Source: a phage. Taken from it: a DNA stretch of 64,000 nt. The DNA lies in sequence record PZ386972.1; one strand, 5' to 3'. The notes beneath the pieces are model-generated. The model had not been told where the DNA came from, ran no database searches, and saw nothing but the letters and a program-made list of their open reading frames with translations. Positions 1 through 64,000 of this stretch are shown piece after piece; position 1 is the stretch's first letter; each line of letters begins with the position of its first letter. A program made the translations under genes and the position numbers.

Positions 1-115
1 TAATAGGGTATTTACTAGTCATTGTCTCTATGTGATAAGTGGTTTGCTTACTACAATAATCCCAAAGTTCATCATCGGGCTTGAAATAGGCTTTATTAGA
101 TATAACAACCTTCAT
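1..115 (-). CDS. hypothetical protein, N-terminal fragment running off the window edge
   Basis: Minus-strand ATG at 113-115 overlaps the TGA stop of the 112..609 ORF (ATGA overlap); reading frame stays open to position 1. Confidence 0.3.
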   Translation of the reverse strand, partial: MKVVISNKAYFKPDDELWDYCSKQTTYHIETMTSKYPI

Positions 116-609
116 AATTTTATTCTAAGTCTAGGAATTTCAGGCTCCTCTTGATGGACTTGATAAATAACAGGGCTATTATTTACCAGAATATAGCTTA
201 TATAAGCTGGAACATAGGATAATACAAACGGATATGGAACTTTAGCTACATAGCATTGGTATTTTCCGTTATAAATTCTAGCTGAATGCAAAACTTTAGA
301 GGTAACAACATCATAGAACGTAGTTTTCTTCCAATTAATAAGATTTCCATCAGAATCTATAAATTGGCTACGCTTTGACCCAACTAATTGGGACAACATT
401 GATATTCTACCTCTAATAGGATAGAGCTTGTATGGTAATTCTTTCCGTTTCTCAAATAGAATAAGCCTACGTTGAGAAAAAGTGCCAGGCAACTTCCTAT
501 TATCTAGCACATATTTATTATATCTTGTTGTAATTACGGAATAATCACCTTCTTGCTCAATTGATACAAACGCCCGTAAAGCATATACGGGCAATTTGAA
601 ATCAAGCAC
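112..609 (-). CDS. hypothetical protein (165 aa)
   Basis: ORF track; ends 8 nt into the DNA polymerase gene, same strand, operon-like packing. Confidence 0.5.
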   Translation of the reverse strand: MLDFKLPVYALRAFVSIEQEGDYSVITTRYNKYVLDNRKLPGTFSQRRLILFEKRKELPYKLYPIRGRISMLSQLVGSKRSQFIDSDGNLINWKKTTFYDVVTSKVLHSARIYNGKYQCYVAKVPYPFVLSYVPAYISYILVNNSPVIYQVHQEEPEIPRLRIKL

Positions 610-3169
610 CGAGAATCCTTCTCACGTTATCCAAATCTTTACATACAGCAATAAACTTATCATCCTTGTATTTGCTATGATCTGGATGCTCTTTATCCAT
701 TGCAGCTAGTTTCTTATACTCGAACTCTGCATCAAGTAATACACCCTTGACATAACGAGTATATTCATCATCATCAATACAAGCGATTGATGGGTGCTGT
801 TTCTTCATCTTACCACAAGAGTAGTCACGAGAACCTCCAGCTTCAGAATCAGAATCAATACCAATCGGACAACCAGGAATACTGATACCACGGTCTTTCT
901 GAATATTACGAATCAGGATTTCATTGTATTGGTCGATCAAGTCTTCACGAACAATAGCAACTACGGAGTCATGAACCAGCATAACAATCTTCATCTCTTG
1001 TTCTAGGCCAAGAGAAATGATCTCATTATCTGCATCTACAGCACCTAAAAGGAGACTATCAGAAGAAGCAGACTGAATGATTGCGTTAAATCCAGAACGA
1101 ATTTCTTCACCCTGAACGCCACGGTCTTCGGAGTGGATATTATGCAGACGACGTTTACGACCAAAGTGACTATAGATAAATCCATGATTCTTGATCTGGT
1201 CGTGACACTTATCAATCCAACGCTTAAGCTGTGGGAACTGACCGAAGTAAGTTTCAATATAGTCCTTCGCATCCGCAACAGTACACTCTACAAACGGTTC
1301 ACCTGTCTTAGCAGCCTGTTCCAGAAGAGCTTCGTTAACAGAATGAGCTACTTTAGCTGGGCCAGAACCATACAGAATACCGAAGGTGATTGCTTTAGCT
1401 GCTTGACGCAGAGCTGGGAACAGCTTTTTAACATCACGTGGTTCGCATTGGAGTTTAAATACCATGTGTGCGATGTTAGAGTGGAAGTCCGGGTATTTAT
1501 CAGGTTCATTTCTCATGTTGATAAATACCTGTTGCATATTTCTATCACCAGATAGAACAGCAGCATAATAAACTTCCGCAGTTGTTAAGTCCCACGCGAT
1601 TACACGATACCCCGGAAGGGCTACTACACAACCCTTGATAATAGATTCATCACGAGGTAACTGCTGCAGGTTCAGTTTACCAGAAGAACTCAGACGACCA
1701 GAAGTAGTCATGTGTTCGTGGAAACCAGTACGAATGCAACCATCAGCATCAATGCTCAGAAGAATCTTCTCAACGTAAGTAGAGATCAGCTTAGTCAGCT
1801 TACGAATCTCTAGTAGAGTCTTAGCAATTGGATGCTGCGTAGACAATTCGTTCAGAGCTTCTGCATCTGTAGAGTCTGCTCCAGTATCCGTCAATTTACC
1901 TGTTGGAGTTAAGCCAACATAGTCAAACAGAAGAACACGGAGTTGTTTAACAGAGTTTGGGTTAAACGCTTCATTCTGATCTTTCTCTAGCTGAACGACT
2001 TCTGGATAAGTATACAGCTTTTCACGGGCTTTATTCAGATTATGGGTTAACTGGTACTGAGCTTCTTTTAAACGATCAATAGAAATAGGTACACCACGAT
2101 CCTCAACACGCTGGAGAAATACACAACCAGGCATTAGGACATCATAATACAGGCTGCAAAGTTTTTCATTCTTCTCAATTTTTGGTAAGAAGAAGTTGTG
2201 CAAACGTATGGTAGCATCTGTATCTTTCGCAGCGTAAGGCCACATAATATCAAACGGAATTAAATCATAGGTGAAATCTTCTTTCTTGATTTTATGTGCT
2301 TTGCAGTAGTCCTCTTTGAACTTATCTAGTTCGAAGTCATAGTCACCCATATCGGTGTACTTCATCGCTAGAGATTTCAAGCCATGAGTACCACGACGTT
2401 CATCTAGAACATAGTGCTGCAACATGGTATCATGGAGCCTGCGTTCTTTATGCGCTTTATCAAAAGTAAGTCCCAGATGGTACTTATAAAAGTGCATATC
2501 AAACTTCAAGTTGTGAAAAACAATAGTGTGGTTTTCACTATCCAGAATTTTCTGGAGATAATATACTGCAACCTCTGTGAGACAATCAGAATCGATATAT
2601 ACACCCTGATATTCTTGGTGAGACATAGAAACACCAAGCAGATAACCATCTCGACAGTATAGTGCTGAGGTTTCGGAGTCGAATGCGACAGGTCCGATAA
2701 CCATATTATACACCATCTTGATATATTCTTCTGCCTCATCAGGGTCAGTAATAGGACGGTAATCACCAGCTTTTGCAATCTTCTCACGACCATTGATAAT
2801 ATCGTGGATATTCTCTACTGTTGCATCAAAAACTGGTTTCATTTCAGGTTTAAAGTGTAACTGGGCTGGGCTGATACTCGCAATCCAGTTAGCATATCCA
2901 TTATATTCTACACGTTTACCGGTATAATCACCAATACCTTTCTTACCTGCAAAGTACAGGAAAGGTTCGGCACCTACCAGTATAACAAAATCATAATCAT
3001 TCGGATCAAATGGGTTTTCTGGTGTTCCAATAGTAATGTGCTTTTTAAGCAAACGACCAGATAACTTCTCGTTACACATATGAAATACATCAACTTCCTC
3101 GCCGTATAGCTGGAAATGTTTATCGTAACGAGTGTTATTTAGAGCTTTATCAACTACTGCGATTTTCAA
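602..3169 (-). CDS. DNA polymerase, family A, with 3'-5' exonuclease domain
   Basis: 855-aa ORF; exo motif DSETSALY; Pol I motif B KAITFGILYGSG; motif C LVHDSVV; upstream minus-strand promoter at 3231-3259. Confidence 0.9.
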   Translation of the reverse strand: MKIAVVDKALNNTRYDKHFQLYGEEVDVFHMCNEKLSGRLLKKHITIGTPENPFDPNDYDFVILVGAEPFLYFAGKKGIGDYTGKRVEYNGYANWIASISPAQLHFKPEMKPVFDATVENIHDIINGREKIAKAGDYRPITDPDEAEEYIKMVYNMVIGPVAFDSETSALYCRDGYLLGVSMSHQEYQGVYIDSDCLTEVAVYYLQKILDSENHTIVFHNLKFDMHFYKYHLGLTFDKAHKERRLHDTMLQHYVLDERRGTHGLKSLAMKYTDMGDYDFELDKFKEDYCKAHKIKKEDFTYDLIPFDIMWPYAAKDTDATIRLHNFFLPKIEKNEKLCSLYYDVLMPGCVFLQRVEDRGVPISIDRLKEAQYQLTHNLNKAREKLYTYPEVVQLEKDQNEAFNPNSVKQLRVLLFDYVGLTPTGKLTDTGADSTDAEALNELSTQHPIAKTLLEIRKLTKLISTYVEKILLSIDADGCIRTGFHEHMTTSGRLSSSGKLNLQQLPRDESIIKGCVVALPGYRVIAWDLTTAEVYYAAVLSGDRNMQQVFINMRNEPDKYPDFHSNIAHMVFKLQCEPRDVKKLFPALRQAAKAITFGILYGSGPAKVAHSVNEALLEQAAKTGEPFVECTVADAKDYIETYFGQFPQLKRWIDKCHDQIKNHGFIYSHFGRKRRLHNIHSEDRGVQGEEIRSGFNAIIQSASSDSLLLGAVDADNEIISLGLEQEMKIVMLVHDSVVAIVREDLIDQYNEILIRNIQKDRGISIPGCPIGIDSDSEAGGSRDYSCGKMKKQHPSIACIDDDEYTRYVKGVLLDAEFEYKKLAAMDKEHPDHSKYKDDKFIAVCKDLDNVRRILGA

Positions 3170-3230
3170 ATTTAATCTCCTCTTGGTAAGTAAGTATAAC
3201 TTCAGTGTTTCTTCTCTAACTTACCAATAT

Positions 3231-3259
3231 ATTATATCAAAATATTGGGATAATAGCAA
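3231..3259 (-). promoter_or_regulatory. early promoter (-35 TTGCTA, 17-bp spacer, -10 TATAAT) reading into DNA polymerase
   Basis: Plus strand shows ATTATA at 3231-3236 and TAGCAA at 3254-3259, the reverse complement of the conserved plus-strand promoter. Confidence 0.6.
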
Positions 3260-3262
3260 ATA

Positions 3263-3592
3263 CTATTTATAGGTGTGAAGTAATTTACGCATTTCATTGC
3301 GCTGCTTTTCTAGTACCCGAAATTCTTCATCTATACGCAGAAAAGCATCTAGCGCTTTCATAGATTGCTCAGTATTTTCTACAACAGCCCAATCATATGT
3401 TAGGTATACCTCTTGACCTGTATCTTTTACTTTAAAGTAAATATAAGATGCAGGTAATTTAGGATCACCAAATAAATGGAAATTCTTTCGTTTATTAAGG
3501 GACTCCAGTGTTGTAAACCGCTCTAGTTTAACCTCTTTGTGTGTTATACTATCATACACTGGAACATCCGCATAAATATATACATATTCCAT
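3263..3592 (-). CDS. hypothetical protein (109 aa)
   Basis: ORF track; same-strand operon context between primase and polymerase. Confidence 0.5.
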   Translation of the reverse strand: MEYVYIYADVPVYDSITHKEVKLERFTTLESLNKRKNFHLFGDPKLPASYIYFKVKDTGQEVYLTYDWAVVENTEQSMKALDAFLRIDEEFRVLEKQRNEMRKLLHTYK

Positions 3593-3618
3593 AGTAGCTC
3601 CTCAGTTATTTAGGACTA

Positions 3619-4509
3619 TTATACCAAATCTTTAAGCGATTCAGCAACTAAAATTTCAATACGTTTTGCTAACATATCAATTTCTTCTTTACTTAAGTCA
3701 CCTGGGTCTTTACCTTCAGGCAGAAGAAAGTTAGCAACTACAGGTGTTAAACGCGTTTTTGTACGAATTAACTTAGCCAGTGCTTGTGCAGCTTTATTAC
3801 CAGAAGCATCATTATCTAGTAAGATAACAACAACTTTAACACCAGCAATAATATACGGACTGAACTTATCTGCAATGTTGTCTGAAGTAAACTGATGTGT
3901 ACCAAAGCAACAAGAAGCATAGTCTATACCATTATCCTCTAGATTCAGCATATCAAAGATACCTTCAACTAGAATAAGAACTGGAGTATTATATCGTACA
4001 GGAAAAATTGGCGGTGAAACTTGTTTTGGTTTTACTAGGTATTTAGGAGGGGCAGAACTGTTTATAGAACGACCCAAAAATAGGATATTGCGTCCAACAG
4101 CATCTGTGATTGGGAATACAATTCTGCCTTCCCAGTCTGCTTGGTGTTGGAAAGCAAAATATTTCTTCAAGGTCTTAGAACTTATACCTCGGAAATCACC
4201 TTCGAAAAGGTAAGCAGATTCAGGAATTGCAAGATTCGTAGATCCATTCCTAATCTCTGAAATCTTTTTACGTACCTGTGATAGTCTTGGGGACTGTCGG
4301 TACTGAGTCTCATTAAAATAATGGTAAATGCTCGGTATACCTTTACCGAAGCCACAACTCAAGCAGTGCATAATACCTGTTTCAGGATCAATACGCAAAC
4401 TTGGGTGTTTATCGTCATGATCTGGATTGAGACAACAGATGAGGATGTCCCCACCTGTGTCTTTATATTCAATGCCTTTCAGATCAAGTAGTTCTGTTAT
4501 TCTACTCAT
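3619..4509 (-). CDS. DNA primase (DnaG-like zinc finger plus TOPRIM)
   Basis: 296-aa ORF; zinc-binding CLNPDHDDKHPSLRID...CLSCGFGKG; TOPRIM-like LVEGIFDMLNL and VILLDNDASGNKAA; start overlaps helicase stop. Confidence 0.75.
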   Translation of the reverse strand: MSRITELLDLKGIEYKDTGGDILICCLNPDHDDKHPSLRIDPETGIMHCLSCGFGKGIPSIYHYFNETQYRQSPRLSQVRKKISEIRNGSTNLAIPESAYLFEGDFRGISSKTLKKYFAFQHQADWEGRIVFPITDAVGRNILFLGRSINSSAPPKYLVKPKQVSPPIFPVRYNTPVLILVEGIFDMLNLEDNGIDYASCCFGTHQFTSDNIADKFSPYIIAGVKVVVILLDNDASGNKAAQALAKLIRTKTRLTPVVANFLLPEGKDPGDLSKEEIDMLAKRIEILVAESLKDLV

Positions 4510-5978
4510 ATATCGCTGGCCTGTTCACCTGTTGAATTTTCAGCTTTGTCTTTCTTAGCACGTTTAGGTTGAGCCGGCTTATCCTTCTCAATAGGGATAA
4601 CGAACTCAGCTTCCATTTGAGATATATCTTCCATTGCTAGGTTGGTAGTGTTATCCATCCGCAGGGTTTCCCAGTTCATTTTAGGCATAAACTTCACGCT
4701 ATCAGAAGAACGAGTCTTAACGAAGTCAAACATAATAGCACCTTGACCATTATCAGCTTTTGCAGCATTAAGATTAGCAGCCATGTCTGCAGAATCAAGA
4801 ATCCCCTTTGACATACGTGTTCTACCATCTTGATCGATCTGGTAAGGAGCTACGCCAGCCACGTTATGTTTCTGGCAGATAGATTTGAAAGACGAGCTAA
4901 CAACCATCTGTTCTTTCCAGTCATACATATCAATGGTTTTAGAGTCTGGAAGTCGGGTTTGGTTAATATAGTCCAGTAAAGCTACTGTAACTTTATCTCC
5001 GTATCTAGCAACTAATTTATTTAATTCTACGTCAACTGTTGTAATGGACAGTTCAGGATCATAAACAATAATCATGGGAGTATGTAGTTCATATCCCTCT
5101 ATTAGCTTACTCTCCATATCGTAGAAATCACTCATCTTAGCCATTGTGTACTGTTTAACGAAGTTATCAAAAAGCTCTTCACCTCCATTAAACATTCTAG
5201 CTCTAGTTCTGGCCAATCTCAACAGAGCTGCACCTTCTAGAGTATTATTACGCATTGCTAGTGCTGATACACCAGCTAACATGGCTAGATTACGTCTAAA
5301 TACTTCATGTTCTTTCATCTCAATTGAGAAGTATGGAGCAATATCCCCATTCAAATATTGCTGAACCTGTATGTTTGAACAGATAATGGATTTACCAGTA
5401 CCACGCCAACCACCAAGCAGTAACGTTTCTGTGCGAGCTAAACCAATTTGAGCGTCGAACTCATTACAAATACCAAGAGCGATTAAGTTCAGTTTGGTAT
5501 CTTCTTCTCTCTGGAAAATACGCATGTTATCTGCGTTGAATACTTTTCCAGTATTCGTTACTTTCTCTTCTAATTTTAAGTGAAGGGAGGCAACTCGGTT
5601 GAGAATTTCTCCCTGATCCAGCATTGTTAAATCTTGAAGCACGTCTGTTTCTAGAAGCTTCAGGAATAAATCCTGTGTATATTCGGCCTCTAGGACTTCA
5701 AGTGCCTGTTCCATGCTCACTTCTGGAATTTGAGTGTTAGCTAAGACGACTAGAGCTTGAGAAAGGCGGGCGTTCCTATTAGCCTCAAGCATCAGTGCAT
5801 CAATGGACGGCATTGTGTTATATTTTTTATAATAATTCTGGACGGCTTGGTAAATTGAGGAGAAAGCGTCATTAAAATGATCTTTATGCAGTTTTGAGAA
5901 TGTTTCCAATGCTATTTGCTTCTGTTCAGAAGCTAGAAGCATCTTCAACACTACAGCTTGCACGTTAAACAAGGTCAT
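4506..5978 (-). CDS. DnaB-like replicative helicase
   Basis: ORF track 4506..6029; start moved to internal ATG at 5978 preceded by AAGGAGA RBS; Walker A-like GGWRGTGKS. Confidence 0.65.
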   Translation of the reverse strand: MTLFNVQAVVLKMLLASEQKQIALETFSKLHKDHFNDAFSSIYQAVQNYYKKYNTMPSIDALMLEANRNARLSQALVVLANTQIPEVSMEQALEVLEAEYTQDLFLKLLETDVLQDLTMLDQGEILNRVASLHLKLEEKVTNTGKVFNADNMRIFQREEDTKLNLIALGICNEFDAQIGLARTETLLLGGWRGTGKSIICSNIQVQQYLNGDIAPYFSIEMKEHEVFRRNLAMLAGVSALAMRNNTLEGAALLRLARTRARMFNGGEELFDNFVKQYTMAKMSDFYDMESKLIEGYELHTPMIIVYDPELSITTVDVELNKLVARYGDKVTVALLDYINQTRLPDSKTIDMYDWKEQMVVSSSFKSICQKHNVAGVAPYQIDQDGRTRMSKGILDSADMAANLNAAKADNGQGAIMFDFVKTRSSDSVKFMPKMNWETLRMDNTTNLAMEDISQMEAEFVIPIEKDKPAQPKRAKKDKAENSTGEQASDI

Positions 5979-6022
5979 TCTCCTTTGCACGCTTTCGTGC
6001 CTTCTAAATGCAAAAAGGGGAA

Positions 6023-6055
6023 GGAGCATAGCCCCCTCCCCTTAGGTTTAATTTA
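6023..6055 (-). terminator. rho-independent terminator (minus strand)
   Basis: GC-rich hairpin AGGGGAGGGGGCTATGCTCCTTCCCCT followed by a T-run when read on the minus strand. Confidence 0.5.
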
Positions 6056-6060
6056 CCAGA

Positions 6061-6828
6061 TTATTCAGCAGCCGCAGCTTTTGCATCCAGTTTAGCACGC
6101 TTAGCGGCACCATCATAGTCCTTAGCAACCAGACCACGACGAGACAGCATAGATTTAACACCGCGCTCAGATTTACCAGTTTTCTCAGCGATCTCAGCAA
6201 CAGTCATGTTAGCCAGATCCAGACCTTCTAACAGATCTTCACGAGTTTTAGCACTTGAGGTTTCCTGTACCGGCATAGCAGCGATACGACCTTCACGAAG
6301 CAGGCTCAGAGCTTTACCACGGATCTGCTTGATATTACGACCGAAGTGAGCAGCGATAGCTTCAATAGTAGCACCAGCAACAACCTGATTAACAAAATCA
6401 GTTTCTTCATCCGGAGTAAAGGAACGAACAGCAGCAGCTTTTTCAGTTGGTTTAACAGAAGCAGTCATTTCCAGACTCAGGATCTTACCCTGTACCTGTT
6501 TAGCACCGAACTGACCACCAGCTACAGCAGCAGCGATTTCAGCATAGGTATACTGACCAGCATGAGCGTTCAGGAAATCAACCAGTTCAGCTTCCTGCTC
6601 AGGAGTCCACGGGGATTTCTGTACTTCGTTAGCTTTCTGTACTTCAAAACCTTCTTTACGCAGTTTAGAGCCAACAGAGCGAGCAGTAACATCTTTGCCA
6701 GTTTCAGCAGCCAGTTCAGTAGCGATAGCAGCTACTTGTTCTTGAGAGATTACAGAAACACCCAGAGCAGTGGCTTTTGCTTTCAGAGACTCGGTTACAC
6801 CTTCTACGTTCCAGTTCAGTTTAGACAT
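6061..6828 (-). CDS. hypothetical Ala/Lys-rich protein with internal repeats (255 aa)
   Basis: ORF track; repeated GK(A/I)LSL segments; sits between ligase and helicase. Confidence 0.5.
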   Translation of the reverse strand: MSKLNWNVEGVTESLKAKATALGVSVISQEQVAAIATELAAETGKDVTARSVGSKLRKEGFEVQKANEVQKSPWTPEQEAELVDFLNAHAGQYTYAEIAAAVAGGQFGAKQVQGKILSLEMTASVKPTEKAAAVRSFTPDEETDFVNQVVAGATIEAIAAHFGRNIKQIRGKALSLLREGRIAAMPVQETSSAKTREDLLEGLDLANMTVAEIAEKTGKSERGVKSMLSRRGLVAKDYDGAAKRAKLDAKAAAAE

Positions 6829-7603
6829 TATTATTTTTCTCCAATAGTTCTTTAATCGACAGGATTTCTATCCCATTCGTTTCGGCTTTCTTATAAGATG
6901 AGGAAGAACGCTTCGATTCATCCTCACAGATTAGGTATTTGACGTCTTTGGTAACGGATTTCTTAACCGTATACCCTAGACTTTCTAAATAGTTTGTTGC
7001 ATCCGTTCGATTTGCAAAATCTTGCAAAGATCCGGTAATACATACCGCGATTCCATTTGGCTGGGCAACTAATTCATCTGTAATGATGACGTCAGCTTTA
7101 GTGCCCTTAATACCAGTTGAAAATTTCCACGGTAATTCGATAACATCCTTGCCTTGTGGGGAATTTAGCCAGGCTTTATAATTTTCTCCAGCCTTGCCGT
7201 CAGCCTTCACATCATGGAAGCTAGTGCAATTTTGGGATAATTTCTTTGCTGCAACCTCTCCAATTAGAGGGATTCCTAAAGAACCGAGAACTGAACCAAA
7301 GTCAATGTCTCCGCGAACTTTAGTATTTAATTCGCTAATTAACTTAGCGGCAACCTTGCTACCCACGGCTCTAACCAAATCTTCTTCGGTTAGGTAAAAT
7401 AGTTCTGAGATCTTCGTCAGCTCCAGCTTCTCAATAGTTTTTGGACCAAAGCCCTTTAACTTCATTTTTGTACAGAAGTTCTCAATTAACTTACTTGATT
7501 GCGCTGGACAGTTGGACTTATTCCGACAAAATAATTGTCCGTTGACAAGATCTAGCTTAGAACCACAAGAGGGACATTGTGTTGGAATTTCGATTTTCAT
7601 CAA
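6821..7603 (-). CDS. ligB: NAD-dependent DNA ligase, C-terminal subunit (Zn finger, HhH, BRCT)
   Basis: 260 aa; Cys4 zinc finger CPSCGSKLDLVNGQLFCRNKSNCPAQ; HhH GFGPKTIEKL; BRCT-like C-terminus; own promoter at 7631-7659. Confidence 0.8.
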   Translation of the reverse strand: MMKIEIPTQCPSCGSKLDLVNGQLFCRNKSNCPAQSSKLIENFCTKMKLKGFGPKTIEKLELTKISELFYLTEEDLVRAVGSKVAAKLISELNTKVRGDIDFGSVLGSLGIPLIGEVAAKKLSQNCTSFHDVKADGKAGENYKAWLNSPQGKDVIELPWKFSTGIKGTKADVIITDELVAQPNGIAVCITGSLQDFANRTDATNYLESLGYTVKKSVTKDVKYLICEDESKRSSSSYKKAETNGIEILSIKELLEKNNNV

Positions 7604-7630
7604 ATTTCTTCCTTATCAATTTATATAAAT

Positions 7631-7659
7631 ATTATAGCAAGTATTTAAGCATTTAGCAA
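7631..7659 (-). promoter_or_regulatory. early promoter inside the gap between the two ligase ORFs
   Basis: Plus strand ATTATA 7631-7636 and TAGCAA 7654-7659 (minus-strand TTGCTA, 17 bp, TATAAT). Confidence 0.6.
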
Positions 7660-7802
7660 CTACAATTTTAACTAACTTTGCTTACCCTCGCCATAACTTT
7701 CTATCCCTCAACTGAATGATAATAGTATATACCTAAGCGGCGAAAATGTCAATAACCACTTTATAATTCCGATATGGTAGATGGGTAGCAAAGGGTTATG
7801 TA

Positions 7803-8774
7803 TTAATCGTATACTCGTTCTACTATGCACGGGATTACACCACCAGCACGAATCACTCGAATCTGGCAACCGATCTCTAGATCGAGAGAGTTAATATAAT
7901 CAACGTTATTAAGAGTCGCTTTAACAATTGTAGCATCATCAATAATTACCGGTTCGAAATAACCAACTGGAGTTACTTTACCAGAAGCCCCTACCTGCCA
8001 TTCAACTTTAGTAAGAGTTGTAACCTCGCCTTCTTCATCCTCTTTAATAGCGAATGCTCCACGAGGGAATTTATTAGTCCAGCCTTCACGGAAGAATTTG
8101 TTGTTGTCATTAATACGAACAACTTTACCATCCGTCGGAATCCATTTAAAGAAGGAACGCACATTAACAACTGTTAAGAAGTTCTCATTCTCCAGCCAAA
8201 GCATATCTTTTAAATATGCTTCTGTAATACCTACAGATTCAGCAGAACACTGGATACCATATGCAACGAAGATTAAACCACCTTCTCCGATACGTTGTAC
8301 AAAATCATCACTATCTTTGAGGTTAATAGCACCAGAGGCAAAGTTACGTTTATTTTCTACTTCTTTTGTAATTAGAACTTCACCAGTGATTTGAGTAGGT
8401 ATTTTTTGGGAAATCTTTTTAGGGATATTCAGCAATCTTACGTTGCTTGTGACATCATTTCCCAGAATACCATTGCCACGAGTTAGTGCTTGAACAAATT
8501 CTCCATTAATATATAACAGAGAAATCGCACAACCATCTAACTTATCAGTTTCTACCTGACCTAATGGGTTGAATGGGGGTTTATCTCCACGATTATAATA
8601 AACTTTCTGTAAAGAATACATACGATATAGATGTGGAATATCACCCTTAGGTCCGATCTCTTCTTCTAACGGGAAGCGTTTTACCAGGCAATCATACTCC
8701 TCATCTGAGATTAAAGACATACCTTGATAATATGCTTCTTGGCAACGTTTAATAAAGTCTTTTACATTGGTCAT
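7803..8774 (-). CDS. ligA: NAD-dependent DNA ligase, N-terminal adenylation subunit
   Basis: 323 aa; adenylation KxDG motif (ETDKLDGCAI); OB-fold region; separated from the C-terminal ORF by 199 bp. Confidence 0.8.
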   Translation of the reverse strand: MTNVKDFIKRCQEAYYQGMSLISDEEYDCLVKRFPLEEEIGPKGDIPHLYRMYSLQKVYYNRGDKPPFNPLGQVETDKLDGCAISLLYINGEFVQALTRGNGILGNDVTSNVRLLNIPKKISQKIPTQITGEVLITKEVENKRNFASGAINLKDSDDFVQRIGEGGLIFVAYGIQCSAESVGITEAYLKDMLWLENENFLTVVNVRSFFKWIPTDGKVVRINDNNKFFREGWTNKFPRGAFAIKEDEEGEVTTLTKVEWQVGASGKVTPVGYFEPVIIDDATIVKATLNNVDYINSLDLEIGCQIRVIRAGGVIPCIVERVYD

Positions 8775-9047
8775 TTATTCTGCCTCATAGTATGTGGGTT
8801 GTCTAGTGGATCCGTGCCATGTATAATTTTTGCAAAGATGCAAATATGTAGTTTTTACTAGCCTATCTGACAACGGAGAGTATATTTCAGCTACTAATAC
8901 TTCTTTTTCGTAATGAAGTGAAATCAGCTTATACCCACTTCTAGTTTTAGTATACTTTTCTCCATTAATCTTCTCCTCCCACATAAGTATAAGAGGCTGT
9001 CCGATGTACGGGAAAGGTTTAAGTGTACTTATACTTATCTTTTTCAC
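8775..9047 (-). CDS. hypothetical protein (90 aa)
   Basis: ORF track; directly abuts ligA start. Confidence 0.45.
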   Translation of the reverse strand: MKKISISTLKPFPYIGQPLILMWEEKINGEKYTKTRSGYKLISLHYEKEVLVAEIYSPLSDRLVKTTYLHLCKNYTWHGSTRQPTYYEAE

Positions 9048-9077
9048 TTTGCAACCCTCTCATTAATTTATATAAAT

Positions 9078-9106
9078 ATTATATAACAAAACTGAGTTGA
9101 AAGCAA
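9078..9106 (-). promoter_or_regulatory. early promoter (minus strand)
   Basis: Plus strand ATTATA 9078-9083 and AAGCAA 9101-9106; 17-bp spacer. Confidence 0.55.
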
Positions 9107-9133
9107 GTACATTTATAAAGAAAAAGCCAAGAA

Positions 9134-9442
9134 CTAGGCATTCTTGGCTTTGAGTTCTTCAGCTCGTTTCTGTACTTCATGTAAAACCTCAGATTCGCTA
9201 AGAATCTGTGTAAACGCATAGAAAAGCTGTGATGTTGTTTCTAGGGTGTAAGGAAAAGAGAAGCCAGATTTCGTTGGAAACCATTCATCATTAATATCAA
9301 GAAGCCAGTAACGAATACCCATGTATAGATTCCCACGAAATTCAGATACTGTTAATCTTACTTGTTCCCCCTCCTTCTCCCAAAGTATGATGGACTGGTC
9401 ATCAACGTGTCCTTCATAGTTTTGATTTACCTGTTCGCTCAT
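9134..9442 (-). CDS. hypothetical protein (102 aa)
   Basis: ORF track. Confidence 0.5.
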   Translation of the reverse strand: MSEQVNQNYEGHVDDQSIILWEKEGEQVRLTVSEFRGNLYMGIRYWLLDINDEWFPTKSGFSFPYTLETTSQLFYAFTQILSESEVLHEVQKRAEELKAKNA

Positions 9443-9454
9443 TTACATATCCCA

Positions 9455-9482
9455 AATACACAAAAAGCCCCATATAGGGGCT
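9455..9482 (-). terminator. rho-independent terminator (minus strand)
   Basis: Hairpin GCCCCTATATGGGGC followed by TTTTTG on the minus strand. Confidence 0.5.
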
Positions 9483-9492
9483 AATTGGTTTC

Positions 9493-9789
9493 TTATCGGC
9501 CTACTGGAGAAGCACGATCTAACTCTGATTGGAGGCTAGTCACACGACGGACTTTCTCGACAGGAATAAAACGGAAGCTATCATTAGTACGAGAGAAGAC
9601 AAGGATTTCATCATCTTTCGCTTTACGAATACGTTCACGTTTAATACGCTCAGCCAGATATTTATCTTGGGCTGGATCAAATTCCATCGTACCCTGAAGG
9701 TACGTGGTTCCTTTCTGACGAAGTTTCTCGTAATGAAGATAAAACTCACCAAATTTTTCACATTGTGCGATAATTTCAGCTTTGGTCAT
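9493..9789 (-). CDS. hypothetical protein (98 aa)
   Basis: ORF track. Confidence 0.5.
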   Translation of the reverse strand: MTKAEIIAQCEKFGEFYLHYEKLRQKGTTYLQGTMEFDPAQDKYLAERIKRERIRKAKDDEILVFSRTNDSFRFIPVEKVRRVTSLQSELDRASPVGR

Positions 9790-9825
9790 AACTGTGTTCC
9801 TTTTGTTGGTGGATTTATCTAAAAA

Positions 9826-10236
9826 TTACTTAGTGATAGCTCGGATTGCTTCTGCCAGATGAGCAGCCGCTTTACCGGTCAGTTTGTCGATAATCGCATC
9901 ATCCAGAAAATCTGGTGCTAGGCCAGCATCAGAGAATGCTGAACGAAGATCGGCGTGAGCTTGGGCTTTGGAGGTACGAGAACCACCGGAAGCTTTTTCT
10001 CCAGTAGATGCGCTAGATTTAGAAGCAGAGCCAGCAGCTTTCTTGATATATACACCTGCTTTGGTCAGCTTCATACGAAAACCGTTCGGAGTTACACCAT
10101 TTTCCTGAGCAATTTCGCTAACAATTTCCATGCTAACACCCGGACGTTCATCCTCTGGGAATTGCTCCATACGAGCAATGTATTCGGAAGACATTTTTTC
10201 GAACAGTTCATCAGTCCACTGAGTTGGAGTAGTCAT
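9826..10236 (-). CDS. hypothetical protein (136 aa)
   Basis: ORF track. Confidence 0.5.
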   Translation of the reverse strand: MTTPTQWTDELFEKMSSEYIARMEQFPEDERPGVSMEIVSEIAQENGVTPNGFRMKLTKAGVYIKKAAGSASKSSASTGEKASGGSRTSKAQAHADLRSAFSDAGLAPDFLDDAIIDKLTGKAAAHLAEAIRAITK

Positions 10237-10293
10237 ATTTTATATTTCCTTAATTAAGAATTAAACAGAATAGTTCTTTCAAACTATGAGAAT

Positions 10294-10322
10294 ATTATAT
10301 CAAGAATTATAGGATTAAGCAA
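10294..10322 (-). promoter_or_regulatory. early promoter (minus strand)
   Basis: Plus strand ATTATA 10294-10299 and AAGCAA 10317-10322; 17-bp spacer. Confidence 0.55.
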
Positions 10323-10342
10323 CTGAAATTTTTCGGTAACTG

Positions 10343-10630
10343 CTACACATCTAGTTCAACGATCTCCCAATCATCCGCCAATGCTTCCTCTAAGGTTAGA
10401 GATGTGGTTTTCCATGTTGCGTCTTTTATATCGAACTTGGTATATCCATCTTCATTGGGCCACCAGGTAAACTCGACAATATCATTATTATCAACATCTA
10501 CTTTTATAATAGTAGAGTAACAGGTACGAACATCCCAGTTACCCCAGCTATCCCGTTGGAGATATTTTACATCTCCATCTTTAAGCAAATCTGTTAGCTT
10601 ACTCACGGCGTTTTCCTTTCTCTTTATCAA
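10343..10630 (-). CDS. hypothetical protein (95 aa)
   Basis: ORF track. Confidence 0.45.
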   Translation of the reverse strand: MIKRKENAVSKLTDLLKDGDVKYLQRDSWGNWDVRTCYSTIIKVDVDNNDIVEFTWWPNEDGYTKFDIKDATWKTTSLTLEEALADDWEIVELDV

Positions 10631-11303
10631 GTTTCAAGGCGGCCTTAACAGCTTCGTTAATCAACGTAATAATTTCTTCACGAGTCCACTTATATCCTAG
10701 AGATTTTACGTCTACCCCTAACTTTTCCAGATGTTTAACAGAAGCCAGCTCGTAATTCATATAATGAACGTTCTGTTGTTTGCCTTCTGATAGAAGCCAT
10801 ACACGGTAGCAACCAACAGGATTATCCATTGCTTTTTTGATTTCACCGATACACTGGTATCCAGGAACCCAAACAAGCTCACCAACTGCAAATTCTTCTG
10901 CTACAGCATCATCAGGAATAATCGGAGGATTCAATGGATCTACAATATCATTCAAACGAAGTAGAGCACCATAGCGTTCCAGAACAGATTTAACCATTGC
11001 TACAGAACGATAATTACGATCGGCAATCTCTTCAAAAGAATCACCAGATAAATACTGCTCAATAACGTTGGCTAACTCGATGCCTTCAATGAGTGTGCCA
11101 CGTTTCTTTTTCTTCATTTCGGCAACTTGAATCTGGCGGTCTTGCCATTCTTCAATCATCCTTTCCATAGTTGGATTGGATGATACGCCGAGCATTTCAC
11201 ATGCTGCTTTCTTAGTACCACCGTTCTCCAGATGCTCTATAACCTTTTTAAAGACTTCATCCGGGATTTCATGGATATGTTTCTTTCTGCGAGAACCAGC
11301 CAT
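10599..11303 (-). CDS. putative DNA-binding protein (N-terminal HTH-like segment)
   Basis: 234 aa; GGTKKAACEMLGVSSNPTMERMI resembles a helix-turn-helix. Confidence 0.45.
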   Translation of the reverse strand: MAGSRRKKHIHEIPDEVFKKVIEHLENGGTKKAACEMLGVSSNPTMERMIEEWQDRQIQVAEMKKKKRGTLIEGIELANVIEQYLSGDSFEEIADRNYRSVAMVKSVLERYGALLRLNDIVDPLNPPIIPDDAVAEEFAVGELVWVPGYQCIGEIKKAMDNPVGCYRVWLLSEGKQQNVHYMNYELASVKHLEKLGVDVKSLGYKWTREEIITLINEAVKAALKLDKEKGKRRE

Positions 11304-11334
11304 ATTTAAACTCCTCTCTCAAATTTATGAATCT

Positions 11335-11363
11335 ATTATACAGAAAAATTTTCCTGAAAGCAA
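11335..11363 (-). promoter_or_regulatory. early promoter (minus strand)
   Basis: Plus strand ATTATA 11335-11340 and AAGCAA 11358-11363. Confidence 0.55.
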
Positions 11364-11371
11364 ATAAATTT

Positions 11372-11614
11372 TTACGATTCCTTGAGCAAAGAAGCAAGTT
11401 CAGCATAGACTTTATCTAACTCAAAGCCGATGCGAAGAGATACGTTAGTTTTCCGTTGTTTAAGTAACCACTCGGATATGTTAGGGATGCCAGCTAATCT
11501 ATGTGGTACCACCCTACATAGCTTTTCCGAAGTGTCGTAAACAGGAACTTTACGTTCTTTTACTGGGAACTTCCTTGTTTCCCATTTTTTATTCTTCACT
11601 GTCATTTCTAGCAC
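11372..11614 (-). CDS. hypothetical protein (80 aa)
   Basis: ORF track. Confidence 0.4.
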   Translation of the reverse strand: MLEMTVKNKKWETRKFPVKERKVPVYDTSEKLCRVVPHRLAGIPNISEWLLKQRKTNVSLRIGFELDKVYAELASLLKES

Positions 11615-14456
11615 CTAGCTCTGCCATTGCTTCATCATGCATATGTTTCTCCTCATCAGTCATAAACTTATATGGAATTGGCATACACTCGATTTTACAA
11701 TAAGTTCTGTACCAGTCTACAATATTCTCCGTGTTCATATCCTTACCAATACCCATCATACCAAGATACATTCTTGCATATTTTGGGTTAGCACTCTGAC
11801 CTGTTTTAAGGAAGAAATCTTTCTTTTTACCTTTCAAAGCTTCTATGAATGGTTTGATAGTGACATTTGAACACTTCTTAATATCCTCCCAGAACATCTC
11901 GTGCATCTTATGAAAGAATGCAGCTCTATCATTCGGTTTATCTTTGATATATTGTTCAACATGCTCAACCGTTACATCTTTAATAGACTCAAGATGATAA
12001 TAGCGAACAAGAAGTAGTTTAGCTTCATACGCATCTGCATGGCGGGGGGCACAATAATCAGGAGTTGAGTACAAAATGGCTTTGATTCGCTCTTCTGTAT
12101 ACTCTTTACCTGCACCTTCGATAGTTCCCCAGCTTTCACTGAAAATATCAATAGTTGCACCCTGATCAAGCAAGTAATAACGTAAAGTACTAGTATAGTT
12201 CCTAGACTCCAGCTCCCTGCGACGTGCGTATAATTGCTGTGCTAACTCCAGCCAACCCTCATCAATGTTATATTGTTCAGAACCTGCGGAAAATCCACTC
12301 GTAGATTTATCAATAAAATAATAAATGTTCTGAGCGCCACGGTCGCGCCTGATTGCTTGAAAACGCATGTTTGGCGCTTGGTTACTAGTTCTAGTAATAA
12401 CGAATACGTTATCAAAATAGTTGAAGTCAACACCACTCGTTACGGATGGACTACATAATAAGCAATCAATTTGTTGGTCAATTAGCTCATTAGTTGTGTA
12501 ATCCAGAATACGTCGAATATCCACATCAGACGTAGAGTTTGAGTGGATTTCCTTAACTAACGCACCCGTATTACGACGCAATGCCATGCCCTTCTCATTC
12601 AGTTCATCCGGACCACAGTCAGATACTAGGATAGATTTCTCACCCATCTCTAGGGAAGTCTGAAGTGCAACCCAAATACTGGATTCATCAGGGAACTCAT
12701 AAGCATGAGCTTTTGACAGCATTTTACGATGATGATTATAAAATGCAACCGGTTTATCAAACTCAATCAAAGAACCATATGCTTCAATTGTTTCTGCACT
12801 AATATCCCCATCAGATAATATAATGATTTTTGCAGTTGCAAGAATATCCCGAAGAACCTGAATGCACTCGCGACGTTGTTTAACAACCGGGGCGAATAAT
12901 AGGTCATTCATTACTGCATCACATTCATCAATAAAGATTGCATCAATTTGACCAATAAAACTCTTGAACTTATGCAAAGAGTGAATAGTTGTGGACATAC
13001 GGTCAATAGCACCACGCTTAAAATTAAGCATATCTACAGACTTATCATATTGTCCTGCGCTAAATTTCTTAGCGTTTGAAGATACCAGCGCTCTAGTATT
13101 TGTAACTGCTAAGAAATTACCTTTAATAACTCCTGAATCTAACCAACGCACAACCGCCGTGGTTTTACCTGTACCTAGACTTGCTTTTACAAAAGTCATA
13201 TAACCTTCTGGCGGTACAGTATTTAATTTCAAAAAGTTATCAGTTTCTAGGGAATTAGTTTCTAGCTTTTTAAGTGGAATACCTTTTAAAACATCAGGTA
13301 TATCACGTTTAGAATTATTAACAAACGCTTTCAGAGCCTGTTTACGACCGTTATTAAAGTAATCTTGAATATTACGACTATTATCTTTAGTTGCAATATA
13401 TTCTGATAAGGCTGGACGGATTTCTTTTTCTAGCCATGCAAAATCAACACCATCCTCTAAAGCTCTGTGATAGAGTTTAGGTATGATACGTAGATACACT
13501 CCATCCTCAGCTTCTTCTAGTTCGCTGATAGTTTCCTCTACTTTATCAGAGGCAGCTTTTTTACCTTTAATTTGATCGAGTAAAGAGTAAAACTCCTCCT
13601 TAAACTCACCTCTAGTTGTTTCATAGTCAACCAGATTATTAGGTAAATTTACTTTAGAACCCTTAACAAATACCAGACGTGAAGCACCCTCCGCCTTAAA
13701 CGGATCTACTATACCATCAGTAAATAACGGATCTGCAAAATAATGGAGCTGTACGGAAGAGTAATAAGCTAAGTCGGCAATATCAAAGCCATACTTTTGT
13801 CTACTACTTTCGTTGATAGATGTAAATAAGAATTTGATTTGACCCTGAGTTACTTTAACATTAGATTCTAGTATTAGGTGCATTCGGATACCTGGTTTTA
13901 GCCCAGCCGAAGACGATGCATGAGCGATAAACCCTGCATCGAGAGGAAACATGTCCTCACTAATACTATTTAACATTCTAATAATATGTCGAGCCATGCC
14001 AACAAGATCAAACTTGTTACAACCACCTGTATCTACAATACCATCCACGTCCATTGCAATTATATGACTTGGATTAGATACATTAAAGTTGCCCTTCTTA
14101 CGCCGCACATTATTTTTAGGTGCAAGACATCGACCTCGTACCGCAACGATATGAGGATCAGACGTTAAACGTCTCATAAGAGGGAGCATTTCTACTAGGG
14201 TTTGAGGATCAACTTCATCAATTACATCAAACTTGAAGGGCATTGAAGCTGGTTTACCTTCAGAATGCTTTGAGGAAAATCTTTTAGCAAAAAGATAGTC
14301 TTCTGCTTTAACTTCTCGCCAAATGCCTGTGGCTAAATCGCGATGAAATCCTGCATGACCTTGTAGGATTGAGAACACAACAATACTCCTGTGTTGGAAA
14401 TGAAATAAGTTTTCTTTAGGACTATTCAGAAAGAATAGAACAACTGTTACTGTCAA
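11589..14456 (-). CDS. large helicase-like protein with Walker A/B motifs, possible origin-binding or replication helicase
   Basis: 955 aa; Walker A SLGTGKTT; Walker B IFIDECD; embedded in the replication gene block. Confidence 0.55.
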   Translation of the reverse strand: MTVTVVLFFLNSPKENLFHFQHRSIVVFSILQGHAGFHRDLATGIWREVKAEDYLFAKRFSSKHSEGKPASMPFKFDVIDEVDPQTLVEMLPLMRRLTSDPHIVAVRGRCLAPKNNVRRKKGNFNVSNPSHIIAMDVDGIVDTGGCNKFDLVGMARHIIRMLNSISEDMFPLDAGFIAHASSSAGLKPGIRMHLILESNVKVTQGQIKFLFTSINESSRQKYGFDIADLAYYSSVQLHYFADPLFTDGIVDPFKAEGASRLVFVKGSKVNLPNNLVDYETTRGEFKEEFYSLLDQIKGKKAASDKVEETISELEEAEDGVYLRIIPKLYHRALEDGVDFAWLEKEIRPALSEYIATKDNSRNIQDYFNNGRKQALKAFVNNSKRDIPDVLKGIPLKKLETNSLETDNFLKLNTVPPEGYMTFVKASLGTGKTTAVVRWLDSGVIKGNFLAVTNTRALVSSNAKKFSAGQYDKSVDMLNFKRGAIDRMSTTIHSLHKFKSFIGQIDAIFIDECDAVMNDLLFAPVVKQRRECIQVLRDILATAKIIILSDGDISAETIEAYGSLIEFDKPVAFYNHHRKMLSKAHAYEFPDESSIWVALQTSLEMGEKSILVSDCGPDELNEKGMALRRNTGALVKEIHSNSTSDVDIRRILDYTTNELIDQQIDCLLCSPSVTSGVDFNYFDNVFVITRTSNQAPNMRFQAIRRDRGAQNIYYFIDKSTSGFSAGSEQYNIDEGWLELAQQLYARRRELESRNYTSTLRYYLLDQGATIDIFSESWGTIEGAGKEYTEERIKAILYSTPDYCAPRHADAYEAKLLLVRYYHLESIKDVTVEHVEQYIKDKPNDRAAFFHKMHEMFWEDIKKCSNVTIKPFIEALKGKKKDFFLKTGQSANPKYARMYLGMMGIGKDMNTENIVDWYRTYCKIECMPIPYKFMTDEEKHMHDEAMAELGARNDSEE

Positions 14457-14877
14457 TTTCTCAACAAATTAATTGCAAATACTGAAGTGGGGTGGCAACT
14501 TCCACTTTCACGCTGCGCTGCTGCTTTGCTATATCGCACAAATCCTTGAGGATGGCCGCTAAGCCAGATTTGCTCACCTAATGCTTCATATACTAGCTCA
14601 TACTAGATGCAATATAACTTACAGAATCACGTCTCGGAGTTTTTCACTCCTCCCGTCTCACTTCACAACCACCTCTATCTAGGTTGCTTCGAGGCCTTAC
14701 CAGGGTTCCTACGGGACGCAGATCGCTAAGTATTCTATTAACTATTTGTTTAAAAACTAACACGTAACAGTTAAAACAACCCTTAATGTGGCAGCCTAAC
14801 TGTTCCGTATCGCGGATTGTAAACAAGAAAAATTAGCAAAATCAATTTTTACTAATGTCTCTCAATTCAATATAAAT

Positions 14878-14906
14878 ATTATACCAAGATTTTGGGCATC
14901 ATGCAA
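14878..14906 (-). promoter_or_regulatory. early promoter (minus strand), about 420 nt upstream of the 955-aa gene
   Basis: Plus strand ATTATA 14878-14883 and ATGCAA 14901-14906 (minus-strand TTGCAT, 17 bp, TATAAT). Confidence 0.5.
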
Positions 14907-14945
14907 GTAAAATTTTCCGGATGGTGCTATCATTGGTCTTAAGTA

Positions 14946-14975
14946 CGGATAAAACCGAGCCAAAATGACTCGGTA
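14946..14975 (-). terminator. rho-independent terminator (minus strand)
   Basis: Minus-strand hairpin CCGAGTCATTTTGGCTCGG followed by TTTTAT. Confidence 0.5.
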
Positions 14976-14997
14976 ATCAGAGTTCAGCTAATAAAAA

Positions 14998-15390
14998 TCA
15001 TTCATCATTTAATCCTGGAACATAGATCCCAACACGATTTAATTGTTCTTTAGCTTCTGCGAGAATATCTGGAGTGTACTCCCAAATATCGTCTTCCACC
15101 TGTAAAAGATGGGAAGAACAACCATCATGCGGCACACGACATATGGCCAAACCACGTGGATGGAACAAAGAGAAATTTAGGGCAACAATTAAACCCATAG
15201 CAGACAACTCATTCCAATCCAACTCCCATTCCCCCGCGTAGCCGGATAGGAAAACACCAACACAGGGATCATCTATTTGCTGCTCCGGAAAAGTGAAGGA
15301 GGCTTGTCTTACCCCCAACCAACGTTGTAGCAGCTTCTCCGCACGTTTCACCAAACTAGGATCAATCTGACGCCAATATACTTGTTCCAT
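14998..15390 (-). CDS. hypothetical protein, tandem paralog A (130 aa)
   Basis: Shares WxELxxMGLxxALNxxLFxP and C-terminal PGL motifs with the adjacent 15400..15828 ORF. Confidence 0.5.
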   Translation of the reverse strand: MEQVYWRQIDPSLVKRAEKLLQRWLGVRQASFTFPEQQIDDPCVGVFLSGYAGEWELDWNELSAMGLIVALNFSLFHPRGLAICRVPHDGCSSHLLQVEDDIWEYTPDILAEAKEQLNRVGIYVPGLNDE

Positions 15391-15399
15391 TCTGCCTCC

Positions 15400-15828
15400 T
15401 TAAGCAGTTAAACCTGGGATCATATACCCGAAACGTCGAAGTTTCTGAATCCCATCATTTACTTCTTCCGGTGAGTAAGACCAACCGTAACGTTCATTAA
15501 CCTGAAAACCAGGAGATTCACTAGTTTTATAGTTAACAACAAGGCGATGCTTAGCAGGCATAAACAGCTTATAGTTTAACGCAAAAACTAAGCCCATTTC
15601 ATCTAACTCTTTCCAGCCGACAATTTCTTCAAGACCCTCCTCTACCTGAACAATTAAACCAATACAGGGAGCCTCATCAATATCATCTTTAAAAGCAAAG
15701 GAGATTTCGTTATTCTCACACCATATTTTCAAAGAGTTAATAGCCTCATTATATAGGCTAGCTGGGAGAGTACGCCAAAAGTTAACCAAAATTGGGTTAG
15801 CTTCTTTAGAGAATACATTATTGAACAT
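15400..15828 (-). CDS. hypothetical protein, tandem paralog B (142 aa)
   Basis: Paralogous to 14998..15390. Confidence 0.5.
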   Translation of the reverse strand: MFNNVFSKEANPILVNFWRTLPASLYNEAINSLKIWCENNEISFAFKDDIDEAPCIGLIVQVEEGLEEIVGWKELDEMGLVFALNYKLFMPAKHRLVVNYKTSESPGFQVNERYGWSYSPEEVNDGIQKLRRFGYMIPGLTA

Positions 15829-15830
15829 AT

Positions 15831-16337
15831 TTACACCTTAAATTGCTGTAAGGATTTACACATTTCAAGATCCGGACTAAATTCTAGCATATAGCTAACA
15901 GCTTTTAAATCTTGAAGATTTATCCCAGTCCTACCGTTGACTATAACCGTTGGATACTGATACATCATAGCACCCGCATCATCAAGCACACACCAATGTT
16001 TGAGCTTATGCTTTTCAACGAAGCGAAGAACAGAATTACCCCTAGATAATCCACCTCCAGTAAAATCCGTTGTACCAAGAAAGCGATCGATAAGACCTAA
16101 TCCGGTCATAATCTGAACGTTCTCCATCTCATTTCTAACAGAGAACCAAGATGATACCCCAACAATCATTATTGGGGAAGGACGAATAAAGTCCTGAAAA
16201 GCCTTGAGAAGTGGTTTGAAAACCCAGTCACTTCCAAAGAAAATCTTTTCATCATCAGGTGCATGATGGTGGGAGATGCTCGAATTGAGCACCCCATCAA
16301 TATCTAGAAAAATAATTGGAGTATTACTTATTTCCAT
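15831..16337 (-). CDS. HAD-superfamily phosphatase-like protein
   Basis: 168 aa; HAD motif I IIFLDIDGVLNS; C-terminal DD motif. Confidence 0.5.
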   Translation of the reverse strand: MEISNTPIIFLDIDGVLNSSISHHHAPDDEKIFFGSDWVFKPLLKAFQDFIRPSPIMIVGVSSWFSVRNEMENVQIMTGLGLIDRFLGTTDFTGGGLSRGNSVLRFVEKHKLKHWCVLDDAGAMMYQYPTVIVNGRTGINLQDLKAVSYMLEFSPDLEMCKSLQQFKV

Positions 16338-16506
16338 TTTTGTTCCTTTCTAAGAACGTATCATACTCAACCGTATCAACATATATAACACCATAGTCAT
16401 CGGATTTATAGTCCATTTCCCACAGCTCACAGCGATAGCACCAACTACCATCAGCCCATACAAATATATCATCGGGATGTGTATAAACAGATTTAACTAT
16501 GGACAT
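16324..16506 (-). CDS. hypothetical small protein (60 aa)
   Basis: ORF track; overlapping-stop packing. Confidence 0.3.
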   Translation of the reverse strand: MSIVKSVYTHPDDIFVWADGSWCYRCELWEMDYKSDDYGVIYVDTVEYDTFLERNKNGNK

Positions 16507-16682
16507 ACCTGTTTCTCCTCATCTCCAGAGGAGAACCACATATTATCCGTAGTATAGATAATTTTATATGTGTATCCCAACCGTTTTCTTACACTAGGAA
16601 ACCTGTAGGCAAACCTATAACACCAAGTGCCAGACTCAGTTATAAAAATATCCCATTCATTATTTCTTGCTTCTCGACACAT
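16497..16682 (-). CDS. hypothetical small protein (61 aa)
   Basis: ORF track. Confidence 0.3.
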   Translation of the reverse strand: MCREARNNEWDIFITESGTWCYRFAYRFPSVRKRLGYTYKIIYTTDNMWFSSGDEEKQVCP

Positions 16683-17478
16683 AAGGTCTACCCTCTAAAT
16701 GAGCTTCTACACGAGCAATAAAATCAGGATCACTGAAAGCATCTACCGCACCCTTACTCCAATAAGGGATACTACGTTCTTCCAGCTGGTACATCTCACT
16801 ACGAGTCATACCCTGATAGCCTGGCTCCGCTGCTAGGGCACTATCATAGTAGTTAACTACCATAAATTTCGCAGCAGTCCTATTAAGAACAGGAAATAAT
16901 TCCCAGTAGAAGTTAATTACTTGGTTAGAGCAACCAACCACAACGATCATATCTTGGCTGGTAATACCATCAAAAACATTGTACATTTCTGCATATGCTG
17001 GAGCATGCTCTCCAAAGAAGATTACATTAGGTTTAACCCATTTATAATCATCTGGATCAATAGAAGTATATCCTACATCAATAACCAGTTTATTGCTACT
17101 ATTGTAGCTATCAGCTACAACAACCTCTTTTAAATATCCGTGAATGTGCAGAATGTCACTATGTGGAACGCCAGCACGCTCAATAAGGTCATCGACGTTG
17201 GTAGTCAAGTTTACTACTTGACCTGGATATTGTTTATACCATTCACCAATACGCAAATGCGCAAGATTGGGTTCAACAGTTTTTAGCTCTTCACGACGCT
17301 TGTTGTAAAACATATGGGTTTTATGATAAAAATTACCACGAAAGGCATGAATATTACATACTTCTTCTAGATCATAATCATCCCACAATGCTTTACCACT
17401 AGCAGTATCAGTACGAAAAGCTCGTACACCACTTTCAACACTCAAACCTGCACCGCTAATAATAATTAATCTACGCAT
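16660..17478 (-). CDS. Sir2 (sirtuin)-like NAD-binding protein
   Basis: 272 aa; N-terminal GAGLSVESGVRAFR matches the sirtuin Rossmann signature GAGxSxxSGIPxFR. Confidence 0.5.
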   Translation of the reverse strand: MRRLIIISGAGLSVESGVRAFRTDTASGKALWDDYDLEEVCNIHAFRGNFYHKTHMFYNKRREELKTVEPNLAHLRIGEWYKQYPGQVVNLTTNVDDLIERAGVPHSDILHIHGYLKEVVVADSYNSSNKLVIDVGYTSIDPDDYKWVKPNVIFFGEHAPAYAEMYNVFDGITSQDMIVVVGCSNQVINFYWELFPVLNRTAAKFMVVNYYDSALAAEPGYQGMTRSEMYQLEERSIPYWSKGAVDAFSDPDFIARVEAHLEGRPYVSRSKK

Positions 17479-17692
17479 TTTTCACCTGTTCTCTGAAGTT
17501 TTGCCCAATACTGTCTAATAGCTCAGCTAATTCTTTATTGCCTTTCTCCGTTAAGGTATTAGCAATAACTTCTAGCATAGTAGCGCAGGATTCAACACCG
17601 TCCTTATAGCCAGCTTCCCATTGCTGCATTAATGCGTTTTCCAAAGCAGCGTTTAAACCCTTATCTGGTAGCATCGGCTTCGAGAATGCCAT
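17471..17692 (-). CDS. hypothetical protein (73 aa)
   Basis: ORF track. Confidence 0.4.
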   Translation of the reverse strand: MAFSKPMLPDKGLNAALENALMQQWEAGYKDGVESCATMLEVIANTLTEKGNKELAELLDSIGQNFREQVKNA

Positions 17693-17879
17693 AAAGTTTC
17701 TCCTCTAGTTCCATAACACGATTTTCATAAGAGGCACGCAACTTTTCAATTGCCAGCGCACGCACTGTAACCTCATTAGAGTTAATAGCTAATTGGGCCA
17801 GATCTTCTGTTTCCATACGTCCGTTGTAAATTAAGCGATATTTAAGATGTTTTACATTCTTCATAGTTTCTCCTCTCAA
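17661..17879 (-). CDS. hypothetical protein (72 aa)
   Basis: ORF track; first gene after promoter 17892-17920. Confidence 0.4.
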   Translation of the reverse strand: MRGETMKNVKHLKYRLIYNGRMETEDLAQLAINSNEVTVRALAIEKLRASYENRVMELEEKLYGILEADATR

Positions 17880-17891
17880 ATTTATAAATCA

Positions 17892-17920
17892 ATTATACAT
17901 AAGTTTTAGCTCGAAAGCAA
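17892..17920 (-). promoter_or_regulatory. early promoter (minus strand)
   Basis: Plus strand ATTATA 17892-17897 and AAGCAA 17915-17920. Confidence 0.55.
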
Positions 17921-17962
17921 ATAAAATAAAAGCCAGGTCGACTAGCAACCCGGCTGATTAGC

Positions 17963-19837
17963 TTATTTAGCTCGAATATCCTGATGTTTCACCCTACCCA
18001 TAACTTCATGTTGTTTGCCGGGGTTAAATGGACGAGCACCCGGATTTCCAAGATACCCACAAACTCGACGAGTTACTTCAAGAGTTTCTGGGTCATGATT
18101 ACCACAGATAGGGCACTTAAATCCATCTTCGGATGCTATTGTTTCACCTAAGAATCCACATTTACCACAAGAATCTACTGGAGTATTAATACCGAAGTAA
18201 TGAACCTTACTAGCAGCATAATTAATAACCCATTCGAGTGCATCTGGGAATCGTTTCATATCCGGTAGTTCTACATAGGAAATACACCCACCAGAAGCAA
18301 TCGGAGTAAAGTTAGATTCATAATCAAATTTCACGTTAGGAGCAACTTTACGTTCTACATCAAGGTGATGCGAGTTAGTATAGTATCCTTTGGACAGAAT
18401 ATCTTCATGCTCCGGGAAATATTCACGATCTAGACGACAAAAACGGTCACATAGGGACTCTGATGGTGTAGCATACAGGCTATAACCTAACTTAGTTTCT
18501 TCCTTCTTCTGATCTACCCTATCCCGCATGTACTGCAGTACACGCTGAACAAACTTGATGCAGGTCTCGGACATTGTGTCTATATCTTTGCCAAACATGA
18601 ACTGTAGCATTTCATGGCAACCAATATACCCTAGAGATACAGAAGCACGGTTATAGAAATGATCGAATACGTATTCATCAGGCTCCAAGCGCAGTCCAAA
18701 GGCTCCTGACATATAGAGGATGGGTGCAGCTTTAGCTTGAATGTATTTTAAGCGATCAACTCTCCACTCCAATGCTTTTAACGCTGTATCCACACGTAGC
18801 TCAAGCAAATCAAAGAATAGGTCAATATTTCCTTCAGCTTCGATAGCAATTCTAGGCAAGTTTACAGAAACAACACCTAAGTTATTACGACCGGCAGTTT
18901 CACCATCTTCTGTAGCAGCTAGGAATGAACGGCAGCCCATAGAAACTTTGTAGTCTCCAGTAACTTCTACAACTTTGTCATAGCTGATATAATCTGGATA
19001 CATACGTTCAGCAGTACATTTCATAGCTAACTTCTTGATGTCATAATTAACATCTCCTGGTTTCATATTTACGCCATCACGAAGCACAAATACCAGTTTC
19101 GGGAAGATAGCTGTACGTTTATTGATACCTAAACCATCCATGCGTACTTTCAGTATTGCTTTCTGTACTAGACGTGCTTCCCAAGAAGTTCCTAGACCAA
19201 AACCAAAGGTAATAAATGGACTCTGACCATTAGAGTTGAACATCGTATTGATTTCATACTCTAGACCCTGACAAGCATCATAGACTTCTTTTTCAGTCAT
19301 CTCCGTAGCCATTACTGATGCTTTGGCTTCATCCTTAGTCCAACGTTTTGCAAAGGCATGATTTTTGTCATAGGATTTACGAACATAAGGAGCTAATACC
19401 TCATCTAATCGGTCTACAGAAGTACCACCATACTGATGGGAGCTAACCTGTGTGATAATCTGAGCTGTAATAGCCGCCGCAGTAGTAATAGAGTTTGGAG
19501 TACTAATTTCAGCATTACCAACCTTCATACCATTCTTCAACATATCTTCCAGAGCTACCAGACAACAATTAGTCATGCCTAATGCAGCATAATCAGCATC
19601 ATGGAAATGAATATCCCCAATCATATGAGCATTTCGAATCTGAATTGGCATTTCTTCTAGAATCAGATACTTACTCAATTCACCTGCAAGCATATCCCTC
19701 TGTGTAGGGAAACGTTCTGAGGGTTTATTGGCATTATTAAACAGCAGCTCTTCATCTGCTGACCCTTCGATAATCTCTTTGCAGTTTCTAATTAACGCCT
19801 GCATTTCTTTATACTTTAGTTCTTCATTGCGATTCAT
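17963..19837 (-). CDS. nrdD: anaerobic ribonucleoside-triphosphate reductase (class III, glycyl radical)
   Basis: 624 aa; C-terminal zinc ribbon CGKCGF...CPICG and glycyl-radical motif RRVCGYLG. Confidence 0.85.
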   Translation of the reverse strand: MNRNEELKYKEMQALIRNCKEIIEGSADEELLFNNANKPSERFPTQRDMLAGELSKYLILEEMPIQIRNAHMIGDIHFHDADYAALGMTNCCLVALEDMLKNGMKVGNAEISTPNSITTAAAITAQIITQVSSHQYGGTSVDRLDEVLAPYVRKSYDKNHAFAKRWTKDEAKASVMATEMTEKEVYDACQGLEYEINTMFNSNGQSPFITFGFGLGTSWEARLVQKAILKVRMDGLGINKRTAIFPKLVFVLRDGVNMKPGDVNYDIKKLAMKCTAERMYPDYISYDKVVEVTGDYKVSMGCRSFLAATEDGETAGRNNLGVVSVNLPRIAIEAEGNIDLFFDLLELRVDTALKALEWRVDRLKYIQAKAAPILYMSGAFGLRLEPDEYVFDHFYNRASVSLGYIGCHEMLQFMFGKDIDTMSETCIKFVQRVLQYMRDRVDQKKEETKLGYSLYATPSESLCDRFCRLDREYFPEHEDILSKGYYTNSHHLDVERKVAPNVKFDYESNFTPIASGGCISYVELPDMKRFPDALEWVINYAASKVHYFGINTPVDSCGKCGFLGETIASEDGFKCPICGNHDPETLEVTRRVCGYLGNPGARPFNPGKQHEVMGRVKHQDIRAK

Positions 19838-19866
19838 TATACTCTCCTTCTCTAACTAAGACTACT

Positions 19867-19895
19867 ATTATAACTCATTCGAGGGCGGATGTCAA
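19867..19895 (-). promoter_or_regulatory. consensus sigma70-type promoter for nrdD (TTGACA, 17 bp, TATAAT)
   Basis: Plus strand ATTATA 19867-19872 and TGTCAA 19890-19895. Confidence 0.6.
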
Positions 19896-19946
19896 CAATA
19901 TTTTACTATAAAGTTCTGTAACATGATCTGAGTCAAAAAATTTTAT

Positions 19947-19975
19947 TTGCCAATTTCTATTAAAAATTGTATAAT
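19947..19975 (+). promoter_or_regulatory. early promoter (TTGCCA, 17 bp, TATAAT) followed by palindromic CGTGCACG element
   Basis: -35 at 19947-19952, -10 at 19970-19975. Confidence 0.5.
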
Positions 19976-20087
19976 CACGCACTCGTGCACGCGATATAAA
20001 ATGATTATCTAGTATCACACATCTCACGTTAAAAGCAAGCAAATTTTTTATTTAAATGCAATATCATAGGCTTATTTAAAATTGTAG

Positions 20088-20116
20088 TTGCTTTTTACTG
20101 TATATATTGGTATAAT
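20088..20116 (+). promoter_or_regulatory. early promoter (TTGCTT, 17 bp, TATAAT)
   Basis: -35 at 20088-20093, -10 at 20111-20116. Confidence 0.55.
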
Positions 20117-20189
20117 ATATTTGTAAGTTGATAAACAAGATCTTTTTGTTGATCCTCTGTTAGCGAAGTACACTATAGGAGTGTTATTT

Positions 20190-20942
20190 ATGGGAAAAGC
20201 ACGTCAAAAAAGAGAGAACCGCAATGGTTCAAGAAAGCGTGGCAACAAATATGAGAATAACGTAATTCAGGCTGATTTTTCTAATGATTACGCTAACCCA
20301 GTTGCTAAATCCCTAGTAGGTAAAAACCGCGAGCAAAAATCATATATCAATATGATCAAGAACAACACAGTGACTGTGGGTATCGGTGAGCCAGGTACTG
20401 GTAAAACCTTTATTCCGTCCGTTCTTGCAGCTCAGGAACTCGTAGACATTCACTCAGATATTGAGCAAGTGATCCTCGTACGTCCTAATGAACCTCTAGG
20501 TAAGTCTCTTGGTATGCTTCCTGGTGATCTAGCAGAAAAGCTAGAGCCTTGGTTGGAGCCAATAGCTGATGGTATGAAATGGGCCATCGGCGAACATGCC
20601 TATAAGGGATATGTCGAACGTCAGAAAATTAAATTTTTGGCTATCGAACATGCTCGTGGCAGAACTTTCAACAACTCCTATGTAATTGTCGATGAAGCTC
20701 AGAATATTTCCGTTGAGGCAATGATTTGTCTCCTAACTCGTGTAGGACAAGACTGCCGTTTAATTATCTGCGGAGATATAGCTCAGAAAGACATTAAAGG
20801 TGACTCAGGTCTAGCACTCCTTATGGAAGTCTATGAGAAATACGAAAATGCCCCATTCTCAATGATCGAATTGATTGATAACGTTCGTTCTGTTGAGTCT
20901 AAAGCATTCTATGACATCTTTAAAGACATGGGGAAGGTGTAA
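20190..20942 (+). CDS. phoH: PhoH-like ATPase
   Basis: Walker A GEPGTGKTF; Walker B VIVDEAQN; start set to ATG 20190 with AGGAG RBS. Confidence 0.75.
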   Translation: MGKARQKRENRNGSRKRGNKYENNVIQADFSNDYANPVAKSLVGKNREQKSYINMIKNNTVTVGIGEPGTGKTFIPSVLAAQELVDIHSDIEQVILVRPNEPLGKSLGMLPGDLAEKLEPWLEPIADGMKWAIGEHAYKGYVERQKIKFLAIEHARGRTFNNSYVIVDEAQNISVEAMICLLTRVGQDCRLIICGDIAQKDIKGDSGLALLMEVYEKYENAPFSMIELIDNVRSVESKAFYDIFKDMGKV

Positions 20943-20943
20943 T

Positions 20944-21165
20944 ATGGGAAACGTCGTTCATCTGAGCCGTAAAACTAAAATACATCGTACTTCACTGAGT
21001 GCTGCTAATATGATTACACGTAAGGAAGGGGAAGAAAGTCCTAAGACAACCCTAGCGTGGAAAATTGTAACCTCAAATCCAAATAAACCATTCAATTATA
21101 ACGAGCTGAGCACCTCCATAGATATTCTATTAAAAGAAGTAGCTAGAGCTAAAGTAATTGAATAA
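20944..21165 (+). CDS. hypothetical protein (73 aa)
   Basis: ORF track 20875..21165, start moved to ATG 20944 immediately after the phoH stop. Confidence 0.4.
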   Translation: MGNVVHLSRKTKIHRTSLSAANMITRKEGEESPKTTLAWKIVTSNPNKPFNYNELSTSIDILLKEVARAKVIE

Positions 21166-21307
21166 GCTAAAAAGCTAGACTGGTAATATACAGGGCCTGG
21201 GTATGAAAATACTCGGGCCTTTTCTATCAGAAAATTTTATTTGCCTAATGACCGATAATAAAGTAGAATATTCCTTAAATCCTGATAACTATAAAAAGGA
21301 AAGCCAA

Positions 21308-23638
21308 ATGAGCCATCGCATTGAAAAAGTAATTAAACGTGACGGTACTGTAGAAGACTTTGCTCCTGAAAAACTCAATGGTTGGGCAGAGTATGGTTGC
21401 AAAACAGTTGATGTAAGTTGGTCCGCCATTACTATGGCTGCTCAAAAAACGCTACCTAAAGGGGTTGTAGATTCCGACACTCTGATGGACGCATTAATTA
21501 AAGCTGCTGAAAGTCTTATCAAAGATAACCCAGCATACGATGTGCCAGCAAAGGAATTACGTCTTGCGCAAATGCGTAAACGCCTTTATGACTCTTTCGA
21601 ACCGCCTTCTCTACGCTTCTTCCATGACCACATGGTTAGCGTAGGTGCATGGGAAGACATGAGTGCATGGATTACCGATGAGCAATTTGAAGCTCTGAAT
21701 CAGGTTATCGACCATGATCGTGACCGTCTTTTTACTAGTGGTGGGCTGAAGCAGTTCTTTGATAAGTATTCCCGTCGTAACATAGCCACTGGTGAAATTT
21801 ACGAAACTCCGCAGTTTGCCTACATGGGTATGGCAATGGCGATGCTATCTCAACCTAACTGGACAATTCTAGATGCAATCGACCTCTACAACGCAATGTC
21901 ACTCCACAAAATCAACGTTCCTACGCCGCCACTGGTTGGTCTGCGCTCTAGTGACCGTGGATTTGCTAGTTGCTGCCTCGTGGATTCCACTGACACGTTG
22001 GATTCAATCGACACCGCCGAGCACATCGTCTTCAAAATGGTCGCAGCCAGAGCGGGAATCGGGTATCATCTTGAAAGCCGATCAATTGCTGATCCGGTGC
22101 GAAATGGGGCATTCCCGCATTCCGGAAAACTGCCATATTATCGACACATTGACCGCTCAGTAAAGGCCAATACTCAGCAAACTCGTGGTGGTTCTGCTAC
22201 AGTATCTTATCCATACTTCGACCCTGAAATCATTCAATTGATGCAGGTTAAGCAACAACGTGCTACAGATGAGAATAAAATCGATAAGATGGATTATTCT
22301 CTGAGCTTTAACAACCTTTTGTTAAAACGTTATCTTAAAAACGAAGATATTACGCTAATGTCATACTTCTATGCTCCAGAAGTTCATGAAGCGTTTTATA
22401 GTGATGACGAGGCTAAATTTGAAGAAATCTACGTGGCAGCGGAGAAACGTGTGGCATCTCTTACAAAGATCGACCACGAAGGAAAAACAGTTCCTGCAGC
22501 TCCTAAAGTCTCTGCAAAAGAAATCCTAGATACTTGGCTACGTATCCGAATGGAAACAGGACGTATGTATGCTCACCACATTGGAGAATCTAATCGTCAC
22601 GGTAACTTCCTTGATCCGATCCGTATGACAAACCTTTGTGTTGAAATTACTCAGCCTACACGCCCGTTCCATCACATTACAGAGCTGTACAAGACAAAAG
22701 AGCAGCTTGATCAAATGAAGCCGGAGGATATTGGTGAAGTATCTCTGTGTAACTTAGGTGGTGTTGTACTTGGACGCATGGAATCTCTGGCTGAGTGGGA
22801 AAAAACTTGCTACATCCTTCTGAAATTTGTTGACACAATTATTGAAATTCAGGATTATCCGTTCCCAACTATGGAATATACGGCTAAGAAACGTCGTAAT
22901 GTTGGTATTGGCCTGATGAACGCAGCGGGTGCAATGGCAGCAGAAGGTCTGGCTTACGAAGGTATTGAAGCCCGTAACTGGATTCACCGTGAGGCTGAAA
23001 AACTGTCTTACTTCCTGCATAAAGCCTCTGTACGCCTGGCTAAAGAACAGGGTGCATGTGAGTGGTTTGATCGTACTAAACCATCTAAAGGAATTCTAGT
23101 AATCGACACGTATAAGAAAACTGTTGATGAACTGGTATCCGTAGGTCTAGAAATGGATTGGGAGTCTCTACGTGCAGATATTCTGAAATATGGTATGCGT
23201 AACTCTGTTCTGACTGCTCAGATGCCGGGAGAAAGTTCTTCTGTTCTGCTAGGAGTTACTAACTCTATTGAACCGCCTCGTAAGATTGTATCTATCAAGG
23301 GTAGTGCAGTGAATAAAGTAATTGCAATTGCTCCGGGTGCAACCGATTGGGAAACGTTAATGAGCTATAAACTGGCTTATGATGTAGATCGTATCGAGTG
23401 GATCAAATGGGTAGCAACTATGCAAAAATTCTTCAGTCAGTCTATCAGTACGAATATGTACTATGACTACACCAAGTTTGAGAATGAAATCATTCCTGGC
23501 CCAGTAGTAGTTCGTGATTTCATGACTGCTGTTAAGTATGGGTGGAAAACTTTCTACTATGCAAACTTCAATACCGCAAATGGTGGAGGTGCTGGAGAAG
23601 AAGCAGCCGGTTGTGCATCCGGTGGTTGTACTATTTAA
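21308..23638 (+). CDS. nrdA: ribonucleotide reductase class Ia large subunit
   Basis: ATP-cone start MSHRIEKVIKRDGTVEDF; active site NLCVEI; C-terminal Cys pair; start moved from 21203 to ATG 21308 with RBS. Confidence 0.85.
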   Translation: MSHRIEKVIKRDGTVEDFAPEKLNGWAEYGCKTVDVSWSAITMAAQKTLPKGVVDSDTLMDALIKAAESLIKDNPAYDVPAKELRLAQMRKRLYDSFEPPSLRFFHDHMVSVGAWEDMSAWITDEQFEALNQVIDHDRDRLFTSGGLKQFFDKYSRRNIATGEIYETPQFAYMGMAMAMLSQPNWTILDAIDLYNAMSLHKINVPTPPLVGLRSSDRGFASCCLVDSTDTLDSIDTAEHIVFKMVAARAGIGYHLESRSIADPVRNGAFPHSGKLPYYRHIDRSVKANTQQTRGGSATVSYPYFDPEIIQLMQVKQQRATDENKIDKMDYSLSFNNLLLKRYLKNEDITLMSYFYAPEVHEAFYSDDEAKFEEIYVAAEKRVASLTKIDHEGKTVPAAPKVSAKEILDTWLRIRMETGRMYAHHIGESNRHGNFLDPIRMTNLCVEITQPTRPFHHITELYKTKEQLDQMKPEDIGEVSLCNLGGVVLGRMESLAEWEKTCYILLKFVDTIIEIQDYPFPTMEYTAKKRRNVGIGLMNAAGAMAAEGLAYEGIEARNWIHREAEKLSYFLHKASVRLAKEQGACEWFDRTKPSKGILVIDTYKKTVDELVSVGLEMDWESLRADILKYGMRNSVLTAQMPGESSSVLLGVTNSIEPPRKIVSIKGSAVNKVIAIAPGATDWETLMSYKLAYDVDRIEWIKWVATMQKFFSQSISTNMYYDYTKFENEIIPGPVVVRDFMTAVKYGWKTFYYANFNTANGGGAGEEAAGCASGGCTI

Positions 23639-23647
23639 TAAAAACAA

Positions 23648-23670
23648 GGAGATCTTCGGGTCTCCTTTTT
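23648..23670 (+). terminator. rho-independent terminator after nrdA
   Basis: Hairpin GGAGATCTTCGGGTCTCC followed by TTTTT. Confidence 0.6.
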
Positions 23671-23684
23671 CTTTGAAATTTTAC

Positions 23685-23713
23685 TTGCTAATCGCTACCA
23701 GATTTGCTATAAT
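23685..23713 (+). promoter_or_regulatory. early promoter (TTGCTA, 17 bp, TATAAT)
   Basis: -35 at 23685-23690, -10 at 23708-23713. Confidence 0.55.
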
Positions 23714-23719
23714 ATTTAT

Positions 23720-24217
23720 ATGAAATTAACACAGAGTAGATTAAAAGAGCTAATCTCCTATGATCCTGAAACTGGTGAATTTACCTGGCTTCCAAGAAAA
23801 AATTTAGCAAAGCATTTATGGAACGCTAAAGCAGGAACCTACGATAAGCTAGGGTATCTTCGTATAAAAGTGGAAGGAGTTCAATACTTAGCTCATCGCC
23901 TAGCCTTCTTGTATATGACTGGAGAAATACCAGAAGGAAAAATTGACCATAAAGATACTAATCCGTCCAATTGTGCCTGGAATAATCTACGTGAAGCCAC
24001 GAGTTCCCAAAATTCTATGAACTCATGCGCAAGAGTGGATAACCAGCTTGGAATGAAAAATATTCGTGTAAAAGGCAATTCATTTCAGGTTAGGATAGGC
24101 AAAGACGGTAAATCTTATACAAAAACTTTAAAAACCATAGAAGAAGCTATAGAGTGGAGAGATACCAAACTACTAGAACTTCATGGGGACTTTGCAAACA
24201 ACGGAGAAGCTAAATGA
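23720..24217 (+). CDS. HNH homing-endonuclease-like protein
   Basis: 165 aa; HRLAFLYMTGE...IDHKDTNPSNCAWNNLREATSSQN matches the HNH signature; inserted between nrdA and nrdB. Confidence 0.7.
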   Translation: MKLTQSRLKELISYDPETGEFTWLPRKNLAKHLWNAKAGTYDKLGYLRIKVEGVQYLAHRLAFLYMTGEIPEGKIDHKDTNPSNCAWNNLREATSSQNSMNSCARVDNQLGMKNIRVKGNSFQVRIGKDGKSYTKTLKTIEEAIEWRDTKLLELHGDFANNGEAK

Positions 24218-25359
24218 CTACTTTACTTAACTTAGAATGGGATCATACTAACGCTGATCTTTTCCTCGGTGATTCTTTGGGTATCGCAGATTATGTGCGT
24301 GTGGCACATCCCGAACTGGAGCGATTAGCTCTGTTGCAGCGTTCCCAATTCTGGACTGAAACTGAAATTAGTCTTGAAGCTGATAAAAAGCAGTGGGGTA
24401 ATCTCCCGCGTGAAATTCAGGAAATTACACTCCTGAACTTAGCATGGCAAACTCAAACTGATTCCTTTATCAGTCGTGCCCCTGAAGCAGCTATTATGCC
24501 GCTTGTAAGTCGTCCAGAATTGGAAGGTATGCTCAAGCAGTGGAGCTACTTCGAAGATCTGCATAGCCGTGCATATAGTAATATTATTCGTAATGTGCTG
24601 ACTGATCCAGCAGAATTTATTGATTCTGTAACCAAAAACCAGGAAGCATTCGCACGCATCGCTGATTCTGTTGAACTATTCGATGAACTGTATCAGTTAG
24701 GTCAGTATTTCATCGCAGTACGCGATCATCGTGGTGACAATACATATCCAGAAACTGAGTTCCCTGAAGTTAAACGTGAAACTCAGGCTAAACTATTAGA
24801 CGCTTACTTTGCGATCTATGGTCTGGAAGCAATGCAGTTTTACGCATCCTTTGCATGTACCTTTGCATTAGCAGAGAACGATATTCTGCAAGGTATTGCT
24901 AAAAATCTGCAATTAATCGCTAAAGATGAAGCTCTGCACACTCAGATGTCCAAAGCAATCATCCAGATTATGTTCCAGCAGTTTGACAAAGATCTGGTGA
25001 ATGAAGCAGTGGCTAAAGCACCAGCACAGCTCCTGAAAACTCTGAAAACTGAAATTGAATGGGGTCATTTCATTTTCAAAGGTCGTAGTCTGATTGGCTT
25101 GAATGCAGAACTTCTAGAAGAATATCTGTACTTTGTGGGGCGTAATGCATTTATGCACATCGGTGTAGAATGGCCTAGTCATTTACCAGTAATCACCAAG
25201 AACCCCATTCCGTGGATCATGAACTGGCTGGATACCACTTCTTTACAGCCTGCTCCACAAGAAATCCAGATTGGTGCAGCATATCGTGTAGGTCAGGTAA
25301 CTGAGACCTCTACTGATACTCTGAAAGATCTGGGTAATGAATTTGGAGATTTCTTATGA
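24214..25359 (+). CDS. nrdB: ribonucleotide reductase class Ia small subunit
   Basis: 381 aa; ferritin-like fold with iron-ligand EALHT motif; overlaps upstream and downstream stops. Confidence 0.8.
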   Translation: MTTLLNLEWDHTNADLFLGDSLGIADYVRVAHPELERLALLQRSQFWTETEISLEADKKQWGNLPREIQEITLLNLAWQTQTDSFISRAPEAAIMPLVSRPELEGMLKQWSYFEDLHSRAYSNIIRNVLTDPAEFIDSVTKNQEAFARIADSVELFDELYQLGQYFIAVRDHRGDNTYPETEFPEVKRETQAKLLDAYFAIYGLEAMQFYASFACTFALAENDILQGIAKNLQLIAKDEALHTQMSKAIIQIMFQQFDKDLVNEAVAKAPAQLLKTLKTEIEWGHFIFKGRSLIGLNAELLEEYLYFVGRNAFMHIGVEWPSHLPVITKNPIPWIMNWLDTTSLQPAPQEIQIGAAYRVGQVTETSTDTLKDLGNEFGDFL

Positions 25360-25889
25360 TTACAGCAATGTATGCAGTTGGGCCGAATGGAGAGTTCGGC
25401 CTCCGCGGTAAACTTCCCTGGGGTTCCTTCAAAGAAGAACTAGATGCCTTCTATTCTCAACTGGACGTGTTGAATCCAGATAACATCATCATTGGTGCTG
25501 GTACTTATTTAGCTCTTCCATACGCCGTTAGGGAACGTATGATTGGAGCTTCTGATCTATTTATTCGTGCTGATCGTCCACTGCCAGACGATATTACGCA
25601 TGATATTTACACCCCAATTTCAAAGATTGGGGATACATTACCTACTTTTCTAAAAGATCAGCAAACAGTAGTTCTAGGTGGAGCTAATCTTCTTCTAGAA
25701 ATGTACCAACATGGGCATATAGAAAGTGCTTTTGTATCTACAATCTTTAGCGAACAGAAGCTAGAGGCAGATATACACCTAGATAGTATGATACTGGATT
25801 ATAACTATGAATCCACCCGATTAGTCTATGCAGTTGGCGCAAACAGTGATAACAGCCTGCGATTTGTACAGGAATTGGTTACTTATTAA
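25356..25889 (+). CDS. frd: dihydrofolate reductase
   Basis: 177 aa; N-terminal MITAMYAVGPNGEFGLRGKLPW matches the DHFR signature. Confidence 0.75.
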   Translation: MITAMYAVGPNGEFGLRGKLPWGSFKEELDAFYSQLDVLNPDNIIIGAGTYLALPYAVRERMIGASDLFIRADRPLPDDITHDIYTPISKIGDTLPTFLKDQQTVVLGGANLLLEMYQHGHIESAFVSTIFSEQKLEADIHLDSMILDYNYESTRLVYAVGANSDNSLRFVQELVTY

Positions 25890-26728
25890 TGCAACAATAT
25901 TTAAAAATTTTGACAGATGTAATTTTACTAGGTGAACCCCGTAATGACCGTACAGGAACAGGCACAGTTTCAATTTTTGATTCCTATGCTAAGTTCGACC
26001 TACGTGAAGGGTTCCCGGCTGTAACTACCAAACGCCTGGCCTGGAAATCAGTAGTAGGAGAACTTTTATGGTTCTTGTCTGGTTCCACAAATCTTCATGA
26101 TCTACGTGTATTCACATTCGGTCGTGACGAAGGACAGTGGACCATCTGGACTCCAAATTATGAAGACCAAGCCATAAGTATGGGGTATGATAAGGGTAAT
26201 CTAGGACCAGTATATGGTAAACAGTGGCGTAACTTTGGTGGGCGAGATCAGATTCTAGAACTTATTGAAGGACTCAAGAATAATCCTCATGGCCGCAGAC
26301 ATCTAGTTTCTGCATGGAACGTAGCTGAACTTGATAAAATGGCATTACCACCCTGTCACTACGGCTTCCAGTGCTATGTAAGTAACGAGGGATACCTAGA
26401 CCTTAAATGGACACAACGTTCTGTAGATTGTTTCCTCGGTTTACCTTTCAATATTGCTAGTTATGCTTTATTAACGCATATATTAGCAAAACTGACAGGG
26501 TTAAAACCTCGTTATCTTATCTTTAGTGGCGGTGATACTCATATCTATAATGACCACATGGAACAGGTAGAAGAACAGGTAAAACGTAAACCTCGTGCTT
26601 TACCTACTCTAGTAATGCCAGAGTTTGTAGATCTTTACGATTTATTAGAAAATAATACAGCAGCTTGGTCCTTCCAGCTTGAAGGATATGATCCGCATCC
26701 GGCTCTTAAAGCTAAAATGTCCTCTTAA
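25889..26728 (+). CDS. thyA: thymidylate synthase
   Basis: 279 aa; active-site LPPCHYGFQCYV. Confidence 0.85.
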   Translation: MQQYLKILTDVILLGEPRNDRTGTGTVSIFDSYAKFDLREGFPAVTTKRLAWKSVVGELLWFLSGSTNLHDLRVFTFGRDEGQWTIWTPNYEDQAISMGYDKGNLGPVYGKQWRNFGGRDQILELIEGLKNNPHGRRHLVSAWNVAELDKMALPPCHYGFQCYVSNEGYLDLKWTQRSVDCFLGLPFNIASYALLTHILAKLTGLKPRYLIFSGGDTHIYNDHMEQVEEQVKRKPRALPTLVMPEFVDLYDLLENNTAAWSFQLEGYDPHPALKAKMSS

Positions 26729-26733
26729 CTTAA

Positions 26734-26757
26734 ATAGCCCTTCGGGGCTATTATATT
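26734..26757 (+). terminator. rho-independent terminator after thyA
   Basis: Hairpin TAGCCCTTCGGGGCTA followed by a T-rich run. Confidence 0.55.
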
Positions 26758-26767
26758 TAAATTTCAT

Positions 26768-26796
26768 TTGCTTATTTAGTGAAATCTAAATATAAT
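26768..26796 (+). promoter_or_regulatory. early promoter
   Basis: TTGCTT 26768-26773, TATAAT 26791-26796, 17-bp spacer. Confidence 0.6.
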
Positions 26797-26821
26797 ATAT
26801 TTTATAAATTGGAGGTATACA

Positions 26822-27103
26822 ATGATTTCAGCCAAAGAAGCTCAAGAACTTGCAGGATTAACAGAAGTACCCGCATTTCTAAAGTTTATAGAAGAAAAGA
26901 TTGTAGAAGCTGCTAAGTCTGGAAATACAGAAGTAATTATTCGAGATAATCCTTACGCTAGGTGGCTATATAATCCTAGAGAAATGCCAGGAGCAGCTAA
27001 ATCGGTACTAAAAACCTTATCGGATAAGGGGTATCATCTCTCACAATACTACCGAGAAGCCGCCTTTGTAGACATGGGTCTTAAAATTAGTTGGGAGGTA
27101 TAA
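26822..27103 (+). CDS. hypothetical protein (93 aa)
   Basis: ORF track; GGAGG RBS. Confidence 0.5.
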   Translation: MISAKEAQELAGLTEVPAFLKFIEEKIVEAAKSGNTEVIIRDNPYARWLYNPREMPGAAKSVLKTLSDKGYHLSQYYREAAFVDMGLKISWEV

Positions 27104-27579
27104 TGTCGGTTTTCCACATTTATACAGATGGTGCTTGTAAGTCTAATCCAGGTCCAGGTGCTTGGGGTTTTATTGTCTATGATGATAACGACGATCGTTT
27201 AGGTTCTAAATCTGGATATAGTCCTAAAACTACAAATAATGAGATGGAACTCACGGCTATTGTAGAAGCTCTACGTTGGTCTGTTAAAAAAGATAATAGA
27301 CCAATTGCTATCTATACTGACTCTGCTTATTGCAAAAATGGCATGGAAAGTTGGATGTTTTCTTGGCAAAGGAAAGGCTGGAAGAAAGCAGATGGTGAAG
27401 TCCCTCTTAATCTAGAACTTTGGCAGGAAGCATTTAAATTAACACAGCAGTATATCAACTTTCACAATACTAATCCTACCTTTATTAAGGTTAAAGGACA
27501 TTCTGGTATTAGTGGTAATGAAGCTGTAGATGCATTGTGTAACACAGTTATTACTGAGGCTGAAATGGCCGAGATGTGA
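27103..27579 (+). CDS. rnh: ribonuclease H
   Basis: MSVFHIYTDGACKSNPGPGAWGF matches the RNase HI N-terminus; start set to ATG 27103 after GGGAGG. Confidence 0.75.
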   Translation: MSVFHIYTDGACKSNPGPGAWGFIVYDDNDDRLGSKSGYSPKTTNNEMELTAIVEALRWSVKKDNRPIAIYTDSAYCKNGMESWMFSWQRKGWKKADGEVPLNLELWQEAFKLTQQYINFHNTNPTFIKVKGHSGISGNEAVDALCNTVITEAEMAEM

Positions 27580-27599
27580 TAAATAAATTAAAAATTTTC

Positions 27600-27628
27600 T
27601 TGCTTAAAGCCACCTAATTTAGTATAAT
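27600..27628 (+). promoter_or_regulatory. early promoter
   Basis: TTGCTT 27600-27605, TATAAT 27623-27628. Confidence 0.6.
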
Positions 27629-27655
27629 ATTCGTATTGAAAGTGAGGAGGGCTTT

Positions 27656-27940
27656 ATGCGAATTTATAACTCAAATTCATTAGGATTTAAACCATTGAGA
27701 AAACGTGCACAATCACCTCGTCAAATAAGAAAGGCTAATATTGGTGAGCCAGAAACACGTCTTCCACCTCCTCCAGAACAACGTTTAGTTTATCTGGACG
27801 AAGAATTAGCTGAACGCGAAAGAAAAGCTCAAGAAGAGATTGAGCGTAAGAAAATGTGTACTGCCCCAGCCTACTCCAAAGGGGCTTATCAGTATATCTA
27901 TACAGCCGAAGAGGCCAAAGATGCGGGGCGTAAAAAATGA
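27656..27940 (+). CDS. hypothetical protein (94 aa)
   Basis: ORF track. Confidence 0.5.
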   Translation: MRIYNSNSLGFKPLRKRAQSPRQIRKANIGEPETRLPPPPEQRLVYLDEELAERERKAQEEIERKKMCTAPAYSKGAYQYIYTAEEAKDAGRKK

Positions 27941-28386
27941 AGATTACTGAATTTAAAGGTGCTTATAGTTTCTTATCTAACTTTTATTTATCACCAATTA
28001 CTTTCGAATATCTGAATGAAATATGGCATGCTGATACTGTAGAACATGCTTTTCAGGCTATGAAATCCGACCAAAAAGATGATGTAGCTCATGTACTACG
28101 CTCCCTAAATGCAGGAGTTGCTAAACGTAGAGGACGTAAATTAATTCTACGCTCTGACTGGGATAAGGTAAAAGATGATGTAATGTTAGAGCTTTTACGG
28201 TTAAAGTTTGCAATCCCTGATTTGAGAGACAAACTGTTAGCAACAGAAAATGCAACTTTGATTGAAGGAAATACCTGGGGGGATACATATTGGGGTGTTT
28301 GCCGAGGCATCGGGGATAATACTTTAGGAGTTCTTTTGATGCAGGTAAGGTCTGAAATTAAAAGAAGCTTACAGTTAATAAATTAA
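27937..28386 (+). CDS. NADAR (YbiA/DUF1768-like) domain protein
   Basis: 149 aa; YSFLSNFYLSPI...EHAFQAMK matches the NADAR signature. Confidence 0.6.
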   Translation: MKITEFKGAYSFLSNFYLSPITFEYLNEIWHADTVEHAFQAMKSDQKDDVAHVLRSLNAGVAKRRGRKLILRSDWDKVKDDVMLELLRLKFAIPDLRDKLLATENATLIEGNTWGDTYWGVCRGIGDNTLGVLLMQVRSEIKRSLQLIN

Positions 28387-28394
28387 AAATTCAT

Positions 28395-28423
28395 TTGCTA
28401 AACGCTTCAAATTCTCGTATAAT
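28395..28423 (+). promoter_or_regulatory. early promoter
   Basis: TTGCTA 28395-28400, TATAAT 28418-28423. Confidence 0.6.
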
Positions 28424-28461
28424 ATACTTCATAAATTGATAAACAAAAAGGAAAATAAATA

Positions 28462-28977
28462 ATGGCTAAGCAGAAAAACGCAAAAACTCAAGCAGCTCCG
28501 GCAGTTAAAACTTTCCCCCAGACTGAGGCTAACCGCAAAGCTCGTCTGGAACGCCACCTGCGTAAGCATCCTACCGATGCTCAGGCTGCGCAAGCACTGA
28601 ATAATCCGGCTCCGATTCGTCAAAAGCCGAAGGCTAAGAACGCTACTCGTTCTGTAGCCCGCCTTGTGACCTATGTACAGGGTTACGGTCACAAATCTGT
28701 TCCCGTAGCACTGAGTTTCAATGCTGGAGCAGAATTGTTCCCTCGTAATGGCATGGCCATGAAAGATTATGAGAAAGCAGTTAACCAGAAACGCAAACCA
28801 ACGGCAGATGTATTGCGTGATACTCGTGGACAGTTTGGTTCTGTTAAGCCAAATATCTTTGGCGTAGAGTATAGTAAAGATAATGTTCGTGCTCTGTGTT
28901 ACGGTGTAGGCATTAAGTTCACGGGTGATTCTGCTCGTAAATCTGCTAAACCAGCTCGTAAACGTAAAGAGAAGTAA
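28462..28977 (+). CDS. hypothetical basic (Lys/Arg-rich) protein (171 aa)
   Basis: ORF track; RBS. Confidence 0.5.
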   Translation: MAKQKNAKTQAAPAVKTFPQTEANRKARLERHLRKHPTDAQAAQALNNPAPIRQKPKAKNATRSVARLVTYVQGYGHKSVPVALSFNAGAELFPRNGMAMKDYEKAVNQKRKPTADVLRDTRGQFGSVKPNIFGVEYSKDNVRALCYGVGIKFTGDSARKSAKPARKRKEK

Positions 28978-29040
28978 TAGATAAATAGGGGCTTCTGCCC
29001 CTAGAATCTACTAATTCTCTAACTAATCAAGGATATTTTT

Positions 29041-29256
29041 ATGTTCTCTAAGAAACCACGTTCTGTTACTGAAATCGTTGCTTCCTTTACCACTATCACT
29101 GATGAGCTTCAAGCTCGTATTGAGGCTGATCAAAAAATTGCTGCGGATATTCAGAAACAGCAGGAAGAACTCGCTTTAAAGTTGGCTGAAACCAACAAGA
29201 GTGAAAAATCTGCCCAAACTATTATGGAAAATATCCTTAAACTGCTGGGCAAGTGA
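29041..29256 (+). CDS. hypothetical protein (71 aa)
   Basis: ORF track. Confidence 0.45.
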   Translation: MFSKKPRSVTEIVASFTTITDELQARIEADQKIAADIQKQQEELALKLAETNKSEKSAQTIMENILKLLGK

Positions 29257-29264
29257 TTTAAATC

Positions 29265-29288
29265 AGGGGGCGAAAGCCCCTCTTATTT
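29265..29288 (+). terminator. rho-independent terminator
   Basis: Hairpin GGGGGCGAAAGCCCC followed by TCTTATTT. Confidence 0.5.
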
Positions 29289-29297
29289 GGAGAAACT

Positions 29298-29534
29298 ATG
29301 CGTAATTTTGTAGCAAAGAATGATTTTAACCGTGCTAGCACCCATAAGTCAGCTAGGGATTATACACGACTTTCTAGTCATGAGGTAATGGATGCCTGTT
29401 ATGAAGAGCTGGAAGGTAGCTGGAATGAATGGCCCGACTTCTCTATGGAAGAGAACTGGGATGTCAGTGAGGATATGCTTCCTGGTTTTAAAGACCCCAA
29501 GAAGTGGGAGTCTATTAAAGAGACAGCTCTTTAA
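29298..29534 (+). CDS. hypothetical acidic protein (78 aa)
   Basis: ORF track. Confidence 0.45.
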   Translation: MRNFVAKNDFNRASTHKSARDYTRLSSHEVMDACYEELEGSWNEWPDFSMEENWDVSEDMLPGFKDPKKWESIKETAL

Positions 29535-29562
29535 TAGTTTTCTACACAATAAAGGATAGATT

Positions 29563-30264
29563 ATGAAAGTAAAACCATTTGGTATGCTAGATATTGAATC
29601 TCTAGGAACTCCAGGAGATTGTGGTACTACTCATATCGCAATGCCTTCTTTCGCTTTTGTGGCTATGCATGGGATTGATAAAGACCCTGACTTAGTATTT
29701 GTTACTTTGGATGTGCAGGATCAGCTTAATTCTGGTGCCAAAGTTACAGCATCTACTCTAGCATTCTGGATGGATCAAGCTAAAAATAGCCCCTCTGCTA
29801 TTCACATAATGGAAGCTATGAAGGAACGTAATCCAAAACTGATTGCCTTCCAAAATGGTAAACATCATTGCACTAATAAATTAGGCTCAAACTATGCTGC
29901 CTTCTCTATGGCGCAAAATATTATGGAGTTGGCTCTAGGCGAAAATGCTTTGTATTATGGCAATGGCCCAGAGTTTGATATGACTATCTACTCTGCAAAC
30001 ACGTTCCATGCTGGAACCAATGAAGAGGTAGTTCCGTGGAAATTCTGGAATTTAGGCAATGTTCGATCTCTTCGTAATCTCTGGATGCAAGCTGGTTATA
30101 GTTACAAAGATCTAGAGGCTGAAGGTATTAGCTGGGCAAAAGCTAAAATGGAAAAGATGGACACCATTCGTTATGGGATCTATCCGGTTAAGCACGACCC
30201 AGCATTCGATGCCCTAGTTGAGGGCTATTGTGTTGCAGCTATGATCGAAAAAATGAAAATTTGA
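29563..30264 (+). CDS. DEDDh-type 3'-5' exonuclease-like protein
   Basis: 233 aa; N-terminal LDIESLG (Exo I-like D-x-E) and C-terminal HDPAFDAL (H-x4-D). Confidence 0.4.
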   Translation: MKVKPFGMLDIESLGTPGDCGTTHIAMPSFAFVAMHGIDKDPDLVFVTLDVQDQLNSGAKVTASTLAFWMDQAKNSPSAIHIMEAMKERNPKLIAFQNGKHHCTNKLGSNYAAFSMAQNIMELALGENALYYGNGPEFDMTIYSANTFHAGTNEEVVPWKFWNLGNVRSLRNLWMQAGYSYKDLEAEGISWAKAKMEKMDTIRYGIYPVKHDPAFDALVEGYCVAAMIEKMKI

Positions 30265-30265
30265 T

Positions 30266-30294
30266 TTGCTTCCGGCTCCAAAATTCTGTATAAT
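30266..30294 (+). promoter_or_regulatory. early promoter
   Basis: TTGCTT 30266-30271, TATAAT 30289-30294. Confidence 0.6.
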
Positions 30295-30334
30295 ATATTC
30301 ATAAATTTGAGAAAACAATAAAAGGAAAACAAAT

Positions 30335-30517
30335 ATGCCAGTATCTAAAAATGTTCGTAAAAATGGTAAGAAAGCTACTCGTAATCTTGGTATCCGTCGT
30401 ATGGCTGAACGTCAATCAGGTATCCAGAAAATCTTTGATCTGCTAAATCGTGCTAATCCTAAAATTGATAACAGTAACGATACTGTTCTGCGCACTCTGC
30501 TGGCAATTGGTCTGTAA
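30335..30517 (+). CDS. hypothetical small basic protein (60 aa)
   Basis: ORF track. Confidence 0.45.
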   Translation: MPVSKNVRKNGKKATRNLGIRRMAERQSGIQKIFDLLNRANPKIDNSNDTVLRTLLAIGL

Positions 30518-30570
30518 TAGACCAAGTTTAAACAAATTCAAATCTCAAACTTCATATAAGGAAGCAAATA

Positions 30571-31209
30571 ATGACTACTCGTATTTCTAAAACTCGTGCT
30601 CTGGCAACCATCAAATCTCTGGAAGCTAAAATCCGTAAAGCTACTGAACAACAGCTCCTGATCGCTGTTGGTGAAGGTAAGGATAAAAATAAGGTTGTAG
30701 TTGGCGCTGCAATCGAAGTAGACGATCTATCTGCTCGTATTAAGGCAGATTTCCAATCTCTCCTAGATATGATGTCCCAGCGTGATCGTATAAAAGCTGC
30801 TCTGATTAAGAGCAATGCGGAAACAGTAGTTGAGATTGGTTCTCGTAAGATGACTGTTGCGGAAGCAATTGAAGCTAAGCGTTCTATGGAACTTAAAGCT
30901 CAACTGCTGGCTAACATGCGTAAACAGTTCCATGCCGCTACGGTTAAGTTTAATACGCAGAAAGCACAGTTTGATGCTAAATATGAGCGTCTGCAGGATA
31001 GCATGGCTACCCGCGATAAGAAAACTTCCGAAGATGAAGTTAAAATGCAGCTCAACCTGCTGGAACTCAAGAATACTCCATTCTTGATTGATCCGCTGGA
31101 ACTGGAAAAGCTGATTAAGCAGCATGACGAGGAATATCAGGACTTTGCAACAAATGTTGACTTTGTTCTGTCCGAGTCTAACGCCTCTACCTTCATTGAA
31201 GTAGAGTAA
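30571..31209 (+). CDS. hypothetical coiled-coil protein (212 aa)
   Basis: ORF track. Confidence 0.5.
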   Translation: MTTRISKTRALATIKSLEAKIRKATEQQLLIAVGEGKDKNKVVVGAAIEVDDLSARIKADFQSLLDMMSQRDRIKAALIKSNAETVVEIGSRKMTVAEAIEAKRSMELKAQLLANMRKQFHAATVKFNTQKAQFDAKYERLQDSMATRDKKTSEDEVKMQLNLLELKNTPFLIDPLELEKLIKQHDEEYQDFATNVDFVLSESNASTFIEVE

Positions 31210-31592
31210 TAATTTAAAAGCTAGTAAATCGGTAGACGAAAGCCCAAGCATCTTACCTCGCAGCAGCGGTTGAAATACGAGGTTAAATAAGACCGCTGAC
31301 CATACTATAAAGTATAATCTATTGGAGATTATGTTTATTACACCAGCCTTTTAAGCTGACACGTAAGAACAAAGCGTCGTTGATATTACCGACACAACTT
31401 CAAAGATCAACATTTAAGTATGAAAGCTGAAAAGTTTAAAGAACTCAAACTTCTAAACTTCTAAAGCTAAAAGATGCAAAGTATTCGTTGATGATTCAAA
31501 CCCTAGATCAAAGGTACATGGCTTATAAGATATGGCCTGTGGCGCCTCTAGGCTGTTTATCGGTTTACTAGTTTCACAATTTAAAAATGTAT

Positions 31593-31621
31593 TTGCTAAT
31601 TTACTAAGTTATTTGTATAAT
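31593..31621 (+). promoter_or_regulatory. early promoter
   Basis: TTGCTA 31593-31598, TATAAT 31616-31621. Confidence 0.6.
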
Positions 31622-31651
31622 ATATTTTTAAATTGATGAAACGAGGCTATT

Positions 31652-31969
31652 ATGACTTTTCATATTTTGATTGATGATGTGCGTAATCTTCACGGAATGG
31701 ACATTATCATTCGAACCCCAGAAGCCGCTGTAGAGTTTCTGAATAAAACTGATACCACAGGCCACTTCGTTTATATGGATAATGACTTGGCTGTAGATGG
31801 TATGGAAGGTTATCAAATTCTTCGTTTACTATTAGAATTTGGGCAGAGACCAAAGAAAGTGGTACTAGTAACCTCGAACCCAGTAGCTAAGCAAAATATG
31901 CGTAATGATTTGCTTGACTTAGGGTATAAAGAAAATCCCAATCGTGTTGAATATGATTGGCAGGAGTAA
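31652..31969 (+). CDS. hypothetical protein (105 aa)
   Basis: ORF track. Confidence 0.5.
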   Translation: MTFHILIDDVRNLHGMDIIIRTPEAAVEFLNKTDTTGHFVYMDNDLAVDGMEGYQILRLLLEFGQRPKKVVLVTSNPVAKQNMRNDLLDLGYKENPNRVEYDWQE

Positions 31970-32424
31970 AAAGAATGAAGGCAGCTTTGCTTTTAGTAGC
32001 TGCCCTTACCTTCAGCTTTAGTAGTCAGGCATCGCACGATGCAAAAGAAATAGATTGCATTGCTAAAAATATCTATTTCGAGAGTCGTGGTGAGGGCATA
32101 AAGGGAATGACGGCGATAGCACATGTTACTAAAAACCGTGTAAACTCCGGTAAATTCCCAGATTCCTACTGTAAAGTAGTATATCAGTCTAACCAGTTCT
32201 CTTGGGTATCTAAGAGACCAAAAGTTGATAAAACTGATGAGGCTTGGCAAACCGCTAAGAATTTAGCTAGAGTGATATACTACGTTGATTTACCACAAGA
32301 TCCTACACATGGAGCACTATACTTCCATAGTGGTAAAGATAAACCTTACTGGACAAAGAAGTTTAAGAAAACAACTAAGATTAAGGGACATACGTTTTAT
32401 AAACCTGTTGTCACTAAAACTTAA
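31957..32424 (+). CDS. secreted SleB-like cell wall hydrolase (Hydrolase_2 family)
   Basis: 155 aa; signal peptide MKAALLLVAALTFSFSSQA; NIYFESRGE...AHVTKNRV...QSNQFSW matches the SleB signature. Confidence 0.6.
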   Translation: MAGVKRMKAALLLVAALTFSFSSQASHDAKEIDCIAKNIYFESRGEGIKGMTAIAHVTKNRVNSGKFPDSYCKVVYQSNQFSWVSKRPKVDKTDEAWQTAKNLARVIYYVDLPQDPTHGALYFHSGKDKPYWTKKFKKTTKIKGHTFYKPVVTKT

Positions 32425-32433
32425 AAATTTACT

Positions 32434-32461
32434 TGCTTAAATACTTAAATTTCTGTATAAT
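32434..32461 (+). promoter_or_regulatory. early promoter
   Basis: TTGCTT 32434-32439, TATAAT 32456-32461. Confidence 0.55.
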
Positions 32462-32492
32462 ACTTTCATAAATTAATGAGAGGAAGCGAATT

Positions 32493-32663
32493 ATGAAATC
32501 AGTTGTAATTATTGGTGTTAACACTCGCGGTATTCGTACTACGAAAACTGTTAAAACTTCTAACGTTGCTGAAATCACTACGAACCCTAAAAAGTTTGAT
32601 TTCGCCAAAGTCTCAGCAGTTATGACAGAACAATCTTTTAACCAAGCATTGGGGATGAAATAA
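32493..32663 (+). CDS. hypothetical small protein (56 aa), below the ORF-track size cutoff
   Basis: ATG 10 nt after GAGAGGAAG RBS, directly downstream of promoter 32434-32461; stop overlaps next start. Confidence 0.35.
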   Translation: MKSVVIIGVNTRGIRTTKTVKTSNVAEITTNPKKFDFAKVSAVMTEQSFNQALGMK

Positions 32664-33097
32664 TGGGTACGAATATGCTTCGTGTGCTGCGAGAATTAAT
32701 TGAAAAAGCTCGCAAACACGGTGATACTGTGTCAGTCAAGCACCTTAGTACGATTTTAGGCGACTTACAACGAATTGATAAAGATTGCGTATCTAGACTA
32801 GAGTTTACTAACTGGGTTAAATCACAGTTCAAAGCAATTGAGAATACAATGACTTCTGCTGCAAAAGCAAATATCGAATATACTCCAGATGCTGAATATC
32901 TCGACTTGTTAGCAGGTCTAGAGCATGAATATGCTCTGGAGCAGTTAACTGAAGTTCAGATTCGTGAGTATTTTGCAGAACTGGTTAAATTAAACCCAGG
33001 TATTACCAAAGCTCTATTAATGAAAACTATTAAGGCAGAATTTCCTGGACGTTATGATGGTAAAACAACTGCTTTGATTGCTAGTGAATTTTTCTAA
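32663..33097 (+). CDS. hypothetical protein (144 aa)
   Basis: ORF track. Confidence 0.5.
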   Translation: MGTNMLRVLRELIEKARKHGDTVSVKHLSTILGDLQRIDKDCVSRLEFTNWVKSQFKAIENTMTSAAKANIEYTPDAEYLDLLAGLEHEYALEQLTEVQIREYFAELVKLNPGITKALLMKTIKAEFPGRYDGKTTALIASEFF

Positions 33098-33105
33098 AAA
33101 TTCAT

Positions 33106-33134
33106 TTGCTAAATACTTATAAATTCTGTATAAT
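33106..33134 (+). promoter_or_regulatory. early promoter driving an ~0.8 kb non-coding transcript
   Basis: TTGCTA 33106-33111, TATAAT 33129-33134. Confidence 0.6.
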
Positions 33135-33357
33135 ATATTCATAAATTAGGGAACAGCGAGCCGATTACGCTGAGTGCAGAATCCCAACCGGAGCGCATTG
33201 AATAGAGTCGGTGGGTTAGTTGTAAAACTAGTACACAGGGGGCGGCAATCCCGGTTAGTGGCTAGAACGTGTAAAATGAGGCGTCTGAAACCTCTCCCCT
33301 AAACTCTTCTCTGATTTATAAATAGTGGGGTGTGGAAATCACTTATGTAGTAACACT

Positions 33358-33429
33358 GCCGTCCTAGTATAATTGGTATTATCAAGCCGTAACTGGTGGA
33401 AGATGTAGGTTCGAATCCTACGGTCGGTA
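33358..33429 (+). ncRNA. tRNA-like element with canonical T-arm but no anticodon arm found by hand
   Basis: T-arm GTAGGTTCGAATCCTAC at 33405-33421; 5' segment GCCGTCC pairs to 3' GGTCGGT with one mismatch. Confidence 0.3.
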
Positions 33430-33931
33430 AGAACTGGATAACTGATGCTTTTAACGTAAAAGCTTCCTAGGTTAGTTGCGCACTGCCTAAACCACGCGGT
33501 AGTTGGTTCCAGACTAACCAACCAGTCTGCTGAATAGTTTTATTACGATTTAACTATGTCCAGGCTAAAGAAGAACTTTAGAAGGTATTCTAGGATAGTG
33601 AAGTTCTTTCTCCATATCGGAGTAGTTTTTCAAGCTATCCACAAAGTGGGAAATGCTGACATGAGAGATGTCACTAATGGTGCACAATAGCACAGGTAAT
33701 TCGCGATAACTCCTGTTGAGTAGCAGCAAAAGGTGGGAAGTCATGACCCCAAGCCTAACCGAGTCCTCAATATACCGCAGGACATAACCACTAAGTCACC
33801 CTGACTTAAACTGGAAAATAATAGACGTTACTGTATTTTGTCTTGAAATACTTAATGAGTGAGACTTATGACTCTCCCGGTATCGTCTGTATTTTTAAGA
33901 GTTTTTACGAGAGTTCTTAAAAATACTTAAA

Positions 33932-34006
33932 CGGGGTGTAGTCTAAGGGAGAGGCAGGAGTCTTCTAAATTCCTTTATGCAGGTTCGAATCCTGTCACCT
34001 CGGCCA
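33932..34006 (+). tRNA. tRNA-Arg (anticodon UCU)
   Basis: Acceptor CGGGGTG/CACCTCG; D-stem; anticodon loop CTTCTAA; T-arm GCAGGTTCGAATCCTGT; encoded CCA. Confidence 0.6.
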
Positions 34007-34040
34007 ATTTTATTAACTGTAACTAAAACAAAGGAAATAT

Positions 34041-34988
34041 ATGTTTAATACTAAAAATATGAAAGAACTGACTTCTGAGCAGAAAGTAATTCGTACTATT
34101 AAACGTTGGGGTATTGGTGCTGTAGTTGGTTTAGCAGGCTTGATTCTAGCCTTTAATTCATATACTATTGTTTCTGATGGTACGGTTAAAACTCAAACAT
34201 TCCTGGGTAAAGTAGATCCTAATCCAGTATTGCCGGGTTTCCATCTTGTAAACCCGTTTGCATCTTTCGATACTTTTAGTACAAAAGATATTGCTGTAAA
34301 ATTAGATAAACTTCAGGTTCCTAGTCAGGATAAGTTTAAATCCACTGTTGACCTGACTGTTATGTTGCAATTTGATGGTTCTAAGGCACCGATTAACCGT
34401 ATTAACGCAGGTACTCAGGATCAGGCACTAGACAAGTATGTAACTGAAAAATTACTGTCTACTATTCGTGAGTTTGGTAAGTCTGTACCTAAAGCACAAG
34501 ATTTGTTTGATGCTAAAATTCAGGCTCAATTGCAAACTGCAATTCAACAGGAAGTTGAAGAGTATGCGCGCCCATATGGTTACACAGTTAAGCAGGTATT
34601 CCTTCAGGATATTACCTTGCCGCCAGTAATCATGGAACAGGTACAGAATACCAAAGTTCGTGAAGAGCAAGTTAATGCTGCGAAAGCTGAACTTGCTCGC
34701 GTTGAACAGGAAGCACAGCAAAAAGTTAAACAAGCAGAAGCAGATCGTGAAGCTCGTAACAACCAAGCTATTGCTAATGAACGTGACGCAGATGCTAAAC
34801 TGTACGCAGCTAAGAAAGAAGCTGAAGCTAACGCCGCATTGCAACGTACCATTACTCCTGAAATGATTCGTTGGAAACAACTGGAAGTTGAAATGATCCG
34901 TGCTCAGAAGTATCAAGGTGGTGTACCTCAGACTGTGGTAGGTACTGGCTACGATGGTCAAATGATCATGGATATGCGTAATAAATAA
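34041..34988 (+). CDS. SPFH/band-7 (stomatin/prohibitin-like) membrane protein
   Basis: 315 aa; N-terminal TM helix; SPFH-like core (GFHLVNPF...); C-terminal Ala/Glu/Lys-rich coiled coil. Confidence 0.55.
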   Translation: MFNTKNMKELTSEQKVIRTIKRWGIGAVVGLAGLILAFNSYTIVSDGTVKTQTFLGKVDPNPVLPGFHLVNPFASFDTFSTKDIAVKLDKLQVPSQDKFKSTVDLTVMLQFDGSKAPINRINAGTQDQALDKYVTEKLLSTIREFGKSVPKAQDLFDAKIQAQLQTAIQQEVEEYARPYGYTVKQVFLQDITLPPVIMEQVQNTKVREEQVNAAKAELARVEQEAQQKVKQAEADREARNNQAIANERDADAKLYAAKKEAEANAALQRTITPEMIRWKQLEVEMIRAQKYQGGVPQTVVGTGYDGQMIMDMRNK

Positions 34989-35013
34989 TACCCGCATGTA
35001 ACATCTGAAGTAA

Positions 35014-35046
35014 GCCCTGCGTTTCCTGGAGAGCGCAGGGCTTTTC
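35014..35046 (+). terminator. rho-independent terminator
   Basis: Hairpin GCCCTGCGTTTCCTGGAGAGCGCAGGGC followed by TTTTCT. Confidence 0.6.
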
Positions 35047-35084
35047 TATATAATGTAATTATAAAACTAACTAGGAGATTAAAC

Positions 35085-35603
35085 ATGGGTGTTGATGAAT
35101 TAACACAGCATCTTCTATCTAGAGGATTTGATGCGGATAAATATCATTGCTGGTTAAGTCCGGAAGGATGGCTAACAGTCCCGTTGTATGATTTCTCTGG
35201 GATGTTGAGGGGCTATCAAACTTATAATCCTTCTGCTCCAAAAGGTCATGGTAAGTGTCCCTTTGAAGCTAAATATTTTACCTATTCTACTACCCAGTGT
35301 GTATGGGGATTAGAAACTCTCAATGGAGATGAAAAAGTAGTATTGATCGCTGAATCTGTATTTAAGGCAGTTGCGTTACATAATGCTGGTTATCCAGCCC
35401 TAGCAATGTTGGGTTCTTCTCCAGGAAAAGCGTTATTAAAGCAACTGAAATTATTACCTTTTAAATTGGTAGCTGTCGGGGATAACGATCCTGCGGGTGA
35501 AAAATTTGCTAGAAAATTAAACGGCTTTGTTTCTCCTGTAGATGTGGATGAGATGTCTACAGAAAACTTGAAAAATTTTCTTGCTATGAAGCTAAATTTC
35601 TAA
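35085..35603 (+). CDS. TOPRIM-like domain protein
   Basis: 172 aa; VVLIAESVFKAVAL...VAVGDNDPAGEKFA resembles a TOPRIM fold. Confidence 0.4.
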   Translation: MGVDELTQHLLSRGFDADKYHCWLSPEGWLTVPLYDFSGMLRGYQTYNPSAPKGHGKCPFEAKYFTYSTTQCVWGLETLNGDEKVVLIAESVFKAVALHNAGYPALAMLGSSPGKALLKQLKLLPFKLVAVGDNDPAGEKFARKLNGFVSPVDVDEMSTENLKNFLAMKLNF

Positions 35604-35609
35604 TATAAT
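35581..35609 (+). promoter_or_regulatory. early promoter embedded in the 3' end of the 35085..35603 CDS
   Basis: TTGCTA 35581-35586, TATAAT 35604-35609. Confidence 0.55.
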
Positions 35610-35624
35610 ATATCTTATAAATTC

Positions 35625-35713
35625 GGAAGAATAGCATAACGGTATTGCAGCAGATTGCTAATCTGTCGGTTTGAAATATAGCCTTGTGGGTTCGATTCCC
35701 ACTTCTTCCACCA
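35625..35713 (+). tRNA. tRNA-Ser (anticodon GCU), long variable arm
   Basis: Acceptor GGAAGAA/TTCTTCC; anticodon loop TTGCTAA; T-arm GTGGGTTCGATTCCCAC; CCA encoded; 89 nt. Confidence 0.6.
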
Positions 35714-35719
35714 AATTCT

Positions 35720-35797
35720 GGTTCTCAAGCTCATATGGTATGAGCACCCGGCTCATAACCGGAAGGTACGTAGGTTCGAATCCTCGGGGAGCCACCA
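35720..35797 (+). tRNA. tRNA with CAU anticodon (Met, fMet or Ile2)
   Basis: Acceptor GGTTCTC/GGGAGCC; D-arm GCTC/GAGC; anticodon loop CTCATAA; weak T-stem; CCA. Confidence 0.5.
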
Positions 35798-35816
35798 AAT
35801 TAAATAAGGACAACTA

Positions 35817-36005
35817 ATGGAATTATTCATAGTTTCTGTTAAATTTGCACAAGATAGAGAACGTTCGGATGAGTTTAAACAAGGGTACAGACTAGTAAAG
35901 GCTACATCTGAACTCCATGCTATGGACAAAGTAGTAGACTATATGTATAATGTAGAAGATGTTTACTACGTCAATGCTTTAGAAGCCTCAAAAGTAATTA
36001 ACTAG
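35817..36005 (+). CDS. hypothetical protein (62 aa)
   Basis: ORF track. Confidence 0.4.
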   Translation: MELFIVSVKFAQDRERSDEFKQGYRLVKATSELHAMDKVVDYMYNVEDVYYVNALEASKVIN

Positions 36006-36014
36006 GGAGACTAT

Positions 36015-36191
36015 ATGTCTAAGTTTCAAGAACTCAAGCAAGAGCTAGAAGAGTGTGCCTGCCCTGAGTGTAGGGGAATTGGTGAAAGTTCTGATGCAGA
36101 AGCAGGAGATACTTTTTGCAATATCTGGGTTTGCCCAAATTGCAGTGGTACAGGTATTAATCCTAACTGCGGTATTTCCCCTAGATATTGA
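36015..36191 (+). CDS. small Cys-rich zinc-ribbon-like protein (58 aa), below the ORF-track cutoff
   Basis: CPECRG...CNIWVCPNCSG Cys pairs; GGGAGA RBS. Confidence 0.35.
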   Translation: MSKFQELKQELEECACPECRGIGESSDAEAGDTFCNIWVCPNCSGTGINPNCGISPRY

Positions 36192-36302
36192 ACGAGGGTA
36201 ACACCTGTGAAACTAAAAGATTATTATATTGGTTGGTTTGTGGGACTAGTAGTAGGATTTTCACTAGGCTATAATATGTATCAACTAATAAACTGATTAC
36301 AT

Positions 36303-36379
36303 GGGGGTGTAATCGAATTGGCATAGGTACTGGACTTAAAATTCAGGTTTTGTGGGTTCGAATCCCACCACCCCTACCA
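36303..36379 (+). tRNA. tRNA, anticodon uncertain (hand fold gives UAA)
   Basis: Acceptor GGGGGTG/CACCCCT; T-arm GTGGGTTCGAATCCCAC; CCA; D-arm not resolved. Confidence 0.45.
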
Positions 36380-36554
36380 ACTTAAGGAAATAAGATGTAT
36401 AGACATCCACCTCCGCCAACACGTCGTTCTAGAGAAGTTATCCTCATGGAATTGACGAAAAACTTCAAGGCAACTCTTGAAGATAGAGATCTAGGCACGG
36501 ATGAAGACATTGATTTTATTTGTAGACTATTAAAGATGAAACTGGAGAAACAAC

Positions 36555-36761
36555 ATGGCTAATCCTGAAATTACCGCACAACGTTTCATGCTTAAAGGCA
36601 TGATTGCTGAGGCAGGTATGACCCAAGAGGTTGCAGACTTTCATAAGCAATTTCTTGATATTATAACTCTAGCTAAAGAGACAGGAGAAAGAGAACACGG
36701 AGCAGCAATTATGGCTATATCTCTTATTAGCCTAGACTTAGCTGAAGAATCTGGAGTTTAG
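36555..36761 (+). CDS. hypothetical protein (68 aa)
   Basis: ORF track. Confidence 0.4.
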   Translation: MANPEITAQRFMLKGMIAEAGMTQEVADFHKQFLDIITLAKETGEREHGAAIMAISLISLDLAEESGV

Positions 36762-36791
36762 CTCCTCCAAACAGAATTTTTAAAAATGTAC

Positions 36792-36821
36792 TTGCCTTTT
36801 GCTTTAAATTTCTGGTATAAT
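36792..36821 (+). promoter_or_regulatory. early promoter
   Basis: TTGCCT 36792-36797, TATAAT 36816-36821, 18-bp spacer. Confidence 0.55.
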
Positions 36822-36851
36822 AGTTATATAAATTGATGAAGGAGTTAACGA

Positions 36852-37127
36852 ATGCAAAATCGTGTTATAGCAACTGGTATTGAAAGTGCAATCTGTAAAT
36901 CCTGGGAAGGCTGGGAAGGTGAGATTGAATGGCTTTATTTCTACGATGTAGAACTTCTGCCGGAAGTTAAAGCTAAATGTGTTGAAGCTGGCATGGCTCC
37001 AGATGCAAAAGCTGATATTGATATTTCAATGTCTGAACTTAAAGGTCGTGTAATTACTGTTAGTGATGAGGGCGAAGAAGTTTTCGAACTTCCATTCTCC
37101 TTAACTGTCGCTCCTAAGTTCGACTAA
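36852..37127 (+). CDS. hypothetical protein (91 aa)
   Basis: ORF track; GGAG RBS. Confidence 0.45.
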   Translation: MQNRVIATGIESAICKSWEGWEGEIEWLYFYDVELLPEVKAKCVEAGMAPDAKADIDISMSELKGRVITVSDEGEEVFELPFSLTVAPKFD

Positions 37128-37132
37128 CTAAT

Positions 37133-37173
37133 ACAGCACTGAGCAAGTTCTTTAAAATTTGACTTGCTCAGTG
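37133..37173 (+). terminator. 12-bp-stem hairpin whose 3' arm overlaps the next promoter's -35
   Basis: GCACTGAGCAAG ... CTTGCTCAGTGC inverted repeat. Confidence 0.4.
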
Positions 37174-37192
37174 CCATAAAACTTGATATAAT
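37164..37192 (+). promoter_or_regulatory. early promoter
   Basis: TTGCTC 37164-37169, TATAAT 37187-37192. Confidence 0.5.
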
Positions 37193-37255
37193 AGTTATCT
37201 AATTTGGAAACATATCTAAAAGTGTTTAAACTAGTATTTGAATACTTTTAAATAT

Positions 37256-37343
37256 GGGCGTTTATTCCGTAGATGGTAGCGGAGGGGATTGTAAATCCCT
37301 GGTCATTGCGACTCGAGTGGTTCGACTCCATTAACGCCCACCA
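37256..37343 (+). tRNA. tRNA-Tyr (anticodon GUA), long variable arm
   Basis: Acceptor GGGCGTT/AACGCCC; anticodon stem GGGGA/TCCCT with loop TTGTAAA; variable stem-loop; CCA. Confidence 0.65.
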
Positions 37344-37361
37344 AATTTAAAGGTAAAATAT

Positions 37362-37844
37362 ATGTACACTGATAGAATTGTTCAAGAAGCTGCAAACAGA
37401 GGTCTTATTGATCTGGGATCACCAGTTGATATAACTAAAGAGCTAATAACAGAGAGCCTTACGTTTGGCACAGCTAACTTTGGCCGAGATAGTAACCGTC
37501 GGTATAGCTTGAAACTATCAGCATTATCTTTTATTAAGTACAATAAGAGTATTGGAGAAAAATCAAGTTGTGGTTTTATCTACGCGATAACTAATCCAGC
37601 TTGGACTGATTATGTAAAAATTGGCATGTCTTCTGACCCAAAAACAAGATTAGCCAATTACCAGACATATTCTCCACTACGTGACTATAAGTTAATACAT
37701 TGGTCATTTTGGTTTAATGCTAGAGAAGCAGAGAAAATGCTTCATAATAGCTTTCCAAAAAGAATTAATGAATGGGTAGTTTTGGACAGAAGTGTAGATG
37801 AAACACTTGCTGATTTTAATAAACTATCTAATAAACAATTTTAA
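37362..37844 (+). CDS. GIY-YIG-like (T5orf172-type) domain protein within the tRNA cluster
   Basis: 160 aa; GFIYAITNPAWTDYVKIGMSSDPKTRLANYQT resembles the GIY-YIG/T5orf172 core. Confidence 0.5.
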   Translation: MYTDRIVQEAANRGLIDLGSPVDITKELITESLTFGTANFGRDSNRRYSLKLSALSFIKYNKSIGEKSSCGFIYAITNPAWTDYVKIGMSSDPKTRLANYQTYSPLRDYKLIHWSFWFNAREAEKMLHNSFPKRINEWVVLDRSVDETLADFNKLSNKQF

Positions 37845-37845
37845 T

Positions 37846-37920
37846 GCACCTATCATCTATCGGTTAGGACATCAGGTTTTCAACCTGAGAAGCTTGGTTC
37901 GATTCCGTGTGGGTGTACCA
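37846..37920 (+). tRNA. tRNA-Glu (anticodon UUC)
   Basis: Acceptor GCACCTA/TGGGTGT; anticodon stem TCAGG/CCTGA with loop TTTTCAA; CCA. Confidence 0.55.
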
Positions 37921-37928
37921 AATTCTGC

Positions 37929-38005
37929 ATTCCTAGAGTGTTACTGGACAGCATGTCGGTCTCCAAAACCGTACGGTCTAGGTTCGAGTCCTAGTAGGTT
38001 TGCCA
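37929..38005 (+). tRNA. tRNA candidate, anticodon uncertain (possibly CCA/Trp)
   Basis: T-arm CTAGGTTCGAGTCCTAG and CCA end are clear; acceptor pairing needs two U-U mismatches. Confidence 0.35.
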
Positions 38006-38011
38006 AAATTT

Positions 38012-38086
38012 GCACCTTTAGCTGAGATGGATTAGCGCTTGCCTGAAGAGCTTGAGAGGTTCGTTCGATACGAACAGGGTGCACCA
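38012..38086 (+). tRNA. tRNA candidate, anticodon uncertain (possibly GAA/Phe)
   Basis: Acceptor GCACCTT/AGGGTGC; D-arm GCTG/TAGC; T-arm GTTCGTTCGATACGAAC; CCA; loop CTGAAGA with weak stem. Confidence 0.4.
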
Positions 38087-38088
38087 AA

Positions 38089-38376
38089 TTGAGGGAGCTG
38101 CTGATGCATCCTGAAAACTTCTTTATTTACTGCGCGGATAAGTTGCTGAAACGTAGAATTAACAAAGTCTATCATTATCGTGCTAGTCAACAGCCTTATG
38201 TATACGCTTTTGACGGTGATCACATCCCATTAGAACAACTATCTTGTGATTACATGATATTGAAGAACTTTGACGAGACAAAGATCTCAAGCGTTCATAA
38301 TCGACAGAATCCCTTAACGTGGAAATATAAGAAGAAAAAGAAAGGCATCAAATTCTTAAAAAATGTAGTTGCTTAG
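38089..38376 (+). CDS. hypothetical protein (95 aa)
   Basis: ORF track. Confidence 0.4.
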   Translation: MRELLMHPENFFIYCADKLLKRRINKVYHYRASQQPYVYAFDGDHIPLEQLSCDYMILKNFDETKISSVHNRQNPLTWKYKKKKKGIKFLKNVVA

Positions 38377-38397
38377 TTTCCAAAAGTTCTGTATAAT
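38369..38397 (+). promoter_or_regulatory. early promoter
   Basis: TTGCTT 38369-38374, TATAAT 38392-38397. Confidence 0.55.
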
Positions 38398-38425
38398 AAT
38401 TACATAAATTGAACTGGAGAAGCAA

Positions 38426-38713
38426 ATGAAACGATTAGTTAGATTTAAGTGTTGTGGTTCTGAACATATTTTCACACATCTTCGTGAATTTAAAATGTGT
38501 GATTGTGGTAAATCAGGCTATGACTCAGGAGATGGGTTCTACACCCGTACTCTAGGGAACTTCAATGATCTAGAATTTGAAGATCTCGAAAAACAAGAAA
38601 AAGAATTATGTATCTGTTATGAATGTGGTGATCAAGATTACTACTCTAAAACAGGTAAGAAAGTGTGTAGCAATTGTGGTTCCGATCATGTAGCTACACA
38701 TTATGAAAGATAA
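38426..38713 (+). CDS. Cys-rich zinc-finger-like protein (95 aa)
   Basis: Multiple CxxC pairs (CDCGKSG, CYECGD, CSNCGSDH). Confidence 0.45.
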   Translation: MKRLVRFKCCGSEHIFTHLREFKMCDCGKSGYDSGDGFYTRTLGNFNDLEFEDLEKQEKELCICYECGDQDYYSKTGKKVCSNCGSDHVATHYER

Positions 38714-38718
38714 TAAAC

Positions 38719-38794
38719 CGACCGTTGGCTGAATGGCTTAGGCGAAGGATTGCAAATCCTTTTTATGTGAGTTCAAATCTCATGCGGTCGTCCA
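38719..38794 (+). tRNA. tRNA-Cys (anticodon GCA)
   Basis: Acceptor CGACCGT/GCGGTCG; anticodon stem AAGGA/TCCTT with loop TTGCAAA; T-arm GTGAGTTCAAATCTCAT; CCA. Confidence 0.6.
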
Positions 38795-38796
38795 AT

Positions 38797-38936
38797 TTGC
38801 TGAAAGAATTGTTAAATCAATTCAGGCACGCGTAGGAACACTGTCTCCGTAATTGAAAGATGAGACACGGTTTGGAGAGGTATGCCGCTACACGCTACGG
38901 TGCTAACTCCGTCTAGGTGAAAATCCTAGTCAGCAA
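38797..38936 (+). ncRNA. structured RNA (~140 nt) with terminal pairing and T-arm-like hairpin, not a canonical tRNA
   Basis: 5' TTGCTGA pairs with 3' TCAGCAA; hairpins GTCTC...GAGAC and CTAGGTGAAAATCCTAG. Confidence 0.3.
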
Positions 38937-38946
38937 TATAAATTTA

Positions 38947-39029
38947 GGGTCGTTAGCCAAGCGGTTTGGCGGTGGACTGTTAATCCATGTCGAAAGACAA
39001 CGTAGGTTCGAATCCTACACGGCCCGCCA
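38947..39029 (+). tRNA. tRNA with GUU anticodon (Asn-like) and an atypical 13-nt variable stem-loop
   Basis: Acceptor GGGTCGT/ACGGCCC; anticodon stem GTGGA/TCCAT with loop CTGTTAA; variable GTCGAAAGACAAC; CCA. Confidence 0.45.
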
Positions 39030-39131
39030 AATTCTGTGTAGAGTTAAGTAAACCGGTAGCCAACCAGCTATCATTGCTGACATCGAATTCAGCCACAGAT
39101 ACCATTTTCATTAATAACTGAGGAAACAAGC

Positions 39132-39317
39132 ATGTCCAAGAATGTAATTGCACAGTTAGAAGTTCATCGTGATAACACAGCTAATAACATTAAGTGCCGA
39201 CAAAAAGATATTGAAGCTCAAAAGGCTGATCTTTTAATGAGTATTCGAGAGCTTAATGTACGAAAAGAGTTTCTTAAAGAACTTAATGCAGCTATTGAAA
39301 AACTCAAAGCTGAGTAA
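39132..39317 (+). CDS. hypothetical protein (61 aa)
   Basis: ORF track; AGGAAACAAGC RBS. Confidence 0.35.
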   Translation: MSKNVIAQLEVHRDNTANNIKCRQKDIEAQKADLLMSIRELNVRKEFLKELNAAIEKLKAE

Positions 39318-39326
39318 ATGAATTAT

Positions 39327-39403
39327 GCGACCGGGGCTGGCTTGGTAATGGTACTCCCCTGTCACGGGAGGGAATGTGGGTTCGAATCCCATCGGTCGCG
39401 CCA
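39327..39403 (+). tRNA. tRNA-Asp (anticodon GUC)
   Basis: Acceptor GCGACCG/CGGTCGC; anticodon stem CTCCC/GGGAG with loop CTGTCAC; CCA. Confidence 0.6.
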
Positions 39404-39420
39404 AATAAGGTAGGTTAGCT

Positions 39421-39579
39421 ATGGAACGTAGGGAGTTTACTCCGGAAGAGATAGAGCAGATAAAAGAATCTGCTATGAAAAATGCTAGAATATCTCTGTC
39501 ACTGGAAGGTATCATTATAAGTGATGTAAACTTTGAAAAAATCAAAGCCATAGCTGATGAACTGGAAAAAGTAATTTAA
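39421..39579 (+). CDS. hypothetical small protein (52 aa), below the ORF-track cutoff
   Basis: ATG after AAGGTAGG; fills the gap between two tRNAs. Confidence 0.3.
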   Translation: MERREFTPEEIEQIKESAMKNARISLSLEGIIISDVNFEKIKAIADELEKVI

Positions 39580-39580
39580 T

Positions 39581-39656
39581 ACATCCATAGCTCAATGGTT
39601 AGAGCTACCGCCTCTTAAGCGGAGGGTTCTAGGTTCAAGTCCTAGTGGGTGTACCA
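39581..39656 (+). tRNA. tRNA-Lys (anticodon CUU)
   Basis: Acceptor ACATCCA/TGGGTGT; D-arm GCTC/GAGC; anticodon loop CTCTTAA; T-arm CTAGGTTCAAGTCCTAG; CCA. Confidence 0.55.
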
Positions 39657-39682
39657 AACTAAACTAGCACGAGAAATATGCT

Positions 39683-40030
39683 ATGATTAATGCTAAAGAA
39701 GAGTTGTTACTTGCCCTAAAGAATACTAAGTCTGAAGTTAAGTGTATTAAGATAGAATTCGGTTATTATGGGAACAAAGAAGTTTGGATATTACCCGTAG
39801 GTTATACAGAAAAAGATATTGAAGATTTTCTAAATAATCTAGACTTCAAATATGATTCTGGTTTCGGTGGACAATTGCTTTACGGTAACGTATGGTTTAC
39901 TGATGGAACTTGGTTAGAGCGTGGTGAATATGATGGTTCTGAATGGTGGGAGTATAAGACTACACCAGCAATCCCAGAAGAATGCCGAACAATTAATGGT
40001 GAAGTAGATCGTACTTTACTATTAAATTAA
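39683..40030 (+). CDS. hypothetical protein (115 aa)
   Basis: ORF track. Confidence 0.45.
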   Translation: MINAKEELLLALKNTKSEVKCIKIEFGYYGNKEVWILPVGYTEKDIEDFLNNLDFKYDSGFGGQLLYGNVWFTDGTWLERGEYDGSEWWEYKTTPAIPEECRTINGEVDRTLLLN

Positions 40031-40038
40031 CAAAATTT

Positions 40039-40277
40039 CAGTGCAGAACACGGAGCTAGCAATTCGGAAGTGCTGACTCATGATAGGCTGCCTATGTACT
40101 TGCGAAGCGGTCGTGTCCAAGACTCGGACTCTTGCACTGAAAACAATCAAACATTCTAGCGTGGTTGATGGGGAAACCAGCTTGGCTAGGGCAGAAGCTC
40201 GTTCGATTCGAGTGAAAGAATGGTTCTCGTAAGTCCGCACAAGTGATAACAGGTTCGAGTCCTGTCTAGAATGACAC
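40039..40277 (+). ncRNA. composite structured RNA region with closing stems and two T-arm-like hairpins, unresolved
   Basis: CAGTGCAG (40039-46) pairs CTGCACTG (40132-39); ATTCTAG (40153-59) pairs CTAGAAT (40267-73); T-arm-like hairpins at 40197-40213 and 40250-40266. Confidence 0.3.
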
Positions 40278-40422
40278 TATAAAGTTTACTTATTATGTAG
40301 GTTCCGATAGATCGGCGGGTCTATTCTGGCATTTAAGAGAGGTCTCGCAAACTTCTTTGTCAGCCGTGGGGTTGATAGCCTCCAGGTGGCCTACACAATA
40401 AGTAAATTTATTAAAAATTCAT

Positions 40423-40451
40423 TTGCTATTCTGCTTAATTATCTGTATAAT
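40423..40451 (+). promoter_or_regulatory. early promoter
   Basis: TTGCTA 40423-40428, TATAAT 40446-40451. Confidence 0.6.
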
Positions 40452-40481
40452 ATATTTTATAAAGTGAGTTAACAAAATTAA

Positions 40482-40557
40482 CAGTGCGTAGCGCAGTTGG
40501 TAGCGTGGGAGCCTTGGATGCTTCGGGTCGCAGGTTCGAGTCCTGCCGCACTGACCA
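40482..40557 (+). tRNA. tRNA-Pro (anticodon UGG)
   Basis: Acceptor CAGTGCG/CGCACTG; anticodon stem GGAGC/GCTTC with loop CTTGGAT; T-arm GCAGGTTCGAGTCCTGC; CCA. Confidence 0.65.
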
Positions 40558-40563
40558 AACAAT

Positions 40564-40641
40564 TGCGGGTTAGATCTCTGGTAGAGATCGCTAGTCTCAT
40601 AAGCTAGAAAGAGGTAGGTTCGATTCCTGCACCCGCTTCCA
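40564..40641 (+). tRNA. tRNA with CAU anticodon and a 1:72 mismatch (initiator- or Ile2-like)
   Basis: D-arm GATC/GATC; anticodon stem CTAGT/GCTAG with loop CTCATAA; T-arm with TTCGATT loop; CCA. Confidence 0.55.
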
Positions 40642-40661
40642 TTTTAATAGAGGATTTCGAA

Positions 40662-40829
40662 ATGAAAGTATTTCGATTAGTAGTAAGTGACAAACGTTTA
40701 GGTAAGAATACCTCAAAATCCTTACTTGCTCATTATGGAAAAGATGAGAAAGAAGTAATGGCGGAGTTTGGGATTAATCACCCTTACTTGAAAGTTCACT
40801 CTATTAAAGAAGTATATAATGGTTACTAA
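40662..40829 (+). CDS. hypothetical small protein (55 aa), below the ORF-track cutoff
   Basis: ATG after GAGGA; between two tRNAs. Confidence 0.3.
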   Translation: MKVFRLVVSDKRLGKNTSKSLLAHYGKDEKEVMAEFGINHPYLKVHSIKEVYNGY

Positions 40830-40830
40830 T

Positions 40831-40909
40831 AGATCGCTAGCTCAATAGGTTTAGTAGCATCCGACTTTTAATCGGAAGGTTCTGGGTTCGAGTCCCAGGC
40901 GATCTACCA
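40831..40909 (+). tRNA. tRNA-Lys (anticodon UUU)
   Basis: Acceptor AGATCGC/GCGATCT; anticodon stem TCCGA/TCGGA with loop CTTTTAA; T-arm CTGGGTTCGAGTCCCAG; CCA. Confidence 0.55.
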
Positions 40910-40927
40910 ATTTCAAGAAAAACGCAG

Positions 40928-40956
40928 TTGCTTGATGCTTAATTTCTTGTTATAAT
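40928..40956 (+). promoter_or_regulatory. early promoter followed by a 9-bp-stem leader hairpin
   Basis: TTGCTT 40928-40933, TATAAT 40951-40956; hairpin TGATGAGGA-TTT-TCCTCATCA at 40969-40989. Confidence 0.55.
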
Positions 40957-41194
40957 ATTTATATAAATTGATGAGGATTTCTCCTCATCATAGTTCACTA
41001 AGGTATTAGCTCGACCTAGGACTGGCTGCCAAAAAGCACGATCCCTACGATTCGGGAGAAGTTCTAGATTAGTCCACTAGATTCAGCGGCAACTGAATAG
41101 TGTATCGGGTTTGCGAGATGACGCGGTTCCTTCCGCTCGAAGCGAAGGTGCTGTAGTTACGCCGAGCTAATAGCCTTAGTAAACTAAAGAATTT

Positions 41195-41273
41195 GGGGAA
41201 TGGGTCTGCATGGAGTGGACACCTCGCTTGCACCGAGGACATCAGAACGGTTCGATTCCGTTATTCTCCACCA
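41195..41273 (+). tRNA. tRNA-Ala (anticodon UGC)
   Basis: Acceptor GGGGAAT/ATTCTCC; anticodon stem CCTCG/CGAGG with loop CTTGCAC; T-arm AACGGTTCGATTCCGTT; CCA. Confidence 0.6.
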
Positions 41274-41278
41274 AATAC

Positions 41279-41355
41279 GCGTGATTGATGGAATTGGCAT
41301 ACATACCGTCCTTAGAAGTCGGGTTTTGAGGGTTCGAATCCCTTGTCACGCACCA
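41279..41355 (+). tRNA. tRNA, anticodon uncertain (hand fold gives UAG)
   Basis: Acceptor GCGTGAT/GTCACGC; D-arm ATG/CAT; T-arm GAGGGTTCGAATCCCTT; CCA; anticodon stem has a U-U mismatch. Confidence 0.4.
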
Positions 41356-41440
41356 AATTTGATGGTCAGAGTAAATTAAACCTACTATCTCGGTTGAGCT
41401 GTTTTAATGGGTTCGAATCCCAGCGAGGCGTAACTGCCTG
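41356..41440 (+). ncRNA. orphan T-arm-like hairpin plus adjacent hairpin; possible tRNA remnant or small RNA
   Basis: TGGGTTCGAATCCCA at 41408-41422 and AGGCGTAACTGCCT at 41427-41440; no acceptor partner found. Confidence 0.25.
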
Positions 41441-41467
41441 GCGTGATAGAGGCATCATCTTATTATT

Positions 41468-41558
41468 GGAAGAGCAAATCGAATTGGCGACGAAAACCGC
41501 TTGGAAAGTGGCTGACTGGTAAAACGGCTTGAGAGTTCAAATCTCTCCTCTTCCGCCA
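41468..41558 (+). tRNA. tRNA-Ser (anticodon GGA), long variable arm
   Basis: Acceptor GGAAGAG/CTCTTCC; anticodon loop TTGGAAA; T-arm GAGAGTTCAAATCTCTC; CCA; 91 nt. Confidence 0.55.
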
Positions 41559-41570
41559 AACAATTTATAT

Positions 41571-41665
41571 GGTAGGTCAATCCAATGGCTGGCGCTGGAC
41601 TCCGACTTGAAATCGGTTGATCGTAGTGATACGGTGTAAGGGTTCGATCCCCTTACCTACCTCCA
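41571..41665 (+). tRNA. tRNA-Ser (anticodon UGA), long variable arm
   Basis: Acceptor GGTAGGT/ACCTACC; anticodon loop CTTGAAA; variable stem CGTA/TACG; T-arm AAGGGTTCGATCCCCTT; CCA; 95 nt. Confidence 0.55.
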
Positions 41666-41670
41666 AGTCT

Positions 41671-41802
41671 TGAAGTATGCCGGAATCGGTAGACGGGGCT
41701 GCCTAAAAGGTTTATAGGGAACATCCACTCCCTACAACATACCTCATAAAGCGGCTGAGATAAATGGTCTATCTCGTGAAGGTTCAAGTCCTTCTGCTTC
41801 TT
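41671..41802 (+). ncRNA. structured region with terminal T-arm (GAAGGTTCAAGTCCTTC) and internal hairpins, unresolved
   Basis: Hairpins TAGGGA...TCCCTA (41714-41734) and GAGATA...TATCTC (41757-41775); T-arm 41778-41794; no CCA. Confidence 0.25.
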
Positions 41803-42031
41803 GATACATCTATGGCTCAAAGTGTAACGGTGCTATTTGATGCTCTTAGTAAGACTTTCCCGACATGCGTTCGGGAGTAAGCTGCTAAGGCTAGAATAGA
41901 AGAGTTTCTGAGAGCCGCCACAATTGAAAATTCGTACTCGTCTTGAGCTGCGTGCAATAGGAGATAACTTGATTAGTATTCTAGAACATGCTAATTGAGG
42001 ATGGTTTCGCTAACCCTGCGAGTTTTCAATT

Positions 42032-42108
42032 GTGGCTATATCATAATTGGTTAATGATCCTGATTGTGAATCAGGCCTATGTGGATTCGAATTCCACTAG
42101 CCACCCCA
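42032..42108 (+). tRNA. tRNA-His (anticodon GUG)
   Basis: Acceptor GTGGCTA/TAGCCAC; D-arm TCAT/ATGA; anticodon stem CCTGA/TCAGG with loop TTGTGAA; T-arm GTGGATTCGAATTCCAC; CCA. Confidence 0.65.
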
Positions 42109-42133
42109 AATTAACTTAAATAGGAAATAAAAT

Positions 42134-42331
42134 ATGGCTGATTTCTGCAAACAATGCTCCATTGATATGTGGGGCAGAGATACTGGTGATCTTTCTGGTT
42201 TGATTACAGAAGCTGAGGTCAAAGAAGGTTATGGTGCAGTTGTGATTTGCGAAGGATGCGGAGTTATTCGAGTAGATCATGAAGGCAAACGTTTAGAAGA
42301 ACAGGAAAACTTAGGAGAAACAAATGAGTAA
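42134..42331 (+). CDS. hypothetical Cys-containing protein (65 aa)
   Basis: ORF track; RBS. Confidence 0.4.
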   Translation: MADFCKQCSIDMWGRDTGDLSGLITEAEVKEGYGAVVICEGCGVIRVDHEGKRLEEQENLGETNE

Positions 42332-42560
42332 TGCTTTAATTAGTGAAATTATGTTAACACGTCTTGCAGAACTGCAAACTCTTCGAGATGAATCTCAGAA
42401 TAACTTAGCCTACCATAAACAGATGGTAGATACTCTTACTACTCGTATTGATACTTACGAGCGTGATATTGCAGCATTACAAGCTCTTTTCTCTGTATCA
42501 GCACCAGATACGTTAGAACAGCCTGCTGTATCTCAGCCAGTAGAAACAGCATCTAGCTAA
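42324..42560 (+). CDS. hypothetical protein (78 aa)
   Basis: ORF track; overlapping start and stop. Confidence 0.4.
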   Translation: MSNALISEIMLTRLAELQTLRDESQNNLAYHKQMVDTLTTRIDTYERDIAALQALFSVSAPDTLEQPAVSQPVETASS

Positions 42561-42569
42561 TAGCATTCT

Positions 42570-42645
42570 TGGGATGTAGATCAATTGGCAGATCGTCGGC
42601 CTCTGACTCCGAAGGTTCCACGTTCGATCCGTGGCATCCCAGCCA
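42570..42645 (+). tRNA. tRNA-Gln (anticodon CUG)
   Basis: U1-A72 acceptor TGGGATG/CATCCCA; D-arm GATC/GATC; anticodon loop CTCTGAC; T-arm CCACGTTCGATCCGTGG; CCA. Confidence 0.6.
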
Positions 42646-42651
42646 AACAAT

Positions 42652-42727
42652 TGGAGAGTAGTGTAACGGTTAGCACAACGGCCTTTGACTCCGTTAATGG
42701 TAGGTTCGATTCCTCCTTCTCCAGCCA
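42652..42727 (+). tRNA. tRNA-Gln (anticodon UUG)
   Basis: U1-A72 acceptor TGGAGAG/TTCTCCA; D-arm GTGT/GCAC; anticodon loop CTTTGAC; CCA. Confidence 0.6.
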
Positions 42728-42735
42728 AGTAATAA

Positions 42736-42811
42736 GCGGTTAAGCACACGGGTTGTGTCGCAGGCCTTCCAAGCCTCGCTGAGTAGGGTTCGATTCCCTC
42801 TAGCCGCTCCA
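42736..42811 (+). tRNA. tRNA-Gly (anticodon UCC)
   Basis: Acceptor GCGGTTA/TAGCCGC; anticodon stem AGGC/GCCT with loop CTTCCAA; T-loop TTCGATT; CCA. Confidence 0.55.
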
Positions 42812-42827
42812 ACTTTAAGGAAACATT

Positions 42828-43079
42828 ATGCACGTTTTTGAGTTTCGTAATAAAAGTACCGATAAACGAGTTATTGTTATTGGAGAAACATACCGAGCAT
42901 ACGAACAAACTGACGGCTCTGTTATCCTAAACGATGAGAAAGGAGGTTTTAGCTTTTATCCAGAAGAACCTTATGAAGAGTTTCGAAAACAATTTAACCT
43001 AGACTGGAGAAAGCATTTAAACACTGTTGCTTCATCTGTAGTATTGCCAACTACCAGTACTGTACTCTCTAATGGCTGA
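42828..43079 (+). CDS. hypothetical protein (83 aa)
   Basis: ORF track; AAGGAAACA RBS. Confidence 0.4.
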   Translation: MHVFEFRNKSTDKRVIVIGETYRAYEQTDGSVILNDEKGGFSFYPEEPYEEFRKQFNLDWRKHLNTVASSVVLPTTSTVLSNG

Positions 43080-43236
43080 TAACCTAAAAGTCAAGATCGA
43101 TAAACAAAAGAAACGTGTAGAAGTAGAGATTGGTGAAGAACGTGTAGCCTTCACCTTTGAATTTCTACAACAAATGGCAATGGCGGTTATGACTGATAAG
43201 TCTCCTGTTATTGAAAAAGAAATCCCGTTGAAATAA
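43072..43236 (+). CDS. hypothetical small protein (54 aa), below the ORF-track cutoff
   Basis: ATG overlapping the upstream stop region. Confidence 0.3.
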   Translation: MADNLKVKIDKQKKRVEVEIGEERVAFTFEFLQQMAMAVMTDKSPVIEKEIPLK

Positions 43237-43244
43237 CGGGTTCT

Positions 43245-43331
43245 GCTGGGTTGGCAGAATGGTTGAATGCACCTGATTTGTAATCAGGAGGAGTAATCCC
43301 GTTGCAGGTTCGAATCCTGTGCCCAGCACCA
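43245..43331 (+). tRNA. tRNA with UGU anticodon (Thr-like) and an atypical 15-nt variable region
   Basis: Acceptor GCTGGGT/GCCCAGC; anticodon stem CCTGA/TCAGG with loop TTTGTAA; T-arm GCAGGTTCGAATCCTGT; CCA. Confidence 0.5.
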
Positions 43332-43345
43332 ACTTAAGGACTATT

Positions 43346-43513
43346 ATGTTTAAATTATTAGTAGTTATCTGGTATAGTCAATCAAATAGAGCGAATACCT
43401 CCCACGTTATAGACTTTAATACTAAAAATGAAGCTGAAAAAGCATATTCTAATTTAATAGAACGTAATAAAGAATCTCGTAGTATAGTTTATGAAGTGAC
43501 TAAACTTTATTAA
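43346..43513 (+). CDS. hypothetical protein (55 aa)
   Basis: ORF track 43319..43513, start moved to ATG 43346 after AAGGA so it no longer overlaps the tRNA. Confidence 0.35.
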   Translation: MFKLLVVIWYSQSNRANTSHVIDFNTKNEAEKAYSNLIERNKESRSIVYEVTKLY

Positions 43514-43521
43514 AAATTCAT

Positions 43522-43550
43522 TTGCTTTCTCTCTTATTTATTGTTATAAT
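43522..43550 (+). promoter_or_regulatory. early promoter
   Basis: TTGCTT 43522-43527, TATAAT 43545-43550. Confidence 0.6.
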
Positions 43551-43580
43551 ATTTATATAAATTAATGAGAGGGAAGCCAA

Positions 43581-43874
43581 ATGAAACGTTATCTTTCTGT
43601 TGTGTTCCAAACTGGTGGTCAACGCTATACCTATGAATTTCCTGGCTCTTGGAAGATCAAAGAGGGTGATCAAGTAGTAGTGTTAACACCGCGTGAGGGT
43701 TTCAAGGTAGTAACGGTTAAGCAAGTATTTCCAAAAGAGCATGAACCAGCTAAAGGCATTCGCTATAAGATGATTCATGGTGTAGTTCGTCAAGTACCAC
43801 GAGCGGAAGTCGAAATCAAAGTAGATAAAGATGGTAGACTTAAATATACCTCTTGCTTAGATGAGCTGCTATAA
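43581..43874 (+). CDS. hypothetical protein (97 aa)
   Basis: ORF track; GAGGGAAG RBS. Confidence 0.45.
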   Translation: MKRYLSVVFQTGGQRYTYEFPGSWKIKEGDQVVVLTPREGFKVVTVKQVFPKEHEPAKGIRYKMIHGVVRQVPRAEVEIKVDKDGRLKYTSCLDELL

Positions 43875-44080
43875 TGAGGATTACTTTCACAGAAAAGATC
43901 ATGAGTAATGGTGTTATGATCATTACTGCATGGGATGGCAATCAGTGGTGTAGTGTTTCAGGTATTAAGCCTGAAGAACAAACACTAGAAAATATCTCAA
44001 AGATTAAGCGAAGAATGGCAGAACGTGCACGACTTCCAGGTGCACCTAGAAATGGCAAACGTTCTGCTGCAAAATGTTAA
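43874..44080 (+). CDS. hypothetical protein (68 aa)
   Basis: ORF track. Confidence 0.45.
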   Translation: MRITFTEKIMSNGVMIITAWDGNQWCSVSGIKPEEQTLENISKIKRRMAERARLPGAPRNGKRSAAKC

Positions 44081-44081
44081 T

Positions 44082-44158
44082 GCTTCGGTAGCTTAGCGAT
44101 CTAAAGCACTCGGCTGATAACCGAGAGATCGGGGGTTTAAATCCCTCCCGGAGTACCA
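44082..44158 (+). tRNA. tRNA-Ile (anticodon GAU)
   Basis: Acceptor GCTTCGG/CCGGAGT; D-arm GCTT/AAGC; anticodon stem CTCGG/CCGAG with loop CTGATAA; T-loop TTTAAAT; CCA. Confidence 0.6.
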
Positions 44159-44244
44159 AATTTAGGAATTAAGACTATGCGTCCAGGAAAGTTTAAAAAA
44201 GCTAATTGGTCTAAAGAGTATAAAGAATACTTACTTAGTCTAGT

Positions 44245-44320
44245 AAAACATAACAGTTAGTTGGCAGAGTGGTTATGCACCTCCTTCATACGGAGCGACT
44301 ACAGTGGTTCAAATCCACTA
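44245..44320 (+). tRNA. tRNA with CAU anticodon (third CAU tRNA in the cluster)
   Basis: Acceptor AGTTAGT/ACTAACT; anticodon loop TTCATAC; T-arm AGTGGTTCAAATCCACT; CCA. Confidence 0.55.
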
Positions 44321-44367
44321 CTAACTACCATTAAAAGAGCTAGAGATAGCTAAATTTAGGAGCAGCT

Positions 44368-44562
44368 ATGTTAACAATTAAAATAATGTCAGCCAAGAAT
44401 GGTGAACATATCCATACAGGCAAAAGTGTGAGCTTTAATCCTAGAAATAAAAGATTGGCTATAGTTGGAGTAGACCAAGCCATCTTTTTAAAAGAAGATG
44501 AAGTAGCATATGTCATGAACCAAACTGGTAAGACAGTTTCCGTATACTATGGAAAAGTATAA
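44368..44562 (+). CDS. hypothetical protein (64 aa)
   Basis: ORF track; GGAG RBS. Confidence 0.4.
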   Translation: MLTIKIMSAKNGEHIHTGKSVSFNPRNKRLAIVGVDQAIFLKEDEVAYVMNQTGKTVSVYYGKV

Positions 44563-44604
44563 AGAATAAATAGCTGAGCCAAATTCTAACATCTGGGAGA
44601 TCTA

Positions 44605-44973
44605 ATGAAAGCATATCAAAATCTTAAATCTGGCGTAATTAACCTTGTTCATGAAAATCAGATTATTCAGCTATACTCCGACAACGGTGAACTTAAACAG
44701 AAAGTTCTAGTTGAAGATCTAGAAGGTATCACACCACAATTCGATCCCGAAGCCTTCCGTGAAGTCAAAGTGGAAGTCGCCCCTCAAATCGAAGGTGGTC
44801 AGCACCTAAATGTCAATGTGTTAAGCCGTGATCAGCTTTTGGATGCGCAGAAACATCCTGAAAAATATCCTCAGTTGACCATCCGTGTCTCTGGCTACGC
44901 TGTTCGATTTAACGCACTGACTCGTGAACAACAGAACGACGTTATTAGTCGTACATTTACTCAGGCGATGTAA
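44605..44973 (+). CDS. grcA: GrcA/YfiD-like autonomous glycyl radical cofactor
   Basis: 122 aa; [11 protein letters not shown]...[21 protein letters not shown]...[11 protein letters not shown] closely matches the GrcA family and its RVSGY glycyl-radical motif. Confidence 0.75.
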
Positions 44974-45054
44974 TGGGGTTTGGGTACGATTTCTCCGAAC
45001 TACGTGAGGTAGTCGAGCAAACTCCATTTATCTCCCAAGTTTTAGGAGAAATGT

Positions 45055-45369
45055 GTGGATCGAGCATTAAGACGCCATCACCGGCAACGTGTGAAGAACA
45101 ACCGCAGGAAGTATTGGACAGTCTTCCCACATGAAGAAAGCCCTAAGCGGTTAGGTATTATCACTACTACTCCTTGCATCTGTTCTTGTTGGATGTGTGG
45201 GAACCCTCGCAAATACTATAAGAATAGTAAAGCAGGCATGAAAATTTCGGAGATTAGAAAAATGGAAGCAATGATTATGGGCATCTCAAATGATGAATTT
45301 GATGGCTTTGTAGGATTCGGAGAAGGAATCAGCTCAAGCTGTTTCGAAGATGAACGCCCCGATCTGTGA
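45055..45369 (+). CDS. hypothetical Arg-rich protein (104 aa, GTG start)
   Basis: ORF track; an alternative 52-aa ORF at 44973..45131 in another frame is equally plausible. Confidence 0.3.
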   Translation: MDRALRRHHRQRVKNNRRKYWTVFPHEESPKRLGIITTTPCICSCWMCGNPRKYYKNSKAGMKISEIRKMEAMIMGISNDEFDGFVGFGEGISSSCFEDERPDL

Positions 45370-45380
45370 TTAATAACAAA

Positions 45381-45414
45381 CCCCAGCTATTGAATAAGTA
45401 GTCTGGGGTTTTTC
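45381..45414 (+). terminator. rho-independent terminator
   Basis: Stem CCCCAG/CTGGGG followed by TTTTTCT. Confidence 0.55.
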
Positions 45415-45490
45415 TGTATATAGGTAAATAATTTATGTATAACAAAATTCATCCACATTAGGTTAATTTAAAAGACTTAATGGAGGTAAT

Positions 45491-45838
45491 ATGAGCCGTA
45501 CTTATCGTAAACAATCTGGTGATCAGTGGTGGAAGTCTAAAGAACAATTCTCTCAAGAATATTCTTTCTTCAAAGAAAATGGCTACTGGATTCGTGTTAT
45601 TTATGCTAAATCCTGGGATGATATAAGACAGGAAATGAAGGAAGCAACCATTCGTAATGAGAAAAAGGATGGTTATAACTGGAATTCTATTAGTAAGAAT
45701 GTTAAGTGGCATTCTAATAAAATGGTTCGTCAAGGGAATCGTCAAGAACTCCACCGCGTGATGAAAGATCCAGAAAATTACGACTATAATCGCGATCATG
45801 ACATGCGTAAGCGTGGATTATGGTGGTGCTATGACTAA
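45491..45838 (+). CDS. hypothetical Trp-rich protein (115 aa)
   Basis: ORF track; GGAGG RBS; preferred over the antisense ORF 45458..45799. Confidence 0.45.
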   Translation: MSRTYRKQSGDQWWKSKEQFSQEYSFFKENGYWIRVIYAKSWDDIRQEMKEATIRNEKKDGYNWNSISKNVKWHSNKMVRQGNRQELHRVMKDPENYDYNRDHDMRKRGLWWCYD

Positions 45839-45855
45839 ATTCTGAAATAATTCAT

Positions 45856-45884
45856 TTGCTAAACCTCTCTTTTCTTGATATAAT
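45856..45884 (+). promoter_or_regulatory. early promoter
   Basis: TTGCTA 45856-45861, TATAAT 45879-45884. Confidence 0.6.
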
Positions 45885-45914
45885 ATATTTATAAATTGAT
45901 GAGAGAGGTTTGAA

Positions 45915-46196
45915 ATGAAAAATCGCCTAGACTGTGCTGTTCATGTTCTTGAACATGATGTTGTGGGAACCTGTATGTCTTACCATGAAGCAGGTCGTTT
46001 AATTAAAGAACGTGTGGCAGATGTGTGCGGGTTGAAGATTACTGCTGAGGAAGCTGATGATCTCTTAGGTCAAGCACTGGAGAAAACCGAAATGTTCCTC
46101 TGCGATTCTTGTTCTTGGTGGTGTGAAGCTCACGAACGTTCTTTCAACGATTATGATGTATGTCGTGATTGTAGCGGGGAGGATGAAGATGAATAA
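45915..46196 (+). CDS. hypothetical Cys-rich protein (93 aa)
   Basis: ORF track; CDSCSWWC...CRDCSG. Confidence 0.45.
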   Translation: MKNRLDCAVHVLEHDVVGTCMSYHEAGRLIKERVADVCGLKITAEEADDLLGQALEKTEMFLCDSCSWWCEAHERSFNDYDVCRDCSGEDEDE

Positions 46197-46488
46197 GTTT
46201 ATTATTGCACTGATGATCTCCGCAGTTAGTTTCGGTTCTCTGGCATCTACCAAAGTTTCTATGAAAAATGGTAATGTTAAAGTCCAACAGAACGGCATTA
46301 TTACTGAATATGGTAAAGTTCGTGATGTTAAGGAACGTAATGGTAAAGTAGAAATATATACTAATAAAAACTTCTCTACTCCAGCCGTTACTATTAGCAA
46401 ACGCGGTGAAATAACCACTCAACGTACTAATAGCTCTAGTTCTTTTACTTGTCGTTATGATTGCGACTTTGAAGGTGAAGATGAATAA
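46189..46488 (+). CDS. hypothetical exported protein with signal peptide (99 aa)
   Basis: ORF track 46123..46488, start moved to ATG 46189 after GGGGAGG; N-terminus MNKFIIALMISAVSFGSLAS. Confidence 0.4.
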   Translation: MNKFIIALMISAVSFGSLASTKVSMKNGNVKVQQNGIITEYGKVRDVKERNGKVEIYTNKNFSTPAVTISKRGEITTQRTNSSSSFTCRYDCDFEGEDE

Positions 46489-46900
46489 TTTAGACCCTAG
46501 AATTAAATTTGCAATTACAGAAATCCAAGATCAAATTGATGAGGACTTCACTGTTTGGTCAAGGTCTGGTAATGGAGAATATTGCCAGCTTTATAGCATG
46601 AAAATGGGTATCTCAATTGAGCTTAATATCAACTCTGAAGGTAGAGTAGAAGCCCAACCCATGTTCAGTGTTCCAGGCTTCTCTGGATTTGTTTCAGGTA
46701 TAAAATTGTGTCTACCAAATAACCATCTTCATCGAGTTATTTGTCAGCTAGAGACTATCAAGCATTTCTTGCCAGAAGATAACATTAATGACTACTACCA
46801 CGAAGTTATAGCAGCTCATATGATGAAAGAATGTAAACGTCGGAGAGAAGAACGTGAAAAGGCTAAACATCAACAGCACGGTGCAGATTCCAGCAACTAA
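46481..46900 (+). CDS. hypothetical protein (139 aa)
   Basis: ORF track 46457..46900, start moved to ATG 46481. Confidence 0.4.
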   Translation: MNNLDPRIKFAITEIQDQIDEDFTVWSRSGNGEYCQLYSMKMGISIELNINSEGRVEAQPMFSVPGFSGFVSGIKLCLPNNHLHRVICQLETIKHFLPEDNINDYYHEVIAAHMMKECKRRREEREKAKHQQHGADSSN

Positions 46901-47150
46901 GGATATTTTAACATTCCTACGTAGTGAGAATACCCAGTTTTGGCATGACTATATTCAGGAAAATAAAAATAATCCAGATATAGTTGCTTTTGCCAAGAAA
47001 CGTATTGGGGAGTATAAAGATCCAGAGATTAAAGATGGGATGATTACTATGCAGTTATGGATAGCTATGAAAACCTTTGGACCCACTATGAGTCTAGGAT
47101 TTACTCCACTGTTTACTGATATTCTAATTAATGAAAAGGATCTGAAATGA
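46854..47150 (+). CDS. hypothetical protein (98 aa, non-ATG start)
   Basis: ORF track only; overlaps the upstream gene end. Confidence 0.3.
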   Translation: MKRLNINSTVQIPATKDILTFLRSENTQFWHDYIQENKNNPDIVAFAKKRIGEYKDPEIKDGMITMQLWIAMKTFGPTMSLGFTPLFTDILINEKDLK

Positions 47151-47431
47151 TTATCTCTCCCTTTGCTCTTTGGTTCGTCATCGGGTCTGTGGTTGCTATT
47201 TACAGCTTGATTGATGATCTATATATTTCTAAGAATAAAGATGTAATATTATACGTTATACATAAAACCCGACCATTAGACCTACCACCTCTTGATGATA
47301 AAACATTACTCAGGTGTGCTAGATCTATGATATTTATTATGGATATTCTTTTAGGGCCAGCATCTGTACTTTTCTTTTATAGAAAAACTCGTAATATGAA
47401 AAAGTTTAAAGCTGAAATGCGGAATATTTAA
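47147..47431 (+). CDS. hypothetical membrane protein (94 aa)
   Basis: ORF track; hydrophobic N-terminus. Confidence 0.4.
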   Translation: MIISPFALWFVIGSVVAIYSLIDDLYISKNKDVILYVIHKTRPLDLPPLDDKTLLRCARSMIFIMDILLGPASVLFFYRKTRNMKKFKAEMRNI

Positions 47432-47541
47432 AGAACTCGCGTAGGACCGAGTTGCGTCACCTGCAACTGTTACGGATAAGGGAGTCGTGCCCCTTAGTGC
47501 GGTAAGTGGTGAGGTGGCTGCTAGCCATAACTGGAGATGAT

Positions 47542-47886
47542 ATGACTATATTACTAATTCTTGTTACAACTTGGTTTTTAATTGGTGCTGGATATGCGAT
47601 AGCTATTATTAGACATTTGGACGAATATTCTGCTGAATGGTTTGTTAAGTATCTACGTATTGATGATCAGGAACATGAATTTAAGGATGAAAAGCAGAAA
47701 AAGGCAGTAGAGAAAATGACAGGCAAAGAATGTTTATTCTACATGCGTATTGTAGGATTCTTTGGGTTATTAATTGCTGGCCCAATTGGTTCTACTATTG
47801 CTCCGTACAAAGAAACAGTTGCTGACATCAAATTATGGAGAAATGCAGGGGTACTACGCAAAGCTAGAGAAACTAATATCACATAA
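47542..47886 (+). CDS. hypothetical membrane protein (114 aa)
   Basis: ORF track 47506..47886, start moved to ATG 47542 after GGAG; two hydrophobic segments. Confidence 0.4.
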   Translation: MTILLILVTTWFLIGAGYAIAIIRHLDEYSAEWFVKYLRIDDQEHEFKDEKQKKAVEKMTGKECLFYMRIVGFFGLLIAGPIGSTIAPYKETVADIKLWRNAGVLRKARETNIT

Positions 47887-47980
47887 GATTGACACTAAGT
47901 CAACTTACTAGCAAAAGCAAATAATGACAAAGCCCAGCCTGCACTTTTGCGACTGGGCTATTTTTGTAATAAAATTTTAG

Positions 47981-48009
47981 TTGCATAGATGCCCGAACTT
48001 TTGTATAAT
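47981..48009 (+). promoter_or_regulatory. early promoter
   Basis: TTGCAT 47981-47986, TATAAT 48004-48009. Confidence 0.55.
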
Positions 48010-48040
48010 ATATTCATAGATTGAGGCAAGAGGATTAAAT

Positions 48041-48739
48041 ATGAGGATTATTTCTAAATTCGCAGATGTATATGATTTGCAGAACAGTTTGTTTGATCCC
48101 GATCGTGTTTGGGAGCGTAAAACTGAAGAGTTACTGGTTAAAGTAACTGATGATGCAGAAAAGAACATCGTGCATAGTCGCCAGGTATTTCGTGAAGATT
48201 CACTATCTTTCCGTGGAGACTTCGAATACTTTGTAAATCCATTGTTCGTTGCAGGTGAAGTTTACTGGTTACACGAGCTGTACTGCTGGCATCCAGAGTT
48301 TAGCTTCAAAACGTTCGACCTCGACACTATGTTCGATAAAATGGAAGAGATGGGATTGCATGCTCGCTCTTACTTAATGGATAAGAGTCGTGGAGATGTT
48401 CGTGAAACAATGCGTGATTTGCTCGTTGAAGCAAAACCTAAAGCAGAACGTATCTTGTCCGAACTGCGTGTACCGATTGCATATGTGAAAGGTATCAAGA
48501 AGAACGATAACGATGATGTTCGTAACTTCGTGATTCAGACTAACATTCGTTTCCATCAGTCAGGTATTCCGTGGCAGGAAATTGAAAGTAACTTATACCG
48601 TTTACACCAAGTTCTCGAACAGTATATCTTCGGTGTACTAGGAACTGGTGAGCCTGATATGATTAAAGTATCAGATAAAGATAGGTTAGCAGCGCATGGA
48701 TTTGATACAAAAACTTCTTTCAGGAATATGGCATGGTAA
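48041..48739 (+). CDS. hypothetical protein (232 aa)
   Basis: ORF track; AGGATTAAAT RBS. Confidence 0.5.
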   Translation: MRIISKFADVYDLQNSLFDPDRVWERKTEELLVKVTDDAEKNIVHSRQVFREDSLSFRGDFEYFVNPLFVAGEVYWLHELYCWHPEFSFKTFDLDTMFDKMEEMGLHARSYLMDKSRGDVRETMRDLLVEAKPKAERILSELRVPIAYVKGIKKNDNDDVRNFVIQTNIRFHQSGIPWQEIESNLYRLHQVLEQYIFGVLGTGEPDMIKVSDKDRLAAHGFDTKTSFRNMAW

Positions 48740-49145
48740 GTGGTATATCCTGGGAGCAGGTCTAGCGATAGGCATCGGATTCGGTGCTTATCACTTAGTA
48801 GATAAAGTGGAGACTTTAGCGGGAGATCTTGCAGTAGCTACTAAAAAGATCTCTTCTCTAGAGACTTCCCTTAATAAGGTGAAAGCTGAAAGCGAACTTC
48901 GTGAGACTAGAATGAATCAGTATTTCACGATGAATAATATTTCTCAAGCAGATCTAGACAAAAAGATTAAGCAGCTAGATAAAGCTCTTAGTCGTCAAGA
49001 TGTTATCGCTGCAAAACCTGGATTGGTAACATTAATTGCTAAAAAGCAGAATAAAGAGTTCGAGGAAAGATTAGCGTGTTTAACTGGAAACTTGGAGTAC
49101 TGCTCGCAGCCACAATCACAATCACAGGCTGTGCAGAAGAAATAA
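48696..49145 (+). CDS. i-spanin-like protein (N-terminal TM anchor plus coiled coil)
   Basis: 149 aa; TM WYILGAGLAIGIGFGAYHL; coiled-coil body; C-terminal Cys residues. Confidence 0.4.
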   Translation: MDLIQKLLSGIWHGKWYILGAGLAIGIGFGAYHLVDKVETLAGDLAVATKKISSLETSLNKVKAESELRETRMNQYFTMNNISQADLDKKIKQLDKALSRQDVIAAKPGLVTLIAKKQNKEFEERLACLTGNLEYCSQPQSQSQAVQKK

Positions 49146-49429
49146 AACCAGAGCCATCTCATGAGTTAAAGCAAGCTCATGTAGATTGGCCTAAAGGACT
49201 TCAACCTTGTAGCTTTGACTTTAAATTTGAAAAGAAATTAGCTACAAATGGGGAAGATGGCGTAGTAGTTGTTATACCATACAAAGATTGGAATGCAAAA
49301 GCAAAATGTGAGGAAGCAGTTTACTCTTACATTTCACGACTGACTGGTATGGTCTGCTTTTATCGTCAAGATTTACAAGAAAAACGTTGCTTAGTTTACT
49401 ATCCACCAATTAACAATAGGAAAGATTAA
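49076..49429 (+). CDS. o-spanin-like outer-membrane lipoprotein, start overlapping the i-spanin-like gene
   Basis: GTG start after GAGGA; lipoprotein signal with lipobox ITGC (MFNWKLGVLLAATITITGC). Confidence 0.45.
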   Translation: MFNWKLGVLLAATITITGCAEEIKPEPSHELKQAHVDWPKGLQPCSFDFKFEKKLATNGEDGVVVVIPYKDWNAKAKCEEAVYSYISRLTGMVCFYRQDLQEKRCLVYYPPINNRKD

Positions 49430-50181
49430 TGTCAGTATTAGTCGGTTTACATGGTGAAGCTGGTTCGGGAAAAGATACCGTTGCAAAATTAATTATCGAT
49501 TGGTGTAATGACACGTATCCAACGTGTTTATCTCGTCGTTATAGTTTTGCTAAGCCCGTTTATGAACTTGCATCCGTAATCCTCGGTGTAACTCCAGAGT
49601 TTCTAGGAGAGCGCAGGGGGAAAGAGATTGACCAATGGTTTACGGTCACACAATCTCAGTTGGAACGAGCCAGGGATGTGTGGTTTAAGTACGGTATCGA
49701 TAAGTTTGAAGACTTCTCGTACGTTTGGCCTATTTTTGAGGAAAAATATCTTAATCCTCAACAACTTATCTCAGAGAATAAAGAAGACGGACTTTATAGT
49801 TTATTTATTTCTCCGAGAAAAATGTTACAGCTCGTAGGGACAGAGCTAGGAAGGCAGCTGGTGCATGAACGCATTTGGCTCATAATTCTGGAGCAATCCA
49901 TCGCTAAAGACGACCCAGACGTCGCCGTAATAACAGATGTTAGATTCCCCAATGAAGGAGAGCTACTCAGAGAAACAAACCATTTAGATATGGATTCTTT
50001 GATAGTAAATGTAGTACCCGCTGAGCAGAAGTTTACTATTAAATCAGATCATCCATCTGAAAGTGGTATTCCTGCAAAATATATTACCCACGAATTAGTT
50101 AATAAATTCGATGGTATCAATAACCTTAAACTAGAAGTTTATAACTTCTGTGACTTAGAGCTAGAACCACTAGTTGAATAA
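49429..50181 (+). CDS. deoxynucleoside monophosphate kinase-like protein
   Basis: 250 aa; N-terminal P-loop LHGEAGSGKDT as in phage dNMP kinases. Confidence 0.55.
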   Translation: MSVLVGLHGEAGSGKDTVAKLIIDWCNDTYPTCLSRRYSFAKPVYELASVILGVTPEFLGERRGKEIDQWFTVTQSQLERARDVWFKYGIDKFEDFSYVWPIFEEKYLNPQQLISENKEDGLYSLFISPRKMLQLVGTELGRQLVHERIWLIILEQSIAKDDPDVAVITDVRFPNEGELLRETNHLDMDSLIVNVVPAEQKFTIKSDHPSESGIPAKYITHELVNKFDGINNLKLEVYNFCDLELEPLVE

Positions 50182-50193
50182 TCAAGGATCGCT

Positions 50194-50793
50194 ATGACTA
50201 ATAAAAAAGAAGAAAAGACTAACCTGTTTCACTCCATTCGCCAATCTAATGAGTATACCTTTTTCTTTGATGAAGAATTAGGCCCGCCGGATGAATACCG
50301 TGATTTATCAATGGTACTTATGCAGGCAAATGAGGACGACGAAATTAATCTGATGATTAATGGCCCGGGTGGTTATGTTGATACTGCTGCACAGTTATCT
50401 AACTTAATTGCTAATTGCCGTGGAACAGTTATAGGACATCTGGTTGGTCCTAGTGCTTCTGCTTACTGCACAATTTTCCTATCCTGTCATGGATGGGTGG
50501 TACATCCACATGCTACGCTAATGGGACACACGTTCTCTGGCGGATTCTGTGAGAAAGGTCAAGAAATCAAGAAAGCCTATGAATCTTACAACAAGTTCGT
50601 AGAAGATATGATGCTAGATGTCTACTATCCGTTCTTCTCAATAGATGAAATCGACGAGATGGTAAAAGACAACAAAAATATCTATCTAGATAGCAAGGAA
50701 ATCCATAAGCGTATTGAAATCTTGGCAAAATATCGATCTGAGCAATATAATAAAGCCCATTTACCTAAATCCGAGAAGCACAACGAAGAGTAA
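50194..50793 (+). CDS. ClpP-like (S14-fold) protease family protein
   Basis: 199 aa; INLMINGPGGYV resembles the ClpP YINSPGG motif; downstream Ser and His in register. Confidence 0.45.
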   Translation: MTNKKEEKTNLFHSIRQSNEYTFFFDEELGPPDEYRDLSMVLMQANEDDEINLMINGPGGYVDTAAQLSNLIANCRGTVIGHLVGPSASAYCTIFLSCHGWVVHPHATLMGHTFSGGFCEKGQEIKKAYESYNKFVEDMMLDVYYPFFSIDEIDEMVKDNKNIYLDSKEIHKRIEILAKYRSEQYNKAHLPKSEKHNEE

Positions 50794-50803
50794 GTAATTT
50801 TAA

Positions 50804-50833
50804 GCCAGGGTTTAACGACCCTGGCTTTTCTTT
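50804..50833 (+). terminator. rho-independent terminator
   Basis: Hairpin GCCAGGGTTTAACGACCCTGGC followed by a T-run. Confidence 0.6.
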
Positions 50834-50896
50834 TATCTAAAATTCTTCTTGACAACGACAAAATTTTATGCTCCAGAAGTGATCTTTAAAAACACA

Positions 50897-50925
50897 TTGT
50901 AATTTTCCTCCAAAATTAGTATAAT
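50897..50925 (+). promoter_or_regulatory. promoter (TTGTAA, 17 bp, TATAAT) for the holin-endolysin operon
   Basis: -35 at 50897-50902, -10 at 50920-50925; an additional TTGACA at 50849-50854. Confidence 0.5.
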
Positions 50926-50949
50926 GGTAATGGTTAGAGGAGGTTACAA

Positions 50950-51606
50950 TTGGAAAAGTTCTTACAATTATTAACAGTACTGCTCCAAGAAGCGAAAGAT
51001 CCAGCATCGCTTCTTAAACGTCTGCTAACTATCTTAGTTGCTGTCATTATTTTCTTATTTGTTAGTAATACTAGCGAGGTGATGTCATTCTTAAAGACTT
51101 TCTCCACGTCTGCGGTTCTACAGGATGTTCAAACTCAAAGGATAGATAACTTTCCCAATGTAGCTAGAGAAAAGAGCATGGTACTCTTTTCTCAAACGGG
51201 TGCGGATGCTGTTTTTGTCGTCAAGTATAAACCCGATGCCATTAATGATTATTCTAACATTATTGCATGGGAAAGCAATGCGCAATTAGATAGGGCTGAC
51301 TTGGCCGATAAAGCGGTAAATAAAACGTCTGAGCTATATAGACGTCACTTGGAAGGCTTTAACTACGCATCGGATTTAAGTGTAAAAGTAAATAAATACA
51401 TGGGGTTAAATATACCTGCGTTTAAGAACGTTACTTTTAATTACATATACACTTGTCCGTATTTCAATCTAAACAATATCTATGCTGGATATATTGGTAT
51501 TGCTTGGAAAGATAATCCTGTAGATGCGGCCGATTCTGAGAAATTTAACGAGTATTTAACAAAGCTCTGTTCTCCACAACAGAGATCTTTAGGTAGATCA
51601 ATATGA
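50950..51606 (+). CDS. holin-like membrane protein
   Basis: 218 aa; strong TM segment LLTILVAVIIFLFV; immediately upstream of and overlapping the endolysin. Confidence 0.5.
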   Translation: MEKFLQLLTVLLQEAKDPASLLKRLLTILVAVIIFLFVSNTSEVMSFLKTFSTSAVLQDVQTQRIDNFPNVAREKSMVLFSQTGADAVFVVKYKPDAINDYSNIIAWESNAQLDRADLADKAVNKTSELYRRHLEGFNYASDLSVKVNKYMGLNIPAFKNVTFNYIYTCPYFNLNNIYAGYIGIAWKDNPVDAADSEKFNEYLTKLCSPQQRSLGRSI

Positions 51607-52016
51607 GTTTTAAATTTGGTAAAAATAGCGAAAAACAATTAGCTACCGTTAAGCCAGAGCTACAAAAAGTAGCTCGTAGAGCTTTAGAATTATCTCCATA
51701 TGATTTCACGATCGTACAGGGTATTCGTACAGTAGCACAAAGTGCCCAGAATATTGCTAATGGTACTTCATTTTTAAAAGATCCTAGTAAAAGCAAGCAT
51801 ATTACTGGGGATGCCCTTGATTTTGCTCCATACATTAATGGCAAAATTGATTGGAATGATTTAGAAGCATTTTGGGCAGTTAAAAAGGCTTTTGAACAAG
51901 CTGGTAAAGAACTGGGCATTAAACTTCGTTTTGGTGCTGATTGGAATGCTTCGGGAGATTATCACGACGAAATAAAACGTGGTACCTATGATGGTGGTCA
52001 TGTCGAACTAGTTTAA
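51603..52016 (+). CDS. endolysin, L-alanyl-D-glutamate peptidase (peptidase M15-like)
   Basis: 137 aa; HITGDALDFAP...DWNASGDYHDE...GGHVELV zinc-peptidase motifs. Confidence 0.8.
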   Translation: MSFKFGKNSEKQLATVKPELQKVARRALELSPYDFTIVQGIRTVAQSAQNIANGTSFLKDPSKSKHITGDALDFAPYINGKIDWNDLEAFWAVKKAFEQAGKELGIKLRFGADWNASGDYHDEIKRGTYDGGHVELV

Positions 52017-52026
52017 TTAATAACTG

Positions 52027-52050
52027 AGGCGGGGATATTCCCGCCTTTTT
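52027..52050 (+). terminator. rho-independent terminator after the endolysin
   Basis: Hairpin AGGCGGGGATATTCCCGCCT followed by TTTTT. Confidence 0.65.
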
Positions 52051-52093
52051 AGGCAAAGGGGGCTTTAATAATTTTTGAAGATAGGAGAAAGCC

Positions 52094-52510
52094 ATGTTTG
52101 CAGAACTATTCACTATGATGCTGCTAGGTATCTGGAAAATAAGTCTAGTAGTATTCGTTTTAATGATAGTCTTTACTATCATTGCATTAACTACCCGAAA
52201 TAGCTTATTAATAAAGGTTATTCACGGACTAGAGTATATAATTATGGGTTCATTCGGCGTTTGTAAATGCAATTGCCATAGAGATACGAAATATTGTTGG
52301 TTATGGATGGAACTAGAGAATCCTATATCCATAGCTTTGGCTGTTTCATTCGGTATGATTCTTATGGCCCTTACTCTAGCATTAATACCTTTGATGTTAG
52401 CTGGGGGAGTTACAGCGTATTTCACCCTTTTCTCCCCGATACTTATGTACTCAATTTACCCAATAACTATGTATCTAGTTAGGAAAAAATTTATACATAC
52501 AGTAGATTAA
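52094..52510 (+). CDS. hypothetical multi-pass membrane protein (138 aa)
   Basis: ORF track; several hydrophobic segments. Confidence 0.4.
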   Translation: MFAELFTMMLLGIWKISLVVFVLMIVFTIIALTTRNSLLIKVIHGLEYIIMGSFGVCKCNCHRDTKYCWLWMELENPISIALAVSFGMILMALTLALIPLMLAGGVTAYFTLFSPILMYSIYPITMYLVRKKFIHTVD

Positions 52511-52523
52511 GATAAAAAAGTAG

Positions 52524-52552
52524 TTGACTTTTAGCCCTAGTTATTATATAAT
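52524..52552 (+). promoter_or_regulatory. promoter (TTGACT, 17 bp, TATAAT)
   Basis: -35 at 52524-52529, -10 at 52547-52552. Confidence 0.55.
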
Positions 52553-52585
52553 ATATACATAAATTAGTTAAGAGAGGTATATATT

Positions 52586-53017
52586 ATGTCTGATCGTTTC
52601 TATACTCAAATGGCGGAACATTTTCGTATACCACATTACGAGCTAAACATTGCACTCCGTGATCATGACTCTCCTGAGTACAAAAAGCTCGAAAAGAAAG
52701 CGGAAAAATCTATTGATACAAAGGTAGGTGCATCTATGTCTAAGGGCAAAAAGTTAACTCGTCTTGATCTTAATAAAATTTTAACTGAACTTTTGGGTAC
52801 TGATATTGAAGGTGCTAAATTACCGCTTCTTGTATTAGAGACTATGATTAAAAAGGTCAAAAATAAAGAATATAAGAAGGTAGAAGTGCCAGAAGGCAGA
52901 TTAAAGGCTCCTTATCAGGAAGCATTAACCGAGTGTTTGGGTGTAAATCTTGATCTGAGCACCGCAACCGTAAAAACTATGAAAAACTTCTTAGAGGCCA
53001 TTAATAACTATGAGTAA
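52586..53017 (+). CDS. hypothetical protein (143 aa)
   Basis: ORF track; GAGAGG RBS. Confidence 0.45.
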   Translation: MSDRFYTQMAEHFRIPHYELNIALRDHDSPEYKKLEKKAEKSIDTKVGASMSKGKKLTRLDLNKILTELLGTDIEGAKLPLLVLETMIKKVKNKEYKKVEVPEGRLKAPYQEALTECLGVNLDLSTATVKTMKNFLEAINNYE

Positions 53018-53300
53018 ACTAGTATATCTATTGAAAGGTTCCACTTGCAATCCTTGCAAAATGTTTGAGCCAGTATTTGATAAAGTAGTCAATGACTATA
53101 ATTTGGAAATCCATAAAGAGACTGATAACACAGAATTAATGCAGAAATTTGGTGTGCGCCAAGTTCCTGTAGTAGTTCTGGCGGATCGCTTACCTAATGG
53201 TCGAGTAGAAGCTAATCATATTCTGATTGGACGTCAGCTTCGTAAAGAAACTATGCACGAAGCTATTAAAAATTTCCTGGATGATAATCCAGAGGACTAA
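53010..53300 (+). CDS. thioredoxin/glutaredoxin-like protein
   Basis: 96 aa; CxxC active-site-like STCNPCKMF; cis-Pro-like VRQVPVVV. Confidence 0.5.
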   Translation: MSKLVYLLKGSTCNPCKMFEPVFDKVVNDYNLEIHKETDNTELMQKFGVRQVPVVVLADRLPNGRVEANHILIGRQLRKETMHEAIKNFLDDNPED

Positions 53301-53308
53301 TAAACAAA

Positions 53309-53337
53309 GCCTGATCTTAGCGGATCAGGCTTTTATT
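53309..53337 (+). terminator. rho-independent terminator
   Basis: Hairpin GCCTGATCTTAGCGGATCAGGC followed by TTTTATTTT. Confidence 0.65.
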
Positions 53338-53341
53338 TTAC

Positions 53342-53370
53342 TTGCTTTTTGCTAAAAATTTTGGTATAAT
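53342..53370 (+). promoter_or_regulatory. early promoter
   Basis: TTGCTT 53342-53347, TATAAT 53365-53370. Confidence 0.6.
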
Positions 53371-53397
53371 ATTTATATAAATTGACCGGAGGATTAA

Positions 53398-53643
53398 ATG
53401 TTAGCGGAACAGGCAAAACGTTTAGCCAGAATAAATAGAGCTGCACTTCTTAAAAGCAGAAAGAAACAATATAAGTATGTTAAAAAGAGAATAGTTTCTT
53501 CTGTGGGGATTGGAGGTTCTTTTGTACAGTTTAATCGTGATGAAATTAGTTATGAAGCTATAAAAGCCCTCTATAAAGAGGGTTATACCCTCCAACTATC
53601 TAATGATTATGGTACAACTATTTTAACTGTTATTTGGGAATAA
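53398..53643 (+). CDS. hypothetical protein (81 aa)
   Basis: ORF track; GGAGG RBS. Confidence 0.4.
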   Translation: MLAEQAKRLARINRAALLKSRKKQYKYVKKRIVSSVGIGGSFVQFNRDEISYEAIKALYKEGYTLQLSNDYGTTILTVIWE

Positions 53644-54509
53644 TTATGAAAAAAGAATTTAATGTACATAAAACTCTAGTAGTGCCGGATGATGCCAACT
53701 TGTTTTTCGTTGGTGATATTCATGGATGCAACGATTTGCTAGAAGATGCGTTGAAATTAGCTGGGTATAATAGCAAAAAAGATTGCGTAGTATGTGTTGG
53801 TGATTTAATTGACCGAGGCACGCAAAACCTACAAGTTTTAGCCAAATTCCTGTATAATCCACGCTTTATCAGTGTCCGTGGTAATCATGACCAATTTATG
53901 ATTGTGGGAGATTGGGCTAATTGGATGTATAATGGCGGTATGTGGGCCATGAATGAACTAGATGCAGACACCATTAAAAATATTGCCGAAGATATGGCTG
54001 AAAAAATGCCAGTATTCCTAACTGTTAGACATCGTGGTAAGAAGTTTGGTGTTGTTCATGGTGGTGTACCTTTTACATACAAAGAATGTGGTAATGAAGT
54101 AGAAACCCCAGTATGGGATAATCTTATTGCACAAGTAGAAGCAACTAAGGAAGACCCACATGACCATCCGGGATACCATGTTGAACCATATTTATGGGAT
54201 CGAGATGTAATCCAAGAAATAGGCTTCTACTTGTCCAAAAATGGTGAGGAACACCCATATTTCCAGCGTTATGCAGGATTTAAAGAAAAATACATGGTAG
54301 AAGTGCCAGAAGTTAAAGGGGTAGATTTCGTATTTCACGGGCATACTGGGGTCCCTTACCCGCTTCTTTATAAAAACCGTGTTTATCTTGATACTGGCGG
54401 TGTTTTCAACGGGCAGTTGACGGTTGCGCAGGTTAATGATGAAACGGGCAAAATCACCACATTTACTACACTCCGGGAAGATAGCTGTGGTGTACAGAGG
54501 ATTCTTTAA
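53634..54509 (+). CDS. Ser/Thr protein phosphatase (PPP-family metallophosphatase)
   Basis: 291 aa; GDIHG...GDLIDRG...RGNHD signature. Confidence 0.7.
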   Translation: MGIIMKKEFNVHKTLVVPDDANLFFVGDIHGCNDLLEDALKLAGYNSKKDCVVCVGDLIDRGTQNLQVLAKFLYNPRFISVRGNHDQFMIVGDWANWMYNGGMWAMNELDADTIKNIAEDMAEKMPVFLTVRHRGKKFGVVHGGVPFTYKECGNEVETPVWDNLIAQVEATKEDPHDHPGYHVEPYLWDRDVIQEIGFYLSKNGEEHPYFQRYAGFKEKYMVEVPEVKGVDFVFHGHTGVPYPLLYKNRVYLDTGGVFNGQLTVAQVNDETGKITTFTTLREDSCGVQRIL

Positions 54510-54808
54510 TGAATGATAGAATGAAAGAAGTACGAGAAGAATTACGAGCAATGCGTATTGATGCCCTTCGTTGGAGGGCATTAGTTAATGCTTTCGTCAA
54601 AGGAGATACTGGGGTAATATATTCTGGGATAGCAGTCAATTTTTGTTTTAATTCTCCTACTGAAATAGAGGTAGAAACAAGGCTTACTACCTATCTTAAT
54701 GAGGTAGACCTTAAGGAAGGAGAGACTTCCGAGGAGTTTAAAACCAAAGTGTTAACCTCTTGGGTTGATAGTTTAATACAGAATAAGGAAAAGAGTAATG
54801 AAAGTTAA
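54509..54808 (+). CDS. hypothetical protein (99 aa)
   Basis: ORF track. Confidence 0.4.
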   Translation: MNDRMKEVREELRAMRIDALRWRALVNAFVKGDTGVIYSGIAVNFCFNSPTEIEVETRLTTYLNEVDLKEGETSEEFKTKVLTSWVDSLIQNKEKSNES

Positions 54809-55388
54809 ATTCTGGTCAGACTTGCACCTAGACCACCCTGGAGCGTTACGTTTCCGTCCGTGGTTTAAGAACATGAAGGAGCACGATGAGTATATTCTAG
54901 ACACTTTGTCCAAGCATATTGGTAAACGAACAAAACTTATTTTGCTAGGGGATATTGCAGTAGGTCGTGAAGGTCTGGCCAAATTAAAGTCGGTTATCCA
55001 CAATGTTCCTAACCAACTTATAATGGGCAACCACGATGCGGAACGTCAAGGACTGAGTATTAGGGACTTAGCAGAAGTTTATGACGATATTCAGGCTCTA
55101 GGTAAACAGACTGGAGGCGGCAAAAAGTTTTGGCTATCTCACTGCCCTTTGCACCATAATGAACTTCGTGGCAAACTAAATATTCACGGACACGTACATA
55201 CTACTTCTCTACGTGATCCACGTTATATCAATGTCTCATTTGAAATGAGTAAAACTCCAATTCCACTAGAAGATATTGTGTCTGGTAAGTTTACTAGTTA
55301 TGATAGAGTAGTTAATTGTACTACCGGCGAGGTATTACAAATAGGGGAAGACGTAGCTGCTGTATTGCGTGGTGATATAAATGTCTGA
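54798..55388 (+). CDS. calcineurin-like metallophosphoesterase
   Basis: 196 aa; SDLHLDHP, LLGDIAVGREG, MGNHD, GHVH motifs. Confidence 0.6.
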   Translation: MKVKFWSDLHLDHPGALRFRPWFKNMKEHDEYILDTLSKHIGKRTKLILLGDIAVGREGLAKLKSVIHNVPNQLIMGNHDAERQGLSIRDLAEVYDDIQALGKQTGGGKKFWLSHCPLHHNELRGKLNIHGHVHTTSLRDPRYINVSFEMSKTPIPLEDIVSGKFTSYDRVVNCTTGEVLQIGEDVAAVLRGDINV

Positions 55389-55496
55389 GTATATAGCTGA
55401 GGCTATTATTAAACGAATTATACAAGCGGTAGCAATACTTATAATCATTTGTATTGCTATTGGCACAGGATTAGGCATTTTAATTAAAAGTTTTAT

Positions 55497-55525
55497 TTGC
55501 TAAAATGCTTAAGTTTCTGTATAAT
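55497..55525 (+). promoter_or_regulatory. early promoter overlapping the end of a 39-aa hydrophobic mini-ORF (55384..55503)
   Basis: TTGCTA 55497-55502, TATAAT 55520-55525. Confidence 0.55.
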
Positions 55526-55555
55526 TACTTTATAAATTGATGAGAAGGAATCAAA

Positions 55556-55984
55556 ATGAACAAAGTTGATAAAGCTCTAGTTTTCGCAGCAGCAGATAAG
55601 TTTGAACAAGTTAAGGCAACTTTCCGAACCTTGTTCCAGTCTTACGTTCAGGATAAGTCTAACCCTATCTCTGAACGTTTGATGGTCTGGGAATGTTACG
55701 CAACTGATGCCCTATTAATGGCAGATTACAGAGGTGAGGCAGACGAAGAGATCGAAGAACTCTTTGCTGAAGAAGCACCACGTTACCAGGCAGTTTATTT
55801 CCAGGATCTAGCTGAACGCATCATTCCTGATGATCTTTGGGACAAATACTATGGCAATCCTGAAGATGATGGAATGACACCAGAAGCGTGTATTGAGCTG
55901 ATCTGCAAAGATCATCCTGAAATCGCAGAAAAATTTGAGCAAGTATTGGCTTCTGAGTTTTCAGGTTTCGTTAACGATTGGTAA
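55556..55984 (+). CDS. hypothetical acidic protein (142 aa)
   Basis: ORF track; GAAGGAA RBS. Confidence 0.45.
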   Translation: MNKVDKALVFAAADKFEQVKATFRTLFQSYVQDKSNPISERLMVWECYATDALLMADYRGEADEEIEELFAEEAPRYQAVYFQDLAERIIPDDLWDKYYGNPEDDGMTPEACIELICKDHPEIAEKFEQVLASEFSGFVNDW

Positions 55985-56001
55985 GTAATTAAAAAATTCA
56001 G

Positions 56002-56030
56002 TTGCTTTAAGCCTTAAAATTCTGTATAAT
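56002..56030 (+). promoter_or_regulatory. early promoter
   Basis: TTGCTT 56002-56007, TATAAT 56025-56030. Confidence 0.6.
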
Positions 56031-56062
56031 AAGTTCATAAATTAATGAGAGAGGAAATTCTA

Positions 56063-56314
56063 ATGGAAAACATGACTAAAAATGAAATGGCTAACGTTCT
56101 GGCAATTCTCCTCGACATGCAGGGTTTTGAGGGCCAGCTCATGAAGATGTCTATTCCGGCAATGAAAAAGATGTATGATTCCCTGAATAAGAATGCTATG
56201 GCGTTCAACCTCGCAAAACAGGAAGCACGTTTTGCGAAAGAACATCAGGCGACTGCCGAACGCCGTGCAGCATCTTTTGAGCGTGAAGTTAAGCAACTGA
56301 AAGGTAAGAAATAA
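56063..56314 (+). CDS. hypothetical protein (83 aa)
   Basis: ORF track 56045..56314, start moved to ATG 56063. Confidence 0.4.
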   Translation: MENMTKNEMANVLAILLDMQGFEGQLMKMSIPAMKKMYDSLNKNAMAFNLAKQEARFAKEHQATAERRAASFEREVKQLKGKK

Positions 56315-56478
56315 TGGAAAGAGTATCAATTTCAATACTGTCATTCCTTATAGGAGTACTAATATATAATATGGTTGCTCTTAACATACACTTAACTGAA
56401 GTAGACAAGTCTCTTCATGAGCTAAATGTAGAGATTTGCAAAGTAACTCCAAATAACGAAAAATGTAAGGGTATTTAA
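56314..56478 (+). CDS. hypothetical small membrane protein (54 aa), below the ORF-track cutoff
   Basis: Overlapping start and stop with neighbours; hydrophobic N-terminus. Confidence 0.3.
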   Translation: MERVSISILSFLIGVLIYNMVALNIHLTEVDKSLHELNVEICKVTPNNEKCKGI

Positions 56479-56759
56479 TGTTAATTGAAATTCTTATTGG
56501 ACTGCTAGTGCTTATGACACTAGCAGCGATTGGTGGAATTATTGGTATTGTAAGCATACGAAAAAATATGGAAGGTATGCTCATTACTAACAGCGGATTG
56601 CACCACCGTTTACTAGAGCAAGAACAAGATATTGAACTGGCCCAAAGACGCTCAGATATTCTTAAAGAAAAGTTAAATAATATTGAAGTAATAGTTGGAA
56701 ATAATAAATTACCTGCTAAAGTAATGCGTGCGCAGATAATTACGGAGATTAAAAAATGA
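56478..56759 (+). CDS. hypothetical membrane protein (93 aa)
   Basis: ORF track; N-terminal TM. Confidence 0.4.
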   Translation: MLIEILIGLLVLMTLAAIGGIIGIVSIRKNMEGMLITNSGLHHRLLEQEQDIELAQRRSDILKEKLNNIEVIVGNNKLPAKVMRAQIITEIKK

Positions 56760-57001
56760 TGATGTTTATTCTCGCATTTTATTTAGTTGTGGTTGGTGTA
56801 CTAGTTACTAAATACCACACATGGACACCAAAGAATGTAGCTAAGGTAGCTTTATTTGTTATTCCAGTACCTTTTATTATCTTCTCTATGTTACTGGTAA
56901 TGCTAATTGGTAAAGTAACAAAAACCGATGTTAAACGTATTGCTGATGAATTGCAACAGTCTTGTGATATGGTAGAGGATATTATTAAAGATGAAGCTTA
57001 A
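56756..57001 (+). CDS. hypothetical membrane protein (81 aa)
   Basis: ORF track; two hydrophobic segments. Confidence 0.4.
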   Translation: MMMFILAFYLVVVGVLVTKYHTWTPKNVAKVALFVIPVPFIIFSMLLVMLIGKVTKTDVKRIADELQQSCDMVEDIIKDEA

Positions 57002-57317
57002 TTTTAATGAATTAAATACCTTACATGAGATATTACAGTTTGTGAATAATAATATTAGTATTCCGGATGATACAGTAGAAGTTCTCAAGATAATTGAGAA
57101 AAAAGTAGGAATTGAGATTGAGGACTCCTGGAAGCCACTTTCTGTATTAACACCTCTTAATATGAAAGTGATAGTTAAAAATATTGATACTGGTGAAGAA
57201 TGTGAAATGATTCGTAAAGAACTAGCTGATAGCTATTCACCAAAGTCTGTAGTAATGTACCATGATGATACCGCTAAGATTCTACAGACAGCTAATTACG
57301 TATGGCGTCTCCCATGA
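56991..57317 (+). CDS. hypothetical protein (108 aa)
   Basis: ORF track. Confidence 0.4.
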   Translation: MKLNFNELNTLHEILQFVNNNISIPDDTVEVLKIIEKKVGIEIEDSWKPLSVLTPLNMKVIVKNIDTGEECEMIRKELADSYSPKSVVMYHDDTAKILQTANYVWRLP

Positions 57318-57416
57318 TTGATTTAGTACCAATTACTGCGGGGCTAATAGCACTATTAGTGCTCGCAGTTTTTATTATTGTGGAGCAGGCCAAAGTAATA
57401 AGGAGACTTAAAAACA

Positions 57417-57617
57417 ATGATTGATTTTTATAACCCTAACATTCCCACAGCAGCAACAGAGTATTGTGTATTGCTCCCTTTTGCCGCTCTGTTAGCAGCA
57501 CTCTTTAATATAGTTTTTAAAACAATAGGTCTAGATGTTCCTCCATATTATATTTCTGACCTCATTCCTTATATGTATGAGATGCTTCCAGTAGCGTTTA
57601 ATGGAGTTCGTAAATGA
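57417..57617 (+). CDS. hypothetical protein (66 aa)
   Basis: ORF track. Confidence 0.35.
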   Translation: MIDFYNPNIPTAATEYCVLLPFAALLAALFNIVFKTIGLDVPPYYISDLIPYMYEMLPVAFNGVRK

Positions 57618-58075
57618 CAGCACTACAACAACTACAGAATTACTGGTTTGATAATCAATTTAACGATCTCTTTATCCAGTTATTTGTCGAAACGAACGGA
57701 CGCTTCAACTACCGATTCTTTAATAAGTTTCACGAAACAAAATTCTCTCATACAGAAATTAATGCAGCGATCCAAGACCTAACGGGTTCTAAAGTAATTC
57801 AGTATCGTGAAGTAGACTTCACACCAGATTGTTTTGGGTTTGAATTGTTTAAGAAAGCGTATAAATTTGGTAAGTTTGAGGATGCTCGTCAATGGGTTCA
57901 CGATTTCTGGTACAACACTGATATTGTTCCTAGTCGTGTACTGATTCTTAACTGGATTGCTAAACAACATCCACCTAAAATGCAGTCATCCTTCTTACCA
58001 ACTGACACAGGAAACCTCTACCATGACAGAAAAGAAAAATCCATTGCTGGAGCAGATGAAGGAATGGGAGAGTAA
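57614..58075 (+). CDS. hypothetical protein (153 aa)
   Basis: ORF track. Confidence 0.45.
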   Translation: MTALQQLQNYWFDNQFNDLFIQLFVETNGRFNYRFFNKFHETKFSHTEINAAIQDLTGSKVIQYREVDFTPDCFGFELFKKAYKFGKFEDARQWVHDFWYNTDIVPSRVLILNWIAKQHPPKMQSSFLPTDTGNLYHDRKEKSIAGADEGMGE

Positions 58076-58394
58076 TATTGAATCTGGTCTAGTAGACGGA
58101 GAAGATATTGTTAACTCTATGCTAGAAATAACAATAGATAATGTTAACCCTATCTTGGCCAGTGAAACCTCAGATCTTATAGGACTTTCTAGTACTTTCG
58201 ATTCTTTAGCTAAATTAGCTTTAGATAATGAAGAGATAACCAAAGAAGATCTCGCCTCAGCTATGAATATGGCTATTAACGCTTACATTGGCAAACGTAC
58301 CGATGAACTTGACAAACAAATCAAAAAGCGTGATACAACGTTAAATCTTATGGAAACGGCCACTATTTTAAGAAGTGGTAAACAACTTCATTAA
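58023..58394 (+). CDS. hypothetical protein (123 aa)
   Basis: ORF track 57957..58394, start moved to internal ATG 58023. Confidence 0.4.
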   Translation: MTEKKNPLLEQMKEWESNIESGLVDGEDIVNSMLEITIDNVNPILASETSDLIGLSSTFDSLAKLALDNEEITKEDLASAMNMAINAYIGKRTDELDKQIKKRDTTLNLMETATILRSGKQLH

Positions 58395-58401
58395 TTTTAG
58401 A

Positions 58402-58430
58402 GGCCAGGACTTAATTGTTCTGGCCTTTTG
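58402..58430 (+). terminator. rho-independent terminator
   Basis: Stem GGCCAG/CTGGCC followed by TTTTG. Confidence 0.55.
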
Positions 58431-58448
58431 TGTTTCAAGGAACTTCAA

Positions 58449-58652
58449 ATGCAAGTATATGTCCTTACTAGAGATATAAATGAGTATAATCAGGATGGTG
58501 AGTATTTTGTAAAAGTATTCGCTGAAAAGCCAAGTAAACAACAATTATTAGATGCTGGAGTACCAGAAGACCAGGCTAAGTGTATACTACAAGATAAAGA
58601 GTTTACTGGTGATGCTTACGAATGTTTCTACCTTAGCTGTGAGAATATCTAA
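58449..58652 (+). CDS. hypothetical protein (67 aa)
   Basis: ORF track 58428..58652, start moved to ATG 58449 after AAGGA. Confidence 0.4.
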   Translation: MQVYVLTRDINEYNQDGEYFVKVFAEKPSKQQLLDAGVPEDQAKCILQDKEFTGDAYECFYLSCENI

Positions 58653-58653
58653 T

Positions 58654-59094
58654 ATGAGAGAAAAAGTAAATGAATTACTAATCAAGGAAGCTAACAACTT
58701 TCCAATAAATAGATTCATCAAATCGGATGGATCTATTAATAGAACTAAGATTAAGCAGCTACATCCCGACTTTCAACAAGAAGCACTAAACCTTATATTT
58801 ATCAAGAAAGCTGTTGCAGCTCATGGAGCTTTCTTTGGGTATGAGCGTGTAAATTACAAAACAATGCAACAGCAAGTAGAAATCTATTGTCCAGATCATG
58901 AAGGATATTACTGGCAAACTGCTAGATCTCATTTAGAAGGGCACGGTTGTCGACTGTGTGCACACAAGGTTGTGCAGCGTGTCACGGATTATGGAACTTA
59001 TACCGTACCAGCATGTTATCATAAATTTGTAATTGACGATAATCACATAGTTTGGTATAATAAGTTTTCAAAGTTAAGAATGGAGATAAAATAA
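58654..59094 (+). CDS. hypothetical Cys/His-containing protein (146 aa)
   Basis: ORF track 58552..59094, start moved to ATG 58654; CPDHEGYYW...GHGCRLCAH. Confidence 0.4.
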   Translation: MREKVNELLIKEANNFPINRFIKSDGSINRTKIKQLHPDFQQEALNLIFIKKAVAAHGAFFGYERVNYKTMQQQVEIYCPDHEGYYWQTARSHLEGHGCRLCAHKVVQRVTDYGTYTVPACYHKFVIDDNHIVWYNKFSKLRMEIK

Positions 59095-59279
59095 TGGAAA
59101 CTCTTTTTATTTTAATGCTAGTAGGTTCCTTGCTAGTTATACTAGCACTTCTATTTATTTGCAGTCTTCTTAATAAAGAGAACCTAGAGTTAAAGTGTGA
59201 GAACCAAATCCTTAATCGTGAACTTGAACAATATAACCTAGCAGCCCATAAACTGTTAGACAAACTGGAGAATAAATAA
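59094..59279 (+). CDS. hypothetical small membrane protein (61 aa)
   Basis: ORF track; N-terminal TM. Confidence 0.4.
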   Translation: METLFILMLVGSLLVILALLFICSLLNKENLELKCENQILNRELEQYNLAAHKLLDKLENK

Positions 59280-59884
59280 TGACTTTTAATGCACAACAAT
59301 CTATTCAAGTAGTACCGGATCATGAATTGAATACGTGGGATTATAGCTTTAAAGATTTAACTGCTACTGTACAATTCAAATCTATGAAGCTAACATTTGC
59401 ACACGCTGACATTAGCGCCTGTAAAGATCTTGAAAGTAAGCTCGAAGATGCTCGTAAGATTTTTGGTACGGCTCGCATCCCCGCTGATAACCTGATTAAT
59501 GCACTGATCGATGCAGGGTACAAACTCGTGAAGACCGAGGTGAACCGCCCTAGTACTCCAGTGACTATTAGAGATCCGTGGCAATCAGGGTCAATCGCAC
59601 TGTTAAATAAATCATCGGATTTGCACAATATTCCATGCGGTGGTACGCTGTCATCTAACCAATCCTATCGAGTTGGGGAAGATTATGGCCCTTCTGTACA
59701 GTTGAAACATACTCAAGAAGCTTTTGAATCTGATATGCGAAGCGTAGCACCTGCGGATGCTGGAGTTTCTAGGAGTTCTGTTTGTACTATTCATTTTAAT
59801 AATCCTGGTAAACATGGAAGTTTAGAGGATGCTATTATGGAGGCGTTGGGAGCTGCTATTAACGAGAGTAAAAAAGATCAATAA
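59279..59884 (+). CDS. hypothetical protein (201 aa)
   Basis: ORF track. Confidence 0.45.
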   Translation: MTFNAQQSIQVVPDHELNTWDYSFKDLTATVQFKSMKLTFAHADISACKDLESKLEDARKIFGTARIPADNLINALIDAGYKLVKTEVNRPSTPVTIRDPWQSGSIALLNKSSDLHNIPCGGTLSSNQSYRVGEDYGPSVQLKHTQEAFESDMRSVAPADAGVSRSSVCTIHFNNPGKHGSLEDAIMEALGAAINESKKDQ

Positions 59885-59903
59885 AGATCGTTAACTAATT
59901 TAT

Positions 59904-59929
59904 AGGTCTACGCCTCTCCAGACCTTTTA
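59904..59929 (+). terminator. rho-independent terminator
   Basis: Stem GGTCT/AGACC followed by TTTTATT. Confidence 0.5.
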
Positions 59930-59956
59930 TTAGGGGAGGCACATTAGGAGAATAAT

Positions 59957-60340
59957 ATGTTACATTACACAATCGCATTAAATCGTCAAATAACTAGTCA
60001 AACTCGTGTTATCATTCGTGAGCTGGATGCAAATAGAGTCCATCCAGAAGAGGAGGGAATAATCATAGAAGTATCTTTAGTTACTAATGGAGTGGATGAA
60101 GTAATCTATGAATCTCAAGCCTTAGCTGTACATCAGGTTGAAGATGCAAAAAAGATCCTAGAGATTTTGGTAGAAGAAATCATAAAGCTCAAACCTAATC
60201 GTAAGATCTTCAAAGAGTCTTTTATTAATGAACTGCGTTATATCCAGAATACTGCTGATTACTTAAGTTTTGAGTTCTTTACTGCTCACTACAATTCACT
60301 AGAAGATTTCTATCCGGCAGACAAAGTTCAGGAGGCTTAA
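59957..60340 (+). CDS. hypothetical protein (127 aa)
   Basis: ORF track; GGGGAGG RBS. Confidence 0.45.
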   Translation: MLHYTIALNRQITSQTRVIIRELDANRVHPEEEGIIIEVSLVTNGVDEVIYESQALAVHQVEDAKKILEILVEEIIKLKPNRKIFKESFINELRYIQNTADYLSFEFFTAHYNSLEDFYPADKVQEA

Positions 60341-60341
60341 T

Positions 60342-61073
60342 ATGAGTATTAGTGAGAATTTAAAGACTATTATTAAGCTGGCTAAGAATGCAGACGGCAA
60401 ATGTGTTTCTGAACTAACTCCTGATGAAGCTCATGCAGTAGCATTCTGTTCTGAGTTTCATCCCGCAGCTTATACAGAAGCTGGAATTGTTAAATATAAT
60501 AAAGAAGAAAAATTCGTAACTCTATCTCCTTCTTATATTGCAATGAGAAAGATCATCAATTCTGTTGGTGATAAGATTGTAGGGTTCAAGGCAGATTCAT
60601 ATCATGTCTTTGCAGATCAGGAACTTCCAGTATTTAAAGAAGGAAATGTTAGAGTTGCACTAGAATTATATCCCGAGGAAAAGTTCATTCCACCTAAACG
60701 TTGTGAATATGATCATCTTCCTAGACTCCAAAGAAAAGATACTGGATTCCCTTATACAAAAGATGAAGTGTTGCTAGGGATTGCTTCTACGATTGCGCAG
60801 GTTCATCTATGTCTCGAAAAGAACCTAGAGATGCCATTAATCTTACAGTCTGCACATAAAGCAATGTTAAATGACTGGGATCAATTCTTTAAGATTATAG
60901 GAGCTGTCGGATTAGCACGTTTACTTCCTGCATTTGAGAACTCTGAAGTATTTGGCGAAGGTTCTTTCGGAACTGTAGATTATGATGCGCTAAAATCCCC
61001 ACACTCCTATCTTGCAACTTTTCTCTTCATGGTCTCGAAGGGTATCGTTCTCAAATACAAGCGGAAGGAATAA
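60342..61073 (+). CDS. hypothetical protein (243 aa)
   Basis: ORF track; last plus-strand gene before the repeat region. Confidence 0.5.
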   Translation: MSISENLKTIIKLAKNADGKCVSELTPDEAHAVAFCSEFHPAAYTEAGIVKYNKEEKFVTLSPSYIAMRKIINSVGDKIVGFKADSYHVFADQELPVFKEGNVRVALELYPEEKFIPPKRCEYDHLPRLQRKDTGFPYTKDEVLLGIASTIAQVHLCLEKNLEMPLILQSAHKAMLNDWDQFFKIIGAVGLARLLPAFENSEVFGEGSFGTVDYDALKSPHSYLATFLFMVSKGIVLKYKRKE

Positions 61074-61090
61074 ACGTTAACAAAATCTTC

Positions 61091-61120
61091 TTGACAACTC
61101 ATTAAGGTACATGTTATAAT
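61091..61120 (+). promoter_or_regulatory. consensus sigma70-type promoter (TTGACA, 18 bp, TATAAT) pointing into the repeat region
   Basis: -35 at 61091-61096, -10 at 61115-61120; no plus-strand ORF downstream. Confidence 0.5.
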
Positions 61121-61156
61121 AATCTCATAGATTAAAAACAACTTCTGTTTTTAGCT

Positions 61157-61438
61157 CTAGGCAACAAGATTATTGCTATCCCAACTCGAAGAGTACACCA
61201 GAGCCCCTGGCGCTAGGATGTATTCTGCAGCAGTTTTCACGGGATTAGCATACAGATCTTGAACGCCTAGAGCAGCAGACTTACGAGATTGGGGGATCTT
61301 ATATTTAAAATAAAAGTAAAACTTTTGACCACATAATTTACATTCAAGATGATACACCTGTTGCCGCTCATCTGCTAGGATGGCACAACACTTTCCTAGA
61401 AACTCCAGAGTTCTCACGAAATAATCACGAGATACCAC
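61157..61438 (-). CDS. hypothetical protein (93 aa)
   Basis: ORF track only; no promoter or RBS support found. Confidence 0.3.
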   Translation of the reverse strand: MVSRDYFVRTLEFLGKCCAILADERQQVYHLECKLCGQKFYFYFKYKIPQSRKSAALGVQDLYANPVKTAAEYILAPGALVYSSSWDSNNLVA

Positions 61439-61446
61439 TCTTTCTA

Positions 61447-61518
61447 GGGCGGTTCTCCTAAGTTTCTAGGAACATATACTAGGCGGTTTAATACAGGGCG
61501 GTTATTGGGAGGGCGGTT
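61447..61518. repeat. four direct copies of GGGCGGTT
   Basis: Copies at 61447, 61482 (GGCGGTT), 61496 and 61511. Confidence 0.7.
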
Positions 61519-61636
61519 ATTTCTAGGAGACATTTTTTGAAAACACATTTCCAGAAATTACTGTCGGATTTGCACATTGTGTTTCTAGAAATTTATGGTC
61601 GGATTTGCACAATCGCCTAAGTTTTTAGGAACATAT
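61456..61636. repeat. 22-bp direct repeat CCTAAGTTT(C/T)TAGGAACATATA, two copies
   Basis: Copies at 61456-61477 and 61615-61636, one mismatch. Confidence 0.7.
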
Positions 61637-62161
61637 AATCTCTTGAAAATGGCAGCATTATTTCGGGCCGAAGGCCCATGATTGCCTGAGTTTTTAGAGC
61701 CACAAGAATTTTCACTTGTCAAGCTATTTTGCCCCATTTTGCTAATAAAATTTTACTTTATCTGCACTTATCTCAAATTAACCCAAATCTTCTCAACTCT
61801 TCTCCAAAATCCCCGCAAATCAGGTGCTCCGCACCAAACATGCGCCCCTCCCGCAGTTCCCCCAAATTTCTCTCGCTCTCTCAACTTCTCCCCAAACTCA
61901 CACAATCACACACCCTCTAATCGAAGTCACAAAAATCTTGTCGGATTCGCACATCTTAATCCTAGAAAAACCATGTCGGATTTGCACATACCCCACAGGA
62001 TTCGAACGCAGTTCGTGATTGCTGGAGTTTTTAGGAAAATTCATTGTCGGATTTGCACACTATAAAAATTTTTCGGGTCGGATTTGCACACTACCAAAAA
62101 TTGTCGGATTTGCACATACACGCCCCCGCGTAATCCATGGGGGCAAATGTCGGTTTTGCAC
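61563..62161. repeat. eight direct copies of the 15-mer TGTCGGATTTGCACA, irregularly spaced
   Basis: Copies at 61563, 61597, 61939, 61974, 62044, 62075, 62101 and 62147; variants GGTCGG, GATTCG, GGTTTTG. Confidence 0.8.
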
Positions 62162-62167
62162 AAAAGC

Positions 62168-62185
62168 GCAGGGCAATTGCCCTGC
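62168..62185. repeat. perfect 18-bp palindrome GCAGGGCAATTGCCCTGC
   Basis: Self-complementary sequence read directly. Confidence 0.8.
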
Positions 62186-62191
62186 CCACCT

Positions 62192-62345
62192 GAATGCAAA
62201 TAAAAATGAGAATCGTTTGCATTTAAAAAGTGAAATGAGAATGATAATGATTCGCATTTAGAAAGTGAAATGATTCTCATTTAGAAAGTGGAATGATTCT
62301 CATTTAGATAGTGAAATACAAATGATAATGATTCGCATTTAAGAA
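62192..62345. repeat. array of AATGAGAAT / ATTCTCATT and AATGATAATGATT (Fur-box-like) palindromic repeats
   Basis: AATGATAATGATTCGCATTT twice (62242, 62320); GAAATGATTCTCATTTAGA twice; inverted partner AATGAGAATCG at 62205. Confidence 0.7.
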
Positions 62346-62372
62346 CGGAAGTGAGAAACACTATTATTTAAG

Positions 62373-62381
62373 TTATCCACA
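62373..62381. promoter_or_regulatory. perfect DnaA box TTATCCACA
   Basis: Exact 9-mer match. Confidence 0.6.
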
Positions 62382-62445
62382 GACTTATTAACAGCACGAT
62401 TTGACTTGACAGAATCCTAGCCATTTTGAGGCGTTATTAACAGAC

Positions 62446-62454
62446 TTATCCACA
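62446..62454. promoter_or_regulatory. perfect DnaA box TTATCCACA (second copy, 73 bp from the first)
   Basis: Exact 9-mer match within repeated CAGACTTAT context. Confidence 0.6.
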
Positions 62455-62462
62455 GCTTATCC

Positions 62463-62482
62463 TACTGTATAAATATACAGTA
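62463..62482. promoter_or_regulatory. LexA (SOS) box-like palindrome TACTGTATAAATATACAGTA
   Basis: Matches CTGT-N8-ACAG with AT-rich core. Confidence 0.55.
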
Positions 62483-62847
62483 TTCCTACGCAGTGAATAA
62501 TTCTAATATAGCGTTAAAACGTCCTAGATCGCATTCTAACGCGTTTAATTTTGGTGGGGATACTAAAACAAGGGCAAAATTGGAGGAGGCTTGAAAATTA
62601 GTTAGCTCGCTAACGATCACACAAGGCGACACGTAACATCCTAATCATTAGCAGGCTAACCATCGCGGGCGCGGTCAAATAAGAATGATTCTCATTTGAG
62701 AATTGGGGCACTTCCTGATAGTTGCGCCCCGTGATTATTACAGTAGTGGGCAACCGTTACGCTTTGCCCATTCCCGCCACTCATCTTGATGTCTAGACTT
62801 GCGACGGCGTACTAAAAACCGTTTATACCAGTGATTAAACCATCGTT

Positions 62848-63081
62848 TCATAAATCCTCCTCCGGTAGTCGATGCGTGATTTTTTCCTCCTCCCCATAGG
62901 AATCCGCCAAATGCTGATAATAACCCTCGTGATCATAAATCACTTTATCATACTCGCCACGCTCGACCGCTTGCCGATTCTCTGGCGTATCGGGCACGTA
63001 AAAAACGTCTACCATCGTAGTAGTTTTGGTCACAATAATTTTATTGCTCATAGTAACTCCTAGTAAATATATTTTTGCCAA
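62848..63081 (-). CDS. hypothetical protein (77 aa)
   Basis: ORF track; GGAGG RBS on the minus strand upstream of ATG. Confidence 0.4.
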   Translation of the reverse strand: MAKIYLLGVTMSNKIIVTKTTTMVDVFYVPDTPENRQAVERGEYDKVIYDHEGYYQHLADSYGEEEKITHRLPEEDL

Positions 63082-63151
63082 TAGTGGCGAACGTTATCGC
63101 CACCAGCGGAATCATTAGCTGCCTCAACATTACCAACGAAAATATATAATT

Positions 63152-63511
63152 TCATTGCGCCACCTTTCGAAACGCTGTTTCAATACTATCAGCCGTGGAT
63201 TGAATATACGCGCCTTTCATTATCAGGCGCTCGGTGCATACCTTGCGGAAAATATTAATAAAATCCTCTTCATTTTCTGCAATCAATGCTTCCCCCATGA
63301 CCTGAATATCACAAGATGCAAAGGTCAAAAATTGAAATGCTAGTTCACGGGCAACGACCGCATTGATTTTATAATGCGCCTTGCCCTCATAAATATTAAT
63401 AACGCCCTTGTAAGCTGGGGAAAGCTGATTTAAGTAATTTGCTAGTAATGCCGGACGGCAATTAGCAACAAAGCGATTGCCTTCATAAATTATCATTTGC
63501 ATAGCTCCCAA
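63152..63511 (-). CDS. hypothetical protein (119 aa)
   Basis: ORF track; GGAGCTATGCAA start context. Confidence 0.45.
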   Translation of the reverse strand: MGAMQMIIYEGNRFVANCRPALLANYLNQLSPAYKGVINIYEGKAHYKINAVVARELAFQFLTFASCDIQVMGEALIAENEEDFINIFRKVCTERLIMKGAYIQSTADSIETAFRKVAQ

Positions 63512-63738
63512 ATAGTTCCGCCGATGATCATTAGCTGACTAATAATTATCAGAATAAAACCAATTGAAGGCAGGACGCCCCAATATTGGAACGCCCTTTT
63601 AATTTGTTGAATCATTTGTTAGCCTCCCAATCAGATAGCCAGATAAAAGCATAAAAATCCCCAATGAAAGGGGATCATTTTTAAATAAGGTGGCGGTAAA
63701 ACCGCCAACCATTGCAAGGATAATAATAATAACGCTTT

Positions 63739-63951
63739 TCATAGTACCCCACGAAAGGCCGCGTAAAAGGTGGCAAAGTGTTTAACCGTTTCAGCGATAA
63801 CGTTGCCGCGCTTATCAAATTTCTTTTCTGTAACACGGAAGGCGTTTTTATTCCGCGCTACATATTCGATTTTACAATCAGGACGCTCAAACGTGTTTAC
63901 ATCCACCAGCTTAAAGCCTTTCGAACGTGCAAGGGAAACGTTGCGAATCAT
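63739..63951 (-). CDS. hypothetical protein (70 aa)
   Basis: ORF track; AGGAGAATAAAAAATG start context. Confidence 0.4.
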   Translation of the reverse strand: MIRNVSLARSKGFKLVDVNTFERPDCKIEYVARNKNAFRVTEKKFDKRGNVIAETVKHFATFYAAFRGVL

Positions 63952-64000
63952 TTTTTATTCTCCTTTACTAGTCATGCAGCCCAGCAGATAAGAAAATGCA

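What the first reader, a model, noticed from the sequence alone, without database searches (positions are those of the whole stretch)
38797..38936. 140-nt structured element between tRNA-Cys and the GUU tRNA
The termini pair (TTGCTGA with TCAGCAA) and the interior holds hairpins GTCTC...GAGAC and ACGG...CCGT, the latter with an 8-nt loop, plus a T-arm-like CTAGGTGAAAATCCTAG. There is no room for a variable loop, so this is not a canonical tRNA. It may be a degenerate tRNA or a small RNA.
Basis: seen in the sequence. Interest (0 to 1): 0.45.

Follow-up and report, generated by a model that had tools for sequence, protein, structure and literature searches.

The report
tRNA-shaped small RNA gene in phage
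The 140-base stretch is a real, conserved and so far unannotated small RNA gene of T5-like phages: a tRNA-shaped frame whose anticodon loop is replaced by a 70-base folded insert, of unknown function like the old T4 and T5 'stable RNAs'.

Summary
The window is a T5-like phage (Demerecviridae). Its tRNA cluster lies at 33.3-44.3 kb, all on the + strand.

**What the element is.** Bases 38797-38936 fill the gap between tRNA-Cys and tRNA-Asn and form a conserved structured RNA. Across 15 distinct sequences from three clades, 99.3% of cells pair and 15 of 37 base pairs show compensatory changes. Invariant G-U pairs point to the + strand.

**The fold.** It is a cloverleaf:
- a 7-bp acceptor-like stem;
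- a D-position hairpin;
- a 5-bp anticodon-stem equivalent;
- an 8-nt variable-loop linker;
- a 5-bp T arm with the unusual loop UGAAAAU.

In place of the 7-nt anticodon loop there is a 70-nt three-way junction with an almost invariant core. When I swapped that insert for 7 nt, ARAGORN called the frame a tRNA.

The terminal stem, the GTCTC/GAGAC hairpin and the T arm hold. The ACGG/CCGT hairpin and the 'no variable loop' claim do not.

**Distribution.** The element occurs in about 210 Demerecviridae records and 7 Klebsiella Mydovirus records, always abutting tRNAs. It has no Rfam match and was not annotated in any record I inspected. T5 itself carries a T5orf172 ORF in this slot.

**Reading.** It is most likely a new member of the T4 RNAC/RNAD and T5 RNA1/rna2 class. 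Processing like a tRNA is inferred. Its function is unknown.

The parts
38719..38794 (+). Upstream tRNA-Cys(GCA) with an encoded CCA end. The element starts 2 nt after it.
   Evidence: ARAGORN and Rfam; sequence.
38797..38803 (+). P1 5' strand, TTGCTGA: the acceptor-stem equivalent, 7 bp with 38930-38936.
   Evidence: 100% paired; 4 of 7 pairs have compensatory changes.
38806..38823 (+). P1a hairpin GAATTG-TTAAAT-CAATTC in the D-arm position. It is preceded by an invariant AA (38804-38805) and followed by an invariant A (38824).
   Evidence: 5 of 6 pairs covary. ARAGORN reads it as the D arm in the loop-swap test.
38825..38835 (+). P2 5' strand: GGCAC (anticodon-stem equivalent), a bulged G (38830), then CGTAG (distal extension).
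   Evidence: RNAalifold. 10 pairs are 100% paired; 2 covary, CG to GC and AU to UG. Real tRNAs align here with a 7-nt loop in place of the 70-nt insert.
38836..38894 (+). Distal payload, a three-way junction. In order:
- J2/3, GAACACT;
- P3 hairpin, 38843-38866, with a 14-nt loop;
- a single A;
- P4 hairpin CGGT-TTGGAGAGGTAT-GCCG, 38868-38887;
- J4/2, CTACACG, 38888-38894.
   Evidence: P3 covaries (3 of 5 pairs). P4, J4/2 and distal P2 are invariant in all three clades.
38895..38904 (+). P2 3' strand, CTACG-GTGCT.
38905..38912 (+). 8-nt linker AACTCCGT in the variable-loop position. Its CTCC (38907-38910) may pair with GGAG of the P4 loop (38874-38877) as a pseudoknot.
   Evidence: Position. 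For the pseudoknot: one compensatory pair (A-U to G-C) and one pair lost in Mydovirus. This is weak.
38913..38929 (+). P5, the T-arm equivalent: CTAGG-TGAAAAT-CCTAG. The 7-nt loop is invariant and non-canonical.
   Evidence: 1 pair covaries; loop invariant 7 of 7.
38930..38937 (+). P1 3' strand, TCAGCAA, plus a discriminator-position T. No CCA is encoded. A 9-nt trailer (38938-38946) runs to tRNA-Asn.
38947..39029 (+). Downstream tRNA-Asn(GTT), 83 nt, with a 10-nt insertion in the variable region.

Best explanation
The element is a gene for a roughly 140-nt non-coding RNA built on a tRNA frame.

Shown:
- It folds as a cloverleaf: a 7-bp acceptor-like stem, a D-position hairpin, a 5-bp anticodon-stem equivalent, an 8-nt variable-loop linker and a 5-bp T arm stacked on the acceptor stem.
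- The 7-nt anticodon loop is replaced by a 70-nt payload. The payload extends the anticodon stem by 5 bp and ends in a three-way junction with two hairpins.
- The junction strands, P4 and the distal P2 helix are invariant across three clades.
- The outer helices drift and are kept by compensatory change.

Inferred:
- It is transcribed with the flanking tRNAs from an early promoter of the tRNA region.
- The acceptor/T-arm minihelix lets host RNase P cut its 5' end. RNase P cleavage of the next tRNA, followed by 3' exonucleases, trims its 3' end. CCA may then be added.
- The tRNA-like fold makes it stable.
- The tRNA frame therefore serves as an expression and stability scaffold, and the conserved payload is the working part.
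- The unit moves between unrelated phage families on its own, without a partner gene, and has no antisense target in the phage above chance. I therefore think the payload most likely acts in trans by binding a host factor.
- My preferred guess is a decoy or inhibitor of a tRNA-directed host enzyme or defence nuclease: it would be bound through the tRNA body but offers no anticodon loop to cut.

The element belongs with the small stable RNAs of T4 (RNAC/RNAD) and T5 (RNA1, rna2 and others) that sit in tRNA clusters and whose functions are unknown.

Confidence, by part: about 0.85 that it is a functional structured RNA gene on a tRNA frame; about 0.6 for tRNA-like processing; about 0.25 for the decoy role.
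For: Structure:
- 99.3% of 547 cells are paired, and 15 of 37 pairs have changes on both sides.
- 0 of 500 shuffles reach the observed values.
- When the 3' partners are slid by 1-3 columns, only 25-43% of cells pair and at most 2 pairs covary.

Strand:
- G-U pairs are invariant at 38825:38904 and 38871:38884, and variable G-U pairs occur in P3 and P2.
- All 22 tRNAs are on the + strand.
- No + strand terminator-like site was found between 37800 and 39800.

tRNA frame:
- With filters off, the covariance model's next-best hits in the cluster are real tRNAs, aligned end to end. In the two such alignments that keep the anticodon stem (tRNA-Ile, tRNA-Lys), the tRNA's 7-nt loop stands where the element has 70-72 nt.
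- With the payload swapped for 7 nt, ARAGORN calls the frame a 78-nt tRNA at its default threshold. This held for the window and for KKP_3711, and for 0 of 200 shuffled frames.

Selection:
- Distal P2, P4, J4/2 and the T loop are invariant. P1, P1a and P3 are nearly saturated with change but stay paired.

Discrete unit:
- Similarity between the Mydovirus and T5-like loci is confined to the element and to single tRNAs. The element is 74% identical, within the 70-92% range of those tRNAs.
- In every locus but one the element starts 2-3 nt after an upstream tRNA's CCA. The neighbours differ: Cys and Asn, Asn and Cys, or Ser and Ser.

Class:
- The window also holds homologues of all six small RNAs annotated in the T5 tRNA region.
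- T5 RNA1, T5 rna2 and T4 rnaC are predicted to fold as cloverleaf-like RNAs with a long central arm.

Context:
- The T5 tRNA region is dispensable in the laboratory and holds a proven counter-defence tRNA (PMC11464382).
Against: - No transcript, processing or stability data exist for this element. Everything after 'it folds like this' is inference.
- It encodes no CCA, unlike its neighbours. Its T loop (UGAAAAU) and D-position loop lack the bases that form the canonical tRNA elbow, so recognition by RNase P and other tRNA enzymes is not assured.
- ARAGORN did not accept the loop-swapped frames of the Sugarlandvirus-type and Mydovirus versions, even at relaxed thresholds.
- Only three clades exist, so each covarying pair rests on one or two events. 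The invariant core gives no covariation evidence for P4 or distal P2.
- In T5-like sequences the single-sequence minimum-energy fold is a different one, about 3 kcal/mol better.
- The decoy idea has no direct support.
- The element is absent from more than half of T5-like phages and is truncated in one, so it is dispensable.
Confidence: 0.6

Rival explanations
1. A decaying tRNA pseudogene: a former tRNA gene that took a 70-bp insertion in its anticodon loop and is now drifting.
For: The frame is clearly tRNA-derived. tRNA detectors reject the intact element. It is absent from many T5-like phages and truncated in one.
Against: The insert is the most conserved part, with distal P2, P4 and J4/2 invariant in three clades. 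Every helix is kept by compensatory change. It is conserved across two unrelated phage families at the level of working tRNA genes. A drifting pseudogene would lose pairing.
Confidence: 0.05
2. A tRNA gene interrupted by a small intron. The insert would be spliced out to give a working tRNA.
For: The insert sits exactly where tRNA introns sit, in the anticodon loop.
Against: ARAGORN in intron mode finds nothing, even at a relaxed threshold. The first and last bases of the insert (GCGUAG... and ...CUACG) cannot supply a loop with U33 and a purine at 37; this is a direct reading of the sequence. Seventy nt is far below the size of self-splicing group I introns, and bacteria lack the archaeal/eukaryal splicing endonuclease (general knowledge). 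No Rfam intron or ribozyme family matches at E up to 10. The T and D loops are non-canonical.
Confidence: 0.03
3. A ligand-binding or switching RNA: a riboswitch-like aptamer carried on a tRNA frame, for example a sponge for a small signalling molecule, or an RNA that toggles between two folds.
For: A compact three-way junction with invariant junction strands is typical of aptamers. T5-like versions have two nearly isoenergetic folds: the covariation-supported one at -38.7 kcal/mol and the minimum-energy one at -41.9. A direct repeat GCTAC-AC-GCTAC offers an alternative register.
Against: No known riboswitch family matches. The alternative fold is not kept in Mydovirus. There is no expression platform. 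Nothing points to a ligand.
Confidence: 0.1
4. A micro-ORF. A Shine-Dalgarno-like GGAGAGG followed by ATG (38882) opens a 12-codon frame that ends at the TGA in the T loop (38918-38920) and is kept in frame in Mydovirus.
For: The frame and stop are conserved, and there are no insertions or deletions in this stretch.
Against: Of the four codons that differ between clades, three change the amino acid (V to G, P to L, R to W). Four of the five changed bases are accounted for by RNA pairing partners changing in step, and the fifth breaks the weakest pair of the candidate pseudoknot. The SD-to-ATG spacing is 1-4 nt. The ATG is partly inside P4. The whole frame lies inside a tRNA-like fold.
Confidence: 0.02
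5. A DNA-level or cis-acting element, such as a homing-endonuclease target, a recombination site, an RNase processing signal or a terminator, rather than a trans-acting RNA.
For: The Cys-Asn slot is a swap site: T5 carries a MUG113/T5orf172 ORF there. The tRNA regions of T4 and T5 are rich in homing endonucleases.
Against: Compensatory changes and strand-specific G-U pairs point to selection on a folded + strand RNA. There is no T-run. The unit keeps its own boundaries while its neighbours change.
Confidence: 0.05

Closest known systems
Small stable RNAs of phage tRNA clusters: T5 RNA1 (144 nt), rna2 (125 nt), RNA2H, RNAI, RNAIII and RNAIV (misc_RNA features in AY692264), and T4 RNAC/RNAD (species 1 and 2 RNAs)
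   Same: It lies inside the tRNA cluster on the tRNA strand, flush against tRNAs, and is 100-170 nt long. Its terminal stem is stacked on a T-arm-like hairpin. T5 RNA1, T5 rna2 and T4 rnaC are predicted to be cloverleaf-like with a long central arm. Function is unknown (PMC3014915, PMC9697503). The window carries all six T5 RNAs as well.
   Different: - There is no sequence similarity to any of them.
- T5 and T4 themselves lack it.
- Its T loop is UGAAAAU, whereas T5 RNA1 has UUCAACU and T5 rna2 and T4 rnaC have UUCGAAU.
- The central arm ends in a branched three-way junction.
- It is shared with an unrelated phage family, Mydovirus.
- No transcript has been shown for it.
Canonical tRNA (Rfam RF00005)
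   Same: Cloverleaf with 7-bp acceptor, 5-bp anticodon-stem equivalent, variable-loop linker and 5-bp T stem with a 7-nt loop. ARAGORN accepts the frame once a 7-nt loop is put in.
   Different: There is no anticodon loop: 70 nt stand in its place. It has no UUC in the T loop, no GG in the D loop, a 6-bp D-position stem and no encoded CCA. Rfam and ARAGORN reject it.
Engineered 'tRNA scaffold' RNAs, in which a structured RNA is inserted in place of the anticodon loop of a tRNA to be expressed stably in E. coli (my own knowledge of the Ponchon and Dardel method; not checked in the library)
   Same: The same design: the payload replaces the anticodon loop, and the tRNA body would give processing and stability.
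   Different: This one is natural and evolved. That the scaffold works this way here is inferred, not shown.
Bacterial Y RNA YrlA and tmRNA: RNAs that join a tRNA-like module to a second functional module
   Same: Two-module logic: a tRNA mimic plus a working domain (PMC4201824 for YrlA).
   Different: There is no Rfam match to either, and ARAGORN's tmRNA mode is negative. There is no G3-U70 pair, no canonical T loop and no pseudoknot ring. In YrlA the RNA ends lie in the Ro-binding stem, not the acceptor stem (my own knowledge).

Membership tests
tRNA (RF00005) | Four-arm cloverleaf with 7-bp acceptor and 5-bp T stem stacked on it | tested here: met
   Covariation-supported fold. Real tRNAs align globally to the model. 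ARAGORN accepts the frame after the loop swap, but not for the two other clades.
tRNA (RF00005) | 7-nt anticodon loop with U33 and an anticodon | tested here: not met
   70 nt stand in its place. No intron-type solution was found.
tRNA (RF00005) | Conserved T loop (UUCRANY) and D-loop GG that form the elbow | tested here: not met
   The T loop is an invariant UGAAAAU. The D-position loop is UUAAAU or variants, without GG.
tRNA (RF00005) | Score at or above the family threshold in Rfam, or a call by ARAGORN | tested here: not met
   No tRNA hit on the element even at E up to 10. ARAGORN finds none.
Phage tRNA-cluster small stable RNAs (T4 RNAC/RNAD, T5 RNA1/rna2 and others) | Encoded within the tRNA gene cluster, on the same strand, abutting tRNAs, about 100-170 nt | tested here: met
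Phage tRNA-cluster small stable RNAs (T4 RNAC/RNAD, T5 RNA1/rna2 and others) | Terminal stem plus T-arm-like hairpin (a tRNA-like end suited to RNase P) | tested here: met
Phage tRNA-cluster small stable RNAs (T4 RNAC/RNAD, T5 RNA1/rna2 and others) | Accumulates as a discrete, stable, processed RNA in infected cells | not testable with these tools
   No expression data are held. No paper on this element was found.
Phage tRNA-cluster small stable RNAs (T4 RNAC/RNAD, T5 RNA1/rna2 and others) | Sequence homology to a described member | tested here: not met
   BLAST of the six T5 RNAs and the two T4 RNAs hits only their own homologues in the window, not the element. The covariance model does not hit them: the best score is 6 bits on rna2.
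tmRNA | tRNA-Ala-like end (G3-U70, canonical T loop, CCA) plus a tag reading frame and pseudoknots | tested here: not met
   ARAGORN's tmRNA mode is negative, and Rfam finds none. Pair 3:70 is G-C or A-U.
YrlA / Y RNA, known riboswitches, self-cleaving ribozymes, group I introns (Rfam 15) | Match to the family covariance model | tested here: not met
   No hit at E up to 10 on the window element or on the Mydovirus copy. The one exception is a chance 23-nt hit on the - strand.

The most novel reading that the evidence does not exclude
A natural 'tRNA scaffold': phages express a 70-nt aptamer-like three-way junction in place of the anticodon loop of a tRNA frame. The host's tRNA machinery would mature and protect it. 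The RNA would then act as an anti-defence decoy or sponge, neutralising a tRNA-directed host nuclease or enzyme or sequestering another host factor or signal. Unrelated phage families that share Enterobacteriaceae hosts (T5-like Demerecviridae and Klebsiella Mydovirus) exchange it as a stand-alone unit. If true, this would also give a first testable function for the 50-year-old class of T4/T5 tRNA-cluster stable RNAs.
Probability: 0.2. Interest if true: 0.8.

Novelty: new member of a known kind. Interest (0 to 1): 0.55.

Why it matters
Phage tRNA clusters have recently turned out to be counter-defence loci; T5 tRNA-Lys against PARIS is one example. The small non-tRNA RNAs that sit in those clusters in T4 and T5 have had no known function since the 1970s.

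This element adds a well-defined member to that class. It has clear covariation and a clean two-part design, a tRNA frame plus a conserved payload. It is present in some T5-like phages and absent from others, and it has been transferred between unrelated phage families. Those features make it a good handle for experiments: it is small, dispensable, easy to delete or to express in trans, and naturally present or absent among otherwise similar phages. One carrier is E. coli phage HildyBeyeler.

It also shows that genome annotation of about 220 deposited phage genomes misses a real gene.

Tried and rejected
- **Rfam 15.** I searched at gathering thresholds and at E up to 10, on the window element and on the Mydovirus copy. 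Nothing matched except the flanking tRNAs and one chance 23-nt hit.
- **ARAGORN.** I tried the tRNA, intron and tmRNA modes, with relaxed thresholds. None called the intact element.
- **More distant relatives.** I ran four pattern scans of IMG/VR, one of metagenomes and one of GTDB genomes, then screened all fetched loci with nhmmer and the covariance model. Only T5-like and Mydovirus copies turned up. The other pattern hits are chance matches, many in coding sequence.
- **BLAST against E. coli genomes and plasmids.** No match.
- **Homology to T5 and T4 small RNAs.** None.
- **Antisense targets in the window.** Counts of complementary 10-12-mers are close to those for shuffled sequence: 19 against 17 for 10-mers, 7 against 3.4 for 11-mers.
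- **Short tRNA-like elements with the same T arm in other phages.** Their number is about what chance gives. I kept them only as a side note.
- **The 12-codon ORF.** Rejected on its substitution pattern.
Rejected on covariation.
- **Literature searches.** I found nothing on this element. The 1980s T5 papers are not in the library.

Full report
**Setting.** The window is a T5-like phage. A 2-kb stretch around the finding is 99.2% identical to Salmonella phage SCF and matches 488 phage records, nearly all Demerecviridae. ARAGORN finds 22 tRNAs and Rfam 22 (two of them different), all on the + strand between 33.3 and 44.3 kb. The finding fills the gap between tRNA-Cys (38719-38794) and an 83-nt tRNA-Asn (38947-39029). 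It starts 2 nt after the CCA of tRNA-Cys and ends 9-10 nt before tRNA-Asn.

**Checking the observation.** Folding energy alone is weak evidence: z = -2.44 on the + strand and -3.40 on the - strand. No Rfam family matches the element, even at E up to 10.

**Homologues.**
- BLAST finds the element in about 220 phage records. That is fewer than half of the T5-like records that match the surrounding region.
- It also occurs at about 74% identity in seven records of Klebsiella Mydovirus, an unrelated myovirus group in the Vequintavirinae. There it sits between tRNA-Ser(GCU) and tRNA-Ser(UGA).
- In Sugarlandvirus-type T5-like phages it follows tRNA-Asn and precedes tRNA-Cys.
- In every locus but one (BIS47) it begins 2-3 nt after an upstream tRNA's CCA.
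- Between Mydovirus and the window, similarity is limited to this unit and to individual tRNAs. The element (74%) falls within the 70-92% range of those tRNAs.
- Pattern scans of IMG/VR, metagenomes and GTDB genomes, screened with nhmmer and a covariance model, gave only more T5-like and Mydovirus copies.
- There is no match in E. coli genomes or plasmids.
- None of the records I inspected annotates the element.

**Structure.**
- RNAalifold on 10 distinct sequences gave a four-way junction. I built a covariance model from it and re-aligned 17 copies, 15 of them distinct.
- On that alignment 99.3% of cells pair, and 15 of 37 pairs have changes on both sides. No shuffle out of 500 reaches these values. 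Sliding the 3' partners by 1-3 columns drops pairing to 25-43%, with at most 2 covarying pairs.
- The alignment was fitted to the model, which favours it. However, the same compensatory changes are visible in the plain MAFFT alignments.
- The helices are:
  - P1, 7 bp, 38797-38803 with 38930-38936;
  - P1a, a hairpin at 38806-38823;
  - P2, 10 bp with a bulged G, 38825-38835 with 38895-38904;
  - P3, a hairpin at 38843-38866;
  - P4, a hairpin at 38868-38887;
  - P5, a 5-bp stem with a 7-nt loop, 38913-38929.
- In Mydovirus, P3 is UCCCCA/UGGGGA with a 7-nt loop, in a register that MAFFT and the model align imperfectly.
- Invariant G-U pairs (38825:38904 and 38871:38884), plus variable ones, would be A-C mismatches on the other strand. 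The RNA is therefore read from the + strand.
- In T5-like sequences that alternative fold is about 3 kcal/mol better than the conserved one. The Mydovirus sequence folds into the conserved one on its own.
- A pseudoknot between GGAG in the P4 loop and CUCC in the linker has one compensatory pair and one lost pair. It remains a suggestion.

**It is a tRNA frame with a payload.**
- I ran the model over the tRNA cluster with filters off. Its next-best hits were genuine tRNAs (His, Ile, Lys and others). They align end to end: P1 as acceptor, P1a as D arm, the first 5 bp of P2 as anticodon stem, the linker as variable loop and P5 as T arm. In the two alignments shown that keep the anticodon stem (tRNA-Ile, tRNA-Lys), the tRNA's 7-nt anticodon loop stands where the element has 70-72 nt.
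- As a direct test I replaced the 70 nt (38830-38899) by a 7-nt loop in silico. ARAGORN then called a 78-nt tRNA at its default threshold. This held for the window and for the KKP_3711 version, and for 0 of 200 shuffled frames.
- The Sugarlandvirus-type and Mydovirus frames were not accepted. The intact element is rejected even in intron mode.
- The frame departs from real tRNAs in its invariant T loop UGAAAAU, a D-position loop without GG, a 6-bp D-position stem and no encoded CCA. The neighbouring tRNAs do encode CCA.

**Pattern of constraint.** Distal P2, P4, the junction strand CUACACG, the T loop and the single-base joints are invariant in all three clades. P1, P1a and P3 have changed at most positions but stay paired. 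This is the signature of a working RNA whose payload is recognised by sequence or tertiary fold. It is not the signature of a decaying pseudogene.

**The 12-codon frame.** A frame from ATG at 38882 to TGA at 38918-38920, preceded by GGAGAGG, is kept in frame in Mydovirus. Three of the four changed codons alter the amino acid. Four of the five base changes are matched by compensating changes in RNA partners, and the fifth breaks the weakest pair of the candidate pseudoknot. I reject coding.

**Context and class.**
- The T5 st0 record AY692264 annotates six misc_RNAs in the tRNA region: RNAIII, RNAI, RNA1, RNA2H, RNAIV and rna2. The window has homologues of all six at 40152-42030.
- T4 has rnaC and rnaD next to its tRNAs. 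Their roles are still unknown (PMC3014915; PMC9697503).
- T5 RNA1, T5 rna2 and T4 rnaC are predicted to fold as cloverleaf-like RNAs with a long central arm and a canonical T arm (single-sequence predictions only).
- The present element has no sequence similarity to any of them.
- It is absent from T5, which carries a 172-aa MUG113/T5orf172 ORF in the Cys-Asn slot along with a different tRNA-Asn. It is therefore an additional, undescribed member of this class.
- One T5-like contig has a copy whose 5' half has been replaced by other sequence. This fits a dispensable accessory gene.

**Mechanism.**
- Shown: the fold, the strand, the tRNA frame, the conserved payload and the modular distribution.
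- Inferred from what is known of tRNA-cluster transcripts and of T4 species 1 RNA (my own knowledge): co-transcription with the tRNAs, 5' cleavage by RNase P, 3' trimming and possibly CCA addition, and stability due to the tRNA-like body. No + strand terminator-like site lies between 37800 and 39800.
- The payload has no complementary target in the window above chance. The unit also travels without a partner gene. I therefore favour binding of a host factor over antisense action or a phage-encoded partner.
- The T5 tRNA region is dispensable and contains a proven counter-defence tRNA (PMC11464382). A tRNA body without a cleavable anticodon loop would make a plausible decoy for tRNA-directed nucleases. 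This last step is a guess, which I put at roughly 20-30%.

**Verdict.** It is a new member of a known but functionally unexplained kind. I rate its interest as moderate.

Noticed in passing
window 38947-39029; L001:1944-2028: tRNA-Asn(GTT) is 83 nt because of a 10-nt insertion in the variable region (ucgaaagaca, a GUC-GAAA-GAC mini-hairpin). That is unusual for a class I tRNA. The Mydovirus phage VLCpiM5a also has a long (85-nt) tRNA-Asn. T5's own tRNA-Asn is 78 nt and a different sequence. tRNA-Thr at 43245-43331 is also long (87 nt).
   Followed up: partly
window 40152-40276, 40295-40397, 41004-41175, 41669-41813, 41814-41920, 41925-42030: Homologues of the six small RNAs annotated in T5 st0 (rna2, RNAIV, RNA2H, RNA1, RNAI, RNAIII), at 85-100% identity. 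Together with the present element, the cluster holds at least seven non-tRNA RNA genes.
   Followed up: partly
window 33358-33429 and 35720-35794: Rfam calls two tRNAs here (35.5 and 40.3 bits) that ARAGORN does not report. ARAGORN in turn reports tRNAs at 37256-37343 and 41195-41273 that are missing from the Rfam gathering list.
   Followed up: no
L022 (T5, AY587007) 7928-8446, - strand: In T5 the Cys-Asn slot holds a 172-aa ORF with MUG113/T5orf172 domains. The slot is an exchange point between an ORF module and the RNA module.
   Followed up: yes
L013:921-1058 (IMGVR_UViG_2706796127_000001, a T5-like contig): A truncated copy. From the P3 loop upstream, the element is replaced by a promoter-like sequence and two ORFs. 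The 3' half and tRNA-Asn are intact.
   Followed up: partly
L048:4181-4251 (-) and L047:2304-2369 (+): Short (about 65-70 nt) tRNA-like elements in other phage tRNA clusters share the T arm GUCnnGGUGAAAAUCCnnG and have a 7-bp terminal stem. The L048 copy lies 6 nt after the CCA end of tRNA-Gly, ends in UCCA and folds as a mini-cloverleaf (z = -3.6). The number of such cases is about what chance gives, so any link to this family is unproven.
   Followed up: partly
window 38886-38898: A direct repeat GCTAC-AC-GCTAC gives CGTAG (38831-38835) two possible pairing registers. T5-like copies have two nearly isoenergetic folds, but the alternative is not conserved in Mydovirus.
   Followed up: partly
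window 38913-38929 versus 39581-39656: The T stem of the element (CTAGG/CCTAG, flanked by T on each side) is identical to that of the nearby tRNA-Lys(CTT). This may hint at the frame's origin, or it may be chance.
   Followed up: no
phage records: A few records that carry the element are labelled Listeria (2) or Campylobacter (1) phages. Klebsiella phage KPP2018 (138 kb) has two places. These are probably mislabelled or chimeric T5-like records.
   Followed up: no
L002:1538-1759 (BIS47): A 222-nt CDS annotated 'DNA ligase' lies on the opposite strand and overlaps the element and tRNA-Ser. It is almost certainly a spurious gene call.
   Followed up: no

What the first reader, a model, noticed from the sequence alone, without database searches (positions are those of the whole stretch)
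40031..40400. Composite tRNA-like RNA with nested closing stems and two T-arms
CAGTGCAG (40039) pairs with CTGCACTG (40132) and ATTCTAG (40153) pairs with CTAGAAT (40267), each enclosing hairpins with 7-nt loops and GGTTCGA-type T-arms (40197-40213, 40250-40266). Neither unit folds as a 76-90 nt tRNA by hand. The region sits between a CDS and the next promoter, so it is probably transcribed by read-through.
Basis: seen in the sequence. Interest (0 to 1): 0.55.

Follow-up and report, generated by a model that had tools for sequence, protein, structure and literature searches.

The report
tRNA-bodied phage RNA, second T-arm
The region holds three separate small structured RNAs of a T5-like phage, and the middle one is a tRNA-shaped molecule whose anticodon loop is replaced by a conserved knob with a second T-arm; it belongs to a widespread phage-only RNA family that is not catalogued and whose function is unknown.

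Summary
The window is the tRNA region of a T5-like phage. It is 100% identical to Salmonella phage SCF and about 95% identical to T5 over this stretch. The finding is real but is not one composite RNA. It is three modules in a row.

- **Unit A, 40039-40139.** A stem-closed element found only in T5-likes and not annotated. No covariation is available. Its closing stem copies the acceptor stem of the nearby tRNA-Pro.
- **Unit B, 40153-40273.** This is T5 'rna2'.
- **Unit C, about 40282-40409.** This is T5 'RNAIV', a separate cloverleaf-like RNA with compensatory changes.

No detector calls a tRNA anywhere in the region. A roughly 55-nt three-way junction replaces its anticodon loop. That junction carries the second T-arm and an AUGGU pentaloop.

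I found 54 distinct homologues in very different phages and essentially none in bacterial genomes. All seven helices covary (0.745 against 0.168 in shuffles). Rfam 15 has no family for it.

The knob is far more conserved than the body. In T5-likes the gene lacks the encoded CCA that all 22 real tRNAs here carry.

The most likely reading is a non-decoding RNA carried on a tRNA scaffold. Its function is inferred, not shown, and may be a decoy for a tRNA-binding factor.

The parts
39683..40030 (+). Upstream CDS of 115 aa, the homologue of T5p065. It is context only. It is present or absent independently of the RNAs.
   Evidence: ORF list. Annotated as T5p065 in AY692264. Absent in phiST45 and PRF-SP13 while the RNAs remain.
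40039..40139 (+). Unit A, a 101-nt element closed by a stem (40039-40045 with 40133-40139). It contains a hairpin at 40115-40129 with a 7-nt loop that is not T-loop-like. It is not annotated in T5. It may be a tRNA-Pro-derived relic or a stable RNA.
   Evidence: Inverted repeat I5. The fold z-score is -0.38. It occurs only in T5-likes at >=92% identity, in 220 records. Its 23 variants show scattered SNPs and no compensatory pair. The closing stem CAGTGCA/TGCACTG and the upstream spacer TTAACAAAATT match those of tRNA-Pro at 40482-40557. No CCA is encoded.
40153..40273 (+). Unit B, which is T5 'rna2'. It is a tRNA-bodied RNA of 120 nt plus the discriminator G.
   Evidence: Maps onto misc_RNA rna2 of AY692264. 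Scores 146.7 bits with covariance model R1 and is the only member in the window. Family covariation is strong.
40153..40159 (+). Unit B acceptor stem, 5' strand. It pairs with 40266-40272.
   Evidence: All 7 pairs show changes on both sides; 93% of cells are paired.
40162..40179 (+). Unit B D-arm (TGGTT GATGGGGA AACCA).
   Evidence: All 5 pairs show changes on both sides. GG in the loop is conserved.
40180..40184 (+). Unit B anticodon-stem equivalent (P3), 5' strand. It pairs with 40240-40244.
   Evidence: The five core pairs each show 21-26 double changes among 54 sequences.
40185..40239 (+). The conserved 55-nt knob that replaces the 7-nt anticodon loop. Its elements are: P4 GGGC/GTCC (40189-40192 with 40233-40236); P5 GA/TC (40194-40195 with 40227-40228); T-arm#1; a mini-hairpin P6, G-A[AUGGU]U-C (40218-40226); and the invariant CGTAA (40228-40232) and TCCGCA.
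   Evidence: Conservation line and an extra covarying pair AT13/TA7/CG3. P4 shows UA26/CG12 and P5 shows AU18/UA16/GC11. Insert length is 52-56 nt in most members.
40197..40213 (+). T-arm#1, the internal one (GCTCG TTCGATT CGAGT).
   Evidence: The three middle stem pairs each change on both sides in 21-34 of 54 sequences. The loop GTTCRATTC is nearly invariant.
40249..40265 (+). T-arm#2, the canonical one (ACAGG TTCGAGT CCTGT). It abuts the acceptor 3' strand at 40266-40272.
   Evidence: Helix 7 is 98.9% paired and 3 pairs covary. The 15-nt core is identical to the tRNA-Pro T-arm (D1).
40282..40409 (+). Unit C, whose core 40295-40397 is T5 'RNAIV'. A long closing stem (40282-40301 with 40390-40409) encloses three hairpins. 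The middle hairpin has an anticodon-loop-like 7-nt loop, CUCGCAA.
   Evidence: Annotation. Fold z-score is -3.9. The RNAalifold consensus has 47 pairs, 7 of them with compensatory changes. Inverted repeat I1.
40423..40451 (+). Sigma-70-type promoter, T5 P13a, for the next operon (tRNA-Pro, tRNA-Met and onward). It marks the downstream limit of the RNA block.
   Evidence: 10 of 12 consensus match. Annotated as promoter P13a in T5.

Best explanation
The block 40039-40409 is a string of three independent small structured RNAs. They are co-transcribed with the phage tRNA genes, and inferred to be cut out by the tRNA-processing machinery.

The core of the finding is Unit B, which is T5 'rna2'. It is a member of a phage-restricted RNA family. 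Each member keeps a complete tRNA body: acceptor stem, D-arm with GG, anticodon stem, short variable loop and T-arm. The seven anticodon-loop nucleotides are interrupted after the fourth by a conserved knob of about 50 nt. The knob is a short stem (GGGY/RUCC, then GN/NC) leading into a three-way junction. That junction carries a second T-arm and a two-base-pair hairpin with an AUGGU loop.

By analogy with the tRNA D-loop/T-loop contact, the AUGGU loop probably docks on the second T-loop. That would give the tip of the former anticodon arm a second 'elbow'. This step is inferred.

The molecule has no anticodon, so it cannot decode. I infer that the tRNA body serves as a scaffold. It would let RNase P and the 3' trimming enzymes release the RNA, let it fold stably, and let tRNA-binding proteins recognise it. 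The highly conserved knob would be the working part.

My best guess for the job is a decoy or inhibitor for a host factor that grips tRNAs, such as a tRNA-cleaving or tRNA-modifying defence enzyme. I put this at about 25-30% and it is untested.

Unit C (RNAIV) is a separate structured RNA of unknown function. Unit A is an unverified stem-closed element related at its ends to tRNA-Pro.
For: **Identity**
- Unit B and Unit C coincide with the misc_RNAs rna2 and RNAIV of T5 record AY692264.
- No tRNA, tmRNA or Rfam family is called in the region.

**Structure**
- A covariance model built on my proposed structure finds 71 members, 54 of them distinct.
- 92.8% of cells are paired, against 61.3% in shuffles.
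- The covariation score is 0.745, against 0.168 in shuffles (0 of 500 reach it) and at most 0.139 for slid controls.
- All 7 helices are supported (the smaller set agrees).
- The extra P6 pair was found by my own scan of all column pairs.

**The body is tRNA-shaped**
- Ordinary tRNAs match model R1 end to end with the knob deleted.
- The Rfam tRNA model matches members that have canonical bodies end to end, with a 51-56 nt insertion in the anticodon loop (L126 50.6 bits, L111 47.9 bits).

**The knob is the conserved part**
- GGG, GTTCRATTC, ATGG, CGTAA and TCCGCA are invariant or nearly so.
- The acceptor, D and anticodon stems change freely.

**Not a decoding tRNA**
- All 22 real tRNAs in the window encode CCA. 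Unit B has GACA instead.
- The bases left around the knob are NCNA...GCA.

**Restricted to phages**
- Members occur in Tequintavirus, Epseptimavirus, Hongcheonvirus, Klebsiella T5-likes, the T4-like Acinetobacter phage 133 and many unclassified viral contigs of 14-570 kb.
- One hit was found in 185,579 bacterial and archaeal genomes. It lies on a 167-kb contig with 14 tRNAs, which is probably a phage.

**Setting**
- Members sit in phage tRNA arrays on the tRNA strand and often abut a tRNA.

**Not coding**
- Both ORFs across the region are broken in T5 and frameshifted in PRF-SP13.
Against: - No expression, end-mapping or binding data were available here. That these T5 RNAs accumulate rests on the depositor's annotation and on my memory of older T5 work.
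- The CM-derived alignments are fitted to the proposed structure, which inflates pair counts. The slid controls and the first-pass MAFFT alignment argue that the effect is real.
- P4 and P5 each rest on one covarying pair, and P6 on one to two.
- The second-elbow contact is an analogy, not a result.
- No conserved neighbouring protein points to a partner.
- No E. coli sequence resembles the knob, so the decoy role has no direct support.
- In two T4-like members (L007, L104) the acceptor and D parts look degenerate. The full tRNA body may therefore not be essential.
- Unit A has no comparative support for any structure.
Confidence: 0.72

Rival explanations
1. Unit B and its relatives are real tRNA genes interrupted by a new kind of small intron. 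The knob is removed, and the ligated product decodes. The would-be anticodons include UAG and GAG if the splice falls after G37.
For: - Members with canonical bodies score as tRNAs in Rfam with the insertion exactly in the anticodon loop.
- The nucleotides left outside P4 sum to exactly 7 in 41 of 54 members.
- The bodies keep tRNA invariants such as U8/A9, GG and an AGGUC-type variable loop.
- Bacterial and phage tRNA genes are known to carry group I introns in the anticodon loop (established knowledge).
Against: - At 52-56 nt the knob is far too small for a group I intron, and no Rfam intron family matches.
- Bacteria lack the archaeal/eukaryal splicing endonuclease (established knowledge), and I saw no bulge-helix-bulge motif by eye.
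- A loop left by excision at P4 would read N-C-N-N-G-C-A. It would have C instead of the near-universal U33 and C instead of a purine at position 37.
- The would-be anticodon and the discriminator base are not conserved (A19, G13, C11, U11).
- NAG anticodons would need class II Leu bodies, but these have short variable loops.
- The T5-like copies have a degraded body (C8, no Rfam tRNA hit even at E<=10) and no CCA, although all 22 real tRNAs encode it.
- The insert is more conserved than the supposed exons. That is the opposite of what is usual for introns.
Confidence: 0.08
2. The units are decaying pseudo-tRNAs or fusion relics. They would have been produced by the frequent repeat-mediated deletions in the T5 tRNA region and have no function of their own.
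For: - Modules come and go among relatives.
- Unit A shares its closing stem and upstream spacer with tRNA-Pro.
- Unit B's T-arm#2 core is identical to the tRNA-Pro T-arm (D1).
- The T5 tRNA region is described as a deletion hotspot (PMC12483538).
- Unit A has no structural covariation.
Against: - For Unit B this is excluded in practice. The knob sequence is kept almost unchanged across unrelated phage groups while the stems covary.
- Unit C also shows compensatory changes.
- For Unit A the relic reading remains open.
Confidence: 0.1
3. The region encodes small proteins, as some GenBank records annotate ('hypothetical protein' over the match).
For: ORFs of 50 aa (+ strand, 40080-40232) and 72 aa (- strand, 40022-40240) exist. 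Several phage records annotate hypothetical proteins here.
Against: - Both frames carry in-frame stops in T5 and are frameshifted in PRF-SP13.
- Substitutions follow base pairing, not codon positions.
- Length differences among homologues are not multiples of three.
Confidence: 0.02
4. Units A and C are mainly cis-acting RNA signals for the flanking genes rather than free small RNAs. Examples would be a 3' stabiliser of the upstream mRNA, or RNase III/E processing or termination structures ahead of promoter P13a.
For: - Unit A starts 8 nt after the CDS stop codon.
- Unit C's 20-bp AU-rich closing stem ends 14 nt before the -35 box of the next promoter.
Against: - Unit A persists in PRF-SP13, where the CDS is absent.
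- No terminator-like site is found on the + strand.
- Unit C is annotated as a discrete RNA in T5.
- Unit C's internal hairpins covary, which a simple terminator would not need.
Confidence: 0.08

Closest known systems
Bacteriophage T5 misc_RNAs 'rna2' and 'RNAIV' (GenBank AY692264, tRNA gene region)
   Same: They are orthologous loci. Identity is about 95%, the order is the same (CDS T5p065, then rna2, RNAIV and promoter P13a), and the strand is the same.
   Different: Nothing differs in kind. The record gives only names and coordinates. It gives no structure, family or function, and Unit A is not annotated there.
Canonical tRNA (Rfam RF00005)
   Same: Both have a 7-bp acceptor stem, a D-arm with GG, a 5-bp anticodon stem, a 4-5 nt variable loop and a T-arm with a GTTCRA loop next to the acceptor 3' strand. 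All of these covary. Some relatives score as tRNA in Rfam.
   Different: The anticodon loop is replaced by a structured knob of about 55 nt. The window copy is not detected as a tRNA, has C8/G9, and lacks the encoded CCA that all 22 real tRNAs here have.
T4 small stable RNAs rnaC and rnaD (species 1 and 2)
   Same: They too are small stable RNAs of unknown function, encoded inside a phage tRNA cluster on the tRNA strand. rnaC also ends in a T-arm-like hairpin.
   Different: There is no convincing alignment. Model R1 finds only ordinary tRNAs in the T4 cluster. The T4-like Acinetobacter phage 133 does carry a true member.
Bacterial Y RNA-like YrlA (Rfam RF02553)
   Same: It is a non-coding RNA that uses T-arm and D-arm mimicry of tRNA.
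   Different: In YrlA the 5' and 3' ends form the Ro-binding stem, and the tRNA-like part is distal (from memory). Here the ends form the acceptor stem. There is no Rfam match in the window. A relative's locus gives only 23.8 bits against a threshold of 69.
Engineered 'tRNA scaffold' for expressing recombinant RNAs (anticodon arm replaced by a cargo RNA)
   Same: The design principle is the same. A cargo is grafted onto the anticodon stem of a tRNA body, so that the cell processes and protects it like a tRNA (from memory).
   Different: This one is natural, conserved and confined to phages. Its cargo is itself a T-loop-containing junction.
tmRNA tRNA-like domain
   Same: It has an acceptor stem plus a T-arm, and an elaborated region where the anticodon arm would be.
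   Different: ARAGORN finds no tmRNA. There is no tag reading frame, a full D-arm is present, and the RNA is only 120 nt.

Membership tests
tRNA (RF00005) | Detected by tRNA covariance or heuristic models | tested here: not met
   There is no ARAGORN call between 39657 and 40481. There is no Rfam tRNA hit at the gathering score or at E<=10. Relatives with canonical bodies do reach 48-51 bits, with the knob treated as an insertion.
tRNA (RF00005) | Seven-nucleotide anticodon loop with U33 and a purine at position 37 | tested here: not met
   The loop is replaced by 52-56 nt. The remaining flanks read NCNA...GCA.
tRNA (RF00005) | Acceptor, D, anticodon and T stems in cloverleaf order | tested here: met
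   All four stems covary in 54 sequences.
tRNA (RF00005) | 3' CCA end and aminoacylation | tested here: inconclusive
   CCA is not encoded in the window copy (GACA), although all 22 tRNAs here encode it. It is encoded in the Klebsiella-phage copies. Addition after transcription and charging cannot be tested with these tools.
T5 rna2 / RNAIV loci | Sequence and positional orthology with the annotated T5 features | tested here: met
   A pairwise alignment at 95% identity maps rna2 to 40152-40276 and RNAIV to 40295-40397.
T5 rna2 / RNAIV loci | Accumulates as a discrete stable RNA in infected cells | not testable with these tools
   Only the depositor's misc_RNA annotation is available. The original papers are not in the library.
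Intron-containing tRNA (group I or bulge-helix-bulge type) | Insertion in the anticodon loop of an otherwise normal tRNA | tested here: met
   The Rfam tRNA alignment places 51-56 nt inside the anticodon loop of L126 and L111.
Intron-containing tRNA (group I or bulge-helix-bulge type) | Recognisable intron machinery: a group I core, or a bulge-helix-bulge for a splicing endonuclease | tested here: not met
   No Rfam intron family matches. The insert is 52-56 nt. The covariation-supported fold is a three-way junction with a T-arm. The bulge-helix-bulge motif was judged absent by eye only.
Intron-containing tRNA (group I or bulge-helix-bulge type) | The spliced product has a functional, conserved anticodon loop | tested here: not met
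   The residual loop lacks U33 and R37. The would-be anticodon and the discriminator vary.
tmRNA | tRNA-like domain plus a tag-peptide reading frame | tested here: not met
   ARAGORN reports no tmRNA. There is no Rfam tmRNA hit.
YrlA / bacterial Y RNA (RF02553) | Match to the family model, with a terminal Ro-binding stem | tested here: not met
   There is no hit in the window at E<=10. A relative's locus gives 23.8 bits against a gathering score of 69.
T4 rnaC / rnaD | Sequence or structure homology to the T4 species 1 and 2 RNAs | tested here: not met
   The MAFFT alignment is poor. Model R1 hits only normal tRNAs in the T4 cluster L009.

The most novel reading that the evidence does not exclude
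Unit B represents a phage-wide, previously undescribed class of 'double-elbow' tRNA mimics. Each is a tRNA body whose anticodon loop carries a second T-loop/D-loop-like module. Phages would use it to jam or titrate a host factor that recognises tRNAs, for example anticodon-loop nucleases or other tRNA-directed immune effectors. That would make it an RNA-based anti-defence element. The same data do not fully exclude a more radical alternative, that the knob is a new type of small tRNA intron.
Probability: 0.25. Interest if true: 0.85.

Novelty: new variant of a known kind. Interest (0 to 1): 0.6.

Why it matters
Phage tRNA clusters have long been known to encode small stable RNAs whose roles are still unknown. 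T4 species 1 and 2 and the T5 RNAs are the examples I recall.

This analysis turns one of them, T5 rna2, into a defined family. It now has a structure supported by covariation, clear boundaries and dozens of members across unrelated phages. It also shows that the conserved, presumably active part is a knob grafted where the anticodon should be.

That makes the question testable. One can delete or mutate the knob in T5, a tractable model phage. The mutant can then be challenged with hosts carrying tRNA-targeting defences (PARIS, Septu/PtuAB, PrrC and the like, against which T5's real tRNAs already matter; PMC11464382, PMC13096335). The partner can be pulled down.

The analysis also flags a practical issue. 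Genome annotation pipelines either miss these genes or call spurious small ORFs over them. tRNA finders may report relatives as intron-containing tRNAs.

Tried and rejected
- **Rfam.** I scanned the window at gathering thresholds, and at E<=10 on 39950-40480. Nothing turned up but a chance miRNA match at 16.8 bits.
- **Thermodynamic folding alone.** Units A and B are no more stable than shuffles (z = -0.38 and -0.29). The minimum-energy fold misses T-arm#1, so energy was not informative.
- **T4 rnaC and rnaD as homologues.** Rejected.
- **T5 'RNA2H' as a paralogue of rna2.** Model R1 finds no second copy in the window or in T5. By eye, RNA2H lacks the knob motifs.
- **A conserved protein neighbour.** All-against-all BLASTP of ORFs from 22 diverse loci found no family shared beyond close relatives.
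- **Host mimicry at sequence level.** The knob has no blastn match in 5,426 E. coli genomes.
- **Literature.** Six full-text searches found no description of rna2, RNAIV or this architecture. One further search failed on a term-length error. The T5 genome paper and the 2018 T5 tRNA-deletion paper are not held.
- **Unit A homologues outside T5-likes.** None were found by blastn. Unit A shows no covariation.
- **Coding potential of the overlapping ORFs.** Rejected.
- **The first MAFFT alignment of diverse members.** It misaligned the 5' half. I replaced it with a small seed plus covariance-model alignment.

Full report
**What the window is.** ARAGORN finds 22 tRNA genes on the + strand between 33.9 and 44.3 kb, and Rfam agrees. 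The flagged stretch is 100% identical to Salmonella phage SCF and about 95% identical to phage T5. It has matches in 482 phage records, mostly Salmonella, Escherichia and Klebsiella T5-like phages of the family Demerecviridae. No tRNA, tmRNA or Rfam family is called between tRNA-Lys (ends 39656) and tRNA-Pro (starts 40482), even at E<=10.

**Checking the observation.** The stems and hairpins exist, with small coordinate or sequence slips.
- The partner of CAGTGCAG is TTGCACTG, not CTGCACTG.
- CTAGAAT starts at 40266.
- The second T-arm is at 40249-40265.
- Both T-arms lie in the second unit.
- The two closing stems are serial, not nested.

**Three modules, two of them already named.**
- The T5 st0 record AY692264 annotates six misc_RNAs in its tRNA region.
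- Alignment maps 'rna2' to window 40152-40276 (Unit B) and 'RNAIV' to 40295-40397 (Unit C).
- Promoter P13a follows; in the window it is TTGCTA-17-TATAAT at 40423-40451.
- Unit A (40039-40139) is not annotated there.
- Comparison with three relatives shows that the modules are independent. The upstream CDS and Unit A are missing in some phages. A tRNA-Gly plus another module, or a CDS, can sit between B and C. B and C are kept throughout.

**Unit B is a family, not an oddity.**
- Weak blastn hits led to copies in a Pectobacterium phage, Klebsiella T5-like phages, Yersinia phage phiR2-01 and the T4-like Acinetobacter phage 133.
- Already in that first alignment the acceptor stem is replaced wholesale: ATTCTAG/CTAGAAT becomes TACGGGG/TCCCGTA.
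- The internal T-arm stem changes from CTCG/CGAG to ACGG/CCGT to ATGG/CCAT.
- A core stays fixed: GGG..., GGTTCGATTCC..., AATGG..., CNCGTAANTCCGCA.
- Pattern scans of IMG/VR brought in members from contigs of 14 to 363 kb.
- I built a covariance model from six sequences and my proposed structure.
- The model finds exactly one member in the window, at 40153-40273 with 146.7 bits.
- It also matches ordinary tRNAs end to end at 33 bits or less with the insert deleted. This shows that the frame is tRNA-shaped.
- With a metagenome scan the set grew to 71 members, 54 of them distinct.

**Structure.** I counted pairs on the 54 distinct sequences.

| Measure | Proposed structure | 500 shuffles | 3' partners slid by 1-3 columns |
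|---|---|---|---|
| Cells paired | 92.8% | 61.3% | 28-48% |
| Covariation score | 0.745 | 0.168 (0 of 500 reach it) | at most 0.139 |

- All seven helices are supported: acceptor (7 bp), D (5), anticodon-stem equivalent P3 (5 solid pairs plus 2 weak ones), P4 GGGY/RUCC, P5 GN/NC, T-arm#1 and T-arm#2.
- The 28-sequence set gave the same picture.
- The alignment is fitted to the model, which favours it.
- A scan of all column pairs added a two-base-pair hairpin, G-N[AUGGU]N'-C (AT 13, TA 7, CG 3).
- What replaces the anticodon loop is therefore a three-way junction: a stem P4/P5, a T-arm with a canonical GTTCRATT loop, and a tiny hairpin presenting an invariant GG.
- By analogy with the tRNA D-loop/T-loop contact I infer a second elbow at the tip of the former anticodon arm. 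This tertiary contact is not demonstrated.

**tRNA or not.**
- Members with textbook bodies are scored as tRNAs by Rfam's own model, with 51-56 nt inserted in the anticodon loop (L126 50.6 bits, L111 47.9 bits).
- The nucleotides left outside P4 number 4 + 3 = 7 in 41 of 54 members.
- The knob therefore very probably arose inside a normal anticodon loop. An intron reading has to be considered.
- Several points count against the intron reading:
  - 52-56 nt with a T-arm is not a group I intron.
  - Bacteria lack the splicing endonuclease (established knowledge).
  - The residual loop NCNN-GCA lacks U33 and a purine at position 37.
  - The would-be anticodon and the discriminator are not conserved.
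  - The insert is more conserved than the supposed exons.
  - In the window Unit B lacks CCA, while all 22 genuine tRNAs encode it.
  - The T5-like body is too degraded for any tRNA detector.
- I keep the intron reading at about 8%.

**Distribution and context.**
- A scan of 185,579 bacterial and archaeal genomes gave one true member. It sits on a 167-kb contig with 14 tRNAs, which is probably a phage.
- Members lie in phage tRNA arrays of up to 36 tRNAs, on the same strand and often abutting a tRNA. Two loci have no tRNA nearby.
- No protein family is consistently adjacent.
- The knob has no look-alike in E. coli genomes.
- The ORFs that some records annotate over the region are broken in T5 and frameshifted in PRF-SP13.

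**Units A and C.**
- Unit C folds into a long closing stem with three hairpins.
- Seven of its pairs show compensatory changes among T5-like variants.
- Its middle hairpin ends in CUCGCAA, which has the Y-U-NNN-R-N pattern of an anticodon loop.
- Unit C is a real structured RNA of unknown role.
- Unit A occurs only in T5-likes at 92% identity or more.
- Its 23 variants carry scattered single changes and no compensatory pair.
- One predicted hairpin exists only in this window's allele.
- Its closing stem CAGTGCA/TGCACTG and the upstream spacer TTAACAAAATT repeat those of tRNA-Pro 440 nt downstream.
- Unit A may therefore be a tRNA-Pro-derived relic or a further small RNA. I cannot tell which.

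**How it most likely works.**
- Shown: the architecture, its conservation pattern, its restriction to phages, and the absence of an anticodon and of an encoded CCA.
- Inferred: co-transcription with the tRNAs, release by RNase P and 3' trimming, stabilisation by the tRNA fold, and the knob as the functional surface.
- T5's real tRNAs already serve to evade tRNA-cleaving defences (PMC11464382; PMC13096335).
- The T5 tRNA region is a dispensable deletion hotspot (PMC12483538).
- Given those two facts, the most economical function is a decoy or inhibitor for a host tRNA-binding factor.
- This is a hypothesis at roughly one in four.

**Verdict.** The locus itself is already annotated in T5. I did not find its family-level structure and breadth described anywhere, and Rfam 15 has no model for it.

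Noticed in passing
window 41004-41175, 41669-41813, 41814-41920, 41925-42030: These are homologues of the other four T5 misc_RNAs (RNA2H, RNA1, RNAI, RNAIII). RNA1 looks like a tRNA-Leu-type body with a class II D-arm (GCCGGAATCGGTAGACGG), a T-arm and a large insertion. In T5, RNAI ends in GCCA.
   Followed up: partly
window 35720-35794 and 33358-33429: Rfam calls tRNAs here at 40.3 and 35.5 bits, but ARAGORN does not report them.
   Followed up: no
L010 8968-9094; L070 8798-8910; L075 9906-10039 (-); L136 1967-2098 (-): These are other tRNA-shaped frames of 113-134 nt with large unrelated insertions, in the same phage tRNA arrays. They suggest that tRNA bodies carrying cargo domains are a general phage theme.
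   Followed up: partly
L070 3070-3168 and L088 1288-1385: ARAGORN calls tRNA-Pro(UGG) genes of 98-99 nt with an apparent long extra arm. That is unusual for tRNA-Pro.
   Followed up: no
L104 7053-7127 and L070 12400-12474: These are amber-suppressor-type tRNAs (anticodon CTA, labelled tRNA-Pyl by ARAGORN) in phage tRNA arrays. The one in L104 directly abuts the Unit B family member.
   Followed up: no
L001 541-607 (phiST45); also L066 and L006 upstream of Unit B: Where Unit A is absent, a different module of about 55 nt sits in front of Unit B. It is closed by a stem (AAGAGT...ACTCTT) and shares the 3' tail CGGACTCTT with Unit A. This hints at module exchange by recombination.
   Followed up: no
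L001 812-1000 and L003 about 1000-1090: In Epseptimavirus relatives a further conserved structured-looking module (AAATTTAGGTTTCTGCTTCCTAGAGAACGGACTCC...) lies between tRNA-Gly and Unit C. It is absent from this window.
   Followed up: no
L075 7918-8084 (-), L105 836-959 (-), L153 3327-3456 (-), L093 1051-1150: These family members have a changed T-arm#1 region. It carries an extra insertion of up to about 45 nt, or in L093 it is replaced by a plain hairpin. The second T-arm is therefore not strictly universal.
   Followed up: partly
window 40090 (the G in ATAGGCT): This window has G where all 22 other Unit A variants examined have A. The G creates a 5-bp hairpin that the other phages lack.
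   Followed up: yes
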